Assembly: GCA_000708835.1 (NCBI GenBank)
Contig: DF237040.1
Span: forward strand, 62,001-126,000
DNA: 64,000 nt
Reading direction: 5' to 3'
Source of the DNA: Klebsormidium nitens
Lineage: Eukaryota; Plantae; Klebsormidiophyceae
Shown here: in pieces, positions 1 through 64,000 of the stretch
Position numbering within the stretch: position 1 is the first letter of the stretch
Layout of the letters: each line of letters begins with the position of its first letter
The notes under the pieces: model-generated
Database searches by the model: none
What the model was told of the DNA's origin: nothing
What the model saw: only the letters and a program-made list of their open reading frames with translations
Made by a program: the position numbers and the translations under genes

Positions 1-623
1 ATGCACTCTTATGATAACAGGGTTCCAGCTCTGAGCTCTGCATCCATATGCACAAGCTTGCTAGCGAGAGGACACCACATGCACAGACGTGAGCAAACTT
101 GCAGTCTGGACGGCAAAAGAAGGAGAGGCGCACCGATCGAACCTTCTGCATGAACATTGCGCAACTGATACGGTATGCACGCCGTGGCGTGGTGTCCAGG
201 TCCTCGGAACCGAATGCCTGGCCGGTGGAGACTCCCGGGCAAACATGTACCCCGCTGCATCGTTGATTGGATTTGCTGCTTCCATGTGATTGTCCGATGA
301 GGCGCTGGATAGCCCGGTGATCCTCCGGGAGAGCATGCACGTGCGCGTCATGCTTCAGACCAGATGCACTGCACCTACCACACTGCGGTGCCAAAGTTTC
401 CAGTCGACTCAATGATTGGAATAGGAGGCGGAACTAAATGCTGGTGTCAGAACGAGCTCGGCCGTACGGCCTTCCGGCTTTTTGCCAAATTGTGCAACTA
501 TAGCATCCGAAGCGCGGCCGCGGCTTGGACGGTCACCGTTGGGGGCGGCCGGGCCGCCCGCGGGCGCCGGACAGGCCGCGCTCACTGTATAGTATATGCA
601 CTTCCTCTCACCAACTTAGATTA

Positions 624-635
624 CAACAACAACAA
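624..635. repeat. (AAC)4 microsatellite
   Basis: Sequence reads acaacaacaacaac. Confidence 0.6.
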
Positions 636-1293
636 CGATATAAACAATAGTTCGCTGGCCAAGCCAACTCAAAGTCGGGCAGTGAGTGCCACAGCACCTC
701 AGATACTAGCATGTCGAGCGGGAGGGGCATGAGTCGCATGACGCATCAAAGATGCTGCATGTGCATGGTACTAACAATATTCATGCCCGGTTCGATGCAA
801 ACGATCGAAAGAATCAATCCTGAGTTCTGAAAATGCTTTCAATCAATATGCGCGCCGGCCCGCGACAAAACAGTGCGCTAGATCCAATTTCATCATGTGT
901 GGTATAGGGTAGTACGCGACTACACCAAATTGCTTCTTTTGAGCATGTGCAGCTAGCTTAGTTTGCAATAGCGCGTGGCCAAATGGCACCCAAATAAGTT
1001 GACCTAGCCCTTTGGCTAGTGCAGATTTGGCGCTGCACTTGATTGCATTAACATACATACCGAGCTGCATGACCATCGGCCCCTTTGTACAATCGCATGT
1101 TGGAGTGGAATACGAGCTTCCAACGTGGTACGTGGGAACCTAGACTCAACAGTGACAGAAGTTTTTTGATGCATCAGATCGCCAACATGACAGAAGTCGA
1201 GCCAAGCGACCAAAGGCGTCTTGTATGGTTCCGAAAGTAGCTAAAGAAATGCTCCATCACTCTCGAGTGCGCTACTTGGCGCACAGATGGGGA

Positions 1294-1325
1294 CCCTATA
1301 CTGACCCTATATCGACCCTATATCG
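1294..1325. repeat. Short tandem repeat, GACCCTATA x3
   Basis: gaccctatactgaccctatatcgaccctatatcg, downstream of the four-TM gene. Confidence 0.7.
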
Positions 1326-1621
1326 TACATTTTGAAGCAGGACACGAACCCTCTCCGCCCCCTCTATCCGTCTTTGGTTCACAGTCTCGAGCTCCGGCCC
1401 CCACAACCCCATTCTTATTTCTTCTGCCGACCTTGTTCCGGAACCCCCCTCAAGGGGCAACCGACAACCCTCCCAACCGAATCCCCCGACCCCTCTCCGA
1501 GTGTCAAACTACGACTCGCCGCACGCATCCCCCAAACCCTCTCAGGGCTTGACCGAGACCTCCCGACCGCCCCCCCAAACCCCTAAAAACGGCCTCCCAA
1601 CCGCGTCCCCCGGGGGATCCC

Positions 1622-4600
1622 TCAAAGCGCATACGGCGACCTCCCGAGCTCCACGTCCTTGGCCGGGTCCGGCGCGTCACTGTACTTGGCCCGCATCTGG
1701 TCGCCCAAAATCTGCGCCTTGGATTGTTGGCGCTCTTCATTATCGCGGCCCTTCCATGGCACCCAGCCCCGCTTGGGCGGCAAGTGCTTGAAGCGGCGCC
1801 CGGTGGCCGGGTCGATCTTGTCCACCGGGAGCGGCGCGCGCTGACAGCTGTACACCATGCACGCGAGCACGAACGCCACGGCCTGCAGAGCAAAGAATGC
1901 AAATCGAAGATGAGACACGAGGGTCAAATCCCCTTAAGGGTACCTTAAAATTATTCTTAGGGATGCACGTGTTGGTGATGCTAAGAGCTGTACACAAAAG
2001 GTTCACTTGTGGTGACTTTGCAGACAAGCACGAACGCCACTGCCTGCATTCAAACCTCCGTGTAAAGGAGATGGAGCAGAGATCTGATTCATAAGTAGAC
2101 GGTCTCTGTGAGAACGTTGACAGCCCCATACCAAAGCACGAACGCTAACGCCCGCAGAGCAGACGACCAGATTCCCAGAGGCGAGGAGGTCATGGAGATT
2201 GACGGGTGATGACAGTGACAGCTGTATAACGTGCGTGGGAGAAGGAGCAACCGCCTGAGAAGAGGGAGACCGAGAGTAGAGGCCATTTGATGTTTCGATA
2301 GACATGTGGAAGGAGTTCGACAGGTGTACCCAAAGCATGCGAGTACAGCACGACAGGATGCTGGGAAAGGAAGTGGCATGTCCGGATAGAAACGGAGCAA
2401 AGAGAGAAGGAAACGGATGACGAAAGAATAACAGGAAAGCACCAAGGTTTCTACCCTGAACCCAAACGGAACGCCGTCATGTGCGGAGGAAGCTGTCGTG
2501 ATCGGGCAATACTGCGGATGTTAGTGCAAGCCCTGACTTGCGCTTATATGACGATGCGGTGTGCGCACTCCGGCAAAATTCGAAACAGATGTCAAGGTGA
2601 ATTTCAGCAGTTTGACAAACTACGCTAATGAACGTCCGAGGGTTTGTGTATGCAGCCTGACAGGGTTCAATCACCGGAATCAAAGCTCAGCGACGATACA
2701 ATCAAGAGCAGGTTGTCTGCCAAACAATTTGCAATTTTGTGAAGAAACGACGCCTCAGCTCAAGATTCCTACGACAGACCAAGCCGGATATGCAACAAAG
2801 GCTGGCAGAGCGAGCTAGCCCGATTCTATGGCCTTCGCCCAAGCTTTCGAGAATTACAGAGTCATTGCGGAACACGACCTGGACATGCGAGCGTTTTGGA
2901 CGCCGCTTTGCAGACATACTCTCGCTGGGACACCGCGACTTGTTGCGGAAACAACGGAAACAAAAAGGACGAGAAATCGGTAGCGGTCTTTGAGCCTCAC
3001 ACAAAAATCTTCAGAATCAGGTTAGAGGAATTTCAGGAATTACAACAGCTCTGTGGCTTCAGATTTTGTTTCTACTGACAATCCCGTCAGGCTTGTCCCG
3101 CTGGAAGGTTCAGACTCTCGCGTGACACGCCCTATCTCAAAAAATGTGGCGCAAGAAGTTCGACCGTGGGGTGAAGTGCGGGAGGTTGCTCCGGTTTATC
3201 TACACAAAGCAGCTACTCGGGCATCTACGCCCACCATGGGCCCCCAAACCAGTCGGATTCTGTGTCACACCCACTTTCCCAAAGTGTCACCCACGGGCAG
3301 GGTTGACGAAAACTCCAGTACCTCGAACCAGACCAGTGTTGCGGACTCATGGCCAAAACCCGCCAGAAAAGTAGACCCACAAACACACGGACGAGCAGAG
3401 ATCAGAAACTGTACATGTACGTCAGTACATACCTCAAGGGCGCAGACGGCGATCATGAACCACGCAAGACTCCTGGCTTGGTTCCGGCTGATGTGGTAGT
3501 GCCCCGTGCCGTTCAGGCGGGCCGCCATCTTGCTGGTGTCAGCAAACGTCACCATGGCCGTCGCAAACAGGCCGACGCAGCCAATGGGAAGCAGGATCGC
3601 CTGCAGGTAAAGCAGGAGGTTATAGGACGGGTTGAAGAAATGGGTTAAGGAGGAAATTGGAGCAGCACGAAAAGGGACGAGAGGAAAAGATATGCGAGGG
3701 CTTTGAGAGCGAGCATCAGAAGAGGTCGAGGAACAGGTTTAAGAACGGAGGCGAGCAGAACATTTGAGGTCAGTTGTAGGCACGGCTTCAAAGAAGAGGT
3801 CTTGGCCAAAGTTACCCAGGCTTGGAAACAGGTTAGAAACCTGTTTGACAACAGCTCTAGAGCCATCTGACCCCAAGGTTGGGACCACATTTGAGGACGT
3901 GTTTGAGAACGGAGTTTATGAATGGCGTTTGACACATGATAATGACAAATAATGCCAGTATCCCATAGCTCTCCCTGAACAGGCAACCCCAAAAACCTCG
4001 TTCTGAATTTGCCAACACCTTGCCCAACATGCTTCATCATTGCTTTCCCTTTGCAACGTCGCACAAGGTACCGGCGCTTGAAAGGCAAGAGGTTACTCAC
4101 ATGTACTGCAAACATGCCATAGCTCTTCCTCGGCTTAACGAACAGCCCAGTGAGGCCGATCACGATGGTCACTATTCCAAGCACAATGAAGCCCCATCCG
4201 GTGATCCATGTGGGCGTCTTAGCGAGCGCGAAGACCAGCACGATCAGTAGAATGCCTGCAGAGAAAAGGTTCACAATTTAAGACCAATAATTGTTGGCGC
4301 TTCTCAAAGCGAACCAAAATACCAAGAAAAAGGAATGGCAGTCGTCTGATGCTGCCATTGCGGTCGGTAGAGTGACGCCTGCAAAACACTTAAAGGATGA
4401 GAAATAAGGTGCAGATAGGTGGTGGTAGAAAGTCCAGGGATGATTGTTTGCAAGTTGACGAGTCACCACCACAATGTTAAACTTATAGTGTTTTGGCGGA
4501 TAAAGTGTGCCCAGACTGTCCAAGTGCAAGTCTACCACTGAACATACAGGAAAAGGGCAAAAGAGAGGAGAACGGGGAACTGATTTTGTGTAGAATAGAA

Positions 4601-5709
4601 CAGCATGAATTTTGCAGCTCAACATCAATCTCCACTTCCAGCATCCGTTCGGTTAAGTCAAATCATTGCTTTTGACACAGAGATTGAGGCCTCTGACCTT
4701 CGGACCATTCAGAACATTGGCCCACTTTAAAAGCGCCCTTTGAAATGCATTTGCTTGGATGCTCTCCGCAGACAATCTTTGACCGTGGCCGCTAAAGCAG
4801 AGTGAGGCCGAAAAAGTAAACAAAAAGTTTTGCCTCCCACGGTATCACAGACCGCAACTTGACATGCCTTGTGCAATGGCCCCGTCTATCTTTCTCGGGA
4901 CGGGTGCCTTCATGATTAAAATGCCCAAGAGATTACCTTTTGAAATCAGTAAGGGGACAGGGAAAGATAGGTCAGCATGCGACCAATTACAAAAACACAG
5001 TCCTTGTTCCATTGTGGATAAGAATTCCACTCTTGATGCAATCGCAAGATAACTTCTCCGGTTGAAACACTCTGGGTAATGGTGACACCTGCTGCTTGGA
5101 ATGATGCATTTGGCAACAAGAAATGTGAGCTTTCCGTTTGTGGAAAACTTTGATGCATGTCAACATCGCACTCGCAATCAAAGTCCAACATTTAGGAAGG
5201 GGCATCTCCACGTCCGAGAGCATTTTTCAAGATGGGCAAAACGACAACCACATGCAAACCAGATCTTTTGAACCACACCTTCGTAACCTGTCGTCATTCA
5301 CCATATCAAACACGTGACCAATGGCGAAATGCTGGGCACTCTATAAGGCGAGGACTCTGCGGGATCCAGCAACTTTCTCACCTTTCAGCTCTTTGCATAA
5401 AGAAATCAGCAACACACTACAGATCTTGGATGTTCATATCAAAAATCCGCAATGCGCTGCAAATTGCCCTACTGAAGAGTCTCTGCTCGTTTTGGCCTGG
5501 TTACAGTGATAGGTACAAAAGTGAAGGGTAAGACCCATGCTTCCTCAATGTACACCTTCCACAGTGGGCCTACAATCCAGGAGCAAAATGGTATGCAGTC
5601 TGACTTGCCAAAGTCATCTTCAGTCCTGCTCACCTGAGATGACGATGAGAGCGTTAAGGATGCGCAGGAGCGAGACGCCTGAGTCCTGGACACACCGATG
5701 CATGCCCAT
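1622..5709 (-). CDS. TOM2A-like / tetraspanin-like four-transmembrane protein, 219 aa, 4 exons
   Basis: Exons 5709-5634, 4255-4101, 3600-3433 and 1882-1622 have GT-AG boundaries and join in frame (660 nt). Four hydrophobic segments: LLRILNALIVISGILLIVLVFAL, WGFIVLGIVTIVIGLTGLF, AILLPIGCVGLFATAMVTFA and LAWFMIAVCALEAVAFVLACMVY. The C-terminal QMRAKY resembles the RMREKY motif I recall from plant TOM2A-like proteins. Confidence 0.75.
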
Positions 5710-6336
5710 GGCTGCTCTGGCGCTTTGCAACCTCCCAGGGTGATTTCTGACCAAAAACCCTTGTGCCCTCACTCCCCTCGCTTCCACTATGGTCAAACTT
5801 GTCACCCGGAAGAGTTCCAAGCAAAAGGCTCTGCCTTGCTGCAAGCAATGTCTTCAGGGGCTGAATGAGCACGCCTTGCTCTCTGCGCCAAGAGGAGAGG
5901 GGTACCTAGTATGAACGAAGAATGGAGGACTGCCTCGGAGCTCTTGGCGCCCCAAGGTTGTGGCGCGAGCTGCCTTCGAAGAATGCCGCCTGTGAGGTTG
6001 CATGCAAAGCTTGCGAGATCTCGAATCTTGCAAGTGTGAAAACGCACGTCTTCCCCCACGCGTGTCCACTCAAAGGGCGGAGCAGCGCGTCTTCACACCT
6101 GCCTCTCCTGAACAGAGCTGGGGATCCCTGCACGATCGACGTCTTGCAATATTACTTAAGCCAGGACCGTCCGTTAACCCTCGTTTTTCGCGCTCCAGGG
6201 TACCCGTATCTCTCGGAACCATCAAATTTAACCTCGTGGTTATTGCAGAGCTCAAACAAACCCCTGCATTTTCACCAGCTGATCTCAGGCTCAGCTTTGC
6301 AGAAGTGTATTGGTGGTGAAAGGCGGCGGATTCGCC

Positions 6337-9300
6337 ATGGCTTCCCAGCAGGACCCTCAGGCCCGGCCCGCTGCCACGATGGAGAGCAAAATTGCCCCCA
6401 AGCGGCCCCTTGAGAGCAGTCCCTCTGGAGGCGGTGACGCGAACAAACCTGCAATGAAACTGCAAAAGCTGGACCTCCCTCCCGCAAGTGCACCACCTCC
6501 TAAGCAAGATCCTATCAGCAGAGGGATAACGCCAGCTAACCTGTCTGCACCTATGGCTGACGTCAGAGCTGGCGGTGTGCCGCAAAGGCAGCCAGAGGCA
6601 GCTGGTAATGCGGGGCTGTTGCATCCTACAGCGGAGAAGCCAAAAGCGCCACTAGGGATTGGAAAAGATGCGCCGGTTGGAGTGTCCAATGAGGGAAAGA
6701 AGAGCCCTGCAGTTGGGGAGCAATTAAAACCTTTGGTGGAGAGCAAAAAGGCGGATGCGGCGGAGGTTAAAGGAGCGCCACCGCCAATTGAGCCTGTGAA
6801 GTTGTTGAAACCCGTGGAAGAACCTGCAAAAGCCTCAAAGCCTGAAGCGGCTGAAGTGCCGAAAAATGGAGATGAGAGCAAAGGGGGAGCCAAGGAAGGA
6901 GCAGAGGGAGGGAAAGAGGATGCTGGGAGGAAGGAGGGTGCCGCAGAGGAGGGAGGAGAGAAAGAATCGCTAGGGTTGGCGGGAAGGAGAATTCTAAGGC
7001 CCCGTCAGGCGTCGGCGCCTCCCCAGGGACAGCGCTCGAGGCTGAGGCACCGAGACGGAGAGGCAGGGTAAGTGACACATTGAAATCATATAGTGCGTAA
7101 GCTCAATTGTTTCGTCTCAGAAAGGCTTGCATTTCGCCTGTTTTAGCTGAAGTTGGAGAGCAGCACATACAAAGCTCTTGCTTTTTGACATCATCTTCAA
7201 GCATATACGAATGGCGCCGTGGATGGTGTTGGGTTGAGTGCGCAGAAGCGCGAGTTGTTTCGACAGAATCTTGCTGTAATTATCATCTCTGCATCAAACG
7301 TATTCCCACAAGTCTGCCAATTGCATTGATTGCAAGTGGTACAACGTATGAAAATGTGGGGTGATGGTACATACTTTGAGAGTATGTGTGAGCAACTCAG
7401 CACTTTGTTGCTCTGCAAATTCTGTTCAGATGCTCCATCCAGTATTGTAATTCCTGACACACTCTTGCGTCTCCTTGCAGATCTCCAGGTATGACACACT
7501 TGTCGGCAGCCCCTGATGTCGATTCGTCTAGTCGCAATCTTCTCTTTCTAAACTATCCTTTCTTTTTCCGACTGGAAAGTGAAACGGCACTGGCAATTGG
7601 CAAGGATAAGACAGTGTGGGATCTAGAGCACACTGGATTACTTTTGGAAGTACCCATGGTTCTACTTGCTTCAACGGTTGAACTGAGAAGGGTGGAAGTT
7701 TCCTTCTTCTTTTGCGCTCGCTTGGAGTCTGTTGGGGCTTCGTCATGCTTTTGGGCAATTGTTGAGTTTCCGCCTTTGACAACGCTCTCCCCTCCCCAGT
7801 GCTCATGAACACCCGTACCTGTTTTGCTAGTCCATTCCATGCATCACAGAAAGGGCATGCGCTTCATTCAGTATGTTGCGAACCTGAGTTTCAGAACCTC
7901 AATACAAGTGAAATTAGAAACAAAGGGGAAAAGAGTCTTGTTACATTCATCAGGGCTCCCGTTTTGAGCTAGACACAATGTGTGCTGCTCTGAACAGACA
8001 GGGAGAACGTTTGATAAGCCACTCTTGCCTGTTGGTGGAAAGAGCGGGCGAGACAGTGGCGACTTGCGCAATAATTGCCTTTGCTGATTGCTGCTGCTAT
8101 TTCAGTGACGACATGAAGCAAGCAACCAACGATCAGGCACCTAGCCTCCGCAACAGTCAGGATATATTCAATTGAAACTTAAGGTTGAACCACAGCTTGT
8201 CTTGAAGAAAGGGAACAAATGAAAGGAAGGCCTGCAGAGTCCGATCTTCTAGAGGGTTGAGTTATCCAAATCTACCCCATACTGTTTTGCGCGGTACTGG
8301 ATCCCACTTGCTTTGCAAATTGGTAGAAATCGGTTGTGGTCACACCCTACCGTGGGAACGGATTGTATTGGGCCAGATCACATCCTAGATCACAAGAAAC
8401 ATATCTGTCAACATATTCAACGCCCTATCCAACCATCGTCCAGATACAATCTGCGCAATGCTGGACCATTGCGTGCTCTTACAAAAAGAAAACCGGCCAG
8501 CGGTATTTGCACTTTTGCAACGGTAGATGTTAGATGCTTCACCATGTCTGTATACAGGATTGGACCACAGTCTGCTTTACAAGGAAGGAACAGGCGTGCC
8601 GGAGCTTGGAGCCACATATGACAGCTCACCCGAGGGTGACGTTGAGGGAAAGAACCTGGTGGAGGTGCGGATTCCGCCGGAGGCAATTACTCTCGCAAAC
8701 AAGCAGGTGAGGACATCGTTGGTGTGAATTCCCTTTTGCTTTTGGCAGGAGTAGTCCCCCTAAACAAGCAAACGTGTGAGGATATTGTTGTTCGCAATTC
8801 TGTCAAGGGGAAGAGAGAGGACTTTTGCTCTGTGGACAGCTAATTTGAAGATGCATTTTTGGGCAGTGATTCCAGCTGTCATCAGGGAGCTAGTAGGCAA
8901 ATGAAAACGCCTTGCCTCAACTAAGGAACTATCAATGGTCTGGTTGGGAGGGCTCAACGATTACATCTGGAGGTGTGTGGCATCTTAGCGGTGTATTGTT
9001 GAGCGTTGGAGGCAAGTGTCGGTTCAAGTCTCTGCTTTATCATCAGACATGCTCGAACATTGTATGGGCAATCCGTAAAATCTCATTCTGCCGTACTGGG
9101 TCAGGACAGGACAGGACAAGAATTTGGCAAGGGCGTCGGAGGAACTAAATCCGAACCGCTTTCCTACTTTCAGGCCGTCTTAGTTGGCTCTTGCAATGAA
9201 TACTCCGAACAGGCCCAATCATACGGGGTGGTGCTTCAATCGGGCAGCATCATGTAGAATGCTGGTGAAGAGGCAAGTTCAAGGGGCCTGTGAGGACTTG

Positions 9301-12300
9301 TTGTAAGCCATTCTTAGGGCCTCCAGATCAAACCCTGATAAACCCTCGATTAACCTCAGACTAACTCCAGATTAACCCCAGATTCACCTCGGATTACCCT
9401 CACAATAACCTCAGGCTAAGTTAAACTAAACCTCCGTGTTGCAGGTCCGTGTACGTCAGCTTTGGGGAACTGACGTGTACACCGATGACTCCGATCTGGT
9501 GGCAGGTGGGCAGCGTTCCGTTCTCTAGCCTTAGACAGGTGCTCCGCAAGACTGTGTATGACGTGGACGGAGACGGAATGTCGTATCTATTTATCTGATT
9601 GGTTCTCAAGTTCCGTTTGGTTGGAGAGGCGAAGGGCAGACTTGACTACGTGAATGGAACTTTTGAAGTTTGCCGCCGGCACGCTTTGCTGGCATCACGA
9701 ACGGCCCAAGCTCAGGCCATGATTGCCGTTATTTCTCACCCTCGATGACTGCCGTTGTTTCTCGGCCCTACTCCGAGTTTGTGCCGCCATTGAGTTTGTG
9801 TCAGATCTCAGCTTTGTTCTACCAGTTTGCTTGAAGGTAGCCGTTTCTTATGCGGCCCTTTCTGTGCATCTAGATGTTACCAGCGTGCCATATTGTGTGT
9901 TGATAAAAGACCTTTTTTTCATGTCATCTTTACGACAAGATTGACAATACTTGGTATCTTCCGCTGACGCTTCCGGCTCCTCTGCAGTCCTGATGCACAC
10001 TGGCTACTACACCCCGTCTAACGCACCCCCGCCGCCGTCGGTCGCGGAACTCCGCGTGGTGGTGCGCTTGCTGCCCGCTCAGGAAGGTGTGTCTCCAAAT
10101 TGGACGTTGGTCTGCTTCATGGTTCGTTCCTTCGTTCTTTGTTCGTTTCCCTTCTCTAACCACTGAGTCATTCTTGTGCTTGCTTCTGAGCTGGTACGCG
10201 TGGCATGCTGGTGTTGTACTTATGTCCGTTCATCTCATTCGATCTCCTGTATCAAAGTGCTGTAATGTCTTAGTTCTGTCTCGAAGTCGACTCGATCTAA
10301 AAGTTCCCTAGCGGTTCAGATCGTGGCTGCGAAGTCTGAGTCCCACCTGAAGTTCGAAGTTACGATTCAAAGGCCTCTTGCATAAATCTTTATTCGCTTC
10401 CCCCAGGCTATCCCTCCAGTGCCCGCAATAACATGCGCTCACGAGCGTGGGCCGCAGCGAAGGGCGGGTGCAGCTTTCGCGTCGAGAAGTGCTGGGTGGT
10501 TAAGGCCGGGGGCGGAACGCTGGACCCAGAGCCGTCGCTGTCTCGGAACCTTGCGGCGGCGCCGACGCTTGTCCCGGCAGCAATGGAGCGGACAGTCACG
10601 ACACGTTCTTCGGCGCAGGTGGGGGACCCGACAGTTTCAAACTCGTTAGATGAGAGCTCGAAGGTTCGAAGGGTAGAGGAAAGACCCGTCAAGACGGACA
10701 CGGGCGGTCAATTGTCTGAATGTGAGATCTTTAGAGGTGCAGGCAGATGCTCAGTCATAAATGAGGGCCGTGTCCAAACGGCAGCACTATCTGCAGAAGG
10801 TGCCCGCGCAAAAAACAACGTCTTCAGTACGTTCCGAAGTGCGTCAGGATTGAGGCTATGGTTGCAACCATAGCTTCCTCCGTAATGGTATCGATTGCAG
10901 CTCCCTGCGCAGACAGCGTCGCTCCTAGGGTAAAATCTTTGAATGCATTGCTCTTTGCACAAGCAACAAGTTGGAAATAAAGTCAGTGCAAGGAAGAAGG
11001 AGCCTCTTCAAATAGGTAAGATCGATTTTTCGATTCTTCCATTTCTTGCAGGCGGCAGTCTAAGTGGCCGCTCTCTTGGCAAAGACTACACGCCCCGTAC
11101 CCGTACCCACCCGAACCCCCTAAACTATACCCATCCGTCCTAGCAATTGTTCGCTGAGCTCATGGTCTACTATCTGATGGAAATGGGAATGCTCTTGTCT
11201 TCGCAGGCGGCGTCCAACCGGCAGCGCTACCTGCAAGAAGTGACGGTGCAGTACAACCTGTGCAACGAGCCGTGGCTCAAATACAGCCTCAGCGCCGTCG
11301 CCGACCGCGGCCTCAAGCCGTCCCAGTTCACATCGTCGCGCCTCAAGAAGGGCGACGTGCTCTACGTGGAGACCCAGACCAGCAGGTGTGAATGCACTCT
11401 CCCTTGCTCCTGGACTGTGTATCATTGGTCCGCCCCCCTTTTGAATTGACTTCGAAATGCTCTGCAACGTGGTAAACGGTTGAAGTTTTTGAGCTCCCGG
11501 GACGAGAGCGCTCGAACAGTGCGTTGAAAGCGTAGGTTTCCCGTTGCTGTATCGACGTTGTAGTTGACCTGCTTAGACATGAATGAAATGTTACGTAGAC
11601 GGTGCTTTGGCATTTGTCTGCTAATATCAGAGCCGTTTTGGGAACACGACTTCCGTCAGCATCATCTTAGACACCCACAGGCCACTTGCTTTGCCTGAAA
11701 GAATGTTGCTTCTCGTGAACCGTTGGTCAACTGCTGAAATGCTCCCACTGATGTCGATTAGACGGAGTGGTTGCTTCTTTGTTAGTAACTGGGCGAAAAA
11801 TCTCGTACTCGTGATAGAACGCCTGGGTTTTTGAGGGACGTGATTCTATCCATGCTTGGGCATAGGTAAAGCCTTAAAACTGATTTTTGATGTACCAACA
11901 GCGGGGCCGTCAATAAAAAGCTAGTTGATTTCCAGACTCGCTTGATCCATCTTGCAGACCGTGAAGATATTCATCGTGCTTCACTTCGACACAGTCGCAC
12001 AGCCCAATCCTTCTCCGCATGCTTTTCAAGGCTCTTCCCCTTACTGGATTCTTCTGGTTTTTCTGAACCCCCATTTTTACTCTGTTTCTCCTCTCCAGGT
12101 TCGAGATCTCGTACGTCGATCAAGCGGCCACCGCCAACGGGAACGTTGCAACGTCAGCCCCCCTGGCGCTCCCCACGTCAGCATCCAGCAGCCGGCCCTC
12201 CTCCAGCCACGGGCTTATTCACACCCTGCACGCCCCAAGAGCCTCCTTGGAGCGGCCAGGCACACCGCAGCACGAGCAGCCCACGTATGATGGCGAGAAG

Positions 12301-13101
12301 TACCGGTTTGCGAGGTGTAAACGGGCGCTTCCGCTGGGGGTCATGCGAAAGAAGGGGATCCCCCTGCCGGCGGAAGAGCTCGAGGTGAGCAATACCCCTC
12401 TGATCGCAGGCTCCTGTCAGGGCGGCTAAGCTGAATTGTGAGCTTTGGTCCTTTTTCCGAGTTTTCGGGCACACAATGCTGAGCAATTGTTCAGATACCC
12501 AGATTATCACCCCGCTAATCGCTAGGTGTTCGCCGGGCACGCTGTTTTGGCTTTTGGTCTTTGTAACCGATTTTCGCTGACGTGGGCGGTCAACAATGAC
12601 TTCGCTCGACTGCCGCGAAACCCCCTTTGCTCGGACTAAGGCGTTGTGATGGGCGTCGTTGCTCACATGCCTCCAGATCCCCTGTGGATTGTCTGGGCTG
12701 CTGAAATTTCCGACTTGAACAGCGTCTCTTCGGGTTTGAGACAAAGGTTTCAGAATACTCGAGGACTGGTTATGCTAATCTAAATGAGACGGCGACCTGG
12801 GAGTGGCAGTTTCACTAGAGGCTGTCAGCCTGGGAATACTGCCAAAGAGTGTCAACATAGAAGGGAAGGGTCTCCAGCAGCGATCACTTACCCATGCTGA
12901 CGACAGGCTTCTTAACATATCGCACAGAAGTAGAAGACGCTTTAGCTGCTCATGACTTTGTGCCGTGTTCTACAGGTATTGGAGGACGGTATCCTCTGGG
13001 AGAGCATTGAGTGGTCGCCTTCGGCTGTGTGGGTCCGGGGTAAAGAGCATCCTTTGACACGACTACAGTTCATGAGTCGGATTGTCCCAGTTGGATCATA
13101 G
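6337..13101 (+). CDS. HDC1: Histone deacetylase complex 1 / RXT3-like protein, about 616 aa, 9 exons
   Basis: Exons 6337-7067, 7481-7488 (inferred microexon), 8558-8706, 9445-9505, 9988-10086, 10407-10618, 11207-11385, 12099-12384 and 12976-13101 total 1851 nt in frame. Motifs EVRIPPE..NKQVRVRQLWGTDVYTDDSDLVAVLMHTGY, MRSRAW, EVTVQYNLCNEPWLKYS and RLKKGDVLYVET match plant HDC1 and the Rxt3 domain. Confidence 0.92.
9330..9416. repeat. Degenerate ~11-bp tandem repeat (ATTAACCYCAG-like) in an HDC1 intron
   Basis: ttaacctcaga ctaactccaga ttaaccccaga ttcacctcgga ttaccctcaca ataacctcagg. Confidence 0.65.
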
Positions 13102-14139
13102 TAGCGTGATTGCTGTTCTCATGCAGTCTTCAAGTGAGTGGGATAGTTCGATCATGCTTTTCGTCATCGGCCTTAGAGACTAGATCCTAGTGATTGCTTT
13201 GTCGACTTGACAGAAACAAGGCTTGGTTGAAAAGGGTGACCGCTTCAAAAGATCCAGATTTCTAACACCTCTATCAGGTTTGTGCATCTATGACCGAAGA
13301 AAGGCTTGCCATGCTCAACCGGATGCTTAACGGGGCATCATCCAATGCTGCATCTTTTAATTTCCGTCACCACGGACACTGCATGCACGTAAATTTTTGA
13401 AAGCTCAGAGCCACCAGTATCATATGCATCCGCACTGCGAACGGAGGTGTTCACATTAATACGAGCCCGTCTCTCACAGGCTCTGCATCAGGCACTTTGC
13501 CAGCTCCCCATGTGCAACGGCTTGTGCCATCCTGTGAGGCACCCGCCAACCAAAATCTGCTCCGGTATAACAGAGCAAACATGGCCCCCATCCGCAAACG
13601 TCTTGAATCTAGCGAAGTTGAACCGTCTACGGCCCAAATAACCGTGGTGTTTCCCAACCCCTGCCGCAGCAGATCGGATTCTGCTGAACAGCATGGCTCC
13701 TATATGCTAAGATAGGACATCATGCATGGGCATCATATCATGAGACATTCTTCGAGCTCCTGTGCCAGGATTAAATATCATCACCCACATTCAGCATGTA
13801 TTTTCTGCCCAAACACGGGCTTCGGCTTTGAGGCGCACCCCAGATGCAGACGCCTTTGCAATTCTCAGGTGACGAAGTTTTGGTACAACACTTTAAAGTT
13901 GACTGTTGTAATTCTTGATGTGACTAGCCGAACTCCTGCCTAGCTACCTAGCAGCGAAAGCTTAGCCCGCGGTGACCAGCGAGAAGCCTCACCTAGATTC
14001 TCCTCGGTGGTCCTGAGGACTTCCCGAGGGAGCAATTGAGCAAAGCGGTCCATAGAGGCGGCGAGCCCGGAAGAGTACACCGCCCACCAAATGCCGCCCG
14101 GATTGACTTTCTAGGGTTTCGTAAAACCCCAGGGCCAAG

Positions 14140-16857
14140 ATGCCACTTCCAACTTCCAAGTTCATGCCAACGGCATTTTGCAATGCTCACAAGTATTGTC
14201 CAGGTAGCCTGTGAAGTGCCCCATTACGCTGACTATCATCTTGTCACCTCCAAACCTTCAACTGTCCACTAGAAAGAGGGCATCCTTCCGACTTTCTGCG
14301 AGCTGGGTGCAGTAGAGGCGCTAAGGAATCAAGGGAGCAATCCAGTTGGCTTGCTGAAGAGGTCTTGTTAAGATGGCGCAAAGCGCCTTGCTCATAGCGC
14401 GAGCAGCGGTCCTTCAAGTTGCGGCACGGGGATAGGCGACCTGAGCTCAGAATTGCTCAATGTGATCTTCCACAAGCTTGGCTCCAGCCCTGTCCACTTA
14501 GCGGCGCTTCCCAGCGTCTGCAAAGCCTGGCGTGGTGTCATGCAAGAGATTACTTGGCAGCAGCTCTGCCTGGAGATCGCTCCTGGATTGTGCGAGAGAA
14601 TGGGGTATGATGTGACCGATAAGCCCCCGGGGGGCTGGTTGGCCCTCCTCAAACTCTTGTTGTATTGCCCGGGCATGCGATTTGACAGAGGCTACATAAA
14701 TAAGGATGGGGAGGAGGGCGGCTTTCTGGAGTTGATGGGGCATGTGCAAGGGAAAGTGTGCGGGTTTCAGACAGGGCGCGTGGTTGCAAAGGATCTGTTG
14801 TTGAAGGAGCCGTTCCAACACGACTGCCTGTTCGTCACACCATTGTGTCGGCACGCGTGGCTTGATAGGGATAAAAAGCTTGCGGTCTGCGCCTGCCGGG
14901 GCATGGTGTGGGACTTTCCCTACTCAGCAATTGCAAAAGAGTCAGGGGCCATCAGATATGTAGAGGCGTCTCCCCAAGAACAGCAGCTGATGAGCAGTGC
15001 GGCCAAATGTCGCTGCACGTACTGTGGGACGCCCGTATTTGTGCTGCAGGAGGTTGTCTTTTTCAACATCCAGGAGAAGTTCCGTCATTGGTGGCAGCGC
15101 GTGTTTGACAGGTGTCTTCCAGACTGGTCTGATATTACCGGGCAGGTGTGTGGGAATGGACATCTGACGTTCGAAGTCTTCGGCAAGCGGTCAAAGCGGG
15201 CGCCATTTCTCAGTGGCAAGCCAATGGCTGGGTCTGGCCAAGGTCTTGTGGTGGAAACTTCTGGGGTCATTAAAAAGGTGTATAAGGAGCTCATGCCAGA
15301 GCCCCTTGATTTCTGCGAGCTCGACGTTTGCAGGAACTTGAATCCATACACGCTCTCTCGGAAACTGACGCGACTAGCCACGGAGATCCGAGATTTCGTC
15401 TGGGACGAGTGCGAAGATGGGGAGGGGATGCCCGAGGAGCTCGGCTGTGTTGACAATTTCAACACAATGTCTGATGTCATCGAGTGGATTCCAAGGCTGG
15501 AAACACGCATCAATGAGATCATTCAGATCTACAACAACAGCACCGCTGGAATCTACAAAGACAGCTCCGACAAAGACAGCTTTGACAGAAGAAGCGAGTC
15601 CGCAGAAGATGAGGAATTTTGCGAGGAGCTTCCTTTCTGGCGCGTTCCTTGGGCCGACCTTGGGGTAGTGAAAAGGCTCCAGGACACTTCTGTCACGGGG
15701 CGTGCTGCCCAAACGATTGGCGGTTACCTTTGCCATGACACATCAAGCGCAAAGATTGTAGTCAGTGCCAACATAAGGTTGGACCGCCTTTGTTCCTTTC
15801 AATACTGGGCGGAGCGCAGGCTTGAGCGATATGAAAAAGAGCGCAAAGAGGAAATTGAAGCTGCTCTAACGGAGGCCGGCTTGCAGAAACGTGGTGGTGA
15901 TTGGCCGTTCCCTGAGGGGGTTCAAAGCTATATCAAGGTGAGTTGGCGAAGAACCCTGTTGCTCCAAAACGAAAGTTGGCTGGTCTAGGCACACTGCAAG
16001 ACGCTCTTACGATCACTTTAGAGTTCAGATCATTTTGAGAATCCAGAGGTTCTTTGGACAATAACGGACCTGGACGGAACTGAAGGGCGATGAGAAGCAG
16101 GGAGAAGCAGCAAAACGTCTTCTCAAAGGCTCGTATTCAAGTGTGACCTTACCCCACGTCCGTCACGTTTGCAAGTCAAGCACTCGAGTTGTGCCCTTCA
16201 AAATGGTCTAGGTCTGTGGAACATCGAACGGCTTGTCCCGAAGCTTCGGATTGCGTCAACCCTTTCCTGCTTGCAGCTTCAACCAGCCCTCAAAAGCCTT
16301 TGTGCAATACTACTCGAGTTGAGAATGAAGAGTAGCGTGCCTTGCAACTTGTCGAACGTGCACCTCAGATCCACCCTTTGAGCTCTTTAGAAGATAGTAA
16401 AGTAGCTTGCCGTTTCTTGAGAATCGTTCGAGTTTCGTTGCAAGAGGTTGCCTGAACGCCTTAGACACATCAAACCAACGCTTCTTGTTCGACTTTGTAG
16501 GATCCGAACGTGCCGCTGGAAGACGCCATCGACCGCCAGCAACAGTTTCTGCTGAAGGAGAAGGAAAAGAGGGCTGCAGAGCGAGCTCAACGGCGAAATG
16601 AGACCGCCTTGCGTAGGGCAGAGCAAGAGGCGAAAGTTGCCGAGCGCAAGGCTTTGCGGGAACGAAAGAAAGCAGCAGAACGCGTGTTCAGGGCGTCGCA
16701 AGGGTTGGTGGTGTGTCGGGGCACGTCGGACGGGAAGAGCTGCAATAATCTCGGATCGGAAGCATGTGCCCTTTCGGCCTGTGGTAACTGTTGTCGTACA
16801 TACACGATGGGGGTGGTATGCGGACGCCATAGGAGGCTCAGGATTGCGGACTTGTAA
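14140..16857 (+). CDS. EID1-like F-box protein with a long C-terminal extension (coiled coil plus Cys/His finger), about 661 aa
   Basis: Exons 14140-14203 (first exon tentative), 14373-15937 and 16501-16857 total 1986 nt in frame. F-box IGDLSSELLNVIFHKL..VCKAWR. PPGGWLALLKLLLYCPG, LFVTPLCRH, YCGTPVF and VCGNGHL match the EID1/EDL family pattern. Confidence 0.8.
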
Positions 16858-17687
16858 GCTAGCTGCACGCAAGCAATTGTATGCAGACAACTGCGTAGAA
16901 ACTTTGTGAATATGGCAAACATGATGACTGTGTGCATGCCCAGATTGCAATCAACGCCAGGGAACGTCGGATTCACCATGAGCCGTTCCGGCGTGTGCAG
17001 GCTGACCGACTGTATCAAATTTGATTCCAGTCAACATTATGCGCAGGCTTCCACACTGCGCATGCCGTGGTGCAGCTCCTTTGTGAGTCGATTAGTAATA
17101 CCTAAACGATAAACGAATAAGCCGTACACGCATGCGGGGTACGTTTTGCTTTGCATATGAACCATGCAAAAGATATATGGCGCAACAATTCAAAATCAGA
17201 TGGTTGACAAAAAAGCTGCAGGTTCGCATGTGGTATGTTATGCTGGCAATATGCTGCATGAGCTATCATAATCGAAAATACGTAATAGCAGAGTCAACAT
17301 GGCAGCAGGCTGTGCATGTGAGATGAATCTCATGCAACATCAGCTTATGTTAGCGCGGCCCTGGCACCGTGCTGGCATCGCATGTGCCGATTGCATTCGC
17401 GCGCTGGACACGGCATAGGCAATCATGTGAATATTCATCGCAAGACCTACTCAGTCGGCACGTGTCTATTTGTTATAAAAGCGGTGCTTTCGACGGTCCG
17501 TCACTTGTTTGCCTCCATTGGGTCAAAGGATATCCAAAAGCCTTAGGGGTTCAGATAAAATGGGACCCTTGAAGAATGGGCGATTTGGCAGCTATAAATC
17601 GCCCAACTATAAATCCATCATCAGTGTTTGATTCGCCAGCTGCACCGCCCATTACACGCCGTCGATGTGCGGAGCTCCTCCGCCCTT

Positions 17688-20600
17688 TCATTGCACGTTG
17701 TTCAGCCACGCAGCATTCAGGCGCTCCGCCACGGAATTGGGCAGAACGCCGGAAGCGACGAGCGCAGGGAAGGTCGCCAGCTTGTGCGCGAGCACGCTCG
17801 GAGGGAGCGCGCGCGTGAACTGCAAAGCCGCGACGCCATTGGCTAGGATGCCGCCGCTCAGGGTTTTGGGGTTGTAGAGGCCGGTCTGGAGGCTGCGAGA
17901 GGTCCGGATGACAGTGACCGGAACGAGTCCGCGGGCGGAAACGGACTCTCCGCCCATTGCGCCAGGCAAAACCCAGACCGTGTCGGCCACCTGCACACAC
18001 ACGTTGATCGAAGTTCAGAAGCAGCCCGAGTAAAGAGACAGCGCGGCTGCTCACGGCTACTGTTCCGAAAATCTTTGAAAGATTGGCAGATCGCCGTTGA
18101 CAGGCAGTATACCCGTTTTGCTTTCACCGTGAAGAGTGCGGCAGATTAGCGGATGTCCACTATTTGCATCATCTATCCATGAAGCGCACATTAAAGGACG
18201 GTAGCGCCGAACTTCTGAGGGTTCCGAGCGATAAGATCTGAAGACAAAAATCATGCCTGCCTTCGTCCACTTTTTTCAAGCCTATTGTAGCCCCATTGTA
18301 AGCATGCAGTAGGATTCAAAGATTAAGTGAACCTGCCGAATTTCCGGCCTAAAATACCAGAGAGTGCACGTCTCTGAAGGGGTGGGAAAGCATTCAGGCC
18401 CACCTGGACATCGGAGGCGCGCACGATCTGCGCGCGCGTTGCGAAGGGTTGGGCGTCAAGAACCGAATCGGAGGCCGCCTTGGCGGCCGCGAAAATGTAG
18501 TGGTCGGGGGTAAGCGTCAGATTGTGGCCGGTGGAAGTCTCCAGGGTCACGAACTTGGCCTGGACACGAAGGGGAGGGCTTTTGTGATCGGTTCGTGCAA
18601 TTCTAGGAACAGTGATAAAGTACGAATAATGCAGAATCTGTGGCAACACGGAGAAGCGCAAGCCAAAGCCAACTATCAAACGAAAAGCTTGGGTTGCAGG
18701 CTTTTGGTCTCGTTCTGCTCGACCGACTACGCGACATATTGCAGGATGCCAAGGTGCCTTTGTCATTCCCGGTGACGATTGGGACGCTTGTAGTACTCAG
18801 CACGCCTACTCTCCGGGAAACGTTTGGGACCAGTTCTTTCGTGGAGGCGTTCGATTGCGCTCTACTCTTGCTGCAGTCCGTTTGCTTGATCAATTTCTAT
18901 TCTAAAGGATGTCGGCTCACAATACTAACTTCGATGAGCTTCTGGCGGGTTTTAAACCCATTAGTACACCATGCAGCTAATAAAATCTAAACAACCTGTT
19001 TTTGTGGTCGATTACCTGTTCTTCCAGTGCTTTGTGGGAGAAGAAGAAGATTCGTTCGCGCATGAGCGCCCCCGTCGAAGCGTCTACTGCAATGACCTGC
19101 ATCCAGAGAGCGCGCTTTTCATGCTCTGAGGGCGCGCAATCACAGGGCCAATCCAGAACGGGACTATCGACCCTTGCAAGACCATCAGAGTTTCTACAGA
19201 TTTCCGTTTCATTGGCGAGGCTTCTCGTGTCCAGAGCCTTCGAGGCAAATCACGACGAATTCAGGTAACATTCCTCTTTCTCCGCGGACATTCCCTCAGC
19301 GTACTCGAGAGCTGCGAACTTCCCTGCGCACCTCCATGACTGAAGAGAATTTTTCTCGGTCGGCTTCATTGTCGTGGGCGTACTGAAGCTGGGCAGGATC
19401 TGGGCGCTGATTTTCAGCTTCACGAAGGCTTGACAAAGATGACAGCCCACGACTCACTGTATCGCCAATGGCCAGCTCCGCCATTCTGCGCGTCGTCCCC
19501 TCAAAGTCCGTCAGCACGCGCGCGTCGGCCGTGAAGCAGCCGCTCGCGCTGACCCCGCCGCCGGCCGCGCCGATCGCGGCGCACGCGGTCGCCTCCGCGG
19601 CCGCGACGTTGTCGTTGCTCAGAATCAGGTTGACCATCTCGTGACACGCCTCCTTGACCAGGTTTTCTCCCGTGGCAAGCTGCAGGAAAGAAGGAACACA
19701 TTTTGTCCATTACCGGGCCCTGGTGAGAGGGGTCCGTTTCCGGTCGGGACGTTGCGTCACTCACCGAGTGCATTTGCAAACGAGCAACAAGCAAGGACAT
19801 TGGTCAGTCTCGTTTCCCGGCCAGTTTCTTGCTAGGCACGCGTCGCATCAGAAAAGTGTGTTCCATTTGAACTTACAAAAGTATTCATGCTTGAAAGCAG
19901 GCCCTATCAAGGACCAATTTGAAGACAGCATGGGTTAGAAAAGCGCCATGTGAGAACCAGGCACATTTCCGGGCTCAATAGATGGTTCGGCGACTTGTAA
20001 AAAACAGCTCTCGAAACAAATGTTTCATTTATAATGCAGATTGCTGACTACCTTGAGGCAGACTGACTCCCACAATTCTAACAGAAGCGACAGATACCGA
20101 CAGGGTGTGCATTCTCGACCTACCTGGATCACCGAGTTCAGGATCCCCACGTATTTAGGTGCAAATTTGGAGACCAGCTTCGTGCAAAGTTGCGCCGCGC
20201 CAGCTTGAATCTCGTCCCCGTATTCCTGCCATCCTTCGTCCAGCGTCTGCGAGCATGCATCGGCCTGGGCGCAAACAAAAAAGAGAGGCGGATAAGTAAG
20301 TTGTCTCCAGATGCAGAGCTTAAGGCAGAGCCTGAGAGGAGACTGCGGGATGCACTAGAAGAACAGCAGTTCCCGCGCCTTCGTGCGATCTCCTAATCCA
20401 CAAGTCCATGAAAGCCCTTTGCTTGGACAAGCGTAACGGCTTTTAAGGATAAGTGAGAGCCTTATCCTTCGGGTCGTGTAGACTTTTTGGAAGTGTGTTG
20501 TGAGTGTTCCGGTACGAACATCGTATTGGCCTGTCCAGCAAACGGTCCCCCGACATCAAGTCTCCCAATCGCATCTTGTTTTCGATCACCCCGATTGCAA

Positions 20601-21029
20601 GCAACCCTAGATGCTAACAAACTCCGAGTTGGTCGAAAGGAATGGAAAATACTATGTGAAGTCTGCTTTGAATAAAACTGGTCTGAAGTTGAGTTTCCTC
20701 CGTGCCGTTGAAACCTGCGAACTCTCAGCAGCCCGTGGATCTTCCTCAACACTCGGCTTCTGCAACTTGACGCCACAGGAGAAGCGATTACTTCAGTCTG
20801 AGAAAGAAAAACATACCCTGGTGTCTTGAGGAGTTTCAAGGTACGCCTGGCACTCCGACAGGGAAGACGTGTAGACCGCCACGTCGACGTTGCTCGCGCA
20901 GAAATCGTCACTGCAGGTACATTCTCCTGCCACGCAGCACAGGTTTGCCCGCACCGCTCCTGGGCCGACCGCTAGGATCAGCAGAAGCGCGGCCACCCAC
21001 CAACGCAAAGCATTGCTCGTGGAAGCCAT
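17688..21029 (-). CDS. Secreted Cys-rich protein with a C-terminal Hedgehog-type Hint (Hog) autoprocessing domain, 371 aa, 6 exons
   Basis: Exons 21029-20817, 20264-20124, 19679-19458, 19096-19016, 18559-18404 and 17990-17688, all phase 0, total 1116 nt. Signal peptide LRWWVAALLLILAVGPGAVRA. Hint start G|CFTADARV..RRMAELAIGDTV, block B LTLTPDHYIF, and C-terminal GLYNPKTLSGGILANGVAA. Confidence 0.88.
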
Positions 21030-24000
21030 GGCGAAGTATCTGTGTTTGAAAGAGTGCAGCAGAGTAAGAAGGGGCATTTTGGATTGTGACTGGTTGCTGG
21101 TCCAGCGCTGGGGGAAGCGTAGAAAAAGAATGGGACTTTCCTACGTGAAGATGGGTCGGGAGGCAGGCTTGTACTGAAGATCATGGAGTGGTGGTCAGAC
21201 GAGTAAATCAAGGTTGAAGGACATAGAGACAGCCACACACAAACATCTAGGTTTTGAGTAACTCTGTTTGCCTTTCACGGCACCTTTTGTTCGCTCTGAG
21301 TTATTCGACCAAGGCAGGAAACGAGATAAACGCCCTGATAAGCGATGAGCAATGCAGACATCAGATTGGATGCATCTATGTGGCGAGCTTACAAGGACCG
21401 CCTCATAATGGAGGAGTCTGCAATTGCACGGCAGGATGATCCAATCATGACTCACCGCTCCTCTACCACGACCGGAGGTCGACGCCCGCGCGTTGTGCGC
21501 TTGCGCTGCTGCTCTTGAAGCTTTGCCACGGGCTCGCCCAAAGCTCCAAAGAAGCCTTCAGAAGAAGGTGCACTTTGGAGCTCCTTTATCTTACCGTAAG
21601 AAAGCTTGCTCGATCTGAATGCAGCTGATTGCTCTCCGGAAACAGCGAAGCTTGGAATGAGGCTCGCAACTAATCTTGGTCCGTATTTGTGCACTCGCCT
21701 CTTACAAAAAGGTGGAGAAGCTAGTGCAAGGAAACATACTTTGAGCAGCCCTCAGCGCAGCGTGACCAAACGCAGCGGTTAAGAACGAGAAACCGCCCAG
21801 TAGAGAAAAGTTGACGCACTCCTGGCCAAGTCTCGCTGCCAGGCTCGGAACAGTACTGGACACCAAGGGCTGTCTCACTGTATGTATGCTAAATCGTAGC
21901 TATAGCTATAACCTACAAGTAAGCTGCGGACACTTCTCCGCACCCATGATCCGATGTACAACTGTACAGCTAAGAGAAAGCCTAGCTTGGCACTGTTGAG
22001 AAGCATGGTGCACGCGGGTCCAAGTATCAACCCTGTACCTGTAGGACTCTTCATCTGGTCCCATTTTGGTAGTATAGGATAGATGAGCAGCTGCGCACTA
22101 CTGGAAGTTGGAAAGTTGCCACCCCCGCAGGCAGCCCCACGGGTCCCACGGTCGGTGCACATGGGTCTCACATTCTTTGTCTGCTGGCTACGCTTCAACT
22201 TGTGCAACTTGCTGTGGCTGCAAAGTAAGCTCAAATGATTGGCCAGCACGTGTCTTCGAGCAGACCTGCAAATTGAAGCCGTAGGCCAGGTCTCTCCTTG
22301 GATGGTCTGACATCATGGTCATATCAACCGCCTTTGCATGATGCATCAGCTTATACACTAGGAATATTCCTAAACGGCGAACCAGACAATTCCGTCGAGT
22401 ATGCCCTAAGTGGACCTCAGCTGTTGACCCTAGCTGGTGGACGTCATCATGCACTGCAATGCAGTATAGTTACAACAGCAATCTGTCCCCGACTCTGTCG
22501 GTCCGCGTTCCCAGACGCTTACGATTGCAGACGCATGCATGATGATTATGCGGATGTTGCAGCCAAACGCAGTTTGGCAAGGGGCATTCAAGCTATTGCC
22601 TCACGTGCATGCTGCTTGAGGCTCTGGCCAATCACATTCCCGCGTCGGTACACGGGACGTGCACGGGACGGTAGCCGCGAGAGCAGACGCGTCAGCTCAG
22701 TGCGCAAGTTGACCAGTTCTCAACGTTTGCCCTGTAGGCTTGTGACAGTGCGAGATTGCGAATGTGTCTTCGCGAGAACGATGTCGTCATTATTGTCGGG
22801 ATGTCGCTGCGGTTGCTATGACAACACTACGAGATCGAGGTGGCCTAAGCCCCACTGCCAAGAACGAAAGTCAATTGAACATGTTATCGTGTACAAGTCG
22901 GTTACTCGTGAGCTCGTGTACGGCTGCTGTTATCTCCAGTAGAGAAGACGGATTCAATAGTCCGTCTTTCAAACTTGAATATGAAAGCACTGGTCCGACA
23001 GCTCAGTTCAGATTGAACGAAACAATGGAATCGAACGCGCGGATATCGGAAGACGATATGAACCGTCCAATCCTGTCTAGCAGTGGTTCATGACCATGGA
23101 TGCCAACGTCCAACGCACGAAATGCACGTGTAAATGCTTGTGCAATATCACCGTACAACAAGGTGCCGTTCCATACCAGCTGAGAAAGCAGGACAGGCAC
23201 TGTAGCCAGTCAATGGCAGGCGCCGCATGCATGTTGCGGCGAGCAGCGGCTTCGACTTTCTTGCAGCTCATACGCGGACTCGACCACTGTGCATTATGCA
23301 ACGCTTAGCACGGGATCAGCATGAAGTGCCAATAGGACCTAGTCTGAGTGCCAGTGCTGATGTCGGTGATTCCGCCTCCACTTATGACACTTAGCACTAG
23401 CAGCCGCCGGCCGCGCGCGGCAGCGGTTCAGTTGAGTGCCGCGTTTCCAGTGAATCGTGACAGTGACAGTGTACCTCAAAGGGCATTATACAACTGCACG
23501 CCGCTCGCGCACTCGAAATCGAGGGCTGACGAGTCGGCGTCGCAAACATCGGAAGGCCTCGGTTGAGTCTCAAGATCCAAAAATACATCGGCAATACAAT
23601 TTGAGCTTACCCGGTATCTCAATTTGCGCCCGGTTCACAAGGCCTCATTGGGTGGCCATTGTCGCCGGCCCGACTGTAGGAGTTTGTAAACAGTCAAGGT
23701 CCATTTGATGGCGGACCTTGAATCGGGCCCCTTGGCGGACGGCCCACGGCTTAAACGAAGGAGCTCAGCATGAGTGATCGAAAACCCTCTTTTCGATCGC
23801 AATCTTTTTTGCAGAGTGCGGGTCGAATCTCTTGTATACTCTGATATCATGGGCGCGGATTGCACATGAGGAGAGCATTAGAGTTCCGATCATGGCCAGG
23901 GGCCATGTTGCAATTCGTTACGCAGGGATGTTGCAATGATGGCAGAAGTTCAGTGACCGAACGCACATGTTCGAACATGCATATGGGGCGAGCCTTGACG

Positions 24001-24476
24001 GACGTACTCGCACTAATAAGGACTCACAGATCGTTCGGACTCATGTGGGGTTCTCTGGTTGAGAAAGGTTGTTATACCACAATACGAAATGATTGTCGTA
24101 GATATAACTTGCGATAATCACGCGTTGTGCATCGTTGGGTTGCTGAGTCTATCAAAAATGTCGATCAGGACCATACACCGGTGTCAATACAGAGGACTCA
24201 GATGTCGTCATGTGCACTTCGTGTGATATTTAGATTGGTTGAATATGTCAATGCCTCCTCCAACTAAGCCATATCAATATGAACATAGTCCCTACTTCCG
24301 ACAAAGATCAATGGTGCGGTATGCCTTAACCAATCTACCTTTTACGTTTTTTTCGGCGCTTCCTACGCATCGCCCACATACAACCGAGCACATCCTTCTG
24401 CTCTTCGAACCCCCGTGCCCTGCCAGCCCTCACCGTTCTCAATCAACATATTCAATCCAATCTCCTACCACAGCCT

Positions 24477-24585
24477 TGCCGAGCACTTATGTTGGAGTCG
24501 TATGCCAAGCATTTATGCTGGCCAGTCAATGGCCGAGCACTTATGCTGGAGTCGGAGTTGGAGTCGGAGTTGGAGTCGGAGTCAA
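24477..24585. repeat. Duplicated stop-codon segment plus (GGAGTY)n repeat at the CLPP5 3' end
   Basis: gccgagcacttatgttggagtcg at 24478 and gccgagcacttatgctggagtcg at 24534, followed by gagttggagtcg repeats that encode [10 protein letters not shown]. Confidence 0.85.
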
Positions 24586-27500
24586 AGCTTTCAAGGGGTT
24601 GCTGATGACCCCGTCAATCAGCCCATACTCCATGGCTTCCTTTGAGCTCATGAAGAAATCGCGATCGGTGTCGGAGACAATCTTTTCCAGCGGCTGGCCG
24701 GTGTGGTATGCGAGGTACCCGTTCAGGTTGGCCTTGTGGTGCAAAATCTCGTTCGCCTGGGGAGACACAGAACAAAGAGGTCATTTCAGTAGGTCTGCGA
24801 AAGGATACGTGTTGCGCGAAAGCAGAGCGACTCCAGTTGGCACAAAACAGACTTCAGAGTGCATTGTCTTGCTTTCATGTTGCAGCTGTACGTAAGCTGT
24901 GCATTCAATCAGAATGGGAGAAAGAGAAAGAAGGGCCAAAAGGAAAGACATCACAGACCCTCGAAGAACTTGCATAAATAGTGACGCCACTGATGACAGT
25001 GCCCAGTTGACACGCGGACCAACAGCAGCGCGCCCATACGGAATCAAATGTGTCTTCAAAGGAGACGAAGGCATATGACACGGTGAGCGTGGACGCTGAC
25101 ACGCGCTAGACCTCAAACCTGAGAGGAGAAGGGGCGTCCTGCATTTAGAGCTAGCTCTCAAGACACGCCAGATGTCCATGCATCTCAGACATTCGCTAGA
25201 AGCAGCGTACCTGAATTTCGACGTCCGTCTGCTGCCCCTGCGCCCCTCCCAGCGGCTGATGGATCATAATGCGCGCATTGGGTAGTGCGTACCGCTTGCC
25301 TGCAAAGAGAACGCCCACAACGTGAGGATGACTGCGGACGGTTGAGCTCAATGCGTTGGTAATCTCAAACGGGGAACACGCTTAGCATTGGTGATCCCAC
25401 CGGAAAGCAAACATGGCGTGGCTGATCCCGATCGGAGATGAAACACAGCGTTCGTGAACCCAAACGGGAAGCAATTATTGACATAGTCAGTTTAAAAAAA
25501 AAGTGTTCCTACTAGGTCAAATCAGAAAGGGACGTTACGAACAGGCGCAGTGGCCCAATGGCAGCCCGCCCATCGGACTGCTCAGCAGCAAACAATGCGA
25601 AAAGGACAAAGTAAGCCACAATTAATGATCGTTGCCCGCAGGAGGAAATAAACAGTGTTCTTCACTGCCTGGCACGCGCTCCTTACCTTTCGTTCCTCCG
25701 CTGAGAAGGAAGGCTCCCATACTGGCGGCCAAACCAACGCAGACGGTGCTCACGTCGCACCGGATGTGCCGCATGGTGTCAAAGATGGCCATCCCTGAAC
25801 GGGCGAAATGCATAACGGTTGGTTTGACACTCACTTTCTTGAAACCGGGTACAGTCCGTGCGTTTTAGGAAGTGGCATTTCAGCACAGAGGAAGGCTAAT
25901 TTGGCTTCGCTAGGCGCTCTTCACGACAAAAAAACCCGTGCAGGCTAAAGCGATTTTCCAGATCTGCAGTGTCGCTTTTTACGTAATGACTTCTAATCCA
26001 CTTGAGAGCAGTCATCAGGAACTTTAGTTGCGGAACTCTAACCCAGTGCCCCAAGTGCGAACACACGCTGTGCCATTTTCTACACCAGAGCAACTTGCTA
26101 GCACAGGATGCAGATGAGCTGCAAATGGTCATCTTGATCGGCGAGCAGCCTGAACAGTGGGAGCTCTCAACAGATTCGTAGAACTATCAACAGAGTTCGC
26201 TGTGCATCCTACCTGCAGTAACCGATCCACCGGGGGAGTTCACGTACATAATGATGTCCTGCATCATGAGTTGGCGGGGAGGTTTGCAGACGGCAAGATA
26301 ATATGGCTACAACTGTTGCATTGGACTGACGCAAGATAGTCAGCGTGCTTCTCATGAAGTAGCACAACATTCCATAACAGCTATTTAGAAGATGCTTTCG
26401 CAAACCCAAAGAACGCCTGCGTTGGTCCGCACTTGTCGCCTTCCATCCTTTCTCTTTGTGGGACGTCTTACATGCTCCCTAGTCCAGATAAACCGCTGCT
26501 AAACACCGCTGGCTCGAACAAACACTCTCATCCACACATAAACGCCATAAGGAAACGCTCCAGGCGGTGCTACGGTCACCCTCAGACAGTTTCGACTGAC
26601 CACACAAAAAGACGAGAAGCGGGCAATCACCTTGCCGGGATCTGCCGCGTCGAGGTACAGCAGCTGAGCCACGATAATGTTGGCCATGTCGTCATCAACC
26701 GCTCCTCCACAGCGGATAATCCTCTGAAAACACACGATAGAGGATAAGCTCTCGGAATCTATCATTCGGTGTGTTGACGTTCTTTGAGACGACTCCTTCA
26801 GACGTATTGGACTATCCAATCTGGACGACTCCTTCGGATGTGTTGAAGTATCCAATCTGGAAGAATGAATGCGCTGCTTGATCTCATTGGCCAGCACAGA
26901 CCGCAAGCTGCTTCCAAAGCAAGCTGCTTGAGACGAGCACTCGGTGCGACCCATGTAAGATCGCGGCATGTCTTCAGACACGTGGCAGAGAAAGTTTGCT
27001 TAAGTGTACACATCCGGTGTTCTCTAATGTCCCTCTGACTTATTACCTTCAGGCGGACCAAGCTGGACACGCACATCATCGCATGCAACAGCTTCCCTTT
27101 CGAGGCTTGTGTTCTGCCAATCACATCAAGTAGAGCAATAAATCATGGTAGCGCAGAAGTACTCACGTGCTGAAAGAGCTGGCTGATAACGCCCTGAAAC
27201 CGCTCAACCATCCCCGGCGGAGGGCCCTGCCCGTCCGCACGAATGTCACCCATCAGAGCAGAGTACGGGGTTTCAATGTTCCTGCATGAACAGATGTCAC
27301 CGGCTGAGTGCTAAGCTAGCATACACATTTGCATAATAGCTAGAATGTTGTTGGTTGATACTTGTGGTCCACCCCAGGTTGAGATCGACTGACCTAGGAT
27401 AAGAGGCACGCTCACATGCATCTTCTGCTTGTACGCATGGAAAAAGAGGTAGCCAAGCAATGATTAAGAAACTCCCGTCTGCCGCCGCAACTCATCACGG

Positions 27501-28894
27501 AAACCATTTCTCAACATCACCCGTTGCGGAAGAGCATTTCAAAAAGTCGACCGCAGTAACTCTAAGGTGTGCTCTTAGACACGAAGTGAATGGAGAATTA
27601 AGAGGTATGTGGCAACTGATAGGAAGTTTGCGACCAATCAAAACCAACTATGAGCAGATTGCTCTGAAACGCGACAAGTCGCTCAAATGCACACCATGGG
27701 TGCCTAAGCAGCACACATTGTTGATGCTTGTTGATGCTGCTTTGTAGGCAACAAGTCTCAAGACACACACCTCCCGGCAGCTAGCGCTTAGGCTTTATAC
27801 AGCTTGGGTTTCATACATGAGAGCCTTAAAAATGCATCAACAATCCTCTGAAGAGACACATCCAGCCACTTCTTTCAATCGCAAGAGCACTGAAACTTTC
27901 CACTTGCATAACCAACCCGTGTTCTGCTTCTTCTCACTGTAGATGGAATGTAAACCTACCGATTGTCAACGGGAAAGATTATCATTGCTTGCGCTGAGTC
28001 ACCAATTGTCCCACAACCTTATACATCGCCTCAGGAAGACGCCCATTGGTATCCAAGATATTCCATTTCGAGCCAAGAAACGCTGATCCATAACCCAAGA
28101 AACGAGTGTGACACCAGCAAGAAAGGCTTACGAGATGGAGGTAATTGGCGATGCTGCTCCAGAAAGTCCTGGGTACCCCTGTTCTGACATGAGCCCTGGC
28201 GACCGGAACCCCTCTGCGGCGGCCACTATACTCCTGTTACACATACAAATGAAGTTGAGACTCCTCATCAGTGGAGAAACTGTTTGAAGGTGCTCTAAAG
28301 GTTTTGCATATGCGCAAAAAGACAGAGCACTTATGAACTGTGCCCAACAATACTTTGCATATTTCCACTCACAGACTGCCTCTCAGGATTGAGCCTCTCA
28401 GCGGATTGTCTTAAAGGCCTCAACTATTCGCATGTCACTGCCAGCCACAATGCTATCATCTGACAGATAGCATTTGTGTGTCAACCTTATCAAGGTTTGC
28501 ATCAGTCACTTCTTACATGATTAGGCGGTGCAAAGTCCGACACAGCTCTTTGCAGAGGTGTCATCTTCTTTCGGGAGTGCTGAAACGCCACCAGCGTACC
28601 ATGCACGGAATTATGTCATTGCAACAAAGAGTTGGACGGATGCTTCCAACATGAGACGCGGGCATGCCCAATCAACAAGAATCAACCAGACACGCAAAGA
28701 AAGCTTTCTCACCTGGCCTTCTGACTTGCTTTTCTGTTCACCGCCAAACTTTTAGTTTTCAAAGCCGCGCCTCTGAAGGGTGTGGACAGAGTGCAGGGCA
28801 TCTGCCTATGCTCAACCTGCTGTGTTCTGCTTGGGGCACTCGCCGCCACCCCTGCCGCACCTGCAGCCACGCCTCGCACTACGCTGGAGGCCAT
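24541..28894 (-). CDS. CLPP5: Nuclear-encoded plastid ATP-dependent Clp protease proteolytic subunit 5, 316 aa, 8 exons
   Basis: Exons 28894-28713, 28233-28132, 27281-27167, 26723-26631, 26258-26213, 25794-25687, 25299-25211 and 24756-24541 total 951 nt. Ala/Ser/Arg-rich transit peptide. [44 protein letters not shown] is ClpP5-type. Catalytic motifs GLAASMG, MIHQP and DRDFFMS are present. Confidence 0.95.
26788..26859. repeat. 36-bp tandem duplication in a CLPP5 intron
   Basis: gacgactccttcagacgtattggactatccaatctg followed directly by gacgactccttcggatgtgttgaagtatccaatctg. Confidence 0.85.
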
Positions 28895-29539
28895 TCTGAC
28901 ACCAAATCAAACAACCTATCGTTCAACGACCTCCTCTACAAAGCAGGCCGTACAAGCTTTTGGAAAGGGGCGGATTACAACTCAGTTGGTAACCAGCAGT
29001 GAGACAGCAATGTTCTCTTCTCAGCAATGGCAAAAGTTGCTGTGCACATCAATTTAGCTCACAAATTGTTCTCTGCCTCTGTTCCTCGGTGACGAATCCT
29101 TGCGTGAGTACTCTTACAGTACCGTTATCGAAAAGCGGCGCCAAAGGCATCGCCCTTAACGCTTGTTTTGGCAGGGCGAATGCAAGAACCGGCTGCTCCT
29201 GCCGTTACGCCTGCCGTGTGTGGCGGCCTCAAGATTGGTAGGCGTGGCAGAAGCAGCATTCAGCAAAGCTCATATTTTCGTTCTCATGCAAGGGGAAGAC
29301 AGGAACACAAGTTACAACTGAGCTGAAGCAATCTGCATACATGTCTGTTCTCGGTAGGAGGATCCTAGACCGAGACCGGACTCTTATATCTTCGGACTGT
29401 TGGCGTTGCCGACCCATTTATACCGGGCTCGTGTGTGTGTGTTCGGTGTTGGCACCTTCTCACGAGTCCATTGTCTCATCCATCTTCGGTCAACAGCGCA
29501 CACAGTTGGTTATCCTGCCGTCCTCTTTTGACGGTAAGA

Positions 29540-31021
29540 ATGGCAGAAGACGGAAACCTCGAAAGTGACTGCCCCTTTGACCGGCTCTCTGACGAGATCC
29601 TTCAGCAGATCCTTGAACGGGCATGCGGTTGGAATTGGTGTCTTCCTGTGTGGAAGCTGCCAGACCTGGCTGGAGATGGCTGCTGGGTGTCAGCCCGCAA
29701 ACTGAATACTCTTTCGGGCGTTTGTCAGAGATTCAGGCAGCTGAACGTTGCGGGGACCGCCAAGCATGTTATTTGGGCATTCCAAAAGGCTGGCACGCCG
29801 ATGGTTGGGGTTGCAGCCATGAGCCAGACTGGCGAGCATCTACGGAGTCTGGCAATGCACTACATACAGCGGGATGAGTCTCGTGAGCAGGGCCAAAGGA
29901 TTCAAGCTAGTGCTTCCATTGAGTTGCTAACTGCTATCCTTAGGCAGTCAACCAATCTCGACACCTTCTTATTGGTTGACAATCGGCTCCCGCAAAGTGA
30001 GGAAGCCTCTCAACATCTCTGGAAACTGATTGGAGGACTTCCTCTCAGGCGCTTCTGGTTGGTAGATTCGGGATTCAGTTGCTTGGAGCGAATGAGAAGT
30101 ACACTGAAGTTCCGGCATTTGGTGGAAGTGAAAATAAAGTCTACAAGCATTTCTGACCAATTTGTTGACTCCCTATTACGCCAAGCTCCTGTGCTTGAGA
30201 CACTGTGCCTGAAAGGGTGTACTGGTCTAGAAGAGCCGAGTTTCCAGTCTCAAAGTCTGAAGGACTTGAGCTTAGATTTGAACCTCATCTATGATTTGAG
30301 AAGCGGCGCAGTGGTTGTCAACGCACCAAATCTGAGGTCTCTGATGGGGATTCCTAAGCTCCGCCTTCTTCGCCTACACGCCCCCCTGCTTGATCGGCTG
30401 GGTTTGCTTGGTCCAGTATCAGTTATTGAACCTGAGAACCATAGATTCAAGCTGTCAGAGCTGAAGATTGAAGGAGACAAGTGGCGGATGGCACAACTAG
30501 AGGGGCTTTTGCATAAGTTCAGGCCTTCGGAGAAACTCAAGCTCGTGTTTGACATGAAGTACTGGGCCCAAGATAGTGAAGCTCGCTGTCTCTCCACGTT
30601 CTTGCAAAAAATGCCTCCCACATTGATTCAGTGGAATGTGAGCACAGCAAGTAGTCAGCTATACGTCGGAGAAAACTGCTCAAGTAAGCTGCGCAGAATC
30701 CAATTCGATCTGCTCAAGTATGTGCACTTCGTCGTGTTATCTCGCGAGGACTTCAAGGTGATGACTGCACTCTTGGGTTGTTGCCCAAAGCTTGAGAAGG
30801 TAGTTGTAGAGTTGAGGCATCTTGAAAGTCCCGTAGACAAGCTTGCAACGAGGGCCGTTGAACTGCAAAAAGCCCACCCGCATGCAGACATAAGCTTTGA
30901 GGAGCCCCCTCATTACGTGTCATCAGGACTTCTTTTAGAGACAGCAGAGATGGGCCAGGAGGCAATGGACGCACTGTTACAAGAGTGCTACCCGCCGTCG
31001 TGGCGTAGAGGATTCCAATAA
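29540..31021 (+). CDS. Intronless F-box/LRR (RNI-like) protein, about 493 aa
   Basis: Single open frame from ATG 29540. F-box PFDRLSDEILQQILERA..LSGVCQRFR. LRR-like segments LRRFWL, LRHLVEVKI, LETLCLKGC, LKDLSLDL, LRSLMG, LRRIQF and CPKLEKVVV. Confidence 0.82.
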   Translation: MAEDGNLESDCPFDRLSDEILQQILERACGWNWCLPVWKLPDLAGDGCWVSARKLNTLSGVCQRFRQLNVAGTAKHVIWAFQKAGTPMVGVAAMSQTGEHLRSLAMHYIQRDESREQGQRIQASASIELLTAILRQSTNLDTFLLVDNRLPQSEEASQHLWKLIGGLPLRRFWLVDSGFSCLERMRSTLKFRHLVEVKIKSTSISDQFVDSLLRQAPVLETLCLKGCTGLEEPSFQSQSLKDLSLDLNLIYDLRSGAVVVNAPNLRSLMGIPKLRLLRLHAPLLDRLGLLGPVSVIEPENHRFKLSELKIEGDKWRMAQLEGLLHKFRPSEKLKLVFDMKYWAQDSEARCLSTFLQKMPPTLIQWNVSTASSQLYVGENCSSKLRRIQFDLLKYVHFVVLSREDFKVMTALLGCCPKLEKVVVELRHLESPVDKLATRAVELQKAHPHADISFEEPPHYVSSGLLLETAEMGQEAMDALLQECYPPSWRRGFQ

Positions 31022-31526
31022 GTTGCGCTATTGAGAGCCTTGGCGTCATTGGCAGCTCAAAGGTGCAGTCGGGGCTTTGTATCTCTTGTAATTAAGACTG
31101 CTTTCATTGTTAGTATGTGATTGAATTCTAGCCACTCTACTTCAGAACTGCCTTAACGTCTAACTCAGATGCAGAGTGACTCGTCATGATGGATACTTCT
31201 CTTGTAGCCCGTGCGAATCAAATGATGCAACAACTATGTTGGGAGTTTGTGAGAAGTGATCGACTTTTTCCTTGTGAAGTATATGCATGTTACTAACTGC
31301 ATATAACTTAAGGACTTGGATTACGCACATGCCAGCTCAAACTCCATGCACAATATGAGCCTTCATGCGCGGCAGGCCTAGCTGGCGGCCGGGCCTGCAG
31401 CTTGCAACTTCATAAAACTTGCGCGGATCATGTCGGATGAAGGACACGGGAGAGCTATGGTGCGGATTTCGATTGCAGCAAATTGGTAGCGTTGTCCTAC
31501 GATAAGCCGGCAAACACCGTCCGCAG

Positions 31527-31660
31527 AACCTACTGAAAACCTTCAATCGTATACCTACGTATGTCGCAGATTGGTACGCCTGCCGTGCGTGCGGAAATTC
31601 CAATTTGCCGCAATCTTGGCTCAAATTTCAATTTTCGTAGGTCAATCGTAGGTGTAGGTA
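31527..31660. mobile_element. Putative small non-autonomous (MITE-like) element, copy 1
   Basis: Imperfect inverted ends: aacctactgaaaa at 31527 versus ttttcgtaggt at 31632. Diverged similarity to 36055-36160. No target-site duplication established. Confidence 0.3.
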
Positions 31661-32199
31661 TTGAAATGCGGTGTTAACAATAATTCTGCATGAGCCTCGT
31701 GTATGCGGCTCAAGTAACTCAACCAAGCTGAGCAGGCTGCAGCACATTTGCATGCCATGGCCAGGCCCCAGCCTGCCAAGGCACTCCGCCATCCTTGTAA
31801 GCTTGTAGCATTGGGTTGGCAATGGAGCAGGGGTATGGTGCCTCTCCGTTTTGGCAGGATACAGTGGCCTTAGACAATTGTGTAATGTCTTTCATTATGG
31901 AGCAACCGCTGAGGTTGCTGCCTTCGCCATGCCTTCTGGGTCATGAGGGCTGGCTTCTTTTTGCTAGCAACATCTAAGTCAGGCCGCGGTCAGGGGTTTT
32001 TTTCTTCATTCAGATGCACTAGCAGGCTTTTACTTGAAGCCTGAAGTTGCAAGCCTGGCGCTTGGCTAGATATTGCCCAAGCTGTCTTGCCGCGAAGTGA
32101 ACTCCGCGGTGGATGCTGTTGCAACTCAAGAATGGTCTGGCAGTATTAAATGGAGCCGGATACTCAGGAGAAGGGACGCCACTGGAGACTGGGTTTTCC

Positions 32200-34700
32200 C
32201 TCAAGGAGGTAAGCATTTTGCAACTTGGAAGCTTGCGAGCCCGGCAAATGTTGCTCTTTGTGCCCCGTAGGATCTGTTGGAAGGACTTGCTTGCCTGGCA
32301 GGTGGGCCAATTGTTAATTCAGAAGCCTTAGCATCTGTCTCTGCTGAATGCAATGTAATCTTCATAATAGACACGAAAGTGGTGAAGCTAAAGCTCTGAT
32401 TGATCAGCGATGCTGTCAGCCTTCCACCAGCAGAATCTAGTACGTCACATACCTTCACATTTACCATAGAGCTTGAGCTTTGGATCAGCTCTGATTAAGA
32501 AGTTTTCTGACAAGGGGGCAGCCACACAAAGCTGAGTCACTTGCATTAGCTCAGAAATTGCCAAGCTCTATTGTAAAGAATACCAAGTTTCAGTCACTGC
32601 ATTATTTCAGATTCTGTCCCGCGTGAGCACCAGTGCTGCGATCTGCATGCACAGCATACTCTACTGCCAAAGCGGGCTCTTTCAGCTGCCTTGAGGTGGT
32701 GGTCTCCTTATCAGGCCCCCTAGATGTCAGAAAAGCTTTGCCAATTTTGAGCAATTGTTTGCAGCTAATCAGATAACTAGAACTTACATGGAAAAAAGAG
32801 TTCAACCAAGCATGGTTGCCTGATGCAGTTGTGCAATTTTGAAGTTGGCCTGCTGACAAATGTTTTGAATCCTTGCAGGTGATCAGATAACGTTTTGTTA
32901 CACAAAGCTGCCACCTGAGTCCGCCAGCTGCGAGATGCGGTAAGACCTATTAAGATGCTCTTTTAACTTCAACAACAATCTGGCAAAGTGCACGTTGCGG
33001 ATTGTTGCTGTTCTGCTTCAGGTTTCACTGTCACCATCCGGTGACAAAGTTTTGAGGCAGCGGCATCTTGGGGCATCTGCCCACTCGAATATGTGAGGCC
33101 CAATTGTCGAGTTGCGTCAGAAGCCATTGGATGTGTTCAGCCAATAAGTTGATGTAACCATGGCCCAGGTCGTTGGGGCAACTTGGATGAAGCAGAGTGG
33201 TTTGCTGGGAGTAAAAGCAAGTCCGCACACCGGATTCTGTGTCTGACTTGTGGAAGTTTCTGTGCATCGGTGTGTGACTCAACACGCTGCCACTGAACTT
33301 TTGCAGCACCCCTAGACGTACTGTCGAAGGCATCCACGACGCATCTGTCGACGACGTCAAATATACGGTCTGGCCCTAGTGATTCTCGTTAGAGGCTCAT
33401 GGTAGAATTCAATGGATCCCATGGCTTCGAATCAAATGGATCACATGGCTTCAACTTTGGTTTTGTTGTCATGACTCGGATTCCTTTGGAACATATGCGA
33501 CCACCAATGAAATGTTGGAAAGTGACTTCTTCAAACAGTACTATTCGCTAAACGCCTCCCAACGGCAAGACAAGTTTGTGCGCCATGACGCTAATCAGTT
33601 TGTTATATAATCCTGTAGGACAGCCTTGACGATGCATGCATGAGAATTCGATAGAACATGCAAGCTACATTTGGCAGCACGGCGGCAAAAGATCTGATCG
33701 ACTTAGAGGGCATGGTGCAATCAAAGGTTCAGCCTTCCGTGCGTATACAATTATGTCTTTATTGCCCATAGTTGGTCACCAGGTGTGCGCAGTATGCCAT
33801 CCATGCACATTTTTTGCATGCCATCGGGTAGATGCCATTTCAAGCCCACAGACGTGTAATAAAGATAAGTTCAATAGCAATGTCATCCGGCACATGTACA
33901 AGAGCATTGATCCTAATGAATCAATGGGGTGCACATCCATATGCCGTACATCAACATGATCAATATATATGACTATGCTAGGAAGTACGCCAGCGACTTC
34001 TGTGAACAGCTTGCCTGGTTGCTTATGTATATTGATGGGCTCAGTGGAATTCAAGCGTCTTACAATGTCGTATGGGACGGTTTGTGCACCTCTCGAAAAG
34101 TTCTGTATCAACTCAATTGCGCGGTCTTAATAAGTCAAAAGAAGGCGATTCTCGAGCACAGTTCAAAGAGTGCAACTTCTGGATTGATGTACGTATATGT
34201 ACACCACGTCTCCAGCAAGGCTTCTTGAAGATGCACCAGGTCAGACGCAACTTTCTCACTCTGCCCTGCAACAACTTATTCAAGCGCTATGATCAGTTCG
34301 TATTCCTAGCCACTCCTTTTGCATACTCGATGAATAGCTATTGTTGACCTATGTAAGCTTGTCAGATCCGGAAGCGGCGCACCCGAAATCTAGACGCGGG
34401 CGTCAACATAATCGAGCGTTTGTAATCTGTTTTGCAAACAGACGCGGAGGCAACAGTCCATTAAATGACCACCATTTAAGACCAAGCGCTGTCAACCGCA
34501 CTCTTTTACTGCGTATCACAAGGCAGCAATGACCGGGGGCGAAGAACAGCATGAGTACATGTCCAGTCGCGCGCAATGAGTCACCAATGAGCTGCCTGAT
34601 GTTCTCAAGATAGATGTCAACGATACACAAGACATTATAACTGGCAGCTGTTACGGATTGTTTGAACCTATGATACACCCTGAAATATAAGAGAGACAGA
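32200..34700 (-). pseudogene. Possible heavily decayed SGNH/GDSL-hydrolase-like gene fragments
   Basis: Stop-interrupted frames include LLHPSCPNDLGHGYINLLAEHIQWLL (resembles D-x-HP-N-x2-GH) and YDIVRRL upstream. Weak resemblance only. Confidence 0.2.
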
Positions 34701-36054
34701 AGACAGTGAAAGGCAAGTAGGCCACTTCATTGATTTGCTAGCTCTCTTTGGACCGGATATGAGCAGATTGCACCCAATTTTTCCCGACATAGCTCAGAAC
34801 AGAGGCATCCAGTCTGACAGAAGTTACATTGTTTCAAAGAAAACAGGCCACAAATGAGGCAAACCAAACCCTGAAAACAATTCAAACTCTGCCAGCTCTC
34901 AGTTTGGAAGTTGGGCAGATCTCGCCTGAATCTCCAGCAGTCTTGTCGGGGCCAGTCCTGACACAAGCCCCAGTTCTCATCAAATCAAAGCAGCCTCATC
35001 CCAGCTTCCTCCTCCGTCCGTAACGATGGCATGCCGCCATACAGCTCACCCACAGCTCACTTTGTTGCTGTTGTGCATCTTCATTGCCTGCGCAGCAACC
35101 AGGCACACATGCATCTGCACCATGCCAGCTGCCCATCAACCTGCCATTTGCATCATTCACAAGGTCTAAAATGAGTTACTAGGTCTCTAAGCTGCACCCA
35201 ACGATCAGCAATGCCCCAGCAATGACCAAGACATCGCTGAAAAGCCGGGTTGGCAAGGTGGACAGAACTGGCTGATCACAATGCTGGATACTCCTTGCTT
35301 TAGAAGAATATTTGAACAAACAATAATGCAAAGCAAAGATTCAGTGGTAGTATCCTCGCTTGCTGGAGTTCAACATTGGACAGTATCCTCGCGCTGGCGT
35401 TGTCACGGTAGGCGCCCAGGCTAAGCATGCTGATCGTTAACTACCTGCTGCTGTGGCTGCTCCAGCTGATATTACTTCTGCTCCTTCCTTCCTTCAGACT
35501 GCTCAAGCCCTGGCTGCTAATTGTGCAGCATGCAATCGCGTGCCTCTAGGCTCTAGGCCTACAGTAGCTGGGCTCAGCCTACAGTAGTTGGGCGCCACCG
35601 ATGTTTATTGTTCCCTGACCTTGACACTCGCCTGCGGCCTTCATCTTGAGGGATCGACACTTGGCCGGGCCCCACTTTCGATTCGATCAACTCGTCACGG
35701 CTTGGCTGCAAGTGGTCCAGTGACGAAGTACAATTTGACGGGGCCCCACCCTGGGTGGCACCGCGAGTAAGTTTGCCCTAGCTACGAAATGGCTGCCGCA
35801 TTTGCTTGTGGAGGGATTGAAAAGCACCTACCAAGGCATGCCTCCGGATCATACCAGCATGAAGATGATGTTGCGTCATGTTGTGGACGTTGGTATCCAC
35901 CACTGGACAAGACGCCATGAGTGAGCTTTCGAAGAGCAAGCAAGCAGTCTGCCTAAAACCTTCACCATGGTCAGGGACAGTTTCCTACTATTCGCAGGGT
36001 TTAGGTACGAATTCGTACTTTTTGCCACGCAGAGCCTGCGTATATGTAGGTCCC

Positions 36055-36160
36055 GACCTGCTGAAAACCAACGACCGCAACCTACCGATGACCTACCGGG
36101 GGTAGGTCCGGCGTACGTATATCGCGGCAATATTTCAGAATTTGCACGCGGTCAAATCCG
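36055..36160. mobile_element. Putative diverged copy 2 of the same small repeat
   Basis: gacctgctgaaaaccaacgaccgcaacctaccgatg aligns with aacctactgaaaaccttcaatcgtatacctacgtatg, mostly by transitions. Shared gtacg, aatttgc and tcaaat blocks follow. Confidence 0.3.
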
Positions 36161-36202
36161 CACCGTAACTCTCCCGTGGACGTCGTACTATGATCGAGTG
36201 CA

Positions 36203-36272
36203 TTCGATGACATGCACATGATCTCAGATCTCCTCGATCGAACTAGTCTGAGATCATGTGCATGTCATCGAA
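36203..36272. repeat. Perfect 26-bp inverted repeat with an 18-nt loop
   Basis: ttcgatgacatgcacatgatctcaga (36203-36228) and tctgagatcatgtgcatgtcatcgaa (36247-36272) are exact reverse complements. Confidence 0.95.
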
Positions 36273-36867
36273 CATGCACAACGATCTGCAACGCGCAGGC
36301 CGCGCGCTTCATGCAATCGCTCACTGAACAGATGGCCGGCTCGCATAAACAGGCCGGGCACTGTCATTTGATGAATAGGGTACGTGTACCGTACCAACCG
36401 CTTAATACAACATTCGATCCAATCCAATCCGTAGCTATGCGCCCATCTTCACACGCATGTGCATAGATCTAATTTGTGCGGCCTACTAGCAATCCGAACG
36501 TTGAGCCCATGATCGAGGGCACATCAAGACATCGCGGCCAGGCCTCTGAAATATATGCTGATCTGCAGCGCCCTATCTCTGTCGGTACATAAATGGACGT
36601 ACTGCATGTAAATGGCCAATGCGACAGCCCACCGATCCTTGTTTCGATTGACCGGCCAGGCCGCTTTGCTGGAGCTGTAATTTCCTATATCAACGTACAG
36701 CTCTACATACCGATGAAAGGATGAGTCGCATTGTCAAAACCAACTCAGAGCACAAGAGTCACTTCGCCTGTTACTCTGGTCGTCTCAGTAGACAGGAGGG
36801 CGAGATCGCGAAATGAAGCCTTTCAGCTAAGGTTCCTCCGGCCTTAAGAAAGTCAATGAGTCCTATG

Positions 36868-39800
36868 CTAGATCCAGCTTTCTGCAAACAGTTCATCTTG
36901 GAGGACATTCTTGGCGCACCTGTACGTGAGGCTCCGTTTTCGGAACCCTCGAAGAGAGTGTTTCTCAGCAGGGGAGCATGCCTGCAAGAAACAGCTGATA
37001 TAGGGATGAGCGAAACGAGGCAAGAAGGTTCGGATCAATATATGCACCAAAAGTACCAAGGTAATGCTCGCTGGCGTTGTACGCGCGCGTGGCCGCCGGT
37101 CACACTCACTGGCCTGACGGTGACTCTCAGTGCGCGCAGCTGCGCGCAGCGCGACCCTTGCGATTGGCTAACGGTGTCACGTGGGCAGGGTTTTTTATCG
37201 ACATAACGTTTTGACATTTGAACAGCCGCCGGAGTCGAGGGAAAGAACAGGTCGGACGCTCTGGATAGCACCACAGAATCTTACTCTAGAAAGATTACCA
37301 CGTGAGACTAACCCGCTCTTTCCTGTTCCAGTCCATCCTAACCAGGAGCTTCTACGACGTGCTTCGATGAGTTGCGTTTCGAAGGAGATTGGAGGACTGC
37401 GCGGGAACAGACCGAGTCCTGCATAGGTTCGCTTAGCAAAGGCCCGTAAAAAATCAAGATGGCTGGCCTTGCTAGCAGATATGGTGAAAAGGGTGGGTTC
37501 GAAGAGCATTGCGGACTTACGAACGCCTTCTTGTTCAGCAATATGTCCACCAGGTAATGGATCCAGTAGACGTTGGTCTCGGGAAAGCTGCAAAAGAAGA
37601 CGACCTTTCGTGTCACGGGCAAGGTTCTACGTGAGTGATTGATAGTAGCTCAAGAATTGTTGCAGCAGGTAGAAGACTGCGTCTGTACCAAGAAACTTGC
37701 CGACGTCTTATTCAAGACTTTTGAGTTCAAAGCGCTGAGTTTCTGATGCGTTTTTACTCAATAGATGCAAGGGGTCTACCAAAGCACCAGGGTTCGATCC
37801 TCAAGGGCCAAACCCAGACTTGCAGTTTCACCAGTAGCCTTGAAAGGGACCGCATAAATAGTAACAAGCTTCAACTATTCGCATGTTGTCAAGTTGCATC
37901 AAGCCGGAGTCGCAACCAAGCCCTTTTCTGAACAGGACGTCCCTCACCTTCCCTCCCAGCAGCCCTTGGTCGCCTTTTTCATCCTACGGTAGGTGTCCGC
38001 CTGAACGATAGGAAATGACAAGATGCGTCAGGCCTGCGCCTTGGAAGTCGACGGTGTTCTTTTCGGTGTTGCAATGGAGGCGTGATTCGAAAGATCAAGG
38101 AATTCTAATCAGCTCTACACTGGGCGGGCAAGACGCGGCTCTGGCGGGCGTATTCTAGCCGAAGTCCAGTCGAGCAAGCGCCTCAGAAACGTTTCTCACC
38201 CCCGAACTCCGAGGATGACACGTCAAAAGAACAGCGCAGCCAGGAAGCGCCGAAACCACTAAACCAGAACGGGTCATCTAAGCCGACAGAAATCCATGCA
38301 TGCAGCTGTTCAGTGCACATGCCTTCTCGTCAGAAGCGCATCTGAACTTCTCCCCTTAGGTCCCCTCAGGAAGCAACATAAAGCGGGGTTATTGCGAGAC
38401 GTATTGCCTTCGTCTGAGAGTCCATTCAAAGGCGTCTGCAATGCCACGTGTCAGCTTACCTGGACGTCTCCCTTGGGCCCCTCGAAGAGCCACGTGTCAG
38501 CCGTCAGGTCGCAAAAGAGCACGCGGGGCCCCGCGTTGAGGCGCGAAAGCGTGAAGTCGATTAGCGCCACCGAGACGCCGCACGAGCGCGCGCGCAGCTC
38601 GCTCCCGTCCAGCCGGAAGCGCGCCTCGGCTTGGCCCCGCCGCGCCAGCAGTATGTTGCCCCTGAGCAGAATTCAAAATTTTGGATTTCGAAGCCTTCTT
38701 TTCGTGTGAATGGTCAATCAGCTTCTTCTATAATCGTCGGCCTTTAAACACAGTGAATTCAACCTCATTTTGGCCCCACCGCCAGCAAGATGTTGCCCCT
38801 GGACAGCCTTGCAAAAATTGGAGTTTTGAAGTATTTTGTCTGTGTACGAGTGCGAATATCATGTAACCATCGGGAATAAAAGGAAGTAAAAGAAATCTCC
38901 GCTTGGCCGCGCCGCGCCAGCAAGATGTTGCCCCTGAGCAGAAATCAAAATCTTGGATTGTTAAGCCTTCTTTTCGTTATATATATTCAACCAGCTTCTA
39001 GTGTAATCGTCGGCCGTGAAGGAAAGCGAGATCAACCTCGTCTTGGCCACGCCGCACCAGCAAGATGTTGCCCCTGAAAAAGTTGAAGAGACGATAATAA
39101 AAGCGTCTCAGCACCTTCTTCTGTATCCACACCCACGGTTCAGCGTAGCTGCTTTCAACGTCAGGCAACATTGTGGCCGTCAAGCGAATCAGGACAAAGG
39201 GGCATCCTGAGCTGCGACGCAATCTTCAAGCAGGAAATCCTTCTTCACATATCTGCAAGGTACATTTCAGGCACGTCGGACATTTTCCAAGTAGAACGAA
39301 CCGGAAACAGCATATCTACTAAAGTGCACATCGGTCACCCAGCTTTCTCCCGTTGATTTTTCTTCTCTAATGTTCCCAATGCACAAAAAACTTCTCTAAT
39401 GTTCCCAATGCACACGAGTTGTGTCAATCCTACAGCCTCAGCCAATGACCAAGACAAACACCATCGAAGGATGGCTTAGTCTCGCAAATTAAAGTTGCAA
39501 CCTGTAAATGCGTGACTCCAAAATGTTTCCGGCTCGTCTTTCTTCGACTTCTACAGTTTGCGTTTCAGACTCCATTCCATAACTGCGATCCCAACCCTGT
39601 CCACTCGAAAAAGAAGTACCTACACTTCTTGCTAACCAATCTTGCACCCTCGCCCCGCCAAAGCCAGCAAAGAGAAACCGTAATGCAATTGAATAGAGCT
39701 ATCGCCGAGCAGCGAACCCCTCACCAGTGCATGTCCCGATGCTCAAATTTGCAGGCTTGCTCCGCGACCGCGAGCGACGCCACGACTTGCAGGAGCAGGC

Positions 39801-42800
39801 TGACCGCCTCGGCGTAGGTGCGCAAAGTGAAGTGCTCTAAGTCGCTGCCGCCGTCCGCAAACGCAAACACCACGTACACCTGTACGAACTTTCGTAATGT
39901 ATACCAAGAAGAGTTCGCCTCTTTAAGCAATGAATGGAGTTGGTGAAAGGATTGCCGCCGACCGCACAGGCACAGACAAACTACAACCTTACGGACGCCC
40001 GAATCTGATACTAAAACGAGTTCGCTTCTGGGCATAAAGCAACTTGTTGCCAAGATATACGGCCGTCCGCAAACCTGACGACAACGACAACTGTACAGAC
40101 GTCCGCATGTGATACTAGATAGATTTCGTTTCTGGGAAGTAAATCGACCCGTGGTTGAGATGTGGCGCCGTCCGCAGAAGCGAACACCATATCATTGTAC
40201 GGACTTCCGCATTAACGCTAGAAGGATTCGCTGGTGGGCAGCGAATCATCCGTCGGAAGAGATTGCCGCCGTCCGCATAGACAACGTACACCAGGTTGGA
40301 CGTCCGAGCTCGTGCTAAAGAGATTGAGTTGACCTGCTGTATAGCAAGCTAATGTACGCCTTGGAGATGTCTGCGTTTCCTTTTGCCAGGGAACATGCCC
40401 CTCTCAAGGTCAATATGGGGCGTCACTCTTCATTACTCACTCGTTCTTTCACTCTGCCACTTCTCGAGGAGATAGTCACGATGCACGAGTTTGAAGGTCG
40501 TGCGATTACTCAATATTCCAGGCTCGATCGCGACGTCTTCGCTTCAGAGTGCCTCGTATCGAATTCAGGAAGTGTCTCACCTGGTCTTCCTGGAAGATGC
40601 GAGGGTGGTCGTTTTCCGACCCGTTTTCTTGATCCCACGCCTCCCACGCTGCCGTGAGCTCCTCCGAGTATGCGCCGCGGCAGATACCAACCCTGCGCAC
40701 AAGGAGCAAGTGAAGTATTAAAACCAGCACTCACGCCGGATGTATCTACTTTTTTAAAAGTCTGAGCCAGCAGTCGGGAAATCAGTCTCTTGTCAGGATT
40801 CTCGATGGTTCGGATCTAAGCACAGGCAGTCGAGCACAGCTTGCACAACCAAGCATGTTTTCGTAAGTGGTACTTAGCATTGATACGTTGAAGTAGAGGA
40901 TTGCTCTTTAGGTCACCTATCCAAAAACAGCATTTGCAGATTGCCAGTTGGGGCCAGAACCCCTTTCTGATCATAGACATCTCTTCGTGGTACGTAAAGA
41001 TGCACTTGTCAATCCGAAGGTCTCCTTGCTTGGCTGATTACCAGAGCGCAACAGAAACGTGACACGGGGCGCGCTCTCACCCGAATGTCTGGATGAAGTT
41101 GTCGGACGCGTTGTCGGGAAGTGCGTCCGTGTCCGATCCGAAGCGGATGGAGGTTATTGCGTTCGTCAGCAGGACTTCGCTGTACATCTCCTCCACAGTC
41201 TGCGAAGTAATAATGACGTCAGGTGTGAATGTCAGTGGCGTCTTTGCACCCAGGTTTCAGCCGGTTAGTACAAGTTTCGATCTCGAGCGGGCAATCGAGC
41301 AGAAGTTCGCACTCTGCAAGAAGGTTGTTTGGGCTTGACTCCTAAATACGGGTCGTGAACCTGAGGGTGACGTCAGCAGGTTTAGCAGGGTCAGCATGCA
41401 GCCCCGAGTCGCAGCGATTGCTCAAGTAGGAGCAGGCGAGAGCAGTGATGTCACCTTTTGCGCCTCGCCGTTGACCTTGACGTCACAGCCCATCGGGACG
41501 ATCTTGAAGCACATGTCGCCCGCCCTTAACGCCTCACCAAAGGTACCTTCGCCCAGCTTGCTCAGCTTGTCGACGGGGCTAGAGGTGGAAGTAAAAGCAT
41601 TATCAATCAAAACGTGCCTTATATGTGTCCTCTGAGAAAATTCGTGCTATACACCGAAGCTGCTTCTCGTTGTGGAGACGACCACACGAAAGAAGCGGCG
41701 TCACCCTCTGCAAGTGAGGTCTATTGCTTACTGATATCTGCTGCATGGATCTTGTGTCTCGCCGCTTACGGTTGCAGGCTAACGTACTCTTCTCGCAGTC
41801 TAGTCTAACTTAAGATGGCCAGAGAAAAGTTCTGACCCTCCTGGCAACAAGCAGCAGAAAGCCTAACCAGATTTGAAATGGGGGTTCCCTTATTCAAACG
41901 ACTGGCTGCTGAGGGCCTGAGAAAATGATCGAATGCGAAAAGGGCAGGGGCGAATTGCTAGTGAACGGCAATTTTTTAACGAGCGAATGAATAACGAGCC
42001 AGATTAACACGCAGAGACAAGCGAGCAGGTTGATTGGAATCAGATGACCTGATTAACGAGGTGCCATTGAGCCGCAATAAACCGAAACGCAACAGCAAGG
42101 AAGCAAGCAGACATGAACTCTCACTAGAACCTGGAGATGTACTCGTTGAGCCCCAGCATCGTGTCCTGCCCGCACGCCCTTAAGATCGCCTGCAGTGGCG
42201 TCTCCGGTTCTCTGGCGACCTTCCCAGGCTTCGCCAGGCTGCTCCGTCGCCTGCTTAGCCTCCGCGCCCCATTCACGCTCCTCCGGACATCCCTCCCTCC
42301 GAAAACGTCATCGTTGACTGGGGCAGCGTCTAGGGACAGCTGGCCCAGCCCTCTGCTGACGTCAGCAACGGCTACACTGCTGACGTCAGCCACGGTTTGG
42401 TCAGCCGCTGGAGCCAGCTTCTTGCCCCTCGCTCGCGCTAGTTCGCTCGGGCTGGTGCGACGGCTGCGGGGCACGTTGGGCGGGACCTCGTCGAAGACCA
42501 GCCGCCGGACGCTCCTATCTGCTGCGCCGTCGGTTTTGGTCGTCGCCTTGCCGTCTGAAACTGCCGCTGCCTTGGCGTCCAAAAGTGCCCCTTCTTGCAA
42601 ATCGTTCCCCTCCCCTGCCGAAGCTTCAGAAATTTCCAGAATCGGCTCCAACCCCAGCCCAGTAGCGTTAGCAATCGAGGCTCCACGCACGTTCTCTTCT
42701 CTCGAGCTAAGATTCTCTTGATCTGTGATGCTTGCAACACTCTCCGGTGCCCCTTCCAAGTCCCTTTCTTCCCGCAATGCTGAAGCGCCATCCCCAGCCC

Positions 42801-45800
42801 CTGCTTCTGCAAGCTCTGGACTTTCCCGGTGCTCCCCCGCCTCTCCTTCGCGCAAGTCCTCGTCGGCGACATCCTCCTCTGCCACTGCCTCAAGTGGTCG
42901 CCATCTCCTCTGCGCCTCAAACTCCGGGTGCTCTACACTGAAGTCTTCTTCGTCAGCCTCAGTGACGAAACGAGGGGACCGCTGATCGGCGTCCGGCTGC
43001 GGGCTTTCTTCTTCCAGCTCGTATGCCTCGACGCCAGCGAAGTAAGCCAGGCGTTCCTGGACGAAGTCTTGAGGGAGGGACGGAAGGGGCTTGTACATTG
43101 TTCTCTGCATAAGAATGATGTGCTAAATTTAACAGGGATGTAAGGATGGAAAAGCGGGAAATCTCTCTGAAAAGGAGCGTTCCATTTATGCTGAATGACG
43201 TAGATAGGCAAGCTGAAGACCTGAAGGAGAGCCCCTTCTCCCACAACATCAGAACACTTCAAACGGGCTGGTGGTGACTTCCGTGACCAAAGGTGCGATG
43301 CTACTCTTTTAAGTGTTTTCACCAGGCTCTTCAAGCAAATCTTGCTTCAGTGTAGGAAAAGCCAGTTTGCTAACATACTAGCAGAGCTGCACATCTGAGA
43401 GACAAAGTGAGCCGAGACCCGTGATCGCTGAGATAATACCATGGCCCTCTGCCTCTTCACTGATAGACTTCCTTGGCTCCAGTTCTGAGAAGCTATTGGC
43501 AAAGTGTGTCCTTACGAGTACTAATGGGCGCTCCGCCGGATCAGGAGTTGGTGGTGCAGAGGCGTCGTCATCCTCAGAGTCCTCGTCTGAGCTTTCGCTC
43601 TCGCTCTCACTGCTCGGGAGGATGGGCTGTTCCAGCATAATGCTGTGCCGCCTGTATCAAGCAAGCAGGAAGCAAAGAAGCAAACAAGTGGTTAAGCCTT
43701 GCCAATGATGTGTTTCGGACATACTCAATTGTAACTAGTAAAGTAGTGTGCTAGTATTCTATGACAGATAGGTGAAGCTCTTGTTAATGGCGGAAGCGCT
43801 GAATGCTAACTTGGTTCAGTCCTGCCTCTTGCATAAAACCTTCTCATTGAAGGTGTTGGAGAGAAATTTTCTGAGGTTCAAGAAGATCAGAACACACATA
43901 GGAAGCGAAGCGGGCAGACTAAGCAGGACTTAGATCAATGCTAAACTCATCAAGCGGTGGCGCGAATCTGATTGGATAACCTGATTAGCGATGTTCTGCA
44001 ACCGAGCAACTTGATTCTGAAGGTGAAGCTTCCACAGGGTCTTATCATGTGGACACGATTTTGAAGCTGGCAAATCAGATCAGGTCGCTAGACCGTGGGC
44101 TTGTTGGGGGAAGATCAATAAGAATGTAAACAATCAACCGCGCATATCTGAGGTACATCTGCTGAATGTTTGATCGAGAAGTAACCATACCTGGCTGACA
44201 GCGCACGGTGTACCCAGCTCGGTCGGCTGACCCGCACCCCTGCCGCTGGACCAGCCGCCAACTGAATCCTGGTAAAGCACAGAAAGGTGCACAATTTACA
44301 GATAGACTGTTTTTCCACAGTACCTATGCTGTCTGGAGGCCCGAATGACGAATGTTTCTCACAGTCAGGGGCAGAGGTTTACAGATCTTGAGCGGGCAGC
44401 CAAAGGAATACCTACTATGTTTCCTGCAGTAGTTTGTCATGCCTGACTGTCACACCAAGCATTCCGGGCCATGCTGTACACCTTTCCTCAATCTGCTGTA
44501 TGAGCAACCAAGTTCCCTCACTTTGGCCGCAGTCCTTCGCGGCTCTTTTCTGCTTGGGTGGCGACCATCCTCCGTCGCCTCTGGTAGACCTGCGTGCCTT
44601 GCCCAGACGTGCTAGCTTCTGATTGGCCCATCCACTCGGGTACCTGGATCAAGCGCAGCGATGAAAGTACAGTGAAAAAGAGTAGTTGGTACAACAGCCT
44701 GCCTGCCTATGGTAATTAGGGATAAGAATGGTTCAAACGCCGTCCTGCCTTCCTACCCATGGTAACTAAAATAGGATAATGTACTTCCTTTTAGGTAGTC
44801 CCTCCTTGCTGGCTCCAGAAATGTTTGATAAGACTCCTTTTGGAGCAGCAAGCTGAGTTTGCGTTCACAGTGAAGACCAGCAGTGATCAGTGCCCTTAGG
44901 ATGTCTGGAGAGATGCTGAAAGAAGATTTGGCGAAGCTCACATCTTCGAAGTCTGCCCGCCCGGCGTCTCTTGGTGCAGCGTTCTCTCGCTGATGATCCA
45001 CCTCAATTGAAACCGGATTCTTACCCATGATGATCTGCTTCAGGTCTCTGCTCTTATCAGCTAAAGTGCAATTCCAAACGTTGGTCACGCACACCTATCT
45101 TCCCATGCCCCTCTAGTTTACGGGGCCATTTGCTGACTAGCAAGTTCTCAATCCTCACTATGTGCTCAAAGGCTTTTCTTGTTGTAGGTGTGTTTGATGG
45201 ATGCCTTAGTCTGTCAGCAGGTTAGCATTGTGAAGAGTATACTGAATCACCTTGCTCTCTCTGCTTCACGGATGCTCAATTGTATTTTCATCATCCCTTG
45301 CAGAGAGCACAGTCGTTCCAATTTTCCTTTTACAGTTTACCAGTACAGTTCGCGAGCATCTTGACTCAATGGCTACCGGCCGCCTGTAACCTTTGCACGG
45401 CTCCGACTAAAAGGAGACACCTACGTAAGGAGACAGGATACGGGATCACCGCATGAAAACGCTTTCTTACGATAGGACTTTTGGACTGCGCTCCGCTCTC
45501 AACGTAAGAGCTTGCATTGGTGCAGCATCAACCTGGTTTTTCTAAATTTGGGGCTCTGTCACACCGTCTCACACGTGAACCTCATTGAAGTTGAGCAGCA
45601 AGTAGGTTGCATCAAGCTTCTTTTAAAAATCCTCACAGAAAGCTGCACAGGTGCCAGCTGCCAGCCCACGGCTGCCCACCTCTGCAAAGTTGGAACATTT
45701 TGAGTTTGAAAAGTAATCAGGAAACCCCTAACCCTCCGCGCGGCAGCCTGGCATGATCGACGCGCGGCCGCGTTCGTAATGAACACGCGCGGCGGCCGTG

Positions 45801-45842
45801 CGCACGACTCCCCGCGGCCTGCAGGCAACTTTCGCCTGCCAT
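36868..45842 (-). CDS. HASPIN: Haspin-family Ser/Thr kinase (histone H3T3 kinase); 5' exons tentative
   Basis: Frame-consistent exons: ~44261-44191, 43651-43516, 43104-42131, 41578-41455, 41199-41081, 40692-40581, 39879-39725, 38661-38460, 38000-37948, 37587-37521, 36981-36868. Motifs SWVHRALSAR, AYFAGVEAYELEEESP, KLGEGTFGEA, FKIVP, FEHRDMHWGNILL, IDFTLSR, FEGPKGDVQADTYRRM and TNVYWIHYLVDILL. The start near 45842 is uncertain. Confidence 0.9.
38765..39100 (-). repeat. Three decayed tandem copies of the acceptor and 5' end of haspin exon 38661-38460
   Basis: CAG|G GGC AAC ATC TTG CTG G.. recurs with exon-start positions 39073, 38933 and 38798; the real exon starts at 38661. Confidence 0.9.
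39362..39414. repeat. ~24-bp direct duplication in a haspin intron
   Basis: cttctctaatgttcccaatgcaca occurs twice. Confidence 0.85.
40061..40295 (-). repeat. Three decayed tandem copies of the acceptor and 5' end of haspin exon 39879-39725
   Basis: Real exon: GTACAG|GTGTACGTGGTGTTTGCGTTTGCGGACGGCGGCA. Copies at about 40100-40061, 40200-40164 and 40293-40263 share GTACA, GTGT and TGCGGACGGC blocks. Confidence 0.8.
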
Positions 45843-46703
45843 GGCGATCCGACGCCTGTCTTAGCGAGCGGACCGTCTCGTTAGACGGCAAGGTCCAGAC
45901 TGGGTCCTTGAGAGCCCACAGCTCTTATATTGTAAACTAAAGCTGTAGGAGCCTTCACATCTCCGCTACCTCCTTAAATAAGCTCCGAACACGCACCAGA
46001 GCTTTGCGGCAATATATATCAATAGGCCGCCCCCAAACTCCCCCCAAACATGCATGAGCCATGCTTTGACAACCGTTGAGAACATATGGCGGCCGGCCGC
46101 ACTGCAATCCGATTTGCCCGGGCCAGTTATAAAATCCACCGTATGTGACTTCGCAAAAAATTGGAAGATTCTTGCGACCAGAACCTAGTTGCGTAATATA
46201 TCACTTGATGCATCACACTACATTCATGACAAAAGTTCCGTTCCAAGAATGTTATAGCGGAACAGCAGTGATCGGGGATTGTTGGGCCTTGCGTAATGTC
46301 GATCGGAGGGAATGCAGAACTGCAGCCCTACTCGTGTTTTCGTTTTTGCTAGCTATTACCTTCTTGAATGAGATTAGTGGTGCCCTTGTCCGGATGCAAT
46401 TTTCGCTTCCGCTGGAAGTGACGTTGTGTCGAGTTCAGCGGGTTAAATCTATCCTAAACCTAGCTACATTAAAGTGTCAACCTACGACTGGCGCAGTGCA
46501 ATGATCAATCAATAAGGTTCATCTACAAACTACATGTAACCTTGCTAGCTCAAAGCCAGAACAACTCACAAGACAATCTTGTCTCGGCAAAGCGAACCAA
46601 TGACCATGGCGCTGAGAGGCACAAGGGATGGTCAACACGTCGCGATTAGTTGCTTCGTCTTCCGGGTCTTGTGGTCCGCATGAGAGCGAAAGCTTGCTGC
46701 CGC

Positions 46704-49700
46704 TCAGAAGTTTTCCTTAAAGTATTCAAAGTGCGTACTCTCTCCCGTGTACTTGCAACACAGCTGGCAGAGCTTGTTGCTCAGCGTTCGGGGGCCGCAA
46801 AAGAAGACGCCTGCAAGTTACGAGAAGCCTTCTGATCAGAGGGAACGTGTTTGTAAAACGGCCTTCTTTCTGTTGCCCTCCTTTGTCAGCACATGCAAAA
46901 TACTCGCTTACTTCAAGCGGTTCGTGCTGGTAATTTCCGCGATTGAAGCAATTGAGGGCATATACACAGGAAGGTTTGGCTGCTAACCACGTTCGATGAC
47001 CACACTTCAGTCTGGTTCTTTGACCAATAACCGCGTTATAGTCATGTTCAAAACCTGGTTACTTAACCAGCTTCGAACCAGCCCGTAACCGACTGTGGTT
47101 GACCGCAAAAACCATGTGCATGCTATTGTCCAGTAATCGAGTACAGCTTTGGATCGGCATCTTTGAAGAGGGAAAATTCCTGCTACAAGAAAATTTCCAG
47201 GGGCTTTTTTTCGGGGCTTTTTTTCGGCAGCGCTTTTACACAGCCGCTGACGAGGAATTCGAACTTCATTGTACATCAATCAACTCACAGCCCCCGAGAA
47301 ATGCTGTTATCTGTCAGCGTGAGCGGAGGATTCTCCTGATCATTTGTTCCGCCCCAGGACCCACGTTTACGATACGGGAATGCAAAAGAGTATGAATCCA
47401 TTCTCTTACCGATCCTCGTGTTAGGGTGCCGTCTTCGAGCGCGTGCAAATACCTTGTCCCAGTCTGGCCGACCCAGATTAGTACCCATCTGCGGCAGAGA
47501 GTCGGCCAATCCTTTAGAAACTGATGAGCCTCGACGGGCAACGCCCGCTGGGACGCTGAATGCGTCACCAAATTGAAAGCACTGACGTTTCTGTCGAACT
47601 GTGACCGTGCTTCGAGAAAACGTTTCCATCGCAAATAGAGGCGTTCTTTCATGAGGTATCAGTGGGAGACCCACACTTTACCCAGTTTGCAAACGTGCTC
47701 CGCAACCGTGAAACGAAAGGCTGAAGCCAAGGTTTGGATTTGAAGGTTTTAGGGTTTAGGAATATTTAACCCACCTGTACATCTACATCATCGTCGTGCA
47801 CTTCCTGTATCGTGCTCTCCATCGAGCCAGCCGGCGTGATCCTGGTCTCGTCGACCTTGCCTTGCTGCGTCAAGTAACTGTTGAGTTCCACCATAGACTG
47901 CGACAAGGAGCGGTTGAAAGGGTCAGTCAGGCACTAAGGATAGCTGAAGTCCTAAAGTGGAGATCCGCTGTCACAAAAGCCTGGCTCGTCGCAGAACCGA
48001 GAGGCTACCGCGTCAGAGTCGTCTTGACGTCCGCGCACGTCAGTTTGGGTGCCTGGTCCTCCTTCCGAGAAACAGATTTGAGCTCCAAGGCTTATAGGGA
48101 CACTTGTGACCATGCAACGTCGGCTGGAAATGCACACGCCAAAATCTTCTGAGATGAGACGGTGGGAGCCCAGATCTCCAGGCAGGAGATAAGAAAGATT
48201 TTAGAGCACCTAACGACCACCGGGAGTCTTTGCAAGAAGCTCGAGACTCAGACGCGCGGAGGAACTCGAGCTTGCATTCCGAATCACGAGTAAGCGCTAC
48301 CCTTTTCTGCTGCGCTAACTTCAGTCCTGCTGTCCGGCTCAAGATGCCTTCAAAATTACATTAGCCCAAACTTCAATGGGCGACTGAGTATTGTGCTCTG
48401 CAAACAGCTGGCCTGGATCTGTGACAACCGTGTGAGCGGACGGGGAACTAGATCGGAGACGCACCTGCGCAGGGCTCACTCCGGTGCGGCCCAAGAAGTC
48501 GCTGAGGTGTCGGCGGAACCACGTCAGCCCCGCGCGATCCTTTGTCGCCCAGTAGAGATACACCTTCTCAACGCGCGCGAGCCGCGCCGACCGTTGATTG
48601 TCGTCGGACGGCCCAGGGGGAGTCTGGGTCCTGACAGTCTTTTCTGTGGAGCTTGGCGATATGAGTGCCTGCAATAAAAGAGTATCGGAGGTTTCAGAAG
48701 AGTAGAAAGTCAAGGAGGAAAGGCAACCTTGACCAAGCCATGTGAGACACCAGGTTTAATGAAAGCAAAGCGTTAAGCGTTCCCTTCAGATGATTTAAGG
48801 GAGTGCGGGTTGGGCTGTTTGTCGATGCTAGCGGGCAAAAGCTCCAATAATTCGCGAATTGTCTGATGCTGATCGTTTGCAATGGATCGGCATGTTCATA
48901 CAAACCGCTGCCGTTATCCGGACTGCTGGACTGGCAGGGCACGGCTTTGGCGCAGCTGCGATAGATCGACCAAGCGACCTAAACTAGAACGAACGGCAAC
49001 GAGTCGCCACCTGCCTGCGCTTGATACTATTGTTGAATCCCGTACAGACGTTTGCAACGTTCCAGACGGCTTCATATTTTCGGGCGCGAATATAAAGACC
49101 GTCAATCCGGAAAAGTTCAGCCGTTCAAGATCATTAGTGTGTTCAAAGTAAACCCACCTGCCGCGCATTGCGCTCCATCTGGTGGTGACACTCGCGCATT
49201 ACGCTCGCGAAGGGAGTCAGCCCGATCCCCGCGCCAATCAGCATCACCACTTTGAACTTGTGGAAGTCCTGAGCGGGCGCGCCAAATGGACCGTCGATGA
49301 GCAGTCGAGGATATGCGGTTGGAGAGGGCGTTCCGGCTTCCAGATCGGACTCCTTTCCGGCGGAAGCCTCCTTTCCGGCGAAAGGCTCTTTTTCTATAGC
49401 CTGTAGGTGGAGCTTGCAGTCAGTGAGAGGTGGGAAAGTCTGGGGTTGTTGCGCCGCTTCGCTTTAAAATTAATCGCTTGAGCTAGTAGAAAGGTCGCGG
49501 GAAAAGAGGGTTTACAACGGCGAGCTCTTTGGATATTGATATGGGAAGGGCTACCATAACAAGCTGATGAATCTCGAAGGCTTTCGGGAAAGTGTACTCC
49601 GCGAGTGTGATGTTGAAATGCAACGACGATGGCACCGATGCTTGCAAACCAATGTTTTATGGAGCCACGTTCTTTTTCCCAGCGATCCGCACCCGAAGAT

Positions 49701-52700
49701 GAATCTGCAAGCGAGAAGAGCGCTGGACGGGGCCCTGAGTCGGTAGTCAGTACCAGAATCAACCGCCAGAATAGCACCATGATTGCAAACACGCGCAACC
49801 GTGAGTCCTGTGAGCGTCACGAAGCAAGTCTGCAAGTCTTCGACTTCTCTTTGCACGAGAAGTTTTGGCTGCTAACCAGGCTGACTACCAGACTTGACGC
49901 TCGGGTTATTGGACAATCAACCGGGCTTTAACCTCGTTTAGCGGCTGGTCAACGCCCAAGTCTGGTTACTGGACATATAACCCGTTTCTAACCAGCCCAG
50001 AACCGTCCTTGCCTAAGGCCAAAAACTTCTGTGTTGTTGAAGCGCATCAGCGGAGGCGTACCTCTGCGAAGATCTGGTGGAGCCGATTGGTCCAGTCGCC
50101 GACCGCTCTGATGTGGACTCGCAGAAAATCATCGGACGGTGCGGATGTGATGCTGTAGGGATGCCTGCAGTCGTATGCACAATCGAACTCAAAAATAATA
50201 AATAGTAAACCGAGATGTTAATAAGGTAAGCGCACTGGGACGGGTACGTTTACTTTGGGTGTTGGTGCGGAGCAGACAGCTTTTTGGGTTAGGGTTTTCC
50301 GTGTTAGTCGGAGGTTTTCAATATCTTGGCTTGATCTTTCTTGAATGTCATCTTTGCACATACTAAGTGACTTTCTATGCAATTAGATTGTTTCTTTGCT
50401 GATTTCGTGTGCGAACACGTTTAGAGACGTGGACAAGCGGGCCGACACCAGATAGACAGCCGAAGACTGCTGGGTTTTCTATCCCGCTTTTCAGCATGAG
50501 AGGTTTGCAAGAGGCGTAAAGCCCCAAGTGGCATCGGTCTTCGTCTCCCATCCAGATATTGCACAAAGTGCTCCGACGCAGTCACCCTGCTTCCCGCTGA
50601 AGTGACTCGAAACTCTCGCAATCCCAGAACGACAATTCTCCTTCAATGGTTCCCGTATAAACTCGCACCCAAGATGTTGCACGGCCAGTCTCAAATTCAT
50701 TAGGTGCAGAAATTACCGAAGTCGCGATAACCATACTCCCCGCCTTTGTGGTAAGTATCCAACACCTCGTCGAAAGCAAGCATCTTGGTACGAGGTTCAG
50801 GGGCCCGGGATTGATAACTCACCACTCGAAGGCCGACACCTGTGGGCACTGCAGAAAGAGGTACTGGCCCGCCCGGTAGTTGAACCCCGGGGGCTTGGTC
50901 ATGGTCAAGCCGAGCACGCCACCGGGGAACATCTCCGCCTGGGGCAAAACAATCGGGCGATATGTTTGCCTCCCTTGTTGACGTTACATGTTCCGAATCG
51001 AAAACGCATTTTTGTTTGCAATCCTATTGGCCGAAACCCTTACCAGATTGACCGCATGACCGAGATCAAAACTTGAGCGACTAACCCCCATACTAATCCA
51101 GAAAGGTTCCCTGCTTCGAAAACGTTGAATCGTTCACCACATACCAAACCCTTCATCGCAAAGTTTCCAAAGGGGAGGACATTCTAGTTACAAGGTACGA
51201 AGAGGTAGTCAACCAAACTCGTCACAGAACTTAGCATCAATGAATACAGAATCGTAACTGGGGTGAGCATCAACATAACCATAATCTACCCAGCAGAACA
51301 CTTGGGATCATCTCAAGAATTAGCCAGATCCGTAGTTTACGCGATTGAAATGGATTGAAAGCAGGATTAGCAAGCAACGAGACCAGAGAGGAAGTCGTTG
51401 CCGTACCTTTGTGCAGTCGACTTGTTTGGTTTTACACCGCGCGCGGGGAACTCGTATGACACGGTCGACCGCGTATATGACCATAGGCGCCACGATCCAC
51501 AACCACGTCTGCCAAGGATCAGATTGCAGGGTGTGAGGATGGCCATGAATTTAAGCGTTGTTTATCAAAATTCAACCCGTTTGGACGCCGCTTAGGGCTC
51601 TTATACCCTATGTCCGTATGCAGCTCGATCGTGGCACGTACCCCTTCACGATAATACGTGCCTTTGAAGCAGGATCAACTTGAAGCAGAGCAAACCATAA
51701 TGATGAACGATACTGGCGGGTAAACTTCCAACCACCCTCAGCTTGAGTCAAGAGACTCCAACTTTTGACCTCTCTTTTCAGAGCGACTGTATCTAGAAGC
51801 TGTCACGTTGGTGACGTGTTTGCTGTTACAGTTCGCGGAAGCTGAACACTAGTAGCATAATCCGGTGGCTGGTGACGTAAGACCGAGAAAATTACGCCAG
51901 CCTCCAAACGGAAGCCAATATCCAAGCGGGATCTTCTAAGAGATCATTCAGAGCTTTCTTTGAAGAGATCATTCAACCTTTCTTCAAGAGATCATTAGAG
52001 CTTCTTCGAATCAATGCGGATGCAAGCAGCGGTGTCTGGCAGAGACTGTGCAAGGCTCTATTTTCATCGTATCGTCATTCTAGACGCTCACCGAGGTTGT
52101 AGGGTAGTGTCCGATGGGCCGCCTCGACCCGTGGAATATGAGGAGAGGGAACATAAGGAGCAGCAGCATATGGCTGTACCAGAACGCGTTGAAGCCGGTC
52201 AAGTGCCGCAGAAACGAGCTTCTGCGGAGCACGGAGAAAGGATTGAATAAGCTCAACGCCTCGATTTGATTGGGGTGAAGTCGTTGCCAAACGTTGCGTC
52301 GTTACACGTTCCGAACGCATCGTAAGCAAGCCGAACACGTTTCAGAGGAAATCAAAGCTTGAACGACGTCTCCGAGTACCCCTCGAGCTCTGCATTATAA
52401 GGCAACGCCCTTTCACTTTCCTGATCCCCCTCCAACACACGTCGCACATGTTAAATCTAGGGGCCCCCGCTATGAAGATTGACTGAGAAAGAGAAGCCCA
52501 TTGTAGGGTCGATCGGGAAGGGTAGGCGGCCGTTTCGAGAGAAAATGCTTCAAAGCCTGGCGAGACGAGATCACTTACTGGAGCGACGAAGCCTTTCTCA
52601 ACATGGGCAGCGCCAGTGGAAAGGAGATGAACATCAGCCCCAGAGTGATGAAGCCCAGTACGGCGGTCCGGGTCCCCAAAAAGCCCCAGTAGTTGGGCTG

Positions 52701-55051
52701 TTTCCCATCAAACTGGTCGCCCAAAAGGTCCAGAAACACCTGATGGTTTGCGGCGGCCATGCGCGGGTAGTCGCACGTGAGGTGGAGCGCCACGTGGAGG
52801 AGGGTGAAAACTAGGATGGCGAACGCTAGGAACTGCGGGAAGAAACGGTCGGTTGCCTCAGAAGTAAACCCAGTTTCAGAAGACAGACGCGAACTTCCAT
52901 GGGAAACATCTGATTCAAGGACAGATGCTCGGCATATCAATAGAAGATGATCTGAACCTGGGCGAGAGTTCCGGACGCTTTTTGGGATGACCAATCTCTG
53001 CTCATAGTTGTGGATCACGGCCCTCAGATCAGACGTCGTACGTACAGACATTGCGAACACGATCAGGGGACGATTAAGAAGCGGCGAGCTATTTTCAGAC
53101 CCACAACATTCGGACAGCTGTACAACCACTTTTTGACGCCTCGCATTTGATCAAAGCGAGAAACAGGTCTGGATCCGGAAAAAGAGTTATGGCAGACTTG
53201 AAGGAAAAAAAGCAGGAGAGCGATACGCACAACCTAAGCCTGAACCTTTTGCGATTGTCGCTTTTCGGGCGCCCGACGTTTGCAACGAAGCGAGAGGTAA
53301 GTTTGGCACCTGGTAAAGCGTGGTGGCATAATCCAACGGAAGAAACGACCGAGCCACATGCAGAACTCACGAACTCTATAGCGCTGAATACACCGCTGTT
53401 ATGGGCCCAAAAACCCGCAAGTAAAAAAGGGAAAGATCCGCACCTGATGAAACATGATGGCGTAGTCGAAGGGGAAGAAGCGGCCGAAGCGGTCCCGGAG
53501 GACCGTGCTCGAGAACCGGGACACGGGGAGCAGAATGAGCGCCATGTTCAGCTTAATCGCCTCCGCTGCGCCTTTGGCCACGCAAATGCACGGGCTGCAA
53601 GAAAGCTGGCCCAGATTAGATTTGGTTATTGGGTGTACGATTTAGAACGGCTTTAAAGGTGGGGATCAGAAGGTCCAGCCCTGCCGCATCCCAGAGATTT
53701 ATGAGCGCTATTTCAAATTGATCGCCTTCGCCATCAAGCGCTGCAGGTAGCACAGATTCGGACCAGGACGGATTAATGTGAGCTTAAAAGTCGGACGACA
53801 GCAACTTCCCCGTCCCTTTTCGAGTTGCCTCTATTCTTTGCCTCCTGTTCTGTTCGTCTTTGGTTCCTCGTCTATGCGTTCTCCGCCCTGCTCTTCATTG
53901 CCAACTGCAAGGTCTGTAAGTTCACCTTACAGTGCAGGTCAGCGCAGTCTGTTACTTAGAAAGCCACGAAAGTCTTTAAAGCAAAGGCAGCAGCAGTCTC
54001 CACTTGCGAGACCAGCTTCGAAGAGCCTCCAGACACCTTCAAATCGACCGTAAGACCTGCTTGTACGTTCTCCTCGCATTCTTCTCGGACCCGAATTGTC
54101 CGTCGAGCTTCAGTAAAAGCGATCCTTGAAAAGGGTAATGGATGCAAGCATGCCTGCTTCTCTTCCCTTGGGAATAGTACTCTGGTTTGCACATAATGTG
54201 TGACCATTGTAATCCTATTTACATTTGTGGTCCCTGTAATAGCCTCTATACAGCCGGTATATAATTGATCACGCACATACTCACCCCGTGATTTTGTACT
54301 CTGGCTCGTCCATGTACGCCAGATACTTGTACACAAACAGTGCGCAGTTCGCCGCCAGCCACAGCAGCAGAACGACGACTTGCTGCCGTCGGTTTGTCAA
54401 AAAAACCGCCAGCTGAGCCCAGCCCCCCCTCAGTTTGGTCGACGCCTCCGTCTCTCCCCCCTCGTCCACCGCTTGCTGCGACCCCCCCGGAGAGCTGCCT
54501 AAGCCCCCCTCAGCGAAACCTCTTCTAGAAGGGACGACTTCGATTGACCGGCTGTCCTTTTTCAAGATCCGAGTGACGTCCGAAATGGGTGACGCTTCGT
54601 CCGTCTCTGCAGGAATAGTGGGCGAGCGGACAGGATATGCAAACCCCGACATCGACGCGAATCTCTGCTTCTCCTCCCCCCCCGCCCCGTCCCAGCCGGG
54701 AGTCCCCCCCGAAAAGGAAGCGACCCTCCGCGCGTCTGCGCTATGGTCCGGCGTCGACAGAATTTTCTCGACCGTCTCGATCTGATTCCGGAGGTGGGGG
54801 AAAATCCCGACCTCGCTTTCTCGATATTTATCTACAAGCTGATTGTTCGGCAGCTGCAACTTCAATTGCTTTGACGCGGCGAATTGCGTGAGCTTGGGGG
54901 GGGGGTTGGGGCCAAGAGCTGCGGTGATTGCGGGAAGGACTTGGAGCACCCGTCGCATCTCCGCCCGTAACAATTCCACGCGGTCGAGAGTCGGGGACGA
55001 GACGGCGCCATCTGCAAACACGCTGACATCAGCTGCTGACGATGTCGTCAT
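46704..55051 (-). CDS. RBOH: NADPH oxidase (RBOH/NOX family) without recognisable EF-hands, about 792 aa, 12 exons
   Basis: Exons 55051-54285, 53594-53444, 52832-52579, 52221-52092, 51508-51407, 50938-50823, 50164-50062, 49400-49158, 48668-48465, 47897-47775, 47488-47410 and 46810-46704 total 2379 nt. Motifs [21 protein letters not shown], heme His in FHQ..LLHVALH and [15 protein letters not shown] motif [16 protein letters not shown] motifs [11 protein letters not shown] and [20 protein letters not shown] and C-terminal KENF. Confidence 0.92.
51933..52007. repeat. ~24-bp minisatellite (AAGAGATCATT core) x3 in a NOX intron
   Basis: cttctaagagatcattcagagcttt / ctttgaagagatcattcaaccttt / cttcaagagatcattagagctt. 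Confidence 0.8.
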
Positions 55052-57092
55052 GCTTGTGTAGTCTCTTGTGTTCCGATTGTTCTGTTTGGAACATTTTTTT
55101 AATGTTCGACCCTGGGTAATCTTCTGAGGATTACTTTAAGGAGAGGGAGGCAATATGAGCAATGGAGCTACTTTGAGCAGGTTGAGGAGGGGCTCAATCA
55201 GACAGTCTGGTCTGTGAGAAGCTCTCTTAAAACTAACTGGAGAAAATCTAGCAAGCTGTGCCAAGCACCCTCTTGAGCAAGAATTAACAGCTGCATGCTG
55301 CTTTGAGTGGTTGGCATTACTGGGTTACCCAACAAGAAGCAAAACCTCTGATTATACATTCTTCTTGAGTTCTCATGTAGGACTGGAATCAATTGCGTTG
55401 CAGACCCAGTGTTAAGAGTCCTAGAAGAGGACTGATTCTGTGAGAGATTGGAGGCACTGGCTGATTTTCGTGGCAAATTGGCGTAATCACATGTCTGAGT
55501 TCAATCTGTGCTCTTAAGCGGACGCCAACGGATGCGCTGAGGAAATAGAACGAACTAAACTTCCTCCTTGAACAAGGTTCTGGCAAAGTGAGCCCTTTGG
55601 TTGCAAACAGGATTTGTTTGGCCAGCAGGAAACAGCAACGGGCCAAACTCGTCATGCCATGTATTTGCCGAGATTACACCTGAACACCGAAAGAGTTCTC
55701 TTGCACAAAAAATGAAAACCTGCGATAGATAGTCGAGCAACTCCTCTCACCTGTGCGGGTGCTCTTTGAAAATACTGCAGCATAAGGCTCTGAGCTGCTG
55801 GCGGCGTCCATGTTTTCTGGGAGTGCGCTCTAAAAGTCCTTGTAACCTGCTTCTGACAATGTTTTGGTATCCTGCAATGTCAGATTGGGGCGTTGAATTA
55901 GGCTTATCTTCATGAGACATATTGAGAAAGTACCAGACTGGTAAGAACAGTCAAATATGCTTCTGCTTCTTAAAGTAATCCTCTTAGGAATCGAGCACTA
56001 TTGAGTTTCTAGTTGCATTAGTTTCGGACAGTTTGGAAATCAGAGGGCTGCTGGCAGAATGGGCGGGACCGCTGCTGTCAGAGCTTGCAAGCCTATTTAG
56101 ATAACAACAGAGCGCAAAGCAATGGAGCAGCAGGGCAAGCGTTTACTTTTGTTGTTCCCATAAGCGAGCTCGGGGCCCAGATACGACGGTGAAATAATCC
56201 ATCATAGATGCAATAATTGGCGCCTGATACAGGTAGAGACAATAAGGTACATGAATTAGCAGTCATCTGCAGTAAGCAGAGAAAAGATTTGCAAACTGTT
56301 CATGGGTAGCAGCTACGCATTCGAAGGAGCCCAGATTGCAGCTCACCTGGCTGTACACTCAAACACAGACTGCGGCCCGGACGAAACCCCGCGACAAGTG
56401 CCGCTCGCTACAACTATCCTAGCAAAGCTGGCTCGAGAACTTTCAAGCGCAGCTGCCTTTAGGTGATAACTTGTTGGCTCGTGAGACTCTTGCACTCTGA
56501 AGGTGAGGCCGTCCCAGCCAAACACAAAAGGCGCGCTGCTTTACAAGTATGCAGCGGGCTCGCAATCTGATTACTTTTGATCTCCCACCTCCAGTGAAGC
56601 CCGGATTGCAGAGCCTCTAGAAGTGCCTTTCAAAGCTTGAGACTCCCTATTGACACTTGACTAGCACAAATTCCTCTACTTGAATAAAGAATTTTATGCA
56701 GTGCTCAAACAGAACACCACAGCACCCAGTCACGGTACTAGCCCTGCCGGACGTCCCACCAAGATCTAAGATAGGTTCACTCCTGTCTTCCAGAGAGACA
56801 TTGAGTATAGGTGTATGCGGGAAGCTGCCTTACTTCATAGGCCCTCAAAGCATCATTCAGCTGATCATCGGCGCACGATCAACAAACCAAATGTAATCTC
56901 TCTAAAGTACATCTACAGCTTCTTCCGCCGCCTGGTTTTGAAAGCACAGCAGAGCAGACAAACGGACTAGCAGCCGTCTGCCTGCTGTATCAGTCAACGG
57001 CATGGGACTCCCTTTAGAAGCACGCCAAAGTGTCGCATCGCCTGGTACCTCCTCTCTGAGCAAAAATCTGAACGAGCTTGGCATCTCTTTGA

Positions 57093-57220
57093 AGTACCTA
57101 GGTAGGTAGGCCAGTACCGTACCTACTACCTACCTACCTAGTACCTAGACTGTAGCATACCAATTACCGGTAGTACCTACGGTTGTAACGGTACCATTCT
57201 GGTACCTGTACTCAGTACGG
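57093..57220. repeat. GTAC/CCTAC-rich low-complexity tract with a 13-bp inverted repeat
   Basis: ctaggtaggtagg (57098-57110) pairs with cctacctacctag (57129-57141). Many GTAC words are present. Confidence 0.75.
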
Positions 57221-59683
57221 GACTGGCCAAATCGTGGCCTGATTTACAACATGCTACCGCAACCTTCCGGTTGGCCGGGAAGGGTGACGTTGAGTGACGT
57301 CAGAAGTGGCATGAGCTGCTTATCTGGCGGCTTGCAATTGGCGATCTGCCCTGTGACGCAGGAAAAATCTCCCACGACGTCAGCGGTAGTAGACGTCATG
57401 TGGTCAGTATCAAATGACGGGGATTTGCATATCTGGCAGCGAGATCGTGGGAGGGATTTTGGGCCTCGAGTTCACCGTCACGCATGCTGAGAGCAGGGAA
57501 CCGTCGATTTCTTCAATCGGCGGTCCAGAAGCCCTTCCGAAGCGCGCCTCCCCTTCCGCTCGTGGGCGTCGATGGCCGGATACAGCAAGGATCATGTTGC
57601 AATCGATCGGTAAGCGTTTCGAAAAGATGGGTGCTTCCGTGACAGCATTAGGACCTACCGGTACTACCTATGCAGATTTGGCTACGCTTGAGTCGAGAAC
57701 GTCATCCTCTGCGTTTTCACTCAATTCTGTTCGTTGTGGCAAAAGGGTGAGTGAGACTGTAATCGCGCGGCAACTTGAATATATGAACAAAATTTGCTTC
57801 CATTTGGCTCGCAAGCTGGAGGAGCCAACACGTCTTATACTTTCTGCTGGATTTCCGGCAGCAACTCGCGTTACAAGGATTCCGTACGTGCTTAACAGAG
57901 AACGTCGGCAAGTTTTGACCCAGAAAACTGTCCACCGATTCTTGCACGATTCTTGTTGGCGACAGCGTTCAACGGAGTCTTTCTGATGCCTTGCCGAACA
58001 ATTCAATCGAGACATGATGACGTGCAGCGTAGGATCCCGCTTTTGTCATTTAGTGACGCAGCTCCTTCAAAAAGCTGGCCTCCATTGAACGAGTGTTATT
58101 AGATTGCTTCGAAAGCACGATCACTAGAAGAGGCTCTCTGTAGGAGGGCTTCTCGTAATTTTGAGACCTCAATGCAAGGAGACTCTTGCTTGATTGCTTG
58201 ACAGCAAGTGGCGAGTTCCTCACCGTGAATAGATATGTACGATGAGATGTTCGATGCAGACCCGGGTGATCACTAATTGATGGAAAAGAGGCGCCAGTGC
58301 TCTGAGCCCTAACCCAAGGATAACGAAACCAAAGCGATCGAAGTTGGTTTCGCCCTCTCCCATCAGGTCTGAAAGCAGGTTCCATAATCACAGGACCAGG
58401 GTTGCTGGGCGTCGAGACAAACTGAGCTCTGTTAGATGTTCTCTTCAGGGTCTTCATGTCTCGAACGGCTTCTGACGTCGGAGAACGATGCCAGAGAGAC
58501 GGATTCGCTGCCGGCTGAGTCTCCTACCTCCACATTGTTGGGTTACTTGCAACTTGCCAGGCTTTCCATTACCATTCAAGAATGCTCCGGAATCTAGGGT
58601 TGGCCTTTGCTTCAGATTGAGCCGATCTGTAAATCGAACTTCCAATCGCCAACGTCATCACTTACAACCCTAGCCTGGGCTCTTGCACATAGACCAGAAC
58701 TTGTGCCGAAATGAAATCTAGTTTCGATGGCAGCCCACGAAAGGTCCATCCTTTCGGTACATTTGGGTTCGTCAAACTAAGCGGCAACCGCCACTGCGTG
58801 TCTCGGTGCTCACGAAGCAACAAGGTTCTCTCTAAGCAGCAAGGTGACGTTGCCAGTTGAACGATCGTATGAACTTTCCTCGTTATCCCTCAAAATCCCG
58901 TACTGGGCAGCATGGGTTTTCTTTGGACATACTGACTCACCTGACTCCCGGGTTCTCTTGTCGCACCATTCATCTTTCCAGAGTCTCTCGTCAGATGCGA
59001 ATTCGGCCACCGAAGACCCACAAACAGTAGCTCAAACCGTTTCGTTTGGGTTGTGCGGGCGTGTTAAACGTGTGATGCTACAGTAGGCTTTCTGTAGGTT
59101 GTAGTTTCACAAGACACGGTGTCTGAGCGGCGCGACACCAGCAGATTAAGCAGTGCACTACTTTGGAATTGAACGAGGCGTCAGGAGGAACGCAGTAAGC
59201 ACATGATTCTGCTCATGATTGAACATCGCGGTTCGTCTTATGTTTCAGAGATCCTGCCCTATAAATCCGAGGCGAGGGCACGCTCGAGGCACCACGGGAA
59301 AATGACGCATAAACATATCTCGCAAGAAGCGGAACCGCTTCTTGAGAGTCCATCGAACCCGAGAAAAGACCTCGAGGAGGAACAACCTCGGAAAAGAGGA
59401 TCTTGGGAGGAAGAGGGACGTCAAATGATTCGGAAGAACGGGCGACGACGGCCGAGGTTGGGGCGGCAAACTGGGCAGGAATTGCGCCACGTTAGTCCCG
59501 CATTTCCAAATGGAGCCTTGTCCGTCTAAGATGCTTCCCTCAAGATTCCTTGCCCAAAGATTCGTGGCGTAACTGTGCTGCAGACCTGGTTTTGCTGGCG
59601 CTTCAAGGCCCGTTTCAGACAGGCACAATCAACTCAACTCTGTGACTGTCCCTCACTCTCCATCTGATCTGCTCGCTCACGAG

Positions 59684-59690
59684 TATAAAA
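59684..59690 (+). promoter_or_regulatory. TATA box of the FAS1 gene
   Basis: TATAAAA about 125 nt upstream of ATG 59812, followed by a pyrimidine-rich leader. Confidence 0.6.
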
Positions 59691-59811
59691 CCCTCGCTGC
59701 TTTCTCCATTTTCTCATTCGCCAGTTCGCGCAAGTCGCCTCCAAACCCTCAAAAGCTCTGCCAAACAACCCGCACTCTCTCTCTACCTCACCTACCCCCC
59801 TTCCCGGAACA

Positions 59812-62097
59812 ATGGCTTTCCTTCGCCCAGCTTTCCTGGTTCTCCTATTCGCTCTCTCCGTTTCTGCCGGGCGCTCGGAGCCCCCCAAAAAGCCCTACCT
59901 TGTTCAGGGGGGGGGTCGCATCGGCCAGGGGGTGATCGTCAAGGCTGCTGAAGCTAGGCCCCTGCCGATCCCCTACCCCCCTTACGTAGTGGGGGGGGTC
60001 CCCACTCCCTTCGAGGAGCTGTTTGAGAAGGTGGTCAAGGCCCTGGTGGCAAAAGGGAAATTCACCATTCTGATCGAGATCATCACTGTGAGTTTTCTTT
60101 CCTTTGATCTACTTTGACCGTCAGGAACTTGGCTCTGATTGCTTTCTCAAAAAGTCGTGTCTGCCCACTTGTTTCTGACCCTTGCTAAGATGGTGATGTG
60201 CTTAATTAAGCTTTGTGAGTGTTGGAGATACAGCTTCGTGACTGTGATCAGAGAAACAGCCCAGCTGTCTTGATTAATTATACCGCTTCTTCCGAGATAT
60301 GAAAGAGTGTCTTTTTGGTGCTCATGAGACGTGTAGAGCTGACGTCCTGCTTCACGCCGGGCTGATGCTGTAAGCTTGCTCGTCTGCTTCCAATCCAAAA
60401 CGTTGTCAAGTCCAGCCTTTTTCTTTCACTCGGTAGTACATCTCCTCGCCACAGACTGCTTATAAACCGTAAAGCTCCTCTCCTTGCCCTGCCCCGATTT
60501 GCTGCTCCGGCCTCCGTTTTAATCTTGAATTGAGTCGTTTTTTGCTCGGTCCCCTGAATCCAATCTAACAAGGATTATTTTCCTTATCTATCCATTTTGC
60601 AACCCGGATGCAAAACCAGACTCCCGATTCACAAACTTTGCATCCGGTTCAATGTCCCGGCCGCAAGACCAACTTCAGCAGGTGTCTGTCCGCTCTTATA
60701 AACTGCAATCTCAAAGGCGCTGAAGACTATAGTCTCTTTTTCAAAGGAGCCTGGGGGGTGGCTCTTCGCATTTCTGTTTCTCCATTCACTCACCCGACTC
60801 GTTTCCCGGGACGTTGCAGAAGTATATCGACACCAAGGCTCTTCTCGTCTTGGTGGAGAAGGCCGGCCCGGCGACCCTGTTCGCGCCCACCGACGAGGCC
60901 TTCTCCAAGATCCCATACGAGATCCTGGAGGGACTCAAGGAGCGCCCCGAGATCCTGATCAAGCTCATCGCGTATCACTTCGTCAAGGGCGTATTCCCCG
61001 CGAAGGTGGGCGGGATTGATGTTTGGGGGTTTCCTTTTGATCCAAGGATTGCACTAAAGTAGAGGGAACTTCTGATCTTTAATCCTCTGGTTATTTCGGT
61101 TGCGTTCGAGTCGCGAAGTGATCGCTTCCACTGTATATATCAGCTTGAAATCACTTGTAGCGGCATTCTATCGAGCGTTCATGCTTTCCGGCTAGAGGGG
61201 TGTCAGCAGAATAAGAATCGAAGTTTTCCGTCCAATGTTTTTGGTGTAGCCCCTGTTTTCTCGAAGTTCAGCCCGCTTGTATTCTAGCTCTCGCAACCTT
61301 GTTTTGTCAACGCGGGGCGTGGGCTGTCTTTAGTTTTGCACCTGTGTCAGACGCTTGTATCTTCTGCTCAGCCCCTGCGAATTGACATCATGAGACTGAC
61401 CGCACCTTTTCTTTGATTTTGCAGGAGCTTCTTTCCCGCCCCAAGACCGCCCTCAAATCCATCCTCGAGATCGATATTACGGAGATTGATATCACCATCA
61501 AGAAGGCCGTCGTCCTAGTTGGCGTCGGCAAGGTCCTGGCCAAGGTGACGGAGGCTGATGTCATCGTTGTGGAGGAGAAAGTGGTGGTGCACGCCATCGA
61601 CTTCGTCATCGCGCCGCCCAACTTCGTCATCTTTGCGGGTGAGTGACGTTATTCTGGAAGCAAGGTGACCTGAAAGCTCCCATGATCTGGTTGATACGCT
61701 CTTCTTTGATTCTGGCGCAGCTTTTAGAATAGTGAGAATTCAGGTCTTCACTCTTCCAAATTCACGGATGCGTATCAGAGCTAGGATTTTGACCTATGGA
61801 TCCTTCCTGCATCAGAGAATTGTTTCGGGTTCCTTGTTGAAAAGCGGGGAACAGATCCAAATGCTTTTTCTTCAACTTCTTTGTTTCTTGTGACTTTCTT
61901 GTCCGATACTTACCAGAGCTTCGATATGAGATATCGATTGACTACATCCGAAGATACAAACTGAGCAGCCAACATCTGATTGAAAGTCGATCTGACCGAA
62001 TAAAAGCATACCTGACGTCCCTTCTTTCCGTTTTCGCTCTGCAGCTGCCGTCAAGAAGGAGGTTGTCGTGGTCAAGAAACCCGGCTATAACAATTAG
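59812..62097 (+). CDS. Secreted single-fasciclin (FAS1) domain protein, 242 aa, 4 exons
   Basis: Exons 59812-60087, 60820-61005, 61425-61638 and 62045-62097 total 729 nt. Signal peptide MAFLRPAFLVLLFALSVSA. FAS1 H1 TLFAPTDEAF, YH motif and H2 VVHAIDFVIAP. Confidence 0.88.
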
Positions 62098-63638
62098 CAG
62101 CGTAACTACTATGACCCCTGAAAGAGCTTAGTAAGATCAATCACGTGTATTCTCCTTAGACAATGCGGCCCCCGGAATAAATGCTGGTCGTAGAGGAAAC
62201 AACTCTACGTTAACCAAGCTGTGAGAAGAGTTTCTGATTATCACCGTTTAGGACAGACTGGGACTGCTGAGTTGGCAGACAGGACGGATTTCGACATGTA
62301 GTGACTGCCACTGTGTGACTTTTTGTATAGTCAACTTTGCAGATTGAGAATAATAAGAGAACTGTGACTGTCAGGAGGAAAAAACCTTCTGGCGGGATAG
62401 TTTTGTACACTGAGTGGATTTGTTACAAAAACAATCATAACCCAAAGTGTATGTGCACAAGCTAGATCTTTTCCACACAATGGTGTGGATTGTATGTTCG
62501 ATTTGATATACACTGCAGTTGAGATGAGGTGAACTATCATACTAGGCTTTCAATATCATCATGATTGATGAAATACACTGATCATATTCGTGCCGATGAC
62601 CAATGAACGAGAAGATGTTACATATTTTTAATAGTACATCGACAGGTAATTTTCCGACGCAATTTAGTAAGAAGAGGCATGGCCGTTAGCGCTAAAACTT
62701 AATCTCATACTAGTCATGACTCCTTCACTGACTTACTTTTTACAGTAGTATATGTATATGCAATTATTTAATTTTTTGCATGCACGTTTAATTGGATTGA
62801 AGTTAGCCCGCGTTCTGGGGAATGAGATGTACGTGGTCGCGCTATAGCTTCATATGATGGCCGGAGCCGTATGACTGGACAAGGACCTTATACTACTTAA
62901 CTATATAATCGCTTGCAATATATACTAAACTTGAAAACTGGAATGATCAGAAAAAGATAAATTACATACAGGAAAGCTATAGGTGCGAGCATGCACACCT
63001 TTATATGTATCGATCGTTTGTCGACCTTGTCCATGCAGCGGCGGTCGCCGTTGCAATGTCGTTGTCATGGCAAGGCAATCTGCAACACTTCAATATTCGC
63101 CCGGACATGTCTGCCCCCACCAAATTATGGGGCTGGCAACCAACAATCACTGCATGATGGAGCCCTAGCTAGCTTGGCACGATATTATAAACATACTAAT
63201 ACAAACTCCGGGTGGGTCAAAGCCTCAGCCTGTGAAGACCATGCCAGTGCAGCTATACTAAGGCTTAGCAGGCTGGGAGCTCAGACTAGTGATGGCGACT
63301 TTGAGCGCGCCAGGTGGCTAAAGCAGATTCCAAACAAACATTGGCCGATATCACCTCAAGCCAACCGGCTGCATCCTGCTATAGCCACTCGAGTCCTGAC
63401 ATGTTGCTTTCTGCAAACAGGACTCTGGGAGTCTTGTCATCCCGCCAAGCCACGTAATAAGATTTACAGTCACGACAGATCCTTGCAACCGTGGGCAACT
63501 CGCACTAAGCCATACTGCTATGTTTGAAGCTGTCTGCAATCAACTTGGCCAGTGCTCAACATGCAGTGATCAATCAAGTCAAGGACTCTGTCAAACATTA
63601 TAAGCGAGCTCTCACAACCATGCATAGTCTTCTAATCG

Positions 63639-63776
63639 TCATAGCTCCTCTCGAAGGGAACCTTGACTCTCTCGTCGCCTCTTTTTGAAGTCGCCTACGA
63701 GCTTTTTTGTGAGGTTCAGATAAATCTTAGGACCGTCAGCGCCGTAGTCCTCGAAGGGGGCGCCTCCCGACGTCAC
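63639..63776 (-). CDS. Terminal exon of an unidentified gene that extends beyond the window
   Basis: Acceptor cgcttgcag followed by VTSGGAPFEDYGADGPKIYLNLTKKLVGDFKKRRRESQGSLREEL-stop. Confidence 0.5.
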   Translation of the reverse strand: MTSGGAPFEDYGADGPKIYLNLTKKLVGDFKKRRRESQGSLREEL

Positions 63777-64000
63777 CTGCAAGCGACGCACTGATTGAGG
63801 TCCATACGAGATCCTGCTCGTTTTTTTGGAACTCGGGCGTTCCTCTTTGCGCAGTCGACAAACGGAAGTGCGGCAGTCTCTCAAGAGAATGAATCTTCAA
63901 TGCCTACCAGAAAACCTACATGATCACTCGCTCCTGTGAAAGTGTACAAGTATCTGACCGCACGTGGTAGGTACCAACCGAAGCCGGTCCCAAAGGAGAA

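Follow-up and report, generated by a model that had tools for sequence, protein, structure and literature searches.

In the 64,000-nt stretch of Klebsormidium nitens DNA analysed here (hereafter the window), a six-exon gene on the minus strand (21029..17688) is, as judged from its sequence, a Hog-domain protein sensu Bürglin 2008, with the plan of a secreted-type precursor and a non-Hedge cargo. The predicted product of 371 residues comprises a signal peptide, a 10-Cys cargo, a linker, a Hint domain and a short helix-loop-helix tail of SRR/ARR-like type, and we consider it probable, rather than certain, that this non-metazoan Hog-type precursor cleaves itself in the manner proposed below. Non-metazoan Hog proteins are already known (Bürglin 2008) and the window gene adds a further member, so that it is a test case and not a new kind of system. 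As a small, intact gene under purifying selection, in an alga that can be cultured and is related to land plants, it is a convenient one, and non-metazoan Hogs bear on the ancestral chemistry of Hedgehog processing.

The Hog module and its family

The Pfam Hint profile PF01079 matched E3, E5 and E6 (Table 1) in collinear order, with exon residues 43-73 of E3 aligned to profile positions 8-37 (17.1 bits), E5 to positions 65-103 (25.5 bits) and E6 to positions 122-158 (14.7 bits); each of these scores lies singly below the gathering cut-off of 29.7 bits, and their rough sum is 57. With E6 alone, 80 proteins were retrieved at E <= 1e-3 among 1.84 billion, and PF01079 is carried by all 26 of the fetched family proteins whose Pfam record was inspected. 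Among the relatives, P0067 and P0053 score 105.9 and 53.6 bits for PF01079; a transcript-derived Klebsormidium subtile protein, with 105.9 bits, and 'Hint domain-containing proteins' of Apatococcus belong to the family. In the family profile A3, which includes the window gene's four Hint exons (E3-E6), these exons line up along the Hog domain of the full-length relatives with neither gaps nor overlaps.

Table 1. Coordinates of the gene and its predicted features in the window
Feature	Position	Strand	Description
Exon 1 (E1)	21029-20817	(-)	71 codons; start ATG 21029-21027; signal peptide (residues 1-28, predicted) and first 43 cargo residues, 6 Cys
Exon 2 (E2)	20264-20124	(-)	47 codons; cargo residues 72-118, 2 Cys
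Exon 3 (E3)	19679-19458	(-)	74 codons; cargo end with Cys130 and Cys151, Gly/Ala linker, predicted cleavage site Gly165|Cys166-Phe167, first 27 Hint residues
Cys166 codon	19538-19536	(-)	Predicted catalytic nucleophile, equivalent of Hedgehog C1
Exon 4 (E4)	19096-19016	(-)	27 codons; Hint strands and His213
His213 codon	19036-19034	(-)	Hedgehog general-base position Asp46/Asp303 (alignment A3 and profile alignment to Hedgehog)
Exon 5 (E5)	18559-18404	(-)	52 codons; Hint motif B
TPDH	18511-18500	(-)	Thr236..His239
Exon 6 (E6)	17990-17688	(-)	100 codons and TGA; remaining Hint (GLYNPKT, GGILANGVAALQFT), tail
Gln328 codon	17822-17820	(-)	Hedgehog C143 position
SRR/ARR-like tail	about 17813-17691	(-)	In E6
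Stop codon	17690-17688	(-)	TGA of E6

Searched with the A3 profile, Drosophila Hedgehog was recovered at 3e-30 (6TD6), 3e-27 (6TYY) and 3.5e-25 (1AT0) and Sonic Hedgehog (7E2I) at 2.6e-24, compared to only 8e-5 to 1e-2 for inteins. The family profile was required to reach Hedgehog, as phmmer against the PDB with E6 alone returned a chance match only (E=1.1). The initial annotation was right in reading a Hedgehog-type Hint joined to a non-Hedge cargo; for the Hedge signalling domain PF01085 (HH_signal), there was no Pfam match at E <= 10 in E1, E2 or the N-terminal part of E3.

The characteristic Hog motifs could be located in the same alignments. Motif A is present as Gly165|Cys166-Phe167, aligned with the CF(P) column of the relatives and with Hedgehog C1, and motif B as TPDH, aligned with Hedgehog TPAH. 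Motif J, which follows the pattern ..G.I.VN.VxAS-C-Y. and is distinct from intein motif G, is present as GGILANGVAALQFT, aligned with Hedgehog GTIVVNSVAASCYA, with its Cys replaced by Gln. An SRR/ARR tail with motif K is likewise present, the profile alignment reaching Hedgehog residue 425 (SLAHWGLAPMRLL); in the window gene this tail reads PPSVLAHKLATFPALVAS and then has a second stretch that is short and helix-like. The post-Hint tail, ending in LNNVQ and the stop codon, amounts to about 42 residues, compared to about 63 in Hedgehog, and has no recognisable HWY motif. Animal Hedgehog Hh-C (PF01079) shares with the window gene a Gly|Cys-Phe junction, the signature of the Hint fold, the TxxH motif and the first SRR helix (..LAH..L.P...L); the window gene differs in having no Hedge domain, His for Asp46 and Gln for Cys143.

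The closest parallel in plan is offered by the non-metazoan Hogs, i.e. the moss and Selaginella 'plant Hog' and the red-algal, alveolate and jakobid proteins, in which a signal peptide is followed by an upstream domain and the Hog part, and in which the upstream domain is, as here, lineage-specific, often Cys-containing and without known relatives (PMC2362128). That Hog proteins had been reported in algae and mosses, as stated in the initial annotation, is correct with respect to the red-algal, moss and Selaginella members of this survey, in which green algae go unmentioned (Bürglin 2008, PMC2362128). Motifs A and B, a motif J with replaced Cys, and tail motif K, as described in that survey, are shared with the window gene; the replacement of the motif-J Cys is accepted for non-metazoan Hogs, the residue being Ser, Thr or Asp in Bürglin's Hogs in contrast to Gln here (PMC2362128). 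The principle of varied secreted cargo joined to a Hog domain also holds for the nematode warthog, groundhog and quahog proteins (PMC2362128, PMC1636047); their cargo is unrelated, their Hog has two conserved Cys and they belong to another lineage. Inteins and BILs likewise have the Hint fold and use acyl-shift chemistry at an N-terminal Cys, but an identity as either was rejected, since for inteins the A3 profile scored 8e-5 or worse in contrast to 3e-30 for Hedgehog and since the Hint of the window gene is C-terminal and lacks both a C-extein and the terminal Asn and nucleophile.

Gene structure, transcription and selection

All exon translations are open, the five introns are all GT..AG and of phase 0, and the predicted ORF of the spliced gene has 1,116 nt. 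An in-frame upstream ATG at 21077 was rejected as the start in favour of the ATG at 21029, because only the latter is conserved in the orthologue on the 98-kb metagenome contig L001. Elsewhere within the 64-kb window, no paralogue of any exon was found. E3 by itself runs from the cargo end through the linker into the Hint, which at this point rules out separate transcripts for cargo and Hint; RNA covers the E4-E5 junction only. This junction is joined at 19016|18559, exactly as predicted, by a single 183-nt RNA-type contig spanning 19093-19016 of E4 and 18558-18455 of E5. The contig stems from one of four runs, which is presumed to be RNA, and the other three runs gave no contig on the gene. 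The Hog gene is at least weakly expressed and at least one junction is spliced, while the linkage of E1, E2 and E3 is predicted from conservation and reading frame only.

The L001 orthologue keeps all six exons, the ten splice sites and the 10 Cys. Its E1, at 1762-1974 of the contig, has 76% protein identity to ours with all 6 Cys kept, both splice sites and both Cys are kept in E2, and E3 retains G|CF with a linker that is shorter by 4 residues; the best-conserved exon is E6, with 91% amino-acid identity and a dN/dS of 0.20. Between the window and L001, exons are 80-90% and introns 59-65% identical, and dN/dS is 0.21 in the cargo and 0.23 in the Hog module, with about 0.2 in every exon, so both parts are under purifying selection. 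In exon 2 of L001, one extra base breaks the frame, and this copy may be broken.

Taking these data together with the gene model, it appears very improbable that the model is an artefact, be it a pseudogene or two adjacent genes wrongly fused. Such an artefact would fit the thin RNA support, the frame break in L001 and the fact that searches of the protein collections turned up no annotated protein for the window's Hog gene. It is opposed by the frame of 371 codons, unbroken over six exons with canonical and conserved splice sites, by the uniformly low dN/dS, by the coding of cargo and Hint in one exon and by the confirmed E4-E5 junction.

Secretion signal and cysteine-rich cargo

The signal-peptide-like N-terminus, the 137-aa domain with 10 Cys and the Gly/Ala linker described in the initial annotation were reproduced in both coordinates and counts. 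By eye, the predicted signal peptide consists of R9, a hydrophobic core WWVAALLLILAV and, after it, GPGAVRA|N, whose residues at -3/-1 are small; the predicted cut falls after AVRA (residue 28), and the n-h-c pattern is conserved in L001. The cargo spans residues 29-165 and its Cys residues, exactly 10 in number, are distributed as 6 in E1, 2 in E2 and 2 in E3, probably forming five disulfides. It is connected to the Hint by the flexible Gly/Ala linker AAIGAAGGGVSASG.

Searches for relatives of the cargo were made along several routes. Exon by exon, E1, E2 and the N-terminal part of E3 had no Pfam match at E <= 10; no cargo relative was returned by phmmer against the PDB, for which E2 and the mature portion of E1 served as queries, by a feature search of the ESM Atlas with E2 and with residues 29-71 from E1, or by a word search with E1. 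When the 222-aa L001 ORF was used in a word search limited to its E1 portion, with proteins of 122-388 aa eligible, the ORF itself was the only hit. No match was obtained when E1 and E2 were compared by phmmer to the first 80 of the 99 Hog-family proteins fetched, or by tblastn of the cargo against L002, L003 and L004. Pattern scans of metagenomes with E1 alone and with the E1 alignment A4 found nothing and missed even the L001 contig, which makes them weak blanks. In the searches made, the cargo has no detectable relative beyond the L001 orthologue, which suggests that it is lineage-specific. The signal or defence role that the initial annotation had offered for it found no support.

Active site and proposed processing

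Among the 99 relatives, the family proteins that cover the respective columns have Cys at C1 in 25 of 25 cases, His at position 46 in 78 of 78, Thr or Ser at T69 in 82 of 82 and His at H72 in 81 of 82, and in all four columns the residue of the window gene agrees with the consensus. The G|CF and TPDH motifs noted in the initial annotation lie where it had placed them and align with Hedgehog C1, T69 and H72, and its view of the active site as that of Hedgehog stands for Cys166, Thr236 and His239. It had overlooked that the Hedgehog set C1, D46, T69, H72 and C143 is incomplete here, D46 being replaced by His213 and C143 by Gln328; Cys166 is the only Cys of the Hog part. The former replacement amounts to a natural D46H, and both the structure and the activity in sterol transfer are retained in an engineered D46H Hedgehog domain (PMC9163320; PMC12054796 Fig. 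1C; PDB 6TYY). Gln at the C143 position is found in the window gene, L001, P0053 and P0048, and is conserved within a small supported clade. In about 14% of the family this position has no nucleophile at all (Ala, Ile, Val, Asn), and the family is therefore not strictly dependent on one.

In the mechanism we favour, the precursor would enter the ER, where Cys166, aided by Thr236 and His239, would undergo an N-to-S acyl shift by attacking the carbonyl of Gly165. His213 would then activate a hydroxyl nucleophile to resolve the thioester, either an alcohol bound by the ARR tail, such as a membrane sterol, or otherwise water. In this way residues 29-165, the disulfide-rich cargo, would be freed for secretion, possibly esterified at Gly165. 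With Gln in place of Cys, Ser or Thr at residue 328, no branched second (thio)ester of the kind proposed for animal Hedgehog could form, and transfer would consequently proceed directly from the Cys166 thioester.

Gln328 could also be taken to block the reaction, so that the Hint no longer processes and an uncleaved two-domain protein is secreted or membrane-associated. In animal Hedgehog, C143A and C143D abolish both processing and DTT cleavage (PMC12054796), which, with Gln at this position in the window gene, L001, P0053 and P0048, lends some weight to this view. We nevertheless consider it quite unlikely, given that Cys166, Thr236, His239 and His213 are all kept at a dN/dS of 0.23 for the Hog part, that Gln is conserved over the supported clade and not the product of random loss, and that a nucleophile at this position is dispensed with elsewhere in the family.

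If self-cleavage by way of the Cys166 thioester takes place, it could still end in hydrolysis or in attack by an unspecific small nucleophile, the Hog being a self-removing pro-domain that leaves an unmodified cargo and no lipid. The short tail is in keeping with this, as is the spontaneous hydrolytic cleavage that vertebrate SHhC domains measurably undergo in vitro (PMC13738340). The absence of any known adduct among non-metazoan Hogs was, moreover, Bürglin's reason for naming the tail region ARR (PMC2362128). Against hydrolysis, the general-base His is invariant, the tail is conserved and aligned with the first Hedgehog SRR helix, and the exon bearing it is the best conserved of the gene, which argues for selection on more than thioester formation. 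We regard hydrolysis as possible, if somewhat unlikely. The most specific form of the favoured mechanism, in which the cargo would be secreted with its C-terminal Gly esterified to a plant-type sterol or other lipid, with His as general base and no second nucleophile, is in our view unlikely as well and slightly more so. If true, it would constitute a 'single-thioester' version of Hedgehog cholesterolysis, and no secreted protein of the plant lineage would have been demonstrated before it to bear a sterol or lipid tag.

In the literature searched, there was no demonstration of cleavage or of an adduct for non-metazoan Hogs, though they have been catalogued since 2008. The natural combination of His213 and Gln328 bears on the role of the general base and on whether a branched intermediate at C143 is obligatory.

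Gene structure and conservation

The minus strand of window positions 17400–21400 was read with each proposed exon translated by itself, giving a six-exon gene (see table) with a predicted product of 371 residues, in which all five introns are in phase 0, with GT at the 5' end and a pyrimidine-rich tract plus CAG at the 3' end. This reading reproduced all coordinates proposed in the initial annotation. An in-frame ATG at 21077–21075 (minus strand), 16 codons before the ATG at 21029, would prepend MPLLTLLHSFKHRYFA; it is absent from the orthologous contig L001, where indels also disrupt the frame.

Exons, processing motifs and exon-wise matches to the Pfam Hint module PF01079
Feature	Window coordinates	Strand	Content	PF01079 positions	Bits
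Exon E1	21029–20817	minus	71 codons		
Exon E2	20264–20124	minus	47 codons		
Exon E3	19679–19458	minus	74 codons	8–37	17.1
Exon E4	19096–19016	minus	27 codons		
Exon E5	18559–18404	minus	52 codons	65–103	25.5
Exon E6	17990–17688	minus	100 codons + TGA	122–158	14.7
Cys166 codon	19538–19536	minus	in E3		
TPDH	18511–18500	minus			

Transcripts were sought in four runs that are presumed to be RNA, none being recorded as such. From one of them we obtained a 183-nt contig in which 19093–19016 is joined straight to 18558–18455. The 456 bases left out have GT..AG when read on the minus strand, and the join agrees exactly with the predicted E4–E5 junction, so that transcript support covers one of the five junctions. 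Since the other three runs gave no contig over the gene, its expression appears to be low or conditional.

The top match of E6, with 90% identity, is P0001, an ORF fragment on the 98-kb JGI metagenome contig L001. This contig carries all six exons in order at 65–91% protein identity, with the ATG and all ten splice sites at equal positions, and retains the ten cysteines of the N-terminal cargo, G/CF, FFFSHK, TPDH and the active-site Gln. DNA identity between the two loci is 80–90% in exons and 59–65% in introns. Summed exon by exon after Nei and Gojobori, dN/dS amounts to 0.21 over 156 cargo codons and to 0.23 over 206 codons of the Hog part, which indicates purifying selection on both halves. 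Exon 2 of L001 (L001:2461–2602, the counterpart of E2) measures 142 nt against 141, the additional base shifting the frame, while the remaining exon lengths and all splice sites are still compatible; either a (very) recent frame break or an assembly error accounts for it. We regard the gene in the window as very probably real and intact.

A Hedgehog-type module behind a cysteine-rich cargo

The matches of E3, E5 and E6 to PF01079 are collinear, and while each exon scores below the cut-off of 29.7 bits, the rough sum of the three scores lies clearly above it. E6 alone retrieved 80 proteins at E ≤ 1e-3 from 1.84 billion representative proteins (HMMER), and PF01079 was present in all 26 fetched family proteins for which the Pfam record was consulted. 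When the four Hint exons were aligned, as separate rows, to ten longer relatives, they covered the Hog domain end to end. The profile of this alignment matched Drosophila Hedgehog (6TD6, E = 3e-30; 1AT0, 3.5e-25), the D46H Hint structure 6TYY (3e-27) and human Sonic Hedgehog (7E2I, 2.6e-24). An intein identity was considered and rejected, inteins being matched only at E = 8e-5 to 1e-2. The Hedgehog alignment extends beyond Hint and reaches the first helix of the sterol-recognition region (SLAHWGLAPMRLL in Hedgehog vs SVLAHKLATFPALVAS here), a segment which is the counterpart of Bürglin's motif K (PMC2362128). Judged by sequence, the C-terminal part belongs to the Hint/Hog modules of Hedgehog type, and the gene qualifies as a further member of the Hog-domain proteins, a known kind. 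It falls outside Hedgehog proper, since a Hedge domain is lacking and His and Gln stand at Hedgehog positions 46 and 143.

Residues 1–28 look like a signal peptide, with R9, the hydrophobic core WWVAALLLILAV and then GPGAVRA/N. The cargo (residues 29–165) comprises 137 residues with exactly ten cysteines, and the linker AAIGAAGGGVSASG runs up to Gly165/Cys166-Phe167; Cys166 is the sole cysteine of the C-terminal 206 residues. A location of N-terminal and Hint exons on different transcripts, the objection foreseen in the initial annotation, is countered by E3: this one exon spans the final two cysteines of the cargo, the linker and the opening 27 residues of Hint, so that cargo and Hint are physically joined whatever happens upstream.

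Active site and predicted processing

Active-site columns were compared over 99 family proteins and the exons of gene and orthologue, aligned to the same model. Hedgehog C1 corresponds to Cys166 (Cys in 25/25 relatives), T69 to Thr236 (Thr or Ser in 82/82) and H72 to His239 (His in 81/82). The general base D46 is replaced by His213, as in all 78 relatives covering it, and C143 by Gln328, a position held by Thr in 79 of 99 relatives and by Ala, Ile, Val or Asn in ~14% of the family. In the fetched algal and protist Hogs the general base is thus swapped naturally, and the second-nucleophile position offers a hydroxyl instead of a thiol.

In Drosophila Hedgehog engineered to D46H (D303H), the structure is preserved and cholesterol transfer continues, with a wider range of sterols accepted (PMC9163320); processing in cells occurs as well (PMC12054796, Fig. 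1C). As this variant stays active, a working general base is plausibly present here by analogy. Position 143 matters, since both C143A and C143D block processing of animal Hedgehog, where C143 is proposed to hold the branched thioester (PMC12054796); Gln at this position cannot carry it. A maximum-likelihood tree computed for the region equivalent to E6, rough with just 93 columns, groups the gene with L001/P0001 and the family proteins P0053 and P0048 in a single supported clade (support values 98/73, then 100/90 and 100/95); each of the four carries Gln. Gln328 is, from this distribution, not random decay. Of the processing proposed in the initial annotation, cleavage of the predicted precursor at Gly165/Cys166 seems reasonably likely, while a lipid adduct on the released cargo would be rather unlikely.

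Cargo and family context

Notable in this Hog-domain gene are the orphan cargo and the natural His46/Gln143 active site. No cargo relative except L001 was found in Pfam, the PDB, the ESM Atlas, word searches, metagenome scans, the Hog-family proteins or contigs L002–L004, in searches with short exons, a length-restricted word search and metagenome scans that missed even L001; the exhaustive HMMER search used E6 rather than cargo exons. Among relatives whose N-termini are complete, unrelated cargo domains are numerous and often cysteine-rich; a linker rich in Ser/Thr or Gly separates them from CFP. Lineage-specific cargo is therefore the rule in this family, as Bürglin likewise described for the Hogs of moss, red algae, alveolates and jakobids (PMC2362128).

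Among the fetched family members are P0067 (EukProt), a protein of Klebsormidium subtile derived from a transcript, and 'Hint domain-containing proteins' of Apatococcus; a full-text literature search combining Klebsormidium, Hedgehog and Hint returned no relevant result. Contig L002 (eukaryotic assembly, NCBI GCA_030012885.1) holds two Hog-domain genes, 1992–2726(-) and 6001–6543(+), ~3.3 kb apart on opposite strands, and L003 (ENA metagenome assembly) has the same arrangement; the cargo domain studied here is absent from both genes. On either side of the gene, the window contains a long ORF free of introns: 14453–15988(+) gives a weak F-box-like match below the cut-off (17.5 bits), and for 29435–31021(+) the match, at 47 bits, is to the LRR region of FBD-associated F-box proteins.
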